Shown here: piece after piece, positions 1 through 52,500 of the stretch
How positions within the stretch are numbered: the stretch's first letter is position 1
Layout of the letters: every line of letters begins with the position of its first letter
Assembly: GCA_943704425.1 (NCBI GenBank)
Contig: CALSCP010001071.1
Span: 1-52,500 of the forward strand
Direction: 5' to 3'
Source: Ministeria vibrans ATCC 50519
Taxonomy: Eukaryota > Protista > Filasterea
DNA length: 52,500 nt
Made by a program: the position numbers and the translations under genes
Notes under the pieces: model-generated
The model's input: only the letters and a program-made list of their open reading frames with translations
Told to the model about the DNA's origin: nothing
Databases searched by the model: none

Positions 1-82
<82 letters not shown>

Positions 83-98
83 TATTACTATTATTAAT
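1..98 (+). repeat. (TTA)n microsatellite, probably intronic
   Basis: Near-pure TTA run, upstream of a splice acceptor at 198-199. Confidence 0.95.
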
Positions 99-199
99 TT
101 TTTGGAAATGTCTTTCTCTTGCGTGGTGACTGTATCATTAATAAATGGGTTGTATTCTTCTTCTTCTAATTATTTTATTATTACCATTTCGCCATACAG

Positions 200-1114
200 G
201 CTCGCTGCGCGCGTCACCTCAAAAGCACGTGTACACCCGACCCCATGCAGCGATTGACATTTCACCGTACTCATCTTCAACGCTGGCCAACAAGACATAC
301 AGCGCGGCGACCCTTATGACCACCTACGACTCAACACATAATTCTGCTGCCGCCGCCGCCTCCTCCTCCCAGTCCGCTGCCGTTGCCGCGACCCCCGCAC
401 CGGACAAGGCCATTTGCGTGCGACCCATTCACATGTATGATCAGGCAAACGGCGAAGGAACAGAAGACATTCCTGAGGATGACCGTAAGTGAAATAATAA
501 TTTAATAATAATAATAAATTTATTATTTATTTTCTTTTTCGTTAATCGCTCTGTTTTTTTTTTTCTCTTTGCATTGGCAGCCCGCACAAATGATTCCGTG
601 ATCCAGGGCGTCTCAGGACCGTACCGTGTGTTGACGTACTTTACGGTTGAGATTGGCGGCTATCCGTCGACGCTTGCAGAGCGCTGGGACGAGCTGGATG
701 TGCGGGGGTTTCTGCTCAAGGACGATTCGTATGTGCGCACTCGCCTTGGTGAAATCATCCACATGTTCTTCGACCCCACCACGTCAAGTGTCTGGATCAA
801 AACAAATGTCTCCGCGTAAGACTATAGATATACTACACTGTAGTACCTCGACTGTGCTAAGTTATTAATGACAAAATATAATAATAATTAATTATTATTA
901 TTATTAATAATAATAATATTATTATTATTTTTGTTGTTTTTTTTTGGTTTTTTTTAGGTATCAATTGAAAACACCCGACCCATCGTATGATGATTACTTC
1001 AAAGCGTTCAAGCGAGAGATCACTGGATCGTTAGTGCAAGGCACGGATCAGGAGGCAGACTCACCGGCAGAGGAGGAGGAGCTCGAAAACGATATTGAGG
1101 AAGATTCAGACTAA
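200..1114 (+). CDS. 3' exons of a protein ending in an RFTS (DNMT1-RFD-like) domain plus acidic tail; 5' part lies outside the window
   Basis: Exons 200-484, 581-815 and 958-1114 splice in frame with GT-AG. The product PYRVLTYFTV...LDVRGFL...RLGEI...VWIKTNVSAYQLKTPDPSYDDYFKAF fits the RFTS pattern (r.Lt.F...lG.I...iWi.T..a.Y.L..P...Y..f). Confidence 0.65.
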
Positions 1115-1667
1115 GCGATAGAGAAAGAGAGAGAAAAAGAAAGAGAGAAAAGTGATAAAGAGAGAAAAAGAAAAGGAAAGAGAAAATGAATAGAGAGAAA
1201 CAATGATTATTATTATTAAAAGTATCAATGATGATCTTTTCGGCGATTGTATGAAATTGGCAAACAATTGAGATAAAAAGGTAAAGAAGCTCCAACAATA
1301 GATGAAAAATGCAATGAGAGTATTGTGCTGCTCTTTGTGTTTTGTATATAGTTTTGTTTTGACATTGAGTAGAAATTGAGTACAGCTCTCGATTCTCTAT
1401 TTATTTCCTACTAATAAGATAAATTATTGGTCATTGGCAAAAATGATTGCTGCACTTTCACCCATAAACCGACTAAGCTGATGCTCATTGTGGACTTAGC
1501 GGAGTGAGTCGCATCGCTTGCACAACAGCAAAATAAAATCCTTTTCTTTGCTGATACCAGAATACATTGGGATTATATACATATGTATGATGAGTACAGT
1601 ACAGCGGCAGAAGCCAAACGCGAGCGCAGAGCGCGGCGCAGCGGTCCCTGTCGCCTTTGCGGGGGGG

Positions 1668-2152
1668 TCAAACGAGCTTGGCAGTCTTCCTGCGCGCCTC
1701 GCCCGTTGCGCGTCTGTCGCTGTCGCTGTCGTCGCCGCTGTCGTCGTCGTCGGGTGCGCGACGACGCCTGCTCGACGCCGATGGGGTGTCTCGCGCCGTC
1801 AGCTTGTAGAACTGTTGCAGCAGCATGTTGCTGGGCACCGTCGTTAAGGCTAGGAAGGCAGACAGACGCGCCGTGCGAGTCAGTGGCGCCAGACGAAAAA
1901 AACACGTCAAAATATCGTTTCAGTTTTGGTACCTTTTTCAGGCGATTGCTCGGAAACGGTCGCCATATACACCGTCGGGCTCGCTTGATGGTGGACATGG
2001 CTGCCTGTCGAGTCATGCGCGGCACTGGCGCTCTGTAGAAAAGGAGTGTCGGACGGAACAGTCGTCGGCGTGTGGGGCGTTACCTTGCTGGCCACCTGTC
2101 CAAAGGCACCCGCCGTGAACACCGGTAGCCCTACAAAGAACTCTCGCTGCAT
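1668..2152 (-). CDS. DDA1: DET1- and DDB1-associated protein 1 homolog (3 exons)
   Basis: Spliced product MQREFFVGLPVFTAGAF...PTVYMAT...EKALTTVPSNMLLQQF resembles DDA1 FLKGLPVYN...PSVYLPT...IIVTEKTNILLRYL and is of similar small size. Confidence 0.8.
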
Positions 2153-2219
2153 GGCCAAGAGTTGGGAAAATGACTGAAAGTTCAAAGTTGAGTGAAAGTT
2201 TTGAAACACGACTGAAAAT

Positions 2220-2240
2220 TGACTCATGAGTCATGACTCA
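2220..2240. promoter_or_regulatory. Three adjacent AP-1/GCN4-type TGA(C/G)TCA sites between divergent DDA1 and Moonraker
   Basis: tgactca-tgagtca-tgactca. The last copy overlaps the predicted Moonraker ATG. Confidence 0.4.
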
Positions 2241-4744
2241 TCACTTATATACTCTTGCTGCTCAAGCCCATGTCGGTAATTTATGTCGAGTGAACTCGTA
2301 CAGGACGCGACCAACCCGCTCTCTCCTTCTTCCAGCTGCTCAGTCGAGCGCCCCAGTTGCGCTTCAATTTGAATTCGACGCCCAACCTCTACAACGTCGA
2401 AAGCGTCGCGCACGCTCCCTCGGCATTTACCTTTACCAACGATGGAGTCATCTATCGCAGCACGGTATGTGCTCTCCGTCTAACACAAAAGAAAATATTT
2501 CAAAAAATTCGTTTCATTATTGTTTTATTTTGTTTTTGCTACACAGTTGTGTGAGGAACGGACAGCCAGCGACACATCGGACGCAACGGTACGGTAGAGC
2601 TTACTCATTGATGTGCAACCGTCCCTCCTGACATGTCTTCTCTTTGGCGTTCACCCCAGTCGGTTCTGTCGGTGCAGACGCAGCTGCGAATGCGGGCGGC
2701 GCAACGGCTTGCCTCGTCCGACGTTGCGCGCGGACACAGCGGCACACGCGACGGACTGGCTGTGCACGGACACGATGGCCCTGCACGCCACAGGCCTGCT
2801 GTACATGGACACAATGACACACTCGACGGACCTACTGTACATGGACACAATGGCACACTCGACGGACCTACTGTACATGGACACAATGGCACACTCGACG
2901 GACCTACTGTACATGGACACAATGGCACACTCGACGACGACGACGACGAGGGCCATCAAGAGCCGCAGCCTCAACCGACGCCAATTGAACCTCCTCAGCA
3001 GAAGTCTCGTCAATCCAAACCACCTCGACTTCTCGGACCAAAACTGTCGCCCAAGGCAGCGGCTATTCATGATTTGCGTCTCATTCAACAGCGACTGCGC
3101 GATGAACGCCTTCCGGCACTCATTGCGGCACTACAGGGTGCAATTGACTTGTCAGCACACGGCAAGGCCAACGACGACCAGGACAGCCTGGATGACGTGC
3201 GCTCGGCCATTGCGCACGAGGCAGCGTCGGACGGGCGACGTCGTCAGCTCTTGTATGACCTGTCGGTGCGCGTGCGCGACGCACGACAGGCATGTGAGCG
3301 ACGTGGGGTGCGCGATGAGGAGCGCTCGTTGACGCGCGCCGTTCGACTGGTTGCTGCAGCGCATCGGTCAGTCGTGCGCGCACTCGAACATTGGTTGACG
3401 CACATGCACGCACTCCGGTCGCGACTGTCGTGGGGTCAACTATCGGCACTGGGCGAGTGTGTCAACACGATTCGTCACCTGTGCATGTGCTGTGCGCAAC
3501 TGCGCCTCGATCCGTCTTTGCCGTCACTCGACGAGTCCGACCCCCGCTATCTGCGCGCCCTTGCCCATCTCGAAGTTCTTCTTGAGAGCTCCGTGGTTGA
3601 TGAGCGCTTCCGTGCAGTCGTCACCGTTGTCGAGCAGCGCAGCCAACAGAAGAAGAAGATGAAACAACGACAGCAACACACACAAAAGAGTGCTCCACCT
3701 ACCAGCGTATCTCAACGGTCCACAAGAGCATCCACCAGCATACCTCAACGATCCACCGGTGAGCCTTTGCGATCCTCTAGCAGACCTCAGCGCCCGCCCG
3801 CGCGTGTGCCCCCTCCCCCATCTTTGCTGCCTTCTCGTGGCTACCTTGTTCCTTCCCGTCTCGATGCTCTCCGCCAAAACCTTCATGACATTGCCCGTCA
3901 AATGGCGCAGCGTCGTCTCCTTCAACTCAGTTGCAAAGACGATTCAGAGCGACTACCACAACGAAAAGAAGAAGAACAAGAGCCCCGCAGAGGAGAAACG
4001 GACCCTGTACCAACTCAGACGGGTGCGTCTGCTCCGCCGTCTGCTCCGACTGGGCCCGAGCACGAAATTGCTCGTCAGCTGTGGCTCGATCGCATGGAAC
4101 AAGAGCACTTACGACGTCTCGAAGAGATTGAGCGCACGGCAGCACAGACTGCGCAACGCACCGTTGCCAACGCAGCAACAGCAACCGCATCGTCCAGTGC
4201 CACCCGTGCGACACACACTCCTCTGCCTCCTCCCCTGTCGGATGAGCGGGCGCAGCGCATGCTGACACTTTTGCACGATGTTGATGCAGAGCAGGAGGAC
4301 ATTCGCGCCCGCTGGCAGCACGTCCAGTACGCCTCAAAGGTCCCAGCCGAACGCGATGCTTCCGGTGTCCTTCGCTTTACCGCCAAACAACCTCAGCAGT
4401 CTCAACCACAACTACAACCACAACGTTCTCCTGCTCCGCGCCACTCCGAGTGCCCCACTCAGCTGTACATGCCGCAGTCCATGCTCAAACGTGTTGAGCA
4501 ATACAAGGTAATTTTGAAGGTGCGCAATGCAAAAGCACACAATACGCTGATCGTTCTCTAGGATGCGTTTGACATGTACAGTCACGGACGACAGTTGCGC
4601 AAGGACGAGCACTTTGATCCGATGGAGGTGCTCGAACGCATCGGAGACGACGTGCTCTCTGCCGTGCTCATCGATGCTGCCGGCGAACTCACCACCTTCT
4701 GCTCCGAATTGGCAGATGTGGTGGTTGATCGCGAATTGATGTAA
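2233..4744 (+). CDS. KIAA0753: Moonraker/KIAA0753 (OFIP) centriolar protein homolog, multi-exon; start uncertain
   Basis: Motifs QLRFN, LLYDL...RLVAAAHRSVVRALE...IRHLCMCCAQLRLDPSLP and the C-terminal FDPMEVLERIGDDVL...ELTTFCSELADVVVDREL match recalled KIAA0753 blocks (LAAAHRGAIRALQ, FNPW...ELQDMCEDYAEAVFTSEF). Last exon is 4562-4744. Confidence 0.8.
2750..2938 (+). repeat. 36-bp coding minisatellite (GHNGTLDGPTVH), about 4 good copies plus a degenerate one
   Basis: gacggacctactgtacatggacacaatggcacactc is repeated in frame. Confidence 0.9.
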
Positions 4745-4834
4745 AGAACCGAAAATAAATAAATAATTATCAATCAACAGTATAAAATATCACTCTCCTT
4801 TTCTCTTTTGTCTTCCCTAAAACTTAATTTTTGA

Positions 4835-5755
4835 ATGTCAGACCTATTGTCAGTTATTCGCGCGGAAGAGGAATACAATGCAAGTGTTCAAAAGCTCACA
4901 CAAGGTTTAGCGGCTCTGCTTTTTGTTTTTTTGTTGTCTGAGTTGTTTTCCGATTCAACTTTGTTTCGGCGCAGTGGCCAATGGGAATGAAGAACTGCGG
5001 GAAACGCTACGCACGGCAAGCGAGCGTGTGAGCAGTGCATTGAATGAACAACAGCAGCTCATTGAACGACAGGCGAACGCTCAAGTGGACTTGGAAGCGA
5101 CGCAAGTGAGACGCGATTGTGTGTTGCGTCAGTTGGCGCGTCTTGAAGCGTCACGACGCGCCACCTGCGAGCATGAGGTATGCAATGGGCGCACACATGT
5201 ATTTGTGTACCGTCGCACTACAAGTAATGCCAATCCATAGTCTAAACGGTACCGTTGAGAAATGTGGCGCTAAAACCAACCTTGTTCGCGTTTTCCAAGT
5301 CTGTGCTGGAGCGCGAAAATCAGTCGACGACGCATCGTTTGAAGGTGACCTTTGAAGCACAAAAAGCACACGAGGCGACCTGGGAAGTGGATGCGGTGCA
5401 CGAAAAAGCAACGGAGCTTGTGATGCTGCAACTGGAAAACGAAAGTCTCACGAAACGTACACGACAGGGACGACAACCTACCGATAGCCGCTGACATGCG
5501 TGTATGTATATAATGCGCAGAATATTCAAGTGTAACACGACTTCAGAGTCAACTCAGTGCCCTCAAACAACGACACGAGCAGCTTCAAAAAGAGGTCAGA
5601 CGACAAAAGTCAGACAGGAGTCGAATATGTCTCTCTCTCTATGCCACTCACACTAATTGTAGTGCTCTGAGTCACGCGCTCGTCTTGATCACTACCGGGG
5701 GCGCCAGAAGTCGCTTTATGGCGAGCTGCGTCGTCTACAGCACGGATACAAATAA
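4835..5755 (+). CDS. Uncharacterised coiled-coil protein, multi-exon
   Basis: ATG at 4835 (MSDLLSVIRAEEEYNASVQKLTQ), several E/Q/R/L-rich exons flanked by GT-AG, TAA at 5753-5755. Internal boundaries are uncertain. Confidence 0.55.
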
Positions 5756-5774
5756 AAACTTCTTTTAATCGATG

Positions 5775-6770
5775 TTACAAGCTGTGTGTGTCGACAACAA
5801 AGCGCAGGCCAAAATGGTCGGAAGGGTGCAGCGGGCCCACTGTTGGGCGCAAACCAATAAGTTCAAAGTCACGCACAGTGACACGCTGGTCTGCGGACGA
5901 GGCAAGGTAGGCACGGTCAAAGCGACAGCGGGCCACAAAGGTAGTGCGCGCATTGGGATTGCGCGCTAGGTCCCATGTAAATTGTTGGTCTTTGGAAGCG
6001 CCCGCGGCTGTCCACACATCTACTGTGCGTGTAGGAAGTCCACCAATCTGTGTGATTTCTGCATCACGCGCGTTCGCGTCGCCAGCAAACACCGCAATGG
6101 CTTTACTGCCTGTTTTGGTGTTGTCCGTAAGACGTTCAAAGACACGCTTCAGTTGGGCCTTGCGCTGCGAAGCGGCCGCCTTGAGTGACTCAAGATGCGA
6201 CGTGTACAAGTTCAAGTGAATGCCGCGCCAGGTGAACGAGCCGCCGAGGAGGAGACGGCCCTGTTGCGACGATGCAAAGTGCTCCTCGTCAAACTCTTGG
6301 GGCAGTCCGACCGTCGAGCGTTTGGTGAACATCATGACAAAGTAGGGTGGCCAATCGTCCTGTCGCGGTATGCGAAAGTAGCCGCGCTCCTCTAGCAGTT
6401 GTGCCACAATTGGCAGTCCTTCACGCGTCATCTCCTACAAACAAACAACCATTTCGCATGGTTTGTCTTGTTTTCTCTTCACCAAGACGTCGTTGGGACA
6501 GTGTGGACGCACCTGGAGAAAAATGACATCGGGAAGGTTCGCATCAGCTTCGTCTGGGGGTGCCATGATGCGACAGGCGGAGCGGAGGCGCTCGGGGAAA
6601 CGAGAGGGAGTCTCGCAGGCAAGACCGTCGACGTTCCAACTCAACACCTTCAGCGAACCTACCACCGAGAGGGCCGCTCGTTTTCGACTGCTCTCGTGAG
6701 CATGGCTACCAGCGGCATCGTTGCAGTCGTCCTCACCGTCATTGTCAGACGAGGCGCGACGTTTGCTCAT
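5775..6770 (-). CDS. TDP2: Tyrosyl-DNA phosphodiesterase 2 (EEP family), 2 exons
   Basis: LSWNVDGL, DVIFLQ|E, TSHLES, FAGDxN, FTWD, CRFDR and PSDHFGL motifs. Confidence 0.9.
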
Positions 6771-7091
6771 GTGACGAGTTGGGATGCGACTGAGCGGGCG
6801 CAGTGTTGAGAAGCACGGGTGCGTCGCCACCACTCGTAGCAGCGAAGAGTGTAGACGAATCGTGCACGATCAGCAGGCCAACACAACTCAGAAAATAATG
6901 ATTATGATAAAAAAGAAAATCGCGTAATATTTTGTTAGTTTCACAGTTTGTTTTCTATATTTCAGAGTTGTTAATTTTACTCGTCTTTGCATTATTGTGC
7001 TTGTGCTGCTCTCTGTTTTGTATTAAATATGAATAATATTTATTAATAATAATAATAATTATTATTATATATTTTTAAGTATCTTATAATC

Positions 7092-8614
7092 TTATTGTGC
7101 GATGGGACGCGCCAGAGTGTACGAGAGCTCACCAAGCGCCTCGACGCCATTGAAAAGCGCAACTGGACGCATGGAACCGTCGTTGGCAAAGAGGAGCTGA
7201 GGTCGTTCAAGGCGAATGTAGGTCTGGGAGTCACCTTGAGACCAGTGCACGGTGTAGTGGTAGGGCTCGCGTTTGGAGAGGGACCAGGTGACGCCGTCGC
7301 GGCTGTAGAGGAGCTTGGCATTGAGTACGCCCGTGGGACACATGCCGTGGGACAAGATGTGGTAGCCACGATGATCGTACCACAGGAAGGGATCCTCAAA
7401 CTGTTGGTTCGACAGACAGTCCCAAGGGCGCTTGCTCAGCGGCTCGAGTGACAGCAACGTATACGGCCCACGCCACGAGTCAGCCCGTGCAATGCCCAGC
7501 ACCTCAGTGTGTCCGTGGCAGTAGCCAGCGGTGAATGCAAGGAGCGTTGTCCCATTGGCGTGAATAAACGGCGCCGGATTGGACCACGAGCAATTCAAAA
7601 GCTAATGCAAAGACGCAATGTTATTGTTATTATTATTAATTGAGTACACCTCTCATTTATTTTCTCTTATTATTATTATTATAATTCTTTATATTAATTG
7701 CGCATGGTATATAAAAATTAAACAAGGGTATTGTTGCAATAATTAATTGTATAAATTATGTTGCTTTGAGCTAGCAAAGAAGCAATATTTGACACAAAAC
7801 GTTTTATATTGATCAAAAATGCCATTCAAAGACATAATTCTTGTACCTTTGAGCCTTCGGTGTTGTACAGCTGTAGCTCAATTTGCGACCAGGGACCATA
7901 GAGAGAGGACGACGAGGATACCATGAGCCCACTGTTGACCGGTGCAGCGGACCGTGTTTCTCGCGTGTGGGACGTCGCTTCCGTGGTGCAGTCGACGGGT
8001 GTTGTGCTGTTGTCGCCATTGCCAATGTGGAATATGTGATACGTTCCATTATGTGCATGTACGGTTGGGTTATGGGAAAAGCGACTCACAGCCGTGTCGT
8101 GGTATTGGTAAGGGCCGTACGGAGAAGATGAGATGGCATGAATAATCTCGCTGTTAGTGCCCCAATGTTTCAGCTATGAGAAGAAGGTGAATTGTTAATG
8201 ATTCAGCTGAGCAGGAAGGAAAGGTGGCTTGGATGAATGTTTGCACTATGAGAGGTGAAGTGATAATAGCATTGGAGAGAGGCACATAGTGCGTCTCTGG
8301 TGCCCACATACCCCGCAGTGCAGCTGCATTTGCGCAGCATACAGATGGTAGCGGCCGTCGGGCCCAACAATCGGGCGGCCGCCCCACGACGCCCAGCCCT
8401 GCGGACCCGTCTGGTTGCGGTAGCCGACGACAGTGCGGTTCGTCGGCAAGAGCGCCAGTTGGCGGCAGTCGTCCGAGCCAGTCCAGGCGGCGTCGCACGC
8501 ACACACTCCGCCAACGCAATCTCCATTCAGTGCGCAATCAAAGCTTGACTTGCACTCTGCCGAGCAGTACACCAATGTTGCCAGCGAGACGAGAATGACG
8601 ATGAGATGTTTCAT
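7092..8614 (-). CDS. Secreted EGF-like + GH43-like five-bladed beta-propeller glycoside hydrolase, multi-exon
   Basis: Signal peptide, DCALNGDC..CACDAAWTG EGF module, then SWGG, HNPT, NPAP, EDPFLW and ERP motifs. Confidence 0.75.
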
Positions 8615-8735
8615 TCTAAAAAATTAAATAATAATTATTATTAATATTAAATAATTTCTCAAAATAATATTATCTCAATTTACTCATCAGTGTAATCAGT
8701 ATTTCAGTTTTTTTTTTCAGTATTCACATTCCGAT

Positions 8736-11307
8736 ATGCTTGATTTGAACTTGTTTCGCGAAGAGAAGGGAGGCGACCCCGAGTCGATCCGTGAGTCGCA
8801 GGTATGAGGAAAGTGGGGTTCTTTTTCTTTGCCGGGTTTCTCTGGACTGCCTCCTGCCTTGTCGTGGCGACACTGTCGATGGGAACTGCCTCTGCACACC
8901 GTTTCCGAGGCGCGCGCCCCGCAACACCACCCGGCTCGTCCGTCATGCGTTTCCACGCTCTTTTTTTTTTCTTCTTTTTTTTCTTCTTCTCTTTCCTCTC
9001 ACACTCTACCTCTGTTCTCTCTTGTCTCTGTGCTTTGCTGTGTGTAGCGTCGTCGTGGGCACGACGTTGGCCTGGTGGACAAAGTGATTGAGCTGGACAA
9101 AGAGTGTCGGATTTGTAAGGGACCGGCATATGATTGCTCATAGGCACACTCACTCACCGTCTGGCTCATCTCATCCCATGGCAGATCGATTTGATTTTGA
9201 GCACCTGCAGCGCATTATGTCGTTGTGCAGCAAGGCGATTGGAGCGCGCAAGAAGGTGAGCACACGCGAGGGCAGGAGGTTGGTGGTGTACTGATGCGCG
9301 AGGTTGAATTGGACAGGCGAAGGAGGCGGACGGCGATGTCGAGGAGATTAGCGACGAGGTGAAGGAGCTTGTGGCAACCAAGAAGTTTGGTGCGGATGAT
9401 GCAGTGCCGCTGTGTGTGAAGCAGCTGAAGACAGCCAAGTCGTATGCGGAGTCGTGCAGCGAGGAGGTGCGCGGAAAATTGGCGCGCCTCGAGGCTGAGA
9501 GAGATCAGGTGGTGTTGCTGATTGGAAACCTGGTACACGATTCAGTGCCGGTGAGCAACACAGAGGACGACAATCGCGTCGAACGACTTGGCGGCGAGAC
9601 ACAGGAGCGTAAGAAGTACTCGCACGTCGACCTGATTGTTATGATTGATGGGGTTGACTGCGAGCGAGGCACTGTGACTGCCGGCAACCGTGGCTACTAC
9701 CTCAAGGCAAGACAAGCACCCTTGTGTGTGATTGTTTTATAGTTAGGTGTGTAATAGTGGGGGCGATTATATTATATTATATGACGTGATATTTATGATT
9801 AATCTCATTTCAAATGCGCAAAATAAGTAGAATAAATTTTCTGGGAGTGTTTGAAAATCGCCGATTACTCTGTAGCCAGCTCATAAGACCTGGCCGGTAT
9901 TTGGTCACTGTGGTGTCAAAATGTTAATTGTGTCTGTAATAGTGATAGTGTGAGTGTGAGTGTTTGTGTGTGTGTGTCTATCTGTCTGTCTTTGTGTGTC
10001 TATCTCTCTGTCTTTGTGTGTGTCTTTGTGTGTGTCTTTGTGTGTGAATGTCGTGTGTTTTTGTGATTGCATGTGCTGAAATGAACTGTCACGCGTAGGG
10101 AGCGGGTGTGTTTCTGGAGATGGCGCTCTTCCAATTTGGCCTGCACTTTATGGTGGAGCGCAATGCGGGCTGGACGCCCTTGTACACACCCTTCTTCATG
10201 CGCAAGGACATCATGGCGGAGGTTGCGCAGCTGTCGCAGTTTGACGACGAACTATACAAGGTAGGAGGGGCACCCCTTGAGCACCTTTTAGAGGGCGCGA
10301 GCTGACACGGGTGTATAGGTGACGGGCAAACGCTCAGAAGATCCCACCGACACGAATGAGGATGTCAAGTACCTAATTGCAACGAGCGAGCAACCCATTG
10401 CGGCGTACCATCGTGACGAATGGATTGACCGCAAGGCACTCCCCATTCGTTATGTAGGTGTCAGCACCTGCTTCCGGTACCGACTCCCCTCATACCACTT
10501 CTTCTTTTCAACCTCATCAACTCACTCACCCTCATACCCCTCTTTTCAACCGCATCAACTCACTCACCCTCAAACTCCTTTTTTCAACCGCATCAACTCT
10601 CTCACCCTCATACTACTCTTTCAACCGCATCAACTCACTCACCCTCAAACTCCTTTTTTCAACCGCATCAACTCACTCACCCTCATACTCGTCTTAGTCA
10701 AGAGGTGGGTAGCCATGGACGCGACACCGGCGGCATTTTCCGCGTGCACCAGTTTGAGAAGTTGGAGCAGTTTGTGCTGACAAGCCCACACGGAGATGCG
10801 GTGGACGAGGCGGGTGCGGGAGCGTCGTCGTGGGAGTGCTTTGACGAGATGATTGGCAACGCTGAGGCCTTCTACGACGCACTCGGCATTGGCTATCGCA
10901 TTGTCAACATTGTGTCGGGCGCCATCAACCTTGCAGCGTCCAAGAAGTTCGACCTCGAGGCTTGGTTCCCAGGCTCGGGCGCCTTCCGCGAGCTCGTCTC
11001 GTGTAGCAACTGCCTCAGCTACCAGTCGCGTCGTCTCAAGGTGCGCTATGGTGTCTCAAAGCAGTCGGACAAGCCCGCCGAGTACGTGCACATGCTCAAT
11101 GGTACGCTCGCCGCCATGACCCGCGTCATTTGCTGCATCCTCGAGACCCACCAATGCGACGAGGGCATCCGTGTGCCCGAGCCCCTTCAAAAGTACATGC
11201 CTGCACAGTGGCGCACTCTCATCCCCTTTGTCAAACCCGCGCCCATCGACCTCATTAACGAGAAGAAGGCCAAAGGCAAGGGCAAGGCTTCCAACAAAAA
11301 GGAATAA
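8736..11307 (+). CDS. SARS1: Cytosolic seryl-tRNA synthetase, multi-exon
   Basis: [61 protein letters not shown] and HMLNGT motifs. Confidence 0.97.
10505..10690 (+). repeat. Intronic minisatellite of about 36-37 bp, about 5 copies
   Basis: ttttcaaccgcatcaactcactcaccctca(t/a)ac repeated inside a SerRS intron. Confidence 0.9.
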
Positions 11308-11606
11308 AATTTATTATTATACATTTACAATCGTTTCCTACATCCTTCGCCCAATCACCTTGACGAATCGGAGGGGCTGATGCCCTCAGTGTGTTCGTGT
11401 GACTGACTGAGTCAGACTGACTGGAGTCTGTTGATCTTGGCCGGTGGTTGACCTTGCAAAAGAAAGAAAGAAGAAACGTCCCTCCGTTGACTGAGTTGGA
11501 ACGGATTCCAATTTTCCTATTATATTTTTTACAATTTTTTTTTTCAACTGTTGGGTCACACTCGGCCTCCATTGAGCAGGGATGTATCGTGCGCCGGGAC
11601 GGTCGC

Positions 11607-11977
11607 ATGGGGACGACGGCAGGCGAGCAGGATCGGGCGCAGTGGGCGCATTGCCGTCCGACGGCACCGACCACCGCCTGCTGTCCGTCCTCCTGCCCAA
11701 CGGCCGACAGGTATGCCCCTCCACTGCCCTCTGCCCGCCTCTTCTCCTCTTCCTTGTCAAGTCTCCCTTTTTCACATCTGCGTGTCCTTTTTTTTTTTTT
11801 TTTTTTTTTTTTTTGTCAGCGCTGAGCCTTTGCAGTGCACTGTAGAACATGGAGATACAGTGACACATAATTTTGCGCGTGACGGACCATGTGTGGTGAA
11901 TGCGACATTGCGCGTGCGCAACACGACCCTGTATGACAAACACCAACAAAATTTTATTAGTACTGATGTCTTCCCTG

Positions 11978-12009
<32 letters not shown>

Positions 12010-12458
12010 CTTGTGCTAGGCGCGATATGAATATCGCTGTGGAGCTGGCGTGTACATCAAAGAAGGGTGCAGCGTTGCCAGTGGAGCCACCACACTCGTA
12101 CATTTGGGTGGGACAGACGGTGTGGACAGATACGCTGGTTCGAGGTTGTGCGACGGACAATGATGCTGAGAGCAAGAGCACTGTTGTGGCCTTCCCCCTG
12201 AGTTTGTGTGTGTTGCGTGCGGGTGTGCATGACATTGGGTTGCGGATGCGTCTGACCATGACAGAAGTGGGGGGAGCGACACATGCCACAGAGAGTAGCA
12301 GTGAGGGTCTGTTTTCGGACATTGCCGTTGAGTCGGATGTGGAAGGTGACAGGGGCGGAGAACGTGGGGCGGCTCATGTGGCCAGCACACTCGTGTCTTT
12401 GCCCAAACAGCTGCTGGTGACTGTGGTGGACTCCACTTTCTCTACTGAAAATGAATGA
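11607..12458 (+). CDS. Short gene or fragment matching only the C-terminal domain of TRAPPC8/Trs85; 5' end uncertain
   Basis: Spliced PLQCTVEH..VTHNFARDGPCVVNATLRVRN..MNIAVEL...SYIWVGQT...LCVLRAGVHDIG resembles the recalled TRAPPC8 C-terminus (HPF...LCLVPVTLLLSN...FTWLGQT...ACFVHTGVYNLG). Confidence 0.6.
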
Positions 12459-12547
12459 AAAAATCAAAATGGAAGATTATATTTTGTCAAGATTTTTGTG
12501 TGTACATTAGATAGATACGATAATGATACAGTGTGTATGTGTGTGCG

Positions 12548-14323
12548 TCATTTCCGTTGAGCGTTTAAGAGCTGAGAGAGACGGACAATTTCAGAGTCTC
12601 GCTCGCACAACAGACGACGCAAATCATCGGAGGTCAGAGAAGGATCATAGTGAGATGATGAAGGAGAAGGATTGAGAGACAGTGTAGTACAGGTAAGAGT
12701 GGCCTTTGGCGGGGGGTCGACAAAGAAGGAGGAGTGGAGAGCAGCGAGGGCAGAGGGACGAGTCTCACTGGGCGAGCGGGCGAGATCAAGAACAAAGCGA
12801 GACTCGCGAGGATATTGGGCAATAAAGTCGGGCGGGAGAGTGTGTGGGGGAGAGCGAATGCGATCGACCAATGCAAACAGCTCCATTCGACTGTGGATGG
12901 AGGGGCAGAGTGTCTCGAGTGCAACAATGGCAACGGAAAAGACATCGTCCTGCGCGCGTGGCCAGTGCGTCCCTTGCAGTTGCTCGGGCGACGCGTACAG
13001 TGAAGTTCCGACGGCGGAGGTGGAACGCGTCGTTGAAGTGGAAGATGAGGACGAGGATGACGAATGATCCGGAGTTGCAGAGTTCTCTTGCGGCGATTTG
13101 GGTCGTGATGTGGGGTTGATGTTGATTGCCAGACCGAAATCGCCTAGTTTGACGTGCGGGCGAGAGGAGGAGGAGGAGGGCGAGAAGACAAGAAAGAGAT
13201 TGCCGGGTTTGATGTCGCGATGGACAATGCCGCACTGGTGAACGTGAGAGAGACCACGAAGGGTTTGACGGATGAGATCGCGACGGAGGTCCGGAGTGGA
13301 GTGGGCGGCGTCGGGAGAGACGAGCCATTCTTTCAGAGAGGAATGACAGAGCTCCATGTGGATGAAGAGACGCAGAGCGGGCATGTGAACGGTTGGTGTG
13401 GTGGGCGTGCTGCATTCGTGATGGTCAAACACAACGTCGTCGTCTGAGTCGTCGCTTGCTTGTGACGCATCGTCGTCGATCATGTCGTCGTCGAGTGTCT
13501 CGATGTGGAACGATGTGGTCGAGTCGTGTTGCTGCTCGACCCATGCACCGTGGTAGCGAACAATGTGGGCGTGGTCTAGACGAGCAAGAAGCTTCACTTC
13601 GCGCAAGACCTGACGGTACACGTGGAGGTTGTTGCTGGTGAGTGGCACTCGCTTGATGGCATACTCAAGTCCGTCGAGTCGATGCGTAGCACGCATCACC
13701 GCTCCAAATCCTCCCTCTCCCAGCTTCTCGTGCTCCTCAAAGTCCTGCGCGTACCTCGACTGAGACGGAAGCGGCGTGAGAGGCAAGTCCATGCTGTTGG
13801 TCGAGCTCTCGCGTTGAGAGGGATGGTCGGCCGAGACCGGCACCAGGGCCATCGAGGAAGAGGACGGGAGGGCGACTGACGCGCGCGCCTTGGCCAGGTC
13901 AAGTGTGGCAAGACCCTGCTGCATGGCGTACTGCACAAGGGCGCTGGGGTCGGCGGCGGGAGGGGCGGGGGAGGCGGCAAAGGCGGGGCGGGCGCCGGGG
14001 ACGAGCGAGCGAGGGGACGGGTCGCTCAGCTTGGTAGCGCGCTGGATGATGGCGCGAATGAAGAGGCGGTAGGTGTCGCGGAGGTGTCGCACATCGTCGC
14101 GCATCGTCTCGGCGTCAACCATTCCCATTCGGATGAGTTGCGACGAGACAAACTTGAAGATGGTGTGCGTCCCACAAATCGTCTCGAGCAGCGACACAAG
14201 CAGCAGCTGCCCACGTCGCTGCGGCGTGTCATAGATGGATTCAGTCGACGATGCAGAGGAGCCCAACGACGACTCTGCTGAGCGAGACATGGAGTCAAGA
14301 GACGAAAATTGTGGAAATGACAC
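12548..14323 (-). CDS. EIF2AK1: eIF2-alpha kinase, HRI-like, intronless
   Basis: N-terminal QLLLVSLLE (HRI signature), SRYAQDFEE..LGEGGFG, YAIK, REVKLLARLDH, an acidic kinase insert, LFIHMELC, HRDIKPGN, DFGLA, GTSLYASPEQ and a C-terminal coiled coil. Confidence 0.88.
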   Translation of the reverse strand: MSFPQFSSLDSMSRSAESSLGSSASSTESIYDTPQRRGQLLLVSLLETICGTHTIFKFVSSQLIRMGMVDAETMRDDVRHLRDTYRLFIRAIIQRATKLSDPSPRSLVPGARPAFAASPAPPAADPSALVQYAMQQGLATLDLAKARASVALPSSSSMALVPVSADHPSQRESSTNSMDLPLTPLPSQSRYAQDFEEHEKLGEGGFGAVMRATHRLDGLEYAIKRVPLTSNNLHVYRQVLREVKLLARLDHAHIVRYHGAWVEQQHDSTTSFHIETLDDDMIDDDASQASDDSDDDVVFDHHECSTPTTPTVHMPALRLFIHMELCHSSLKEWLVSPDAAHSTPDLRRDLIRQTLRGLSHVHQCGIVHRDIKPGNLFLVFSPSSSSSRPHVKLGDFGLAININPTSRPKSPQENSATPDHSSSSSSSSTSTTRSTSAVGTSLYASPEQLQGTHWPRAQDDVFSVAIVALETLCPSIHSRMELFALVDRIRSPPHTLPPDFIAQYPRESRFVLDLARSPSETRPSALAALHSSFFVDPPPKATLTCTTLSLNPSPSSSHYDPSLTSDDLRRLLCERDSEIVRLSQLLNAQRK

Positions 14324-14822
14324 AGACGATCGCGAGAAGTCAAGTCCGAATAACTCAACCGGCGATCAGAGGCGCTCAGGACGCCGTCCTGGGCAAGGAC
14401 AGGATGAAAAACTAGAGTGGAGACTCTAAAGTGTGCACAGGAAGAGATAAGAGAAGAGTATCAAAAGAGTGATGTGGATGAAAGGAAAATGTAAACAAAA
14501 GACTGTTCGAGAAACGAAAATATTCAAACTTCAATCGAAGGACAAAATATTTATATGGTTTGTTGGCTGCGAGTAGATGTATGGGTGCTGGCCACTGCTG
14601 GGACAGGAAAGATTGTGACAATGAAGAGATCTCGCGGCGCCTGACGTTTGTTATTTTTTTGGGGGGTATGGATTGATCATTGGTGGATCATTGAACTTGG
14701 TTTAATTGTTTATTACATGACTGTGATACCATCTAAGTAAATCCTGAAAAGCACAATAATGCGCACAACAACACAAACAAGACGCTCCAGTCCGTCATGA
14801 GACAGGAAAGAGTACCATCTTG

Positions 14823-16273
14823 TCAGTTACCACCGTCATCCAGCTTTCTAAGGGTCGCCAAAGCCGATTTGTTGTTAGGCTGAAAGTGTAGCGCGTCATT
14901 GGCTGCTCTGCGCGCACTCTCCATGTCGCCCATATCAAAGTGGATGCGCGCCAGCAGCGCGTGCAAATTGGGGTTTCGATGGCACATATTGATCGCCTTA
15001 ACACATTCAGAAAGTGCTTCAGGTAGCATCTGCAGATTGGCGAGAGCCGAGACACACGTCTGTCGTGCGAATGTGTGACGCTCGACTCGGGCAAGCACAA
15101 TCATCGCATGTTTCTTTGCCTCTGTCAGACTCTGGCGCGTCTGCTCGGCCTCTCCTTTGTCGCGCAGCAGTGCAGCCGCAAGCCATGCACGCGCTTCATT
15201 TGCATTGGTCTCATCAGCCTCAATTGCACGCTTGGCCGATGCCTTGCAATTGTCCCACTCGCCATTGATATGGTGTATCTCCGCGCTAATGCCATGCGCT
15301 TCGCACGCCCAATATGGCGCTGCTTCGTCGCACAATGCAATCACTTGCTCGTACACATCCTTCTTCTCGTCCGCGGTTATCGGATTCGAGAAGCGTACAC
15401 AGCGTGCCAGAGTGCATTTGACACGCGCACGCGTCAGCTCGTCAACACGAGTGTCATTTAGCACCTCGTCACACACCTCCTTGCATTCGGCCATTGTCAT
15501 GTCACACCTGCTCACAGACGGCATGTCGTATCGTTTGAGGGCGATTCCCTTCCACATGAGCAGTTGTGCGCGCTCCTCTCGCCTCAATTGTGTGCTGTCC
15601 TGAAGAATCGTCGAGACGTGCTCCACGACATTATAGTACTGCGCCATCTGCATGAGCCGTTCACACTTGATGGTGTGATCTACAGTGTCCACAAGTGTCA
15701 TATGATGCCATGGGCAATGGATGTTGATGTACCTTGCACAGAGAGGTTACAGTCCACAAGTCGATCTGTGATGGTTTTCTTTGCGCTCTTCAAATCAGAC
15801 TGCTCCTCATGCGTCACCCACTCAACGCCGTCCAGAAGGACATCGAGCGTGTGCACAATCTCTTGCGCGAGCTCAAGGCGTTCGTCGGCGGTCAGCGGTG
15901 TGTCGTCGCGCAGAGAGCTGCCGCGATGCGCTTGATCGTGCCGACACGCCGACAGGGCCACAAACAGCTCTTGCGCCGTCCCCTCGGCCGGTGCCTTCGC
16001 ACACCGTGGCTTCATGCGCTGCAGTGTCAGCGAGAACAACGGAGACATTGTTGTTTCGACGCAGATCCCTTTGAAGAGCGAACAACGCGCTCCCGTCCTG
16101 CACAGAATGCTCAGGTCGCATTGGGACGGGTCTTTCCCACTAAGAACTTCTCTTCGCTTGAGCTCCCCTGCCTCGCGTGCGCGGAGGAACAGTTTCTGGA
16201 GCAATATAATAAGAACATTCTCAACTTCAGTCACAATTGGGTCCAGGGGCGACACAGATGACATAGAGATCAT
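14823..16273 (-). CDS. Putative HEPN-domain RNase fused to C-terminal TPR repeats (2 exons, about 465 aa)
   Basis: The GT-AG intron 15680-15732 joins the two ORFs in frame. The N-terminal helical domain has EVENVL, DLSIL and RHDQAH (Rx4H at 15926-15943). The C-terminal half has TPR-type units such as ALSECVKAINMCHRNPNLHALLARIHFDMGDMESARRAANDALHFQPNN. Confidence 0.65.
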
Positions 16274-16399
16274 AGGGAGGATGTCTGGGGGTAGAGGGAG
16301 CACAAACCACAAAACACGAAAACACGTTTGGACTGAGCACTGATCACTCTAAAGTGAAAGTGTAATTTCAAAAGGAATGATGCAATCAAAACAAACAAA

Positions 16400-17385
16400 A
16401 TGGGAAAATCCCTTTTGATCTCAAAACACAAACACGTCGTTTGTTTAAGTTTACACATCGGTTTCTTGTCTACATGATTGATAAACCAATCAGACAGCTC
16501 CTCACAGAGTTCCTGCAGCAGGGAACGAGTCAGGAGATGCGAGGGAAGCGAAATAAGGTGGTCCGAGTAGTGACGGAACTTCTCTGCGTCGACGAAGTGC
16601 GCCGTGCGGGCTCCAGCGCGATGGGGACGGACGTGGACAGTTCCGATGTTGATGTTGTGCCGGTCTTCTTCGAGGCGCAGTGCCCAGACAACTACAGTTC
16701 GTGGTTGGACGGCAAGTTGGACTGTATTGAGGAATGTATCGCAGACGATTCGCGTTTTGAGCTGCGGAGAAGAGCGCACTTTCTTCTTCAGTACTGCTGT
16801 ACGATTGATGGGATACCCATCAACGTTGACATTGTCCCTACATGCAGCGCCGGCATTTCGCATCCTGAGCGTCTGCCGTTGAGGTAAAATTCAGCTTTGT
16901 TGTTTTCCGGTTGTTCTTCTCCGTCAAATGTCAAAATGTTGTGTGTGTGTAGTTACCGAATCGTCGCCGACACCCCACAACAAGTGGCGTGGGTCAAACG
17001 GATGAAGTATCTCATAGAGTCTGGCAATTGCCCGAACCATTGCAAGGCGGTTATCCGTCTGCTCAAGCTATGCATGTCCCGTCAATCCTTTTCTCCGCCC
17101 AGCGTTGCGCTTCACCTTGTCACAATCGACACAGCCAGGACGCTTCCCACCACCGCGTCTCAGTGGGATCTTCTCGAGAAGACCGTTGAACGACTGGCAC
17201 ATCCCGAACGACTAAAAGTCACGTGGGACAAGAGCACGCATCACCCTGCTCCAGTCGTCCTCATACCCTCCGACGAGCTTGAGCTTAATGTCTACGAAAA
17301 CAGTACTCCCAACCGGTGGAGTGACCAGCTCGCCGCACTCATGAAAGTCATTCAAGAGGACTACTCGCGCATTGTATGCGATTAA
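16400..17385 (+). CDS. OAS/CD-NTase-like nucleotidyltransferase (about 280-285 aa); start at 16400 via an extra intron or at 16474
   Basis: GSSAMGT..SDVDVV (16609-16653), third Asp in VDIVP (16828), intron 16884-16952, then OAS C-lobe-like QVAWVK, KAVIRLLK, PPSVALHL and PVVLIPSD..LNV. Confidence 0.85.
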
Positions 17386-17409
17386 AAAAAAAGCCATAGT
17401 ATATTAATT

Positions 17410-19198
17410 TTACATGATGGAAGTTTCGCGACTGGTACAATTTGCATCTTCGAGCGTCCTTGAGACATCCTCGACAAACCGGTCTCGTTTGCGCTGGTCT
17501 TCTTCCTCTTGACGTACCAGCTTCTCTGCTTGTTTGTTGATGACTGTCTTGCGTACCGTGTGCGCACCCGCACCGGCTGCGGCACCTGCAGCGCCTCCGA
17601 CAGCCACTGCGGCGGCCACACTCATACCCTGTGTAAAGGAGAAAACGAGGATGATGAGGGGAAACGAACTGAATGAGGCAGTGAACAAAGAGAGAGAAAG
17701 AGAGAGAGAGGGAATGAACCCAGCGAGTGAATGAAAAAAGAAACAATGTCAACAACAACAACAACAACATCACAGCCTCCCTCCCCCCTCCCAATTAGTG
17801 CACCCATTACATACCTTGAGCCCCACCGCAATAGCCCCCACCGGGCCTCCCACTGCCATTCCCACCACCATTCCAGCCAGCGTGTACGATGCCGCTTGAA
17901 GCAACGACGCCTATTGTAAAAATAATCATTAGTGACCAATCAATACAAAACATTTTATACACGCACGTTTTTACACACTCGACATAATAGTCCATTTGCA
18001 GAAAAATTAAGCAGAGCAGCTCATGCTATTTTTTTTTTCTCTCTCTCTCTCTCAGTCTCAAGTTCATTCTCTGGATCTCTCTTCACTCACTGTTTTACCT
18101 TTTTGACATTGTCAACTCCCGACTAGAAACAAAAACACAAAAAGAGACAAACAAAGTTGAACACTTGGCGGCTTTCTCTCTATGTGTGCCATTGCTCTTA
18201 CGGTCACAGTGGCATCAATGGTATTGACTGTCTCCTCAATGCGCTGTACGTGTGACCGACTGCGCAGCACCTGAAAGTTCAAGTCGACAAACATCTCGCG
18301 CAGCTGCTCCAGCTCGCCCATCAGCACGACTTGCTGTTCGTCACGGAGTCGCGCCAGACGGACGTCTTCCGTGCGTCTGCGGTCCTCCTCTTCAAGAAGC
18401 AGCAGCTGTCCCTGTGACGGTGTCGCAATGACTGCCGGTGGTGCCACTGTGTCGTACTCGTCATGCGACCGAAGCACCACGCCATACGACGTCGACGCAG
18501 CACTGCCCAGCTGTGTCTGCGGTGCGCCGGCAGCCGCCATGCGTGCGTTGGTGCTGCGCATTCGCTCGCGCTCATATCGACTGTACAGATGATCGTACTC
18601 CTCCTGAAGCGGAATCAGCTCCTGCGTCAGCAGCACGCGGTCCTCGTCGCTTAGGTTCTGCATCAGGCTCTGTGCGTCCATCAGATGTGCGTGTACATCG
18701 TCCTTGATGCTCTGAACACGCTCTACTTTGTCCGGAAAGTCCTAACGAAAATTCGCACAAAAAAAAAAGTTTCACTTTTGAACTTGCGACAGATACAAAA
18801 CGCCACGCTGTCAAGGCGCATTGAATTCTGCAACACACAGACACAAAAGACAGGCTATCGTTGACGAGAGTGCGAAAGGTCGCCCAATTTGGACGAAAAA
18901 TTTTCTCCTTTTCTTTTTTTTTCTGACACATTCAATCGACCAGACGAAATAATTATAATAATAATAAGCGACCGGAACAAAAAAAGAACAAAGGTCAACG
19001 GCCGGAGCCTCAAGAAGCACACCAACACCCTGATCTACGCCAACAGACACATACCTGCGTGGCTATCCGTGCGAATTGGGTCTCCATTTGGCGCAGCGAG
19101 TGAGCCAAAGCCATTGTGATCGATTTCACTTCGTTGCTGTGCGTCGTGGACTCGAGTCGCGAATATCGCCCGCTGTCAAGCATGTCCCCAAACGACAT
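17410..19198 (-). CDS. STX17: Syntaxin-17 (autophagosomal Qa-SNARE), multi-exon
   Basis: SNARE motif ELEQLREMFVDL...HVQRIEETV, micro-exon SGVDNVKK, glycine-zipper hairpin LAGMVVGMAVGGPVGAIAVGLK-GMSVAAAVAVGGAAG and a basic tail. Confidence 0.85.
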
Positions 19199-19488
19199 GA
19201 TGCGCGGGGGGGGGTGCAAATGAAAGCCAAAAAAAAAAATGAGAATATTCATTTTCAATTTTGATCTTGCTTGAGATTGGAATCAATTCATCCCAAAGAA
19301 AAATACAAAAGGGGGAAATGGACAAGCGGACGGGGTTCAAAACACGCCGCACCACTGTGTGCAATCGTAAACTACATCCATGAGCAAGATTGTCTCATAG
19401 GACGTAAGATGACATTGTGAATCTTATCGATTAACTGTCATCGTTTGTCATCGACTCCACAATCAAAAAAATTTCCCACTTCTTTGAA

Positions 19489-22400
19489 ATGGAACTTCTC
19501 GAAGAGAAACGCTCGTCGTTAAACGTCCAGTCGGGGCTGTTGAAGCGCTACGAGTCGCTGCAGGACGTGTCGCCCTTTGTGGCGTTTGTACGCGGCGGAA
19601 CTTCACTTCTCGTCCAAATTCGATCTGCGTCGCTGGAAGCCATCTCGCTGCTTATGTGCGCAGCCGACCTTGCCGCCAAGCTGACGGACAGCGACGATTG
19701 CGGCGTTGAGGATGAAGCGCGCGTCGAGGAGCTTGCGGAGAGTGCTGTTTGGGAGTTTGTCGCGACGAATGCGTCGTCGCTGTCGTCGCAGCTGCAAGCA
19801 CTCAGCGGGCCCTTGCAGCACTTCCTCGAGGACGACACGGCGCGTCTAGAACACGGCGGTCTCACGTGTGCCGAAACGCTCGAGCACACGCGCGACCACA
19901 AGGATCTGCATGTGGAGATCAACTCGCGACTGATCACTCTGCGCATTGCATTCAACGCCGTCGCCAAACTCCAAGCGGAGCTCAGCGACCTCTCTGCCGA
20001 TCTGTGTGTCGACGAGGCCCGCCGCACTCGATTTGTGTCGCTCTGTTCCGAGTCGGCCGCCGACGTGCTCAGCTCGGCGGATGCGCACGCCGAGCACTTG
20101 ATCGAGCTCTTGATTGAACTCATCGACATCTACCGCGCACAACGAACCAAACTCACACGACACTCTGCCCTGCTGCGTCCCCAGGTTGTACGATCGATGC
20201 ACTCGGCGCTTCTCATGGCACCCGAGTCTCCCAGCGAGGGCGCTCCCATGATCATGACTGCGTCAAGTGCCAGCGACGGCCACACACACTTTGTGCTCGA
20301 TCGTCTTGCGCGACTGCGTCACGTCTCAACAGGTCTAGTGGTGGGCCCGCGCGGTCACGAGCCGATCAACACTACAGCACTTGTTTTGCAGCAACCTCGC
20401 CGACTCAAGGACGGACAACCCGACGCGTCGCAACAGTGGGACCTTGAGAATGACGTCTTTTTGCACAACCGCATGCGACCCGAAGCTGTCTTTGACATTG
20501 GCTTCGGCTCCAAACTGCCCGGTGGTCGTGTCGGTGTGTTTTTAGTGTCATCCAAGAAATCCTGGCAACGCTTTGTCCTGGAACCCGTCTTGAGCATGTC
20601 AGCAGCGGATCCGATGCGCGCGCAGCTGCCCTCTCTGCTCGTGCCCGCACACGGCCTGCCGTCCGACATGCGCGCCTCGCTCAGCGCCGATTGTGGCGCG
20701 GACACAATTGTGATACCGCAGGGCGCACCCGTGCTTGCCGCAGCCGGTCCCGGTGCGCCTCTTCTCCTGTCCACCACCATTGCCGAGAGCACAGCGAATC
20801 TTGCCGAGGCACTATGGGTGCGCGATGGCGACCGCATCCGCAATGTTTCCTCCGGCGAGTGTCTGTCCATTGTGCCTCCAACCAACAGTAGTACCAGCAG
20901 CAGCGCCGCATCGTCGTGGATTCGTGACAAAACTCCCGTTTCACTCTCGAGCCCCACCGCTGCTGCGGGGGCTGCTGCTGCGGGGGCTGCTGCCGCTGCT
21001 GCTCCAGAAACGCAACCTCTGCATTTCCGTTCCAACTCGTCCGGCCTCTGCTCGCTCACCGAATCAACACGCTCGCTCTCGCGATCGACCATTTTCAACG
21101 GTGCCGACACAGACAACACGGTGATGCTGAGTACAGGACCCTCCTTTGACGCGTGGACGCAACACCCCAACGGCGAGATCCTCTATACGGGCGTTACTGA
21201 CCTGCCCAAACAGTATGTGCTCGACGTGGTTGGGCGAGGCAAAAGCGGTGGCACACAAGTTGGACTGTACGCGTCGGCAGACGGTGTTGCCGAGAACCGT
21301 CGCTTCTTTGCGGTGCATCCTCCTACACCAGCCGCAACCATGTCCTTGCCTCACGTGCTCCCCTACTACATTCGTGAGCGCACGACGGGTCTACTCGTAT
21401 CGGCCGTTCCCCGCTCCGCTCTCTCTCTTGCCCAACAGGACCAGTGTAACTCGCGCATGGTGGGCACCAGCAATGGCAGTGGACGCGATGGACCAATGAT
21501 GCGCGACATCTCACGCGACTCGTCACTCTTTGCCTTTGAGACAGGCGTCACAGCAGAGAGGACTGACGATGGACCGTGGCACTTGGTGTTGATCGAGAAA
21601 GCACAGAGCACAAGCGACGCGCTCTTTGTCGACACTGGCGACGGGTGTGTGCGGCACGTGCGTTCCGGTCGCAAATGGGGCATTGAGTGGCTGCTGTCGC
21701 AGACGCAGGCAGCGGGTATGTTAGTCCTGGACTCTAGTGTGGCAATGAGACACGCTTCAACGGGTGGCACGACTTCTACCTCTACTGCTATGGCTCGCAG
21801 TGGGCGTCATTGGACGTGGAGCAACACCGGTCGTCTCTGTGCTAGTGTCGATCATACCGTGGGAGTGATTCTCACCGATTCAGCGCAGCCCATTGCGCCC
21901 GGTGCACTTCTTTTTGTGCTCACACATCAGCGCAAGACAGACGGTGACTCGACAATGAATGATGCGAACGGGGACACTCAGTATTCCTTTCTTGAATTTG
22001 ATCGTGAACCCTACATTCCCAAAGACGCTTCGTTACACCCTGCTCTCACCAGCTGGGTATAAAACAAGATATACAAACTGTCGACATGACTCATGGTCTC
22101 TTCTTTTCTAGGCGTTCCGATTTGAGACGGACGATTCACGGACAATTCTTCCGCAAGTATATCTTGAAGGAGCACTGTTTGTGCCGCAGGAAAAGGAAAG
22201 CGATGCGAATGGCAGCAGAAGTGGCCGTGCTGTGATGCACAAGAGCGATGTACTGAGTGCGTGTGTGTTGAATGCATCGCGTGTGCTGGTACATGTCCTC
22301 AGTGGACTTGAGCTTTTGGTGTCGCGTGATGCATTTGACGCAAACAGACCGTAAGAGACAGATAGGGGAAAACGATATTGTTATTCTTCGAAATAATAAT

Positions 22401-22683
22401 AATAATAATAATAATATTGTTTGTTTTGGCTTTCTTCTTTTTTTTCTTCTTTTTTTTCGGGGTGGGGGGAAGGATTGTGCTGGGCCGATGGAAAGAAGGG
22501 GAACGCAATGTGGGAGTGCGTCGGGTGAAATGGACAGTGGACGCGCGCGGACGACTCATCTCGGATGTATTTGTGCTGACCGTTGACTATGCGCCTCTTT
22601 TGTGTCTGTGTGCCTGTGAACGCACTGCCGCTGAAGCGTCGTTTGCCGCCCGGCATCCTCTCACTGTCAAGCCGTTTCTGTAA
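19489..22683 (+). CDS. Protein with an N-terminal helical bundle and several ricin-B/beta-trefoil-like domains; probably extends past 22062 through exons 22112-22350 and 22473-22683
   Basis: Trefoil-like units: SQQWDLENDVFLHN..VFDI, ALWVRDGDRIRNVSSGECLSI, YVLDVVG..GGTQVGLY and KWTVDARGRLIS. Splice phases are consistent. Confidence 0.65.
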
Positions 22684-23022
22684 TATGAAAAACAAAAAAA
22701 AAAATCCGTTATCCAAAGTTGTTGTGAGTGACCGAATCGTTGTTTGCTGTTGTTTTGATTCGCATCAACTAATTATTATTAATTTTGTGGTTGTGAGCTT
22801 AAAGCACGGCCGCTGATGAGTTGTCCATGTATTAGAAATGACTCATGATTTCTGTTAGCTTGAACGCACATTGACTGTGAGTCTCTCAAACGATGTCTAC
22901 GCCACCCACTTCAAAATCAAAATAATAGAGATACATTCATCTAATTTGAAAATAAATTATTGTAGCTCTGATACTCACAATCAATACGGACATTGTCATA
23001 ATCATAATTATATCGAGTCTTT

Positions 23023-24035
23023 TTATTGAAACGTGTGCGGGTCGTGTTGTCGCAGTTTTCTACAAGAAAACAATGAAAAGGGATAATAATAGTTTGACAC
23101 AAACTGACTTGTTAAGAGTAGGCTCTCTGTAGGAGACTGGCGTGGAGGTAGAGCGACGGCGGTTGCGTGAGATGGAAGGGGACTGCATAGGGACGGGTTC
23201 GTCTTCGTCGACCGTTTCGTAGGCGTCGTCGGGGTCCTGTACTACATGTCTAGGTGCGCTTGTTAGCGCCGTCTCTACATCATCTGCCAATGGCAGGTGC
23301 TCTTCTTTGTCATGAGGCAATGATGGCGACGGCGGCTGGTGCTGGTGCGGTATCTCTTCGCATTGGGGAGGTTTGAGCGAGTCTGAGCGTCGTTTGCTGA
23401 GACGACGCGGACGCGACTGTCGCCGGTTTCCTTGCATTGTGGACGACGGCGAGTCTAGGAATGGCAGTGCGTTGGTGTCGGTGAGGCTGACAAGGACAGA
23501 GAGAGTCGATCGTGCCTTGTCGACGTGCTTGAGACACAGTTCGGCTGCAGTCTAACAAAAAAAAAAAAAAGAGAGAAATATTGCGCGAGATTTTTTCATT
23601 CTTTTTTTCATTTTTTTTTGTCTTTGATTCTTTGTAAACGTACGTGAACTTCGGCGTAGATGCCGTTGCGCTGTGACGAGAGTTCTAGGCGAGCAGAGAC
23701 CACCTCTTCACGCAAGCGACGCACTTCTGTCTCCAGGACGCCACTGCGTTCGCGTTGCTCTGCTGCAAAAAACACGCTCTGTTTTCGTTTCCTTGATTTT
23801 CTTTTAGATATAAACATATAGTTAGTATACCTAGCTGCTTTGCGAGCATTGCATTATTTGCAGCAAGCGATGAGCTGCGTGATTTACTCGAATGTTTTCC
23901 TGAGAACAGCACAAAAGTGAAGAGAGAGAGTTGAAAACCTTTTTTGAGTTTTTTTGAGTCATGTGAACCTGTCGGGGACTCGGGCACGCTATATTTGGCA
24001 CCAAACACCAGTTGTGAAGAGTGTCTACGAGACAT
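23023..24035 (-). CDS. SGO1: Shugoshin, multi-exon
   Basis: N-terminal coiled coil (ANNAMLAKQLAEQRER) and C-terminal SGO motif RRRSTSTPVSYREPTLN-KLRQHDP, completed across the last intron. Confidence 0.85.
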
Positions 24036-24133
24036 GACAAAAAGAATAAGGAAAAATAAAAATTAATAGAAGAAAAAATAATATAAAACCAAATAACCCA
24101 TTCAATATCCGATCACTTCTAATTTCGCTTTTC

Positions 24134-25481
<1,348 letters not shown>

Positions 25482-25923
25482 CTGTAAGAAATTGTAAGAA
25501 AAACCGAAGAGTGAGAGGAGGGGAAAAAAGAGAGAAGAGGGAGAAATACACAAGGTGAGAGAGAGGACGGTGGGAGAGAAATGTTTGTATTGTAATGTAC
25601 AGAATGGAGAAGGAATGTCTTCTTTATGGTCATTTGAGATGGTCAAGTGTTCATGTGTACGTCCCTTTTTTATAGAAATTGTCTTGGGTGGTAATGACAG
25701 CAGTACTTGTTATTGTCGCATTGTAGGAAGTAATTTAAACGCTCATGTTACACTGTGATTCTAATGTCGCAAACTACATGACGCTGACTTATTTTTCGGA
25801 GTAATAATTTCCGTGGGAGTTTGGATCTTGTGTATGCAAAAGTGAGACGAAAAATGTTAATTAATAGTTGGGACGAAGGTGTAGTCTGTCTGACAAGGAG
25901 TAATTCAATCTCCAATGAATATC

Positions 25924-25926
<3 letters not shown>

Positions 25927-26014
<88 letters not shown>
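25927..26014 (+). repeat. (CA)n microsatellite
   Basis: Pure CA run. Confidence 0.95.
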
Positions 26015-26019
<5 letters not shown>

Positions 26020-26487
26020 CACCTTTCAGATTTTCCAATTTCGACGTAATACATAATGGCAAGAACATTACCGACGTCAGACGTCAGACAACCGTTTCAT
26101 GATTCAGTTTTCTGATAATTATATACTTATTTTGTTTGGTCTGATCTTTCAACTTTGACTCTCGACCAACGAAAAAAAACTGAAACTTAATTATAAAAAA
26201 AATCAAATTTTTGTCTCTTTCTGGCCAGTCACCGATTCACGCTATATTTGGGTCTTTTTTAACTCGCGCTCACCATGGCAACAACCTCGCAGACAACCAC
26301 TTTTTCTGGCCACAAATTCGCTTTTGTGGTCGGACGAAAAAAATTCGACGAAAAAATTCTCGGCCTTNNNNNNNNAAAAAAGTTTGTATTAATTTTGAAA
26401 AAAAAAAAAAAAAGGACAAGTTGAAAAAGGGCAAAGGATCACTTTGCGTTGTTGACACGCCTCTGTTTTGCCCAGGTTGTTGTGTGT

Positions 26488-29400
26488 ATGTCGCCACTAC
26501 GATCACTGCGGGACGCACTGCACACCATGCTGAGTCGGTGCCGTCTCAACGTTGACTTTCTCAGCGTCATTGAACTCGAATCGCGCCGACCCCTCTCCTG
26601 GCACACGTCGGTGCACTCGCTTGTCGTCGACGCCATTGCGCTTGAGTTCAAAGAGGGCTACGTGCCCCTTGCGACAGACAGGCCCGCGGACGGCCCAGCG
26701 GCGGCGGACGAGGCGGCAACAAGCAGTCGCAGGAGCGGGAGTGCGACCGTCATGCGCAAACGCACTAACATTGCTATGGAGCTGCTGTCGTCGGAGGAGC
26801 TCTATGTTGACATGCTCAGTGTGCTTGTTGAGAGTTTTCTGGTTCCCATGGCGCGAGGCCGCGTGCTCAACGAGATCGACCTCACCACTGTCTTTGGCAA
26901 TGTGCGCGACGTGCTGGAGGTCAATGCTGCCTTCCTTATACAGTTTCAGGCACAGATGAGCTCGTGGGATCCTATGCGCACCCAAATTGGGCCCCTCTTC
27001 CTTTCTCTTAATCCACACGTTGATCACTACGTCACCTACTGCAGTAACCACTCCAAGAGTGTTCAAACACTGCAAAAATGTCAGCAAAACAACGAGTCGT
27101 TTGCCACCTTTCTCGTCGACGTCCAACAGCGCCTCAAGTGCTCTCGCTCCAACGACATCTCCACCTACAACTCTCTCGATTCGCTCTTGCTTATGCCCGT
27201 CCAACGAATCCCGCGTTACCGTCTGCTGCTGGGCGAGCTCTTACATCTAACGCCACCCGAGCACCCCGACTACGAGCTGCTCACGCGTGCTGTCGAGTGG
27301 GTCAATAACACCGTCGAGGACCTCAACGAGAGCATCCGCCGCATCGAGAACGCCATCCAAGTGGCCGCCATCAACAAGTCCTTTCCCAGCGACACCATCC
27401 CGCCGTATCATCCCGCTCTCTCTACCGACATCAAATGGTCCATCCATCGCAGGTCACGTCGTTTTGTCAAAGAGGTAAAAAAAAAGAATGGATAGAATCC
27501 AAATGTACAAAAAAAAAAAGCAAAAAAAGCAATGACAATACGTCCTATGTATGTTGTATGTGTGTATTTATCTGTGCGTGTGTGTATGCGTGCACAGTTT
27601 TGCGGGGTATCTTTTGGTCTTTGTGGGGTGTGGTCGTTGTTGTGGTGTTTGTGTGTGTCTCTTCTGTGTGTAATGGTGCTTTGTTTCTTCAGGGATTTGT
27701 GCGGATGATGCAAGAGACGGGGGCCATGCGTGAGCGGTATTTGTTTCTTATGAGCGACTGCCTGTTGATTGCCAAGACGCGCTGGAGCCCCCTGGACAAG
27801 AGCACCACATACCGTCTCAAGGAGTGCGTGTCAAACCACCTGGCGTGGGTGGGTCCCGCGCTGATGGGCAGCGCCGACGACGCCGTCTCTTTTGTGGTTC
27901 ATTGGAGCGGTACCAGCGCTCCTCCATCACCCATTAAGTTTGCGGTCGCCTCGGTGACACTGCGCGACCAATGGGTTGCCGCACTCAGCGAGAACATTCG
28001 CGAGGAGCGGTCACGTCTGTTGCCCCAGGAGCCCATGACCATCGCCGTGGCGTTTCCCGACGCCGCTTCGATTGTCTCGGCGGCCACACGAAGTGGCTCG
28101 GGCAACACCATGACGACGGTAGACGTGACTGTGCACGACACGGCCGAAGATGTGCGTGCGCTTATTCTGAGTCGTTGGGACATTCGACTTCAATCGGCAC
28201 CTTCTTACGCCATGTACGAGCTCAGCAGTCGTCTGCCCGACGGCATGCGTCGACTTGCTGATGCCGAGTTTGTGCTTGATGGCACCCCTCGCGAGCCCAC
28301 TGTCTCCTTCTCGGCCGGTCTTCCCAACAAACTGCGTCGTTTTGTGTTGCGTCGTCACGGACCTGCTCCCCCCGAACTCCGCGGACCCGGCTCGTCATCG
28401 TCGTTGTCGTCGTCGTTGTCGCCATCGTCGAGCGCATTGGCAATAACGTCCGCCGCCAGGATGACTGCGGCGCAGGCGCATGGCGGAGACGCGAGTGGGG
28501 CGTCGATGACGGTGACGACGAATGGGGCGCAGGACGAGATGGCGCCGCGCAAAACGTCGGGTACTCTTCGCAAAATGTTTACGCGCTACAAGAGCAGTCA
28601 TAGGTGGAGTGCGAGTCATGAGCAGGCAGTGATGGAGGCCACGGGTGCTATGAAGAAACGATCGACTTCAGTGAGTGCCGGATCGCTCCCACGCGAACAT
28701 GCACACTCCCTTGTGCTGCCGAGCCCGCCTCGAGCCATCTCTAGCAACTTTGGAATGTCTCTGTCGCAAGGCGACTTGGCAGCTGCGGCATCGTCGACGG
28801 CAGCATCGTCGCCCATCAACGGGCCAGCGCCGGACTCGAACACGGGCAGTACTGCATCCTTGGAGTCGCGCATTCTTGCCGCCGCACAACTGCAGTCGGG
28901 CTCTCCTGCCGGATCAATACTCGCCAATGGCAGTGCGTCCTCGCTTGGAGCACTTCGCTCTTCGGTACGTCTCACTGCGTCGCACGAGTGCATTCCGGAG
29001 GACACCCGAGGCACCTTCAACGAAAGTGACGCCGCCGCTGCCGCCGCGTCTGTTGAGGGCGGGAAGGGCGCCTCTCACACGGCGGGTAGTACGCTGACAC
29101 GCTCACGGTCGCTTTCGGACGATCAGGCGGCGTCAGCTTTAGCCCACGGACGCTCGACTGACGACCAAGAGTCGTTGACGTCGCCACCACCCACTCATTC
29201 ATCGGGCTTTTTTGGCCAGCCCCTGAGTGCTCTGTTGGGCGACGCCGGCGAGTTACCACAACCTCTCGAAGAAATGTTGCAAGTGTTACTCGCGCGTGGT
29301 CCCAGCACACCCGGCGTGTTTCGCCGGCCTGGCGACGATCAACTACTCAAGGGACTAGTGCTTGCGCTGGACAAGGGTCTGTGGGTGGACCTGTCGGATG

Positions 29401-30473
29401 TGCCAGTGCTTGTGCTGGGCTCGCTGCTCAAACGCTTTCTGCGACGACTGCCCGACTGTGTGCTGGGCTCGGCCAATTACGAGAAGTGGGTGATGGCTGC
29501 GACCGATGACATGGCGGGCAGTGCGCGCGTGAAGCGACTGCGGCAGCTGCTCAAGCGCATTCCAAATGAGAGCCGGACGTTGCTCTGTCGCGTCATTGGC
29601 ATCATGTCGGCCATAGCAGCGGCCGTGCAACTCAATCAGATGTCGTCGCGCTCTCTCTCGGTGTGTCTCGGTCCCTGCATGCTGTGGCCGTCGGTCGATC
29701 ACGGTGGCTCGCACGTGGGACTGGCACTTCAAAAGGATGCGCCAATGCTGTTTGAGTTTATTCTGGCACACTCGCCGGCGCTCTTTGGGGCGGAGGTTGT
29801 CGCTGCGAGTGGCGTCGACTCGTTCCTGTCACTTGCTCTCCCCGTGTCACGGTTTGCGCCGGTGCTGATTCCAGACACGGCGCGTCGACAGGCGTCTCTG
29901 GCATCTACCTCGTTGGTGCGCTGTCCGCGCTCGCTGCCGGCCGCAGCGTTCCCCACCTTGGCGACTCTGCCCGCCGAACAGGGCGCTGCCGCTTCGTCTG
30001 AGGCGCATGAAGACGGAGGTGCGCCTATGAGCTTTCTGGGCGAGTGTCCACCTGCGGGCGCACCGTCGTCGGGTTTGTCATCGCACACTCGTCGTCGCAC
30101 GACAGGGGGTGGAATTGAGCTGAGCCATGATATGGTTGGGAATGAGGAGATTACAACGACGACAACCTCGACCACGACGACAACGAATCCCATGCAACTG
30201 ACAATCAACACCAATGCAATGTCACCGACGTCACGCTTGTCGCGCGGTACGGCACACCCCACGCAAACAATGGCGTGTGGGCGGCCGTCGCCCAGCTTGA
30301 GTCCACGACGACGTGTGTTACCACCCGACCCGGGCATTCAGGTGTATGACCAAGACGAGCTGACGACGGACGTCGATGCAGTGCGACGTCAGTTGGTGGC
30401 ACACCGCCTGGACGACCAGCTGGTGGGACATCGCATATCCGACTCAAAGGATCTCATTGAGTCTGTCTTGTAA
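26488..30473 (+). CDS. RhoGEF(DH)-PH-RA-RhoGAP multidomain protein (ARHGAP20-like plus DH); start uncertain near an N gap
   Basis: DH: RTNIAMELLSSEELYV...LLLMPVQRIPRYRLLL. PH: ERYLFLMSDCLLIAK...RDQWV. A ubiquitin-like RA segment follows. GAP: FFGQPL...GVFRRPG...LLKRFLRRLP...NQMSSRSLSVCLGP. Intron at about 27475-27692. Confidence 0.88.
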
Positions 30474-30670
30474 ATAGAAGTAAATAGAATCAATAATAAT
30501 TATTTTCATTATGGTGTGGTAAAGAGACAAAGTTGTAAAGAGAGAGAATCAATGTGATAGGCATAGTGCTTAGTGTGGATACGCGTGTATGTCTAACGCG
30601 CGCGTGTGTGTGTGGTTTAAATTTCGCGGTATAGCATAATATACAATTATTATTATTGTGTTTATTAGAA

Positions 30671-30776
30671 TCATTTTGATACTCGTGCGACGTGCGCATG
30701 TGCCAAGTGGTGTCGAACAAAACGCTCAAGTTTCAACAAAGCCTACGTAGATCGGGTGGTTAGGGGTATGAGACGA

Positions 30777-30860
<84 letters not shown>

Positions 30861-30889
30861 TATAGAAAATAAAGAGGCAATCATGATAA

Positions 30890-30922
<33 letters not shown>

Positions 30923-30932
30923 TATAATTATT

Positions 30933-30968
<36 letters not shown>

Positions 30969-31892
30969 CTTTCGAGGCATTAAAAGCGTGTCTGTGTTTG
31001 CGGCTGGTTTACCTTTTCTTCGGGGAAGCTGGGTGTAGAGTGAAGTGCGCGAACAGTGGCGCAGAATTGGTTGAAGTCGACGAGGAACTCGTCGATGGTG
31101 CGGTATCGGGAGGTGAGAGAGCGATTCTCTAGTACGTGAAGCTCAACAGGCTACGACGAGAAAGAGAAAAAACGGTGAGGCAATAGAAGCAGGCATGGAT
31201 CGACATTTGTTTGTACTCGGCTGACACAAGCACGCACACGCTCGAGAAGAGCACTGGAGAGGGGCGTGGCAAAGAGAGGGTAGGAGGGATGAGCATGAAT
31301 CTTGCTGAGGAGCAAACGGAAGCATTCGGTGAGAGAGCGGCCGGTGAGAAGGGGCGGCGCGAGGTGAAGGCCGGCGGCGCGTACTGCGGGGATGCGGGTG
31401 GCAGGGCCAAGAGGGAAAAGGGACGGGGCAAGGCCTTTGTGCACGGGTGGGGTGGCAGTGCGGGAGTGGATGAGGGCACGAAGAGCGAGACGTTGGGTGT
31501 GGACGACGTCGTGGAGGCGCGCGTAAGGATAGATGGGGTCGAGTGGACATGCCATAAAATGAGCACCCTCGTAGTGCTTGACATAGCCAACGTAGGCGTC
31601 GGGCGGTAGGGCAACGCTCATGCTGAAGCCCTGCTTGCGGAAGTAGCCTAGTGCGGTAGTGTCAGCAAATGTGATGATCCAGCGCACACTTCCTGTAGTT
31701 GTGCACAGATGTTCTTTCAGCAGATTCATAATGTAAGTGCCATAGCCCTACAGAAAAGAGAAAGGAGGAGTAAATAATAATGATAAAAAGGTAATAATAA
31801 TAAAAAGTAGAAAAATTATTAATAATAACTAATAATAATAAAAAATAATGGTAATCATAATCATAATAATAATCATAACAAAGATAGGGATC

Positions 31893-31989
<97 letters not shown>

Positions 31990-33979
31990 GAGTTTGAAGG
32001 AACAAGGTGAACGAGAGAAAACGAGAGGACGAAAGGAGGAGAAGAAACGAAATGATAATAAAACGCTAGAGAGAAAGAACAAAAGTAATATATATATATA
32101 GCAACCAAATGCAGTCAAGACAACGTTAAGATCAAACCTTGATTTGTTCGGTGCTGGAGACGGCACAAAAGACGACCTCGGCAAAGCCCTGGTCGGGAAA
32201 AGGGCGGTAGCAGATAGCGCCAATGACGCGGTTGTGTTTGAGGAGAAGCAGATTGGCGTGACGGCGATCGAAGACAGTGCGGCTGATGTAGGCATTGTTC
32301 ATGTTGGGGATCTGGCGGGCAAACAGATTCTTGGCATCCATGAGCCAGACAGCGTGCTCAGGCACCACAGAGCCGGCCGGGGCTGTGTTGGAGACAACCC
32401 GGTAACATAAATGACCCTGGTGATGCTCGCGTGTGGGCCGGTGCTGGTCTGGCAGGGGCGACTGTGCATCGAGGGAATCTGAAAGGGCGGCGACTGCCAG
32501 ACGGCAATCGCTGCTTCGAAAGGCACCCGTCAGGTGAGTTGTCAGAGGCTTGACCTGCGTGTCGTCGTCGTCGTCGTCGTCGTCGTCAACCTCGTCCATG
32601 TGCATCTCATCCGCCGTGTGTACAGTCGGGTCTCCCACAGACTGTTGCGGCAGTTGCTGCTGCTGCAATGAGGCTTGGTGCTTGTCCACTCCCTTCTTCT
32701 TCTTGTACTCCTTTTTTGGTTTCTTCTCGCCCTTGAGGCGTTTCGCAGGTGGACCGCCATCAACAAAGCCTTCTGCAGCATGACTGCTGGCGGCGTCGTC
32801 GCCGTCGCCGTTGGCGTCGGCAAGGGCTGGTGGTGGTGGTGGTGGGCGCTTGAGTGAGCGAGGAGGGACGTTTGCACCGAGCAGAGGCACATTGAGAACA
32901 GCATCGTCGTTGTTGGGCATGGCCAACGACTGACGGTGGAGTTCGGCAAAGTTGGGCAGCCAAGTGATGCAAAGAGGTGACTGGATGTCGGCAAGGAGGT
33001 TGTCGAGGAAGTCAGGGATGACCTGCTGGAGGGAAGCGTTTGCATGGCGTGCATTGTTGAGGATCTGCTGACGACAGTGAGGCAGTAGAGATTGCAAGAA
33101 GGAGCGTCCAAAGATGCGAGAGACGTACAACTGTCGCACAGCGGACAATTTAGGCGGGGTACCGTCGAGAGGCGAGCAGTAGTGTTGCCAGCGCAGGAAG
33201 TTGAGTTCGCCGACGAGGGCCGCGTCGAGCAGCTGCGTGGTGCACACGACCCGCTGCACAATTACCGACGCCTGTTCGTACAGGCGCCGCAACGACGGTG
33301 TGCACGAGGAGCCCGCAATGACCCGAACAAAGTTCTGCATGCCTGCATCGATGGCAGGCGGTTCGAATGGCGGTGAGCCTATTCTGTCGATACTCGCGCG
33401 CATCTCGGCAGCACCCCGTGCGAGCAAGTCTACTGTGGACTCAAGGGGCCCTGACCCATGGGCGGACTTTCCATTGCACTGCGCAAGCGCCTCGCGAAGC
33501 GTCACAACCTGAGCAACGAGATGTTTGTGTCAACAATGAGTATGATGATTCTTCATTGATCCTACCGTCTTTTCAAGGACAATTCTGTGTGAATTTTCGC
33601 TCGTAGACTGTGCCACTGTCCAGGAGCGTTCCATGATGGCAATGTCAAGAAGTCTGCGAGACAATTCGGCAATCGGCAGCGACAGCAGATTTCCGTGTTG
33701 CCCAAACGAATGGGCGCAGTTGGCGCACGATTGGAGCGTCGCGTGGCCCCCGGGGGCGTCGACAGGCACAAATCCGGCACAAGCACACCGCGTCTGGGCA
33801 CACTGGGTGTAGCCAGCGACCTAGCGTCGTCGTCGTCGTCGTAGTGCAGGTGAGAACAAAAGAACAATATGCCAGGGTTGTTGTACCTTCAGAAGTTGAC
33901 TTTCAAATGCCGCCGTAGACATGTGGGCACCACGAGCCGCAGCACCTTGGGCTGGTGAGGCGTTTGATCGTCGTGACAT
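30671..33979 (-). CDS. KAT2: GCN5/PCAF (KAT2) histone acetyltransferase with PCAF-N domain and a divergent bromodomain, multi-exon
   Basis: PCAF-N Cys/His motif (CANCAH), FLRWQHYC, IFGRSFL; GNAT KNLFARQIPNM, FAEVVFCAV, QIK-GYGTYIMN, TFAD..ALGYFRKQGF and GYVKHYEGA. Confidence 0.9.
30781..30966 (+). repeat. (TAA)n intronic microsatellites
   Basis: TAA runs in the last KAT2 intron. Confidence 0.9.
31896..31986 (+). repeat. (GA)n intronic microsatellite
   Basis: Pure GA run. Confidence 0.95.
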
Positions 33980-34140
33980 GAAAATATGTGCGTCATTTCT
34001 ATTTTCTAGTAATTATCATCAGTCACGCACTCAAACTACTCTTCGTCGTCGCAATTCACATAAATTACATAAATAATTACATTGTATTTGAGATTTTCGA
34101 GTAGTTCAGAGCCGAAAAAAAGAATTGAAAAGAGGTAAAC

Positions 34141-34784
34141 ATGCCTCCGGTGTCGACGTTTGTGGAGAAGGGCGACGTACGTACGCTGCGACAGCTTCAC
34201 CATGGAAACGTACAATTCGAGGCGGCCGACGCACGATTGGCCGCACGTCTTGGACGTGTGGAATGCTTAGCAGTGTTTTGCAAGGCAAACGTGGACCTGA
34301 ACCAGGGCGACGAAGACACATACCAAACGTGTGCACACCAGGCAGCCGCAAAGGTTTGAAAGAAGTGCTGTTAACTTATTAATAATAATAATATTAATAT
34401 TATTATTGTTCTAATTTTCAGGGCCACCTGAAGACACTTCAATGGTTAGGAGCACACGGAAGTGATTTGTGGCAACGCGACCGTGCTGGAAATACTCCAT
34501 TGCATTTGGCGTCGATGAACGACGAGACTGGCGGTGTGTGTGTGTTTTTGGCGACAACGCAGATTGGCGGCCAAGCACCAAACCTTGCATGCTGCAACGG
34601 ACAAGGTGACACGCCACTGCACATGTCCGCAAGGAACGGAGCAGTGACCAACTTGAGAGCGTTGATGAAGCTTGCTCCGGCGAGTACGATACAGCTGCAG
34701 AATGGACGTCAGGCGCGTGCAGTGGACGAGGCGCGCGAGCACGGCCACAGGAATTGTGTTGCATTGCTTGAACACGCCAAGTAG
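34141..34784 (+). CDS. Small ankyrin-repeat protein (2 exons)
   Basis: TCAHQAAAK-GHLKTL, GNTPLHLA and GDTPLHMSARNG; intron at about 34354-34421. Confidence 0.88.
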
Positions 34785-34859
34785 ACCACCATTGAGTATG
34801 TGGACAGCAGAAAAGTGTACAATTGAAAAACACCAGTCACCAGAGAAAATCAACAATCG

Positions 34860-35148
34860 GGCGATTTGGTGGGTGTGATGCTGAAGAGTCGTTCGAGTTC
34901 GTTCAAGTCGATGTCCAACGACGCAGAGAGGCGACTCTGTCTGTGTGACGGCCCAGCAAAATTCAAGTACTTTGGCAATTAGGTGGGTGTGATGCTGAAG
35001 AGTCGTTCGAGTTCGTTCAAGTCGATGTCCAACGACGCAGAGAGGCGACTCCGTCTGTGTGACGGCCCAGCAAAATTCAAGTACTTTGGCGATTAGGTGG
35101 GTGTGATGCTGAAGAGTCGTTCGAGTTCGTTCAAGTCGATGTCCAACG
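34860..35148 (-). repeat. 114-bp tandem repeat made of extra copies of the ATMIN 3' coding end
   Basis: Units start at 34860, 34974 and 35088. Confidence 0.92.
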
Positions 35149-36319
35149 TCTGGGTAAAGATGTCCACACAGAGAGGCGATTCTGTCTGTGTGACGGCCCA
35201 GCAGACGTCACGCGCTTCGAGCGTTGTAGTGTCCTGATAAAAAGTAGAGGAGGAGAGCGACGGAGTCTGTGTGCTTGAAGAACTTGACGAGTGGTATGAA
35301 GCAGCGGAGGCGCTTGGAAAATACGCAGTTTGTGTTGAAATTGAATTGACCGACTGACCGGGTTTGCTCGATGGAACTAACGACGACGCTTGTGTTAATG
35401 AGGTTTGGACACCCCGTGAACCAACTGGTACACGGAGAGTTTGTGTTTCAGTGGAGATGGCGAGGGAAAAAGCAGATGCCGACTCGTGCGCAATGTCGAC
35501 CTGCGTTCCTGCAGAGGACACGGAGCAAGGGAGTAGCGGTGTTTGCTGTTCGAGAACCAGCGTCAAATGTGAGAGGGCGGAAGTCTGCGTCGCGTCGTCA
35601 GTGTGATGCGCATGCAGGCTGTATGGACAAGAGGCCTGGCGTGGCTGCAGAGCCGCTTGCACTTGAGAGGCGTGACCAACTCCAACTGCTTGCACTTGAG
35701 CGGCGTGACCAACTCCAACTGCTTGCGCTTGAGAAGCGTGACCAACTCCAACTGCTTGCACTTGAGAGGCGTGACCAACTCCAACTGCTTGCACTTGAGA
35801 GGCGTGACCAACTCCAACTGCTTGAACTTGAGAGGCGTGACCAACTCCAACTGCTTGCGCTTGAGAGGCGTGGGGTGGCTGCAGAACTGCTTGTGCTTTG
35901 CGACAGGTTCGGGTGCGACGGGTGTGACGCTGAAAGGTTTCTCGTGTCGCATATTCGTGCTGACAATGGGAACACAGGTAGACGAGGCCACAGGCGGCTT
36001 GGTGGCGACTCCGCTTGGTTGACGATGCAAACATTTTGTCACATCTGCCACAGATGAACTCAGGGGCGCAGTGTGTCGAAACAAAGTGCTATAGAGAGAG
36101 AAACAAGAGGAGGCGAGGCATGAGAGACACAGTAACGGCTGGGGACACTACCGTGTGCACCTGTTTGAGGTTGTTGTAGCGATCAAATGGACGAGTGGCG
36201 CGTTCGCATTCTCGCTCGGGACAGAAAAAACGGGTTGTCGCGTCGTATCGGCGTTCTCGTGCCCTCGTCACAAGCTGAGTTCGAGAGGGCACCACATCAT
36301 TTGATTGTTGATGGTCCAT
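35093..36319 (-). CDS. ATMIN: ATMIN/ASCIZ zinc-finger transcription factor with LC8-binding TQT motifs (2 exons)
   Basis: FFCPERECERATRPFDRYNNLKQ-HFVSTH..CGRC..RH..CG..YLC matches the recalled ASCIZ fingers. Downstream motifs are DDATQT, STETQT, SRGVQT, SISTQT, SSSTQT, WAVTQT and DIFTQT. Confidence 0.88.
35655..35872 (-). repeat. 33-bp coding minisatellite (HASQVQAVGVG) x about 6.5
   Basis: gcttgcacttgagaggcgtgaccaactccaact repeated on the + strand. Confidence 0.93.
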
Positions 36320-36619
36320 GGCAAGGACGAAATAAATGACTCGTTCAGTCGATAAAGTTAATAACTCTTAGATTGTCCAGCAGAAATACAAATCGCTTGG
36401 TCAAAAAAAATAATAATCACAACGGACAGTCGGCGTCCCAATTTCCTTTGCAACCGAGTCAAGATATTAAAAATGGATTAATTCATGTGTTTGTTACAAT
36501 ACAAAAGAGAAGAGGGAGAGAGAGAAATCTTGCGCATCTTCTGCGCAAGAAAGCGAGAAAGGGCAGAAAACGTGGGAGAATGATTGGTCAAGAAGAAGAA
36601 GAGAGTAAGTGAGCGAGCG

Positions 36620-36647
36620 AAAGAGAGAGAGAGAAAGAAAGAAAGAA

Positions 36648-36739
<92 letters not shown>

Positions 36740-36802
36740 AAGAGAGAGAAAGTGATAGAGAGAGAAGCAAAGTGATAGAGAGAGAGAGAGAGAGAGAGAG
36801 AG
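36620..36802 (+). repeat. (GA)n microsatellite
   Basis: Long GA runs. Confidence 0.93.
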
Positions 36803-36894
36803 GAGAAGGCGAGTGAGGGTTGTGAGTGCGTCAGGGAAGAGGAGGGGGAGAGAGCAAAGGAGGGGGAAAGCGGGGGTGTGGAGTGGTTTGCGGG

Positions 36895-38169
36895 TTAGAG
36901 GATTACACAGGGACTCTTTCCACTACGTCCACTGCCCGAGGTCGACCCGCCAGTAGTCCCCCGTGGGTTCTCCGCCTTTTTTGAGTTTTTCTTTCCGGCG
37001 CCGGGTGTTGGTGCGGGAGGCTAGACATCAAAGCACTGTGTGAGAAGGAAGTCCCCGCAGGATTGGCTACTTGTTCACTTACTGGTGGGTGGAACTTTCG
37101 CACTTGACGGATAATCTCGTGGAAGCAATTTTCAATATTCAATCCAGTCTAAACACACCACCAACGAGAATGACAAGATGTTTTAAAGCAAAAGACAAAA
37201 GCGCACAATTATGTTGAAAATATGTGTACCTTTGCTGATGTTTCAAAATAGGGAATTTTGTGAAGGTCTGTGTATGCCCTAAGCTCATCTTCGGGCACAG
37301 TCCGCTGACCTTCTTCCTCTAGGTCCTGAATATCGAGAAAAAAGAAAAGAAAGGAAAGAAAAAGATGCAGAGTGAGCGGGTTGGTACAATTCATAAAAAT
37401 ATGATCTCATCCTGTTACCTTTTTGTTGCCAATGACGACCATGGGAAAAGACTCGGCGTCTTTGACTCGCAAAATCTTTGTGCGCAAGGCCTGGAGTTCT
37501 TGGAAGCTGCTCTGAGAATTGATGCCACAGACGAGAACAAATCCATCGCCACAGTCGAAAGCAGAGTCTCGGAACGAAGCAAATTCCTCCTGACCCGCTG
37601 TGTCTACAAGTTCTACTTCTTGTTCGTAGTCGTCCACGACAACCTAAGATGACCAAACAGGCACACAGATGGCGAGTGAGCAGAGCGAGCAGGGCAAACG
37701 AGGGAAACAAGAAGGTGTGAAGGAAGTAGTACAACCGAAAAAAAAAAGTCAAAAGGAAAAAAAGACTGAGTGGGTGATGGGCGGACAACCAAGGGGCATG
37801 TACACAAAGAAACAGAGTATATCTTCCTTACCCCTTTCCGGTAGCTTTCTTCGATAGTTGGGTCGTAGTACTGGAGAAAACAGAAAATGTGTAAGTTGGT
37901 GATAGGGCGGTAGAAGACGAACAGGTGGGCGAGCGCTCACGCGTCCGTAGCAACACGCGTACAGGTGTGCACATGTAATGATCAAGACGGGTGTGGGACG
38001 CACTGGGGAAAGGTACAAAAATACAAAAAGGAGGGCAGATACGCAATTGACCGGTATAATCCCCGAGCAAGGGGTCCAAGGGTCAGCAGGGAGGGGACAC
38101 GTGTGTTGTAGGTTGCGGCGAGAGAGTTAGCCTGAAGGGGGGCTGGTTGTTGAGCGAAAGATAAAAAAG

Positions 38170-38210
<41 letters not shown>

Positions 38211-38809
38211 AAAAACCACTGATGTGTGTTGAAACCAAGGGAGGTCTGAGGCGAGAAGAAGTATTGCCAACATGATACGTAGGATAGAGGAGAATAATAG
38301 CAAGGAAAAGAGCGAGGAGAGACAAGAAACGGAACAATCGCGGTGACGTCAAGAGTCTTGGCACAGATCCACGACAGGGGCGGAGAGGGAAAGCAGGCGG
38401 GCGGGTGGACGCAAGTGAATGTGCCGTGTGTGCATAAGGTGCAGGGAGGGGAGAAGATCCAAGTCGATATAGCATGGGTATTTGGCGCAAGGTGAAGCGC
38501 AAACGACGGGGCGTGGCGGTCAAAGGCCAAGGAAACTTTGCCCTTTAAGAGGCTCCCAATACACACAAGGGCCCCCGAGGCAACGAGTCACGCGAGATTC
38601 AGCGCCTCCCAATAACGTTTGGGTTGAATTTATCGTTTGTAGGTTTTTTTTTTTTTTTTTTTTTTTGGAAAACACAAAAAGAGCCAAGTGCACGAAAGAG
38701 AGGCAAAGCGACCACTTACGTCTGCGAATTTGTTCTTGAGAAACCGGATGGTGACGCAGCTCTTTCCTACACCGCCAGAGCCGACGACGCAAATCTTCAT
38801 TTCGGCCAT
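36895..38809 (-). CDS. Ras-family small GTPase with C-terminal CVIL prenylation box (6 exons)
   Basis: GSGGVGKS, YDPTIEESY, DTAGQEE, GNKK-D and ETSAK. The last intron (about 37021-37082) restores GKSPCVIL*. Confidence 0.92.
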
Positions 38810-39136
38810 TGCGAGAGAAACAACTTTTCAGTCACTGGAACCCCGTCAAGCCACTTTGCGAATGAGAAAAACGAATGAAACACTCCCCGAAGCAGTCGTC
38901 GCCAATCAGCAGTGTGCACGCGACAAGAGACGAAAGCGAATGTTTCGAAGGCACGGAGGAAGGGAGAGAAAAAATAATGACTGTTGTAAAAGTAGCTGAA
39001 GATCTTAAGGACTCGACGCGTAGCTTCTGAATTTGCCAAATCTCGTCAGAGATAACCGCATTGAGAGCATTTATAAGTATCTGTTTGATCGTGGCTTGCA
39101 GAAAGTTGCCGGATCTTTGACTTTTCGGTGGTTTTT

Positions 39137-39314
39137 TTTGGCGGGAAGGTGACGTCAGCCGGACTGTATTGTATCATCAAAAGACGGAGGTCACAACGAC
39201 GCGACGCTAATCAAAAGTTTTGGCGAATGTATATAAAACCAGCCGGCAGTCGACAGTCAGACATCACTCACATCAGTGATCAGTGCTGAGTGCTGAGTGC
39301 TGAGTGCTGAGTCA
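39137..39314. promoter_or_regulatory. Motif cluster in the Ras/WDR63 divergent intergenic region
   Basis: TTTGGCGGGAA (E2F-like, 39137), TGACGTCA (CRE, 39150), TATATAAAA (39230) and (AGTGCTG)x4 ending in TGCTGAGTCA (MARE/AP-1-like). Confidence 0.4.
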
Positions 39315-39615
39315 GGCTCGCAGTGCAGTCGTTGACTTGGAGTCGTGTCAGTTATGTGACGCTGTAATGAATCAAGTTAAAAAATGTCGTCTGTCTCCTT
39401 AGTGACTTAGTCTGTAGGCCGTAGTTCTTCAATCTTCGTCAAAAAAGTCCTCACTTCACACTTGACACAATGGGATTGCAAGGTCGGTTATCTTTTACAC
39501 CTTTGGAAGATTCAAGTTTGATCTAATTAATTTCCAATAATAATTATTATTATTAATCATAATCATTCTTTTCCAAGTCGTCTTTTTTTTTTTTTACAAA
39601 GACGAATTCATCTCC

Positions 39616-42600
39616 ATGGCAACAAAAGAAAGCACCGTACAGCCTGGACGGGACACTGGGTTCACTCGAAATACATCGTCGTTGACCACGTCGGCAACCC
39701 TAAAGCAAAAGGAAGTGCGTCACCATGCAGCGTCTTCGGATGCGGGAAGAAACGCTCGAAGAACAGTGCCATCTTTGAAGGGAAGAGGCACGACGGGACG
39801 CGACAAGAAATCCACAGTATCGCGTAGGTCAACCTCTGCGTCAGCGGCCATGGCAACCGCAGTCGCTGCGGCAGTCGAGCACGCCGTAGAGGCCCTGCTT
39901 TGTGACTTGGACAGTCAAGTCGACGAGGAAACAGCGCAAGCGGTTCGCCAAGGCAGCTGCGTCGTACGTCTCTCGGCCGCCGCATGCGCGCAAATTGGTT
40001 GGACCGAGTCCACCGACGACTCTCAATCGCCAATGCTGTCGTTGGCCGCGACGCAAGTGCTTGAGATGTTGAGTGACGCGTCTTCGCCATTCGCACAGAA
40101 TGTCGTCGAGTGCAACGAGGCCGTTGTCTCCTATCTCGACACGCGCGACGCCAACGACAACGCTGCCGGAATTGACGATGATAGCTCTTCAACAAGTCGC
40201 TCGACTGACGGTGCAACGAGCCAACAGCAGACACAGTCGCGGCGTCACGTCTTACTGTTGGTGCGACTGGACCTAGCGTCGCACTGGCCTGGAACTATCA
40301 ACAGAATGGAAGCCACGGGGGCCGAGACAGCAGCGACGGCGACGCCCGTGGAAGAGAGCAACACAGGCACGGCCCCTGCGAAGCGCTTGTCAGTTCCAGC
40401 GTTTCCTCGTGACGATGGCAGCCGTCACTTCCTCGTTTGTACTACTGCGGCGGCGCGCGACTGGCACCAACGACCAGATCCGGTCGAAGAGGCTGCGCGC
40501 CTGGCTTTTGAAGCGCGCGAACAAGAACGGCAACGACTCCTCAAGTATGGCGTGACAACCGCACGTGAATGGAAGTCGTTGGGAAGCGAGACGGAAGTAC
40601 ACGCAGAGATGGTGGTAGACTCACGCGAGCGTGTTCGACGCGTTCTTCAGCGAGCTCGTCGCTCCTTTGGACATCCGGTTCGATTCGACGATCGCAATGC
40701 GTGCGACGGCTACGTCGCCTGTCGAGGCTTTGCAAGCGAGCAATTTGACACAAAGGTGGTCGAACTGAGCGTGGGTGTGCAGGCCGTTGCGACGACACGT
40801 ACACTCGAGTGCCAAACGAACAGTGCGACGCCAGTCGAGATGGGCGTCCAGTATGAGGCACAACAGGAAATGCTGGACGGAGCCGAACTCAACGACGCGC
40901 TTGCAGATTTTTTTCGACGTGTCTTGCCGCGCTTTGACCTTCCCTTGCGACTCAACGCCCTCTTCAATCCGATCGTAGACGAGTTTCAAAAGCTCGCTCA
41001 GACACACACGCAAGAGCTGGCCGGCTCACGCTCGGACTATCTCCTGCACGAACAACAGACTTTTACAGACCTGGTCTACACCAAGGGCCGCTCGGTGACG
41101 TGCGTTCACTGGCACCCAAGCACGCCTGGTGTGGTGGCGGCCGCGACATCGTTGCGTGTGCCTTTTGAGGAACACATTGCACCGAGTGCTGCGTCGCAAC
41201 AACAACAGCACATGGTACTAGTGTGGAGCTTTACGGATCCCATTCATCCCCTACTCATGCTGGAGGCACCTGCCGACATTACGGCGTTTCAGTGGAACCC
41301 TCAACAGCCGCAGTATGCCGTCGCTGGCTGTGCCAATGGCCAACTGGCGCTGTGGGACCTCTCGAAGCACAGCACGCGGCTCGGCATCAACAAGGAGAAT
41401 AATGACGGGTTGTCGGCCGATTGCGCGCGTGACGAGGCACTCCCGCACACATCCACGACCACAACACCAGCTTCTCAGTCGTCGACGATCAACGCCAGCT
41501 CGGTTACCCAGAGCGCAGCTACAATTGCATCGTTGGTAAAGTCTAGGCGCGAACCGACACCTACCGTGTCGGTTCTCGCGCTCTCTGCAGTGGAGACGAG
41601 TCACACAATGGCGGTAAGCGACCTCCAATGGCTTTCGTCGGGTACGCTGATCACCAACACTGGCGAGGTGGTGGACAGCCGAGGTACTACAGCGGACGAC
41701 GCATCGGACGACGCATCGTCTCCCTCATGGCAACTGTTTACGACGGCCGCTGACGGAGTCATCTGCGTGTGGGAAGCGCGAGGTCGCCCGCCCGCCGAAA
41801 GGCATGATCTTGCCTCGCTTCACCTGACCTGGCGACCGTTCCTCCGCGTCCCACTGCACCGTGTCGATGTGCCCGGTCAGTTTGGTGCAACCAAGTTTGT
41901 TTTGCCACTCAGTCTCGCACGCGACACTCTTGACGGACCGCCTTTGACCACCGAGATGCAGACGGAAGACAACAGCAGCAACAGTGGTGGTAATATGCTG
42001 ACACGCGTCCCATCGACTACAAGTGTCACGAGCAATGCGCGCCGTATTGCAGCCGGTCGGATAGTTGAGACAGCCACGACACGCGTGTACGTGGGCACTG
42101 AAGAGGGCGAGCTGGTGTGTTTGCCACTGCGTTTCGAACGGGACGCGCTGACAGGCAAGCCAGCGCCGCCGACCATAGAACACATGTGGCGCCGGACCTC
42201 TACGTCGATAGGGACCGTTCAACGTTCGCCCTTTTTCGACGACGTTGTGCTTTGCAGTGGCTCACGGCGCGTTACCATCTGGCGTGAAGGGCTCTTTTCT
42301 GGTGCCCTATTTGAGTCACCGACAAGCGCAGCTTCGCTCACAGCCTCGGCATGGAGCCCGACGCGGCCCGCTGTATTTTTTGTGGCGCGTGCCGACGGCT
42401 CACTGGAGGTGTGGGACTTGCATGACCGCTCGCACGAGCCAGTGCACATACAGAACGTGACGTCGTCGCCGCTGCGCACCATTGGCGTTGTTGATTGCCA
42501 TCTTGCGCTTGGCGACGACGCTGGTACCCTTCACATTCTAGAGGTACCGTTGAGACTGGCACGAGCCACGATCAACGAGAAAGCCAGCCTTACAAGTTAC

Positions 42601-43069
42601 TTTGAGCGTGAAACTCATCGCGTCCAGTGGGCAGAGGAGCAGGTGTCGGAGCGCGCCGAGGCGCAGCGGGAACATGATAAGGAGCGGCAACAACTGGCGG
42701 TACTTGAGAGTCAAATGGACAAACATGTGGTTGCCGCGCGAACGAAAGAGATGGTCAGCAGCGAGCTGAGCGCTTATGCAGTAAGACTAAAGATAATAAT
42801 AATTACTAATTATTATTGTTAGTATTGTATTATTATTGTATTATTATTGTATTATTATTGTATTATTGTTATATTGTATTATTATTATTATTGTTATTAT
42901 TGTATTATTATTAATAATAATATTATATTGTTATTATTATTGTTATTGTATTATTATTAATATTAATGTTATTGTTATTATTATTAATTTTCGATGACAT
43001 TATTATTTTATTTATTTTGTGTAGGATTTGGAACGGGTTTACCTGGCGGCGCTGGATTGTGACGATTGA
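39616..43069 (+). CDS. DNAI3: Axonemal inner-arm dynein intermediate chain WDR63/DNAI3 (IC140)
   Basis: WKSLGSETEV, GVQAV, FTDLVYTKGRSVTCVHWHP, LVWSFTDPIHPLLMLEAP, GCANGQLALWD, QRSPFFDD, WSPTRPAVFF and GTLHILEVP. Last exon is 43025-43069. Confidence 0.92.
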
Positions 43070-43110
43070 CGGAACATGATTTTTTTTGTACAAGAGAATA
43101 ATAATAATTA

Positions 43111-43761
43111 TTATTGCAGAGCGTATTTGAGCCAAATGCGCGTGCTTAGTTTGTTGCCTGACGGGTTGATCCAAGGTTTATTTTTGCCATTCCAGTGAAG
43201 CAACTTGGCGCGGTTTAACTCTTCGTCACTGAGTCGGTCTCCTTTCCACCTGTACATCGTTTGTTACGGAGTTTGAGGTGCATCGGTCTCGGCAGCCTTT
43301 ATGCCGCGTGTAAGCTCTACCAGACCTGGCGCACNNNNNNNNNNGGGGGAGGGGGGGGTTACTTGCGATTCACTTGTATGCCTTTACCAGCCTAAATGAC
43401 GCACATGCCAGCGGTGTGGAATGTCACCTTGTCGTTGATGGAAGACGATAAGCATGGGGGGCTGCGAGCCACCGCCTCCTGTACCCATTCCGTACACAGG
43501 TTCACTATTCATTTACAATAATAATAATAATTATTATTAGTGTTTTGTGTAAGACGTATGTTTTTAGATTATTCATAATTATGTGATGCTCTTACTGTGT
43601 GTTGAGACGAGTCCAGTAGAGTAGTTGCTCAGTCACGTCGTTTTGACGCCACTTTCGAACATCTCCCACAAGCACACCGGCATTAAAAGAGCATTCCTTC
43701 GGATCAATGTCTACGCCAAAGGAACGGGCAATAATAAAAAACTTAATAATTATAAATTATT

Positions 43762-43792
<31 letters not shown>

Positions 43793-44698
43793 TTTTCTTC
43801 GTTTCTTCTGAATTCTTCTTCTAATTATTGATAGAAATTTTTGTTTTGTTTTTTCTTTGGCCTTACTCAAACGTACAATGGCTGGATGAGAGAAATTTAA
43901 AAATGATCCATAGCTGTTGATGGAACAGTCTTGACGAGCAAGCAACAGTTGGTGAGGATCCATAGGGAGGTGTGCGAGCTCTGCAATGTCGCCTTGCACG
44001 ATAACGTCGGTGTCAACATAGACAAATCGGCTTTGGATTTGCGGCAACAGTTGGGGTACAAAAAAACGTGCGTAGTTCACCTGTGTATGGCGAGAGGTCG
44101 ATGAGCACTCAAGTGAAAGTGAATCAGTGATTTAGACTCTCTTACGGGAGTTGCAAGTTCGTGTCGTCGTCCACGAACGCGAATGACACCTTGAAGCAAA
44201 TGCTAAGCAGACCAATGTTTGACGTGCAATGCAGGAGGATGTCGTACCTCGGGAAAGACGTAAAGGTTCATGTGGATCTGTGTGAAGGCAAAGTGTTTCT
44301 CCTTCTGCAATTGCACTTTTTGCATGGACGCGTCGCTGTCGAGCAGAACATGAAAGTTGACGCTACGGCGTGGGCATGAAGGGATGAGCAAGAACGGATG
44401 AACAAACGCGTGATACGGACGTACCGAGAGGGCGTGGCGCTATTGACAAAGATGGAGTTGATGGTGGCAAGGAGGCCGTGAAGAGAGCGGGAGTCGCTGC
44501 AGAGGACGACGTCGATGGTCCCAGTCCTGTGGGCCGCCGTTGCGCCGCTGTCAGCCGGCAGATGGGTGCTGATGATGGCTATAGAGAGAAGTACCGCGAC
44601 AGCCAGAAGAGAAGTTGTCACTGTAAAAGGGAAATGGTGAGAAAGCCAAAAGATTGCCAGAGTGCGTCCTGACGCTTGATGCAGGGCTGTCGGAGCAT
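43111..44698 (-). CDS. Glycosyltransferase family 8 (GLT8D-like), multi-exon, spans an N gap
   Basis: N-terminal TM, ATINSI, NYARFFVPQL, YVDTDVIVQGDI (DxD), FNAGV, W.V.HLG and LLHWNGKNKPW. Confidence 0.88.
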
Positions 44699-45417
44699 CG
44701 AGAGAACACGCAAGGCCAATGTTGGTTTCCTGTAGACTGCAGTAACGCGCTGGGGCGGTTGATGATTGTAACGTTGAGACAATTTGGGTTTGAAGAAAAG
44801 AGGAAAAGATTAAAGAATTATGAGTAATGATAAAAATAAAATTAATAATAATAATTTAATTTATTGTGGCTGTGTCTTCGCGTGGTGACTGTATCATTAA
44901 TAAATGGGTTGTATTCTTCTTCTTCTTCTAATTATTATTATAATTATTATTATTATTATGGTTTCAGTCCGACAACGCCAACAGCAAGTCAGCAACAGCA
45001 ACAACAACAACAACACTACAACAGTGATCACAGGTTCACAACAACAAGTCAACAACTGTATTTACTACAACAACCTTTACTTCACTAGGATCCCCGATTG
45101 CGCTTGTGCTTTTGTTGTATGAATATAAAAAAAGCTGTTTGATTTATTTTTTCGACACTTCAATTAATGAACTTCAAACACAGACAAACCCCTTGTCATG
45201 CGCCCAAGCGATTCAAGCGGAAAAGCGCCCCCACAATCCAGAACAGACTCCATCAACAGTCCAACACCCACATGCAAGTACAAGCACAAGTCCCTGTCCT
45301 CTCTTTCAACCCGCTCACTTTCACAACGAGACATACCCAACTCCTAACTTGATTGATCAAATTTATTATTGACCACATTTGCCTGGATAAAAATATTGGT
45401 TTATTTGATAAATGCAG

Positions 45418-46563
45418 CTACTTCGTCGGTGCAAACCAAAGACTGGTCTGTGAGTTGACACCAACGCCAACAAGAAGCATGGCACGAGCTACCCCGACGT
45501 TGCGATATGGGGAGAGTGGAACACTTATTTGTGCTGAAGGAAAGCTGAGATTTTGTGTATCTGAAAGAGACGCCCACAAACCCGAGGTCGCATTGTACCT
45601 GAAACCCTTGTTTCCAGCATAAAACGACCAGCCAAAATATGTATCGTCTGAAAAAAAAGCAATACTTCCAGACACACGCGAGGGATAACCAGTCGGTGCT
45701 TGCGTTATATTCCCGGTCACCAAATCAACAACGATCGGAGAAAAGGTATCCTCAGGTACAAAAAAGGTGATCTGGTTGGCGCTTGCATAAGCTGGCCAAG
45801 GTTGAGATGACGGAAACGACGGCAGAAAAGGAAGAGCAGTTGCAAAGTCTTTCACCGACCAGGTCTTGGATGTTGGATTATAGCGCTCGAAGGAGGAAAC
45901 GACAGAGGGTGATCCGTATGCATCGAAGCCACCCACCGCACACAGATCCATTCCACACAAGGCAAGCCCAGCTCGACGGCGACGTCGATGAAGGCTTGCC
46001 TCTGTTCGGAAGGAGTGAGAGACTGGGTCGAACGATAGAGTGGTGTTGACAGCTTGGTTCGACTTCATCCCGCCGACAATCCAAATCCGACTATCGAAGG
46101 CAATTGCTGAGCACTGGATCAAATTCATGGGCATGTCTGCCAGAATGGACCATGTACCCCGCATGTCTGAAGTATTCAATAAATACCGTGCCGTCGAGTT
46201 TCCTTCGAACACATACACAGCGTCGTTGAAGTAGACAGCACACGCCGATGGCAAATTGCCTCCAAACTCAGAAGGAAAATCTGAGATGGGGTGATCTGAC
46301 GGCAGATTGAACGTCGACCAGCGTAAGGCCGATCTCAGTTCAGCTGTTTCAGCGAGAAGCTGCTGAATTATATCTCGTAAGCTGGAGCCATCGAAGACGA
46401 TGTCGTTGTTAATGATGACCGTGTTATTAGATGTCGTTGGCGCAAGAACGAGATCACCATTGTTGTTGAATAGTGAAGTAGCGTTGCCACCCGCAAATAA
46501 AAATGCCACAAGAAGCACAATACAGCAATTATTCGAAATGATAATTGAGGATTTGTTCCCTAT
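45418..46563 (-). CDS. Secreted Kelch beta-propeller protein with a cubilin-NTD-like stalk, intronless
   Basis: Hydrophobic signal, NGDLVLAP..VIIN..DGSSLRDIIQQL coiled coil, and Kelch blades IWIVGG..FDP and LCAVGG..ERYNP..W. Confidence 0.75.
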   Translation of the reverse strand: MGNKSSIIISNNCCIVLLVAFLFAGGNATSLFNNNGDLVLAPTTSNNTVIINNDIVFDGSSLRDIIQQLLAETAELRSALRWSTFNLPSDHPISDFPSEFGGNLPSACAVYFNDAVYVFEGNSTARYLLNTSDMRGTWSILADMPMNLIQCSAIAFDSRIWIVGGMKSNQAVNTTLSFDPVSHSFRTEASLHRRRRRAGLALCGMDLCAVGGFDAYGSPSVVSSFERYNPTSKTWSVKDFATALPFLPSFPSSQPWPAYASANQITFFVPEDTFSPIVVDLVTGNITQAPTGYPSRVSGSIAFFSDDTYFGWSFYAGNKGFRYNATSGLWASLSDTQNLSFPSAQISVPLSPYRNVGVARAMLLVGVGVNSQTSLWFAPTK

Positions 46564-46958
46564 CATATCCAGCCTGGGGAAGTAAAAACATAATCATATC
46601 GGTATGTTAATTAAATTCTTACGACAGGTTGTCAGTCTAAATAACTCAATACAAAGACCCCATCACTTTAACCCCGCCAGCACGTGGAAATGCCAGGGGG
46701 AGAGGGTTCTTTGCGATTGGGCGTTGGCATTCCCCCAGTTCGTTCGAACAGGGTTGTTCGAAGGTTCTTCCCCACTGGCTGAGATATTTTATCAAAGTTT
46801 GTTTAGATAGTTTAGCTCCCGCCCTCCCTATATATCGCCAATCACCGCAAACGGATGCACGGCTATTGCACGCAACACGCGTGTACCATCGTGATACAGC
46901 ACGCGGAAATTAGAAAAATGGACGATTCTATTCTCATTAACATTATCCACGAAAGCAT

Positions 46959-47172
46959 CAATCCCGCGCATGCGCGCCACCACCGACCCCCGAAAACAAA
47001 CACACCTTTGACACCTAACCCCCTGATACATATGTGACTGACTACAAGCGTTGCGATTTCACAGAAGAGCGTTTTTTTTTTCCAATTTTCAACATTAAAA
47101 TTTAATATTGTTTGAGGTCATGAGACCGTAGATCCTCAACAATCCCGCGCATGCGCGCCATCACCGACCCCC
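46959..47172. promoter_or_regulatory. Duplicated 33-bp block containing the palindrome CGCGCATGCGCG (NRF1-type), copies 181 bp apart
   Basis: caatcccgcgcatgcgcgcca(c/t)caccgaccccc at 46959 and 47140. Confidence 0.6.
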
Positions 47173-47388
47173 ACAAACTGGCATACATGACGCCCTGGTA
47201 TGTATGTAGCTTACTATGATGGTTGAGTAGCGTGTGAATTCACAAAGCAAGTGAAAGAAAAACCTGAAGAAGAAGAAGAAGTTCAGAAGGACTTCAGAAT
47301 CCGTTCTTCACAGTCCAAGCTAGGTTTTTTATTTGAGATCACTCAGTAACTACAAAAAAAAACTTCTGTCCCGTAAATCCCGTTGAAA

Positions 47389-50300
47389 ATGGCCGCGAAG
47401 CAACTTGCGGAGGAGTGGACACGCGCTCTTAAGGGCCTTGAGAATCTAGCTAACTGGAAGGAGGCTTCTCTTGCCTGGCTGCGAAATATTTCGCAAACCA
47501 GCCGCGGCCCCGTGGACGAAGCCCTCCGTGCCATGGAGTGGCCCTACAGCAATTTGGCGGAGGAAATTCTCAGCGATAGGGGTGGGGGGCCTGGGGGTAC
47601 GACATATTTCTCATTCTCGCTTATTTTTTTTGCGTTTCTCATTGTTTCCTTTAGAGCTCTCTGAACCTTCAGTTCAGCCGCACTTACAGACCCCCGTCAC
47701 CCTCACTTCTCTTTCTCACCAAGACCTCGTTCAGAGCCTGAAACAGAGCAACTTCACTATGCCTGTTGTTGAGTTTGTTGAAAAACAGGGGTGGACTGGC
47801 GAAAATCTGCGTGTGGCCGTCCACCAGAGCGTCGATGTTATCAAAGCCCTCAACCACAAGCAGCGCAAGTCCTTGAAGAGGTTTGTTACCAACTTCGCAA
47901 AACCACAAACAGGTGGTAAGAGACGTAAACAAACAAATTTAGCTGCCTCCAACTCGATGTCTCGATCGTTTTAGATGCGACTGACACCAAAGTGGCGGAC
48001 TTCTGGCAAGAGCTCGTGCTCGGACGAGGCCCGGAGAAGGCAGAGCCCGAGCACTTTGACTTCAAGTCAGCGCCGTTTAGTCTCAAGAGCTCGGCCAAGA
48101 GGGTCGCCCTGGCAGTTGACGTCGCATCGCTGTACAACACCCAGCATGACTCGCCGCTGTCTTCCGTCACCTATCCCTGTCGCAAGGCGTCCTACCTCGT
48201 CGTAGGATACCGCCCTGACAGGGCCACAGGGGGTGGCGCTGTGGTGCCATGCGTCTTGCCCACTGAGTACCAGCGCGATCTCTCCAGCCACCTCATCTCC
48301 TGCCTGCTCATGCCAAGTTCAGTTGAAATCATCGCACGCACCATCTACCTCTCAAAACATGACGTCGACGAGTACTTGGGCGGGCTCTACGGGGATCGCG
48401 TCACGATTTATCACCAGGCGGGCTGGCAGCCTCCAGACGAGACAACTTTCGCCTCTCAGGGCGTCCCGGTTGTGCTGTACGAAATTCTCCACGGCTCTGA
48501 GGGCCCCCTGTTCGTCATGGACGCCAAATGGCGCGATGTTCGCCTGACGCGCAAGCCTGGCACTAACTTGAACAGCCTCGACGGACACGTCCCCGACCCC
48601 CTTTGGCGTTGCGTCCTCAGCCGCTTCACGCAACACACCTTTGGTGCCTGGCACGATATTCGGATGGCCCTCAAGGTGGTGTGTGCCTTACCACCATTCT
48701 GGCGCGTCCTGGTGCTCCCATCTTCCCAAGGCGACCTCTTGTCGCAGCAGATGGCATTCATCGCCGCTATTCAGTGGGACCTCGTGATTAATCTTGACGT
48801 CGCCGACGGTCACAACAATCTTCTTGCCGCATTTACGGACCCCGAGTGTCGCCCCACCAAGGAGATCGACCGCTCGACCGTGGGCGAGCTGCGAGCAGTC
48901 GATATTGAAGCCAAAGTTGCCAACGGCTCTCTTCGCATCTGGTTCAATGCGAATAGCCGCGGGACCGAGAAAAAGGTGGAGAAGCTGAACAAGGTGATTG
49001 GCTACGTCACCAATGCTTTCAAGTTGGCGCTGTTCTCATCGCAAACCGACGCGCGCCCGGCAGTCTTTTTCACTTTCGTCACGGGCCAACCACACTATAC
49101 GTCGCGCGAGATTGTTCAGATGAGCGAGCGTCTTGCCGAGACGTACGAGAACTTGCTCGGAGAGCGATCACTCGCGGACGTTCCGGTGGCTGCCGCGGTT
49201 CTGGTGACTGAGCGGTGCCAATTGAGCCACTTCAATGCTGCAAGCGAACAGTTGGCCCGTTCGTCTACGATCAAGGGGTGCATGGTGCAGCAGCCACTGC
49301 ACTTTGTCATCGCCGGGCTCACTCAAATGCTCGGTGGCACGCTACCGCTGGGCTCTGTGACCATTGTCGGCGCGATCCTGACTCCGTCAAACCAGAGGCT
49401 CTTTGCGCAGATGGGCGATGTGCTGCACGATGGGCTGGGCGAAGACGACGTGGCCACACTCAAGGCACTGCTTGCCGAGAGTGAACATAGCCGTGCTGCG
49501 CTGAATTTCGACACGGCCCCGGAGGTCGTGCGCTCCTGGCTGGTCTCCCGACACATGGAGCCGTTTCTTCGCGGTGGTCTTCCGACCTGGGACCTGCTGG
49601 CGGTGCAGGAGTTCCTTGTCAGCGAGCGCTGTGCTGAACGATTGTACGTTCTGGCCGAGTTGAGCGCCTTTTCGCGCATCCTTGGCAAAGTGGAAGAGCG
49701 CCTAAGGTCTGCAGACTTTCTCGGCAGTGGCGACAAGGTCCTTGAACTGCTTCATCTGCCGACCTCCGGTGGCTCCACGGCTCTCCGCTGGGTCCTGTGG
49801 AAGCTTCGCAAGCGGTTTCCATGTCTTCTTCTGACGCCACCAGTGCGGCCGTCCGCTGTCTCAGGGGATGTGTTTGAGCGGCTTGCAGACCTCTACCGCC
49901 TCACGAGCAAGGTCGTCGTGGTCGGCGTCGATGGGGGCTACTCGCTCGAACTGATTCGAGATCTGAGTGATCGCCTGCGTTTCTCCAGCCAAAGGACATC
50001 AAAGGTGCTCTTTCTGCACTGCCGTCAGGTGCGCCGCAAGTCGGCGATAGAGAAGGACAAGTTTTCCTTGGAGAAACTGACGATGGATGACGACTGCGTG
50101 CGAGTTCGCGAGTGCTACACCTTTGTCAAGCAGCAGGCCAAGGTCACGTGCCTGCTGGACTCATTGTTTCTCTGGGGGTTTGAGACCTTCAGCGAAAGCT
50201 ACGAGAGGACCGACTCGTACCTGCAAGCGTACCTGGCCGGCAGCCACGAGCTTTTCTCTCTCGTGCGGACTATTTGCCTTCTGCAGGCATATGCACCCAC

Positions 50301-52020
50301 TTGCTACATACCGGAGTCTGACTTGGCGCGGTTCCACAGCGACCTTGTATCGTTTCGGTCGCTGGAGGAGCTCGTGCCCCACTTCTTCATCAAGGACGCT
50401 GCTGGGGGTGTCAGGCTCCCTGCTTCTGGGATGGTCGATCGCGTATGGCCCATTGTTGCTGGTGGGCAAGGCACGCCTCTGGTCGACGCTGTCGATGACT
50501 TCATCAATGCGTTCTCGGGCGCGGACGAGAATATGGAGCTCAATTTTTCTCGCAACTTTTTGTGGGACAGCACGCGCCAACTGTTTCAAGGCTCGACGGG
50601 GACGGCACAGCTGATCGTGGACTACAGCGCCAAGCATGGTCGCCAGTGTACCCTCATCAAGTTTGGTGCGATTGCGCGCGGCTTCGGGCCTTACGCGAGC
50701 ATGGCGTGTGCTCAGTACGTTTTCCACGAACGAGAGTTGTCGGAGCACTTGCCAGATATCGTGGATAAGGTACGTATATACGGGTTGGACGCTGTGCATG
50801 CGGTGACCACAGAGCACGGCACAAGCGAGCACTGCCAGGCTGAGGACCGCCTCTTCATCATGACGCAATACAGCGACGTCTTGCGGAACATGGCAAGCAC
50901 TGTGCGCATGGACAAGCGCCACCTACTTGAAGAAGCGGCGTACTTCTACGGGAAAGCTATCAAGGCAGGAGTCGAAGTTGATGAACACGTCGTGTTTCCG
51001 TTGGCCAACCTCGGTTTGATCGAGGTGCGCGTGCAGCACATGGGGATTTTACCCACGAGTGAGCCCGCAAAAGACCGCGACCAGCTGAGGGATTTAGTGC
51101 TACATGATCTCAAGCGCGTCGCTGATGCTCTCGACAAGGGCAACTTCAGGAACGTGCAGTCAATGTCGACGACGCGCCGTCGCCTGACCAACGCCAATAG
51201 GCGCTTTGTTGACGAGTTGGTGCGGAGCTCAGCCGTGTCGGAGAAAGACGACCGCAAGGCCGCGTGGTTTGTGCACAACTTTGCGAAGAAGAAGTGCCCC
51301 ACAGTAGATAAGCTGTCCCTTGCCTATGTGCTCGCAAGCCAGGCGCTCAACCGTGATGAGACGAAACTCCGCAGCGCCATAATCATCCAGCAAGAGTGTG
51401 CCGGCGCGCACCACATGCTGAGCAAGCTTGCCGCCGACCACGTGAAGGAGATGCAAGCGCGCGACTTCTGGCATTTGATCGAACTGAAGATCCTGTTGGC
51501 TGGCCATCTCTACGCCGCCCCGGATCTGCAGCTCACCACGCAGTACTGGCCACCTCCGGCTGAGCTGACGGTGGAAAGTGCGCTCAAGGTGGCCAATCTG
51601 TGGCGTCAGCACCTGTGTACTGACGGACGCCTGGAGCTTCTGCGCTTCATGCTGCAGCTGCTGGTCGACTTGCAGCAGCAGGAACTGGGTGGACCTCTTC
51701 GCATCTCTCCGTACAACCGAGACTTCAAGTACCGCTTGGCCAAGGCAGCCACGCACATCATCATGGATCGCCCCGGGCTGGCCGCCATTGCGTCTCTGCG
51801 CGCACTTGGTCAGGATCCCCACAAGAAAGGGCGACGCTTCAACGGCACCTTCCAGGGGGCCAAAGTCGCCGTCCGTGAGCTCAGCGGCTTCTCCGTACCC
51901 ATTAGCAAGACAAACGAGTTCTCTCGCCAGTACCGTGATCACGCCATTGGTGTCACTTGTGCTCTCGAGTTTCACTACGCGGACGGCGTGCGCGCGGTAG
52001 ACCTGGCGGAGCCAAAATAA
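47389..52020 (+). CDS. SAMD9: SAMD9/SAMD9L-like STAND protein (SAM-AlbA_2-SIR2-like-P-loop-TPR-OB), 3 exons, about 1504 aa
   Basis: Exons 47389-47596, 47655-47915 and 47975-52020 splice in phase. SAM-like exon 2; AlbA_2 EPEHFDFKS..DVASLYNT..YLVVG; SIR2-like AFIAAIQWDLVINLD and IWFNAN; P-loop LLHLPTSGGSTALRWVLWKLRKRFPCLLL (SAMD9 recalled as [29 protein letters not shown]); C-terminal LEFHYADGVRAVDL (SAMD9 LGFSIGGPLAYDI). Confidence 0.85.
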
Positions 52021-52397
52021 ATTGCCGATGGAAATGAAATTAATGAATGTTTTGCAAGTGAAAACCCCTTCTGATTCGTAGTACAGTCTTATTGTCAAGT
52101 GCTTCGAGGTAGCGAGTAGCGTCTTTGAGCTTCAAGCGAAACGCACGAGGGGTAATGTCGTGGTGGGTGGCGGGGAAGAGATTGGAAAAATAAGCGAGAA
52201 CGCCCACCAGGCAAAGTCCTCAGCCTCCATTACATCAACGATAGGAGCACTGATGCTGTGAGAGACAAGAAACGTGTGCAACAACTGAGCAAACAGAAGA
52301 AGCGAGTTCTTTGTTTGTAATACACAACAATTATTTCATGCGGTGCTCATTGAGCAGTCGCATAGCCTCATTGAGATTCTTCAGTCGTCGCTTGTTC

Positions 52398-52500
52398 TTA
52401 GGGTTAGGGTTAGGGTTAGGGTTAGGGTTAGGGTTAGGGTTAGGGTTAGGGTTAGGGTTAGGGTTAGGGTTAGGGTTAGGGTTAGGGTTAGGGTTAGGGT
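52398..52500 (+). repeat. Telomere (TTAGGG)n
   Basis: Perfect TTAGGG array running to the end of the window, G-rich strand pointing outward. Confidence 0.98.

Follow-up and report, generated by a model that had tools for sequence, protein, structure and literature searches.

Two divergent genes of Ministeria vibrans ATCC 50519, here called gene A and gene B, are transcribed and spliced from a common 200-bp divergent promoter region, and at least two copies of the cassette that they form exist, which have diverged very far but share their orientation, spacing and intron positions. We propose, with a belief that comes near to even but stops short of it, that this is a lineage-restricted two-gene cassette in which an OAS-family synthase and a HEPN-like/TPR protein work together in the manner of OAS and RNase L. 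The genes lie in a window of 52,500 nucleotides (the whole stretch of DNA that was analysed; contig CALSCP010001071.1 of assembly GCA_943704425.1), and their features are collected in Table 1.

Table 1. Features of gene A, gene B and the region between them, in window positions.
Feature	Position	Strand	Description
Gene A exon 2	14823..15679	-	284 aa + stop; helical TPR-like repeats; open frame; RNA joint 15679->15733 in 4 runs
Pfam TPR-recognised stretch	14847..15017	-	TPR_2 (E 1.3e-5), TPR_19, TPR_14, TPR_8, TPR_1; all slightly below cut-off
Gene A intron	15680..15732	-	53 nt, GT..AG, phase 1; absent from RNA contigs in 4/4 runs
Gene A exon 1	15733..16273	-	180 aa; helical domain at the N-terminus, candidate for a HEPN-like domain
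RHDQAH (residues 111-116), Rx4H motif	15926..15943	-	End of predicted helix 3; position as in the published HEPN motif (PMC3710099)
Shared intergenic region	16274..16473	.	200 bp; likely bidirectional promoter
Gene B exon 1	16474..16883	+	136 aa + 2 bases; OAS-like nucleotidyltransferase N-lobe; ATG at 16474
Catalytic loop G46-S47...S57-D58-V59-D60	16609..16653	+	Invariant in 5/5 members; aligns with GS and D-x-D of OAS1/OAS2
D119, third catalytic carboxylate, in V-D-I-V-P-T-C	16828..16830	+	D-x-x-P-T-C invariant in 5/5 members
Gene B intron	16884..16952	+	69 nt, GT..AG, phase 2; absent from RNA contigs in 4/4 runs
Gene B exon 2	16953..17385	+	143 aa + stop; helical C-lobe

Gene A encodes 465 aa in two exons on the minus strand and gene B 280 aa in two exons on the plus strand. 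An earlier note, made from the DNA sequence, had described divergent starts about 130-200 bp apart; the two genes are indeed head-to-head with an ATG-to-ATG distance of 200 bp, and both are expressed and spliced as they had been read. Contigs from four probable-RNA runs, belonging to four studies, skip the modelled introns of both genes exactly. The transcripts are separate (about 14726-16358 for gene A and about 16449-17393 for gene B). The contigs of gene A end at 16298-16358 and those of gene B start at 16449-16465, and about 90-150 bases between them are without transcription. The neighbours had been named as HRI and STX17. The left one is an HRI-type kinase (PF22949 and Pkinase), but the STX17 label of the right one found no Pfam confirmation in the open frames tested. 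Strain differences numbered 12 non-synonymous and 5 synonymous. The non-synonymous share is nearly equal to the expectation without selection, and this pattern is compatible with fast immune-type evolution or with weak constraint alike. All searches and folds described below were run per exon, with the exons unjoined.

We compared a five-sequence N-lobe profile of the gene B family with the PDB. The best matches were OAS2 (9h1z, E 4e-10) and OAS1 (1px5 and 4rwn, 7e-9, with the OAS1 range reaching 1.7e-7), followed by CdnE and other CD-NTase structures (E 0.009-0.03) and by MNT (E 0.23). Judged from its sequence, gene B is a member of the OAS branch of Pol-beta nucleotidyltransferases. Its catalytic set looks complete and the predicted enzyme catalytically intact: the GS, the DxD and the third Asp are invariant in all five members, which agrees with the earlier description of an OAS-like nucleotidyltransferase with an intact catalytic set. 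In GS-x-x-K-G-T, the Lys shared by OAS1/2 and the remaining four members is replaced by Met in gene B, which may possibly weaken the enzyme. Among Pfam families, NTP_transf_2 (PF01909) was matched by four of the five members (best E 1.3e-7); for gene B itself, an MTPAP-like palm model was the sole match among the Pfam nucleotidyltransferase models (E 1.2e-3). SMODS (PF18144) was matched by two of the five members at E 0.15, and PADLOC cyclase profiles gave weak matches (E 0.0014-0.044).

The C-lobe is less easily placed. OAS1_C (PF10421) was absent at E <= 1 from all five C-lobes in Pfam, and C-lobe profiles found no match in the PDB. One weak PADLOC cyclase match was obtained for the gene B C-lobe (E 0.0025, profile positions 153-206 of 253), and the blocks H-C-K-x-V-x-x-L-K and P-V-V-L-I-P-S are kept in the five members. 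These motifs presumably resemble those of the OAS C-lobe. Thus, the phrase "OAS-like C-lobe" can be kept for the motifs and the PADLOC match but not for the Pfam family. Culbertson and Levin (2023, PMC10732462) report that 8 of 12 eukaryotic supergroups contain OAS-like proteins, so an OAS-like gene in a protist is to be expected. The OAS superfamily of that paper is defined by OAS1_C, a domain that was not detected in gene B. In a term search of the paper, the word "HEPN" was absent and the word "effector" occurred twice.

The N-terminal domain of gene A contains two of the motifs that the earlier note had listed for it, DLSIL at residues 53-57 and RHDQAH at residues 111-116. Anantharaman et al. 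(2013, PMC3710099) located the HEPN Rx4-6H motif where helix 3 ends and found that R is typically followed by N, D or H. The stretch R111-H-D-Q-A-H116 has this form, including the polar residue after R, and in the AF2 model it closes a helix of residues 100-116 that is followed by a loop. The single homologue of gene A, called P0003, also has the motif, and the block RHxQAHRG (RHDQAHRG in gene A, RHAQAHRG in P0003) is the longest and best-conserved block of the N-domain between the two proteins. E18 and D53 are invariant in these two sequences, and neither stands in a clear E-x3-[KR] motif.

We modelled the N-domain with AF2. From a two-sequence alignment, a four-helix bundle of medium confidence was obtained (pLDDT 63.7); the single-sequence model was useless (pLDDT 45.7). 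In a VIA-align comparison, the HEPN domain of yeast Swt1 (4pqz) ranked second of 48,161 chains (rmsd 3.4, 129 of 136 residues aligned) with Z 8.1, and a Z near 8 is common for helical models. Seven further HEPN structures were within the top 50, and HEPN toxins bound to MNT or AMPylated by it (7ae2, 5yep, 8xdj) were among the matches. The top structural match was Mob1 (Z 8.8-8.9), with ferritin-like and Dps bundles next, and a second VIA-align run returned Mob1 and ferritin-like bundles alone. Foldseek against the PDB gave nothing for the model at E <= 0.001. In the Atlas, the top match of the gene A N-domain was a HEPN_Swt1 cluster (0.88), which is a language-model lead; the P0003 N-domain gave no usable match there, and the lead was not repeated.

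Tests by profile did not recover the family. Gene A matched no HEPN family in Pfam and was unmatched in a PF18731 profile scan of the genome. With hhalign, the N-domain reached a probability of 0.3% against three HEPN segments of the Swt1 type from its own genome, and the N-domain profile found no HEPN match in the PDB. A Mob1-like zinc site in the N-domain was considered and set aside, because its second Cys is missing in P0003; gene A was also unmatched by the Pfam Mob1 family. We regard a HEPN identity of the N-domain as plausible but unproven, slightly better than an even case. It is made plausible by the RHxQAHRG block that is conserved where predicted helix 3 ends, the language-model lead and the Swt1 match; against it stand the HMM and profile tests and the equal scores of Mob1 and generic four-helix bundles.

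Exon 2 of gene A had been described as carrying TPR repeats. Nine TPR-clan models match its residues 215-277 (core 221-277); the matches are real (best E 1.3e-5) but weak, and all stay slightly under the Pfam gathering scores. For P0003, a precomputed PF14559 match exists and is marked weak. No Ank, Pkinase, Ribonuc_2-5A, SAVED, STING or other known sensor domain was found in gene A with Pfam. The usual ligands of TPR repeats are proteins, and we know of no described role for them as sensors of a nucleotide second messenger. In gene A, a four-helix domain at the N-terminus, most likely a divergent HEPN ribonuclease domain, is followed by a C-terminal TPR-like solenoid of about 280 aa.

Whether the linkage recurs had been proposed as a check, and the linkage was found again. 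An exhaustive search of 1.84 billion cluster representatives returned P0003 as the sole homologue of gene A. P0003 lies at 2125-3690 of locus L009, head-to-head with an OAS-like gene at 862-1919, with the two ATGs 205 bp apart. The intron of this OAS-like gene has the same place and phase as that of gene B, as read from the junctions. The P0003 frame contains an in-frame, intron-like GT..AG stretch of 48 nt at the place and phase of the gene A intron, seen in DNA only. Exon 2 of gene A and P0003 share 45-46% identity and the N-domains 27-30%. Both genes have diverged to 27-46% identity between the cassettes, yet they are intact and keep the same orientation, spacing and intron layout. The outer flanks of the two cassettes differ, and their spacers have no conserved element in common. 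The C-terminal end of P0003 is a hydrophobic tail, which could be a membrane anchor.

A flank of L009 consists of a dispersed repeat whose nucleotide identity to the genome studied here reaches 98%, and L009 therefore stems from the same organism or one very close to it. Consequently, the recurrence represents an old co-duplication (n = 2) and not conservation across distant lineages. Both known members of the gene A family (2/2) are paired with an OAS-like gene, and no further gene A copy was found in the genome, including by a scan with the two-sequence profile of the N-domain. Three other intact OAS-like paralogues in the genome are without a gene A-type partner; their neighbours are unrelated, one of them being a large DEAD-box helicase, and their exon ends align at the place of the gene B intron. 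Because the NTase trees do not resolve, gene B and the L009 enzyme cannot be shown to be orthologues at the sequence level. Word-indexed searches with gene A exon 2, the open frame over gene B exon 2 and P0003 gave no new homologues; nor did scans of JGI metagenomes with the TPR and NTase alignments, or of viral contigs. Two other proteins from the exhaustive search, P0002 and P0004, were rejected as gene A homologues; they are tandem-repeat proteins whose scores were summed from many weak repeat matches.

The locus has features in common with several known systems. As in the vertebrate OAS - RNase L pathway, there is an OAS-family synthase, whose N-lobe shows significant similarity to OAS1 and OAS2, and the candidate effector combines helical repeats with a putative HEPN-type RNase domain carrying Rx4H. 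However, RNase L is built of ankyrin repeats, a pseudokinase and a KEN domain and bears its nuclease at the C-terminus, whereas gene A has TPR repeats, no kinase and an N-terminal HEPN-like domain of a different type. The OAS and RNase L genes are non-adjacent, whereas genes A and B share a promoter. Gene B is also shorter (280 aa) than OAS1 (349-357 residues in the solved chains), and the Pfam OAS1_C model does not see its C-lobe. The genome contains a single kinase-KEN locus, on contig C1199, where no ankyrin hits were obtained, and it appears from its sequence to contain no typical ankyrin-repeat RNase L.

The bacterial CBASS systems likewise encode a synthase of the same superfamily beside a putative effector, and gene B has weak matches to CBASS cyclase profiles and to CdnE. 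In contrast to CBASS, the present pair is eukaryotic, contains introns and is divergently transcribed and not an operon; gene B stands far closer to OAS than to the SMODS-type CD-NTases, and in the putative effector, gene A, Pfam detects neither SAVED nor STING nor another known sensor domain. The MntA-HepT (MNT-HEPN) systems also place a Pol-beta-fold nucleotidyltransferase gene next to a gene for an Rx4H helical domain. Here, however, gene B is two-lobed and OAS-like, the Tyr that is modified in Rx4HxY is absent, a long TPR region is joined to the HEPN-like domain and the host is a eukaryote. For Swt1-type HEPN domains, the likeness lies in the yeast Swt1 C-terminal domain, which is the best HEPN structural match, and in the Atlas lead; the difference is that gene A has no profile link to PF18731 or to the Swt1-type domains of its own genome. 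Anantharaman et al. (PMC3710099) described both HEPN-TPR fusions and HEPN genes beside Pol-beta nucleotidyltransferases. Their bacterial LA2681 family is such a HEPN-TPR fusion and is likened to gene A here by description only.

Under the reading that we prefer, a lineage-restricted OAS-family and HEPN-like/TPR cassette, the two proteins would cooperate as OAS and RNase L do. Once triggered, the gene B enzyme would make a nucleotide signal, either a 2'-5'-linked oligonucleotide or something akin to it. This signal, sensed directly or by way of the TPR part of gene A, would turn on the RNase domain of gene A, probably through the pairing of two HEPN domains. A functional coupling of A and B is likely, although unproven. 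The more specific proposal, that synthase and effector are one linked, co-duplicating unit in which an OAS-like product switches on a TPR-gated HEPN ribonuclease, we rate as rather unlikely. The earlier note had spoken of a candidate new immune module. Of the outcomes that it had named as refuting, an unconserved Rx4H and a lack of linkage in homologues are both contradicted by P0003. The OAS-like nucleotidyltransferase, the pairing and the Rx4H motif speak for it, but both copies come from one organism or a close relative and three OAS-like paralogues are unpaired, and for these reasons we treat the module as a hypothesis.

A serious contender, about which we are nonetheless doubtful, is that A and B are mere neighbours, which a segmental duplication copied jointly and which share a promoter; gene A would then be a TPR scaffold, and its N-domain a generic or Mob1-like bundle. 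Shared promoters are frequent among the gene pairs of this compact genome, the spacer is unconserved between the copies, and the only two known copies come from one organism or close relatives, while the three other intact OAS-like genes adjoin unrelated genes. The top rank of Mob1 (ahead of the ferritin and Dps bundles), the absence of a HEPN family signal by sequence and the nearly neutral share of non-synonymous strain differences point the same way. However, a chance neighbourhood does not readily account for two genes that have stayed intact in a constant layout despite their divergence, for the pairing of every known gene A family member with an OAS-like gene, or for the Rx4H block being the best-conserved part of the N-domain. 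The Mob1-like form of this explanation is further opposed by the second zinc-site Cys that P0003 lacks and by the unmatched Pfam Mob1 family.

Two other explanations accept a partnership of A and B and change its nature. The pair could be a toxin-antitoxin system like MntA-HepT, in which the nucleotidyltransferase silences the HEPN protein by covalent nucleotidylation until infection or stress sets in. The founding association of HEPN is a gene beside a Pol-beta nucleotidyltransferase (PMC3710099), the MNT-modified or MNT-bound toxins appear among the structural matches, and MNT is a weak match of the gene B profile. We consider this improbable: gene B is not a minimal enzyme but has a 143-aa C-lobe, its N-lobe is about nine orders of magnitude nearer to OAS1/2 than to MNT, and the Tyr of Rx4HxY is missing in both copies, where the motif continues R-G, as the earlier note had seen for gene A. 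Marginally less probable still is that gene A binds the gene B protein as its regulator or adaptor, with the TPR region holding, localising or gating the synthase and the N-domain having no nuclease role. The product of gene B would then act on another receptor, for example the single kinase-KEN protein of the genome, whose gene has an N-terminal region of about 530 aa with no assigned domain. This explanation agrees with proteins being the usual TPR ligands and with the TPR part being the best conserved in gene A (46% vs 27-30% for the N-domain), and the hydrophobic tail of P0003 could anchor such an adaptor in a membrane; it leaves the conserved Rx4H block unexplained.

To our knowledge, RNase L is the only established receptor of the OAS product. 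Among the CD-NTase-type proteins of eukaryotes, OAS-like enzymes are the most widely distributed (PMC10732462), and what they do in sponges and protists is a long-standing question (PMC2852836). The gene pair is thus a testable candidate for the way in which OAS-like enzymes act in organisms without a typical ankyrin-repeat RNase L. If the more specific proposal of one linked unit is true, gene A would be a counterpart of RNase L that evolved independently, and the pair would be the first case in a eukaryotic genome of a CBASS-like linkage between synthase and effector genes; such a link, resembling that of a CBASS operon, would come with a new type of sensor. Because the gene partner carries a nuclease-like motif and the two proteins are small, the coupling can be tested cheaply. 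If the link proves false, the locus would still be a clean, expressed case of a fast-evolving, minimal OAS-family enzyme.

Two divergent genes with nearby starts had been described in the earlier note, and both are present, contain one intron each and have ATGs 200 bp apart (see the table). The protein searches and the folding described below used single exons of genes A and B as queries, and not spliced chains. The stretch is present in 20 public runs from nine studies, and contigs from four probable-RNA runs (four studies) were placed on 14600-17500. In every one of the four runs, one contig omits exactly 15680-15732 and another omits exactly the 69-nt intron of gene B. Gene A transcript contigs extend from about 14726 to 16298-16358 and those of gene B from 16449-16465 to 17356-17393. 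The contigs leave a gap of about 90-150 bp between the two transcripts, consistent with a small bidirectional promoter. Genes A and B are expressed from one spacer, and the cassette is co-inherited.

No insertions, deletions or stop codons were seen between strains in either gene in the four-run contigs. The strains differ at 17 coding sites (12 protein-changing, 5 silent), none of them in the motifs discussed here. This ratio is near the expectation without selection, and can be explained by rapid evolution of the immune type or by weak constraint. On the right-hand side, the contig of the convergent neighbour (run X6) stops at 17377 and is followed by a run of 23 T. The 23 T represent a poly(A) tail seen from the opposite strand, and 17377 lies inside the 3′ end of the gene B transcripts, so the two 3′ ends overlap.

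Features of the window, of metagenome contig L009 and of the searched genome (G000)
Feature	Location	Strand	Coordinates	Remarks
Gene A	window	minus	ATG 16273; exon 1 16273-15733; intron 15732-15680 (53 nt, GT..AG); exon 2 15679-14823	465 aa
Gene B	window	plus	ATG 16474; exon 1 16474-16883; intron 16884-16952 (69 nt); exon 2 16953-17385	280 aa
HRI-type eIF2-alpha kinase, left neighbour	window	minus	12548-14323	HRI2_3H helical domain and split kinase domain
Overlapping 3′ ends	window		17356-17393	
OAS-like gene	L009	minus	ATG 1919	
P0003	L009	plus	ATG 2125	
Hydrophobic C-terminal stretch of P0003	L009		3607-3690	residues about 495-521
KLC-like TPR_10/TPR_12 repeats	L009		190-647	also C556:39827-42580, C1679:101106-103094
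Dispersed repeat	L009		4098-5491	140-aa and 208-aa open frames
81-nt stretch	L009		1326-1406	G000:C1961:15515-15595
OAS-like paralogue and very large gene (L006)	G000:C2373:31000-40999	minus and plus	2-5846 and 6415-7525	head-to-head
Frameshifted OAS-like fragment (L028)	G000:C1968:6878-10021	plus	about 1438-1725	
Kinase-KEN protein (L033)	G000:C1199:5800-9600	minus	592-3327	

Exon 1 of gene B alone gave only sub-threshold matches, to the Pfam MTPAP-like palm model (E 1.2e-3) and to PADLOC CBASS cyclase profiles. The genome (29.7 Mb, 2860 contigs) contains three intact gene B paralogues with an identical two-exon layout, and one frameshifted fragment. An N-lobe profile of four sequences matched PDB at E 5.6e-7. 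With five sequences (four from the genome and one from L009), the matches were OAS2 (E 4e-10), pig and human OAS1 (7e-9 to 1.7e-7), CdnE-type CD-NTases (0.009-0.03) and MNT (0.23). G46-S47, D58-x-D60 and D119 (within D-x-x-P-T-C) are invariant in all five and align to the OAS catalytic residues, and NTP_transf_2 was found in four of them. These results support the proposed OAS-like nucleotidyltransferase with an intact catalytic set. The proposed OAS-like motifs of the C-lobe stood only in part: the blocks H-C-K-x-V-x-x-L-K and P-V-V-L-I-P-S are kept in the family and a single weak PADLOC cyclase match falls in the right part of that profile, but the C-lobe matched no solved structure and was not recognised by Pfam OAS1_C. 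Gene B has the most diverged N-lobe of the family. The Lys of GS-x-x-K-G-T, present in the four relatives and in OAS1/2, is replaced by Met in gene B (residue 50, 16621-16623), which could mean lowered or altered activity. Judged from its sequence, gene B is classed as a minimal new member of the OAS branch that has the complete catalytic set and lacks one defining feature, OAS1_C. According to PMC10732462, OAS-like proteins occur in eight of 12 eukaryotic supergroups, so that gene B by itself adds to an already known group.

The frameshifted fragment is close to the C2825 paralogue and loses its frame just before the GS loop, which suggests gene birth and death in the OAS-like family. At L006, one of the unpaired OAS-like paralogues faces a DEAD/Helicase_C gene of more than 1700 aa: one open frame of 1700 aa contains DEAD, ResIII and Helicase_C, and another frame of 281 aa lies upstream. 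The genome may thus hold a second pairing of antiviral appearance at this locus.

Exon 1 of gene A (180 aa) had no Pfam, PADLOC or PDB sequence match, and the genome contains no paralogue of it. When 1.84 billion cluster representatives were searched exhaustively with HMMER, four proteins were returned. P0001 is gene A's own exon open frame in a metagenome copy (99% identity), two tandem-repeat proteins were rejected as artefacts, and the sole true homologue is P0003 (521 aa; E 8.6e-6 library-wide, 1e-15 pairwise), with 27% identity across residues 14-176. Its build matches that of gene A, with 27-30% identity in the N-domain and 45-46% in the TPR part. The longest N-domain block common to both, L-F-x-A-L-x-A-x-R-H-x-Q-A-H-R-G, includes the Rx4H motif, which is therefore kept in the only true homologue. 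Exon 2 encodes helical repeats, and its last 60 residues are matched by several Pfam TPR models, as the earlier note would predict, but all slightly below thresholds. P0003 ends in a hydrophobic stretch resembling a tail anchor, and gene A has no such tail.

P0003 lies on a 5.9 kb ENA metagenome contig, head-to-head with an OAS-like gene whose ATG is 205 bp away. The intron of this nucleotidyltransferase has the identical place and phase as that of gene B (junctions, marked by a slash, GC/GTACGT ... AG/G in L009 and AG/GTAAAA ... AG/T in gene B). The P0003 open frame holds an in-frame 48-nt GT..AG stretch exactly at the gene A intron position; it can be read as an unspliced intron passed over by gene calling, and the true length would then be about 505 aa. 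On L009 this cassette is flanked by a KLC-like TPR_10/12 fragment and by a dispersed repeat, instead of by HRI and the right-hand neighbour seen in the window. Since the HRI-type kinase is absent there, nothing suggests that it is part of the unit. The KLC-like repeats occur at >150 places in the genome, within open frames of 1000-2000 aa, and would fit an expanded NLR-like protein family. The dispersed repeat is probably a mobile element; its open frames match nothing in Pfam, and stop codons occur in some of the copies. At least 12 copies occur in the genome (C312, C2647, C43, C2596, C2043 and others) at 86-98% nucleotide identity, which indicates that L009 derives from this organism or from a very close relative. 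The window's own allele is also present in the metagenome study that yielded L009. The 81-nt stretch of L009, which falls largely within the OAS-like gene's intron and extends a few bases into exon 1, is 100% identical to one on the unrelated contig C1961 and may be a small mobile insert.

The L009 cassette was not found in the genome. Nucleotidyltransferase trees were without resolution, and the L009 N-lobe is 45-47% identical to two unpaired paralogues of the genome versus 35% to gene B. The most plausible interpretation of this cassette is an old paralogous copy rather than a distant-lineage orthologue. The A/B pair has been copied or inherited as one unit, and both partners are intact across copies despite divergence to 27-46% identity. 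Each of the two known gene A family members has an OAS-like gene as its partner, and among the five intact OAS-like genes, three lack such a pairing. Linkage of homologues thus recurs, but in two cases from the same organism or close relatives. No A/B relatives were found in JGI metagenomes or viral contigs.

We lean slightly towards a HEPN identity for the gene A N-domain. Anantharaman et al. (PMC3710099) reported that the residue following R in the HEPN motif is mostly N, D or H, and gene A has His directly after Arg. The AF2 model, based on a two-sequence alignment, has medium confidence (pLDDT 63.7, pTM 0.59) and helices at 10-34, 54-62, 78-87, 100-116, 129-149 and 155-179. The motif (111-116) thus closes a helix and is followed by a loop, a placement as in PMC3710099. 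In a Foldseek-independent structure search, the yeast Swt1 C-terminal HEPN domain (4pqz) ranked second of 48,161 chains (Z 8.1, a value common for helical models according to the tool; rmsd 3.4, 129/136 residues aligned), and the top 50 include seven more HEPN entries (7ae2, AbiA 8oz7, 5yep_B, sacsin 3o10, Csm6 4rgp, 1wwp and 8xdj). However, Mob1 ranked first (Z 8.8-8.9), ferritin and Dps bundles came next, and sequence profiles gave no support: a PF18731 scan of the genome found three other loci and not gene A, and hhalign of the N-domain against these gave 0.3% probability. Foldseek with the model found nothing at E <= 0.001. ESM Atlas features are closest to the HEPN_Swt1 cluster (0.88, a lead only), which was not reproduced with P0003. 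The second Cys is missing in P0003, which makes a Mob1-like zinc site unlikely.

As the best reading, we tentatively propose a synthase-effector pair following OAS-RNase L logic, and we infer that A and B are functionally coupled. Gene B would make a 2'-5' oligonucleotide or a related signal, and gene A would act as an RNase gated by its TPR part or by HEPN dimerisation. It is credible, though rather doubtful, that A and B were duplicated together as neighbours and have no biochemical connection, the N-domain being a non-nuclease bundle. Toxin-antitoxin logic of the MntA-HepT type is unlikely and is weakened by the two-lobe OAS build of gene B and by the missing Tyr. It is quite unlikely that gene A is a TPR adaptor of gene B, whose product acts elsewhere; the obvious alternative receptor would be the single kinase-KEN protein of the genome, which has no ankyrin matches. 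This protein is encoded at the only KEN-domain locus (L033); in its first ~530 residues there is neither a Pfam match nor an ankyrin repeat, and it may be Ire1 or RNase L-like.

In prokaryotes, HEPN domains adjoining Pol-beta nucleotidyltransferases and HEPN-TPR fusions have both been described (PMC3710099). Our literature search turned up no report of a eukaryotic OAS-like gene that has a promoter in common with a HEPN-like TPR gene. What role OAS plays beyond the RNase L pathway is still open (PMC2852836), and the A/B pair makes one answer to it directly testable.
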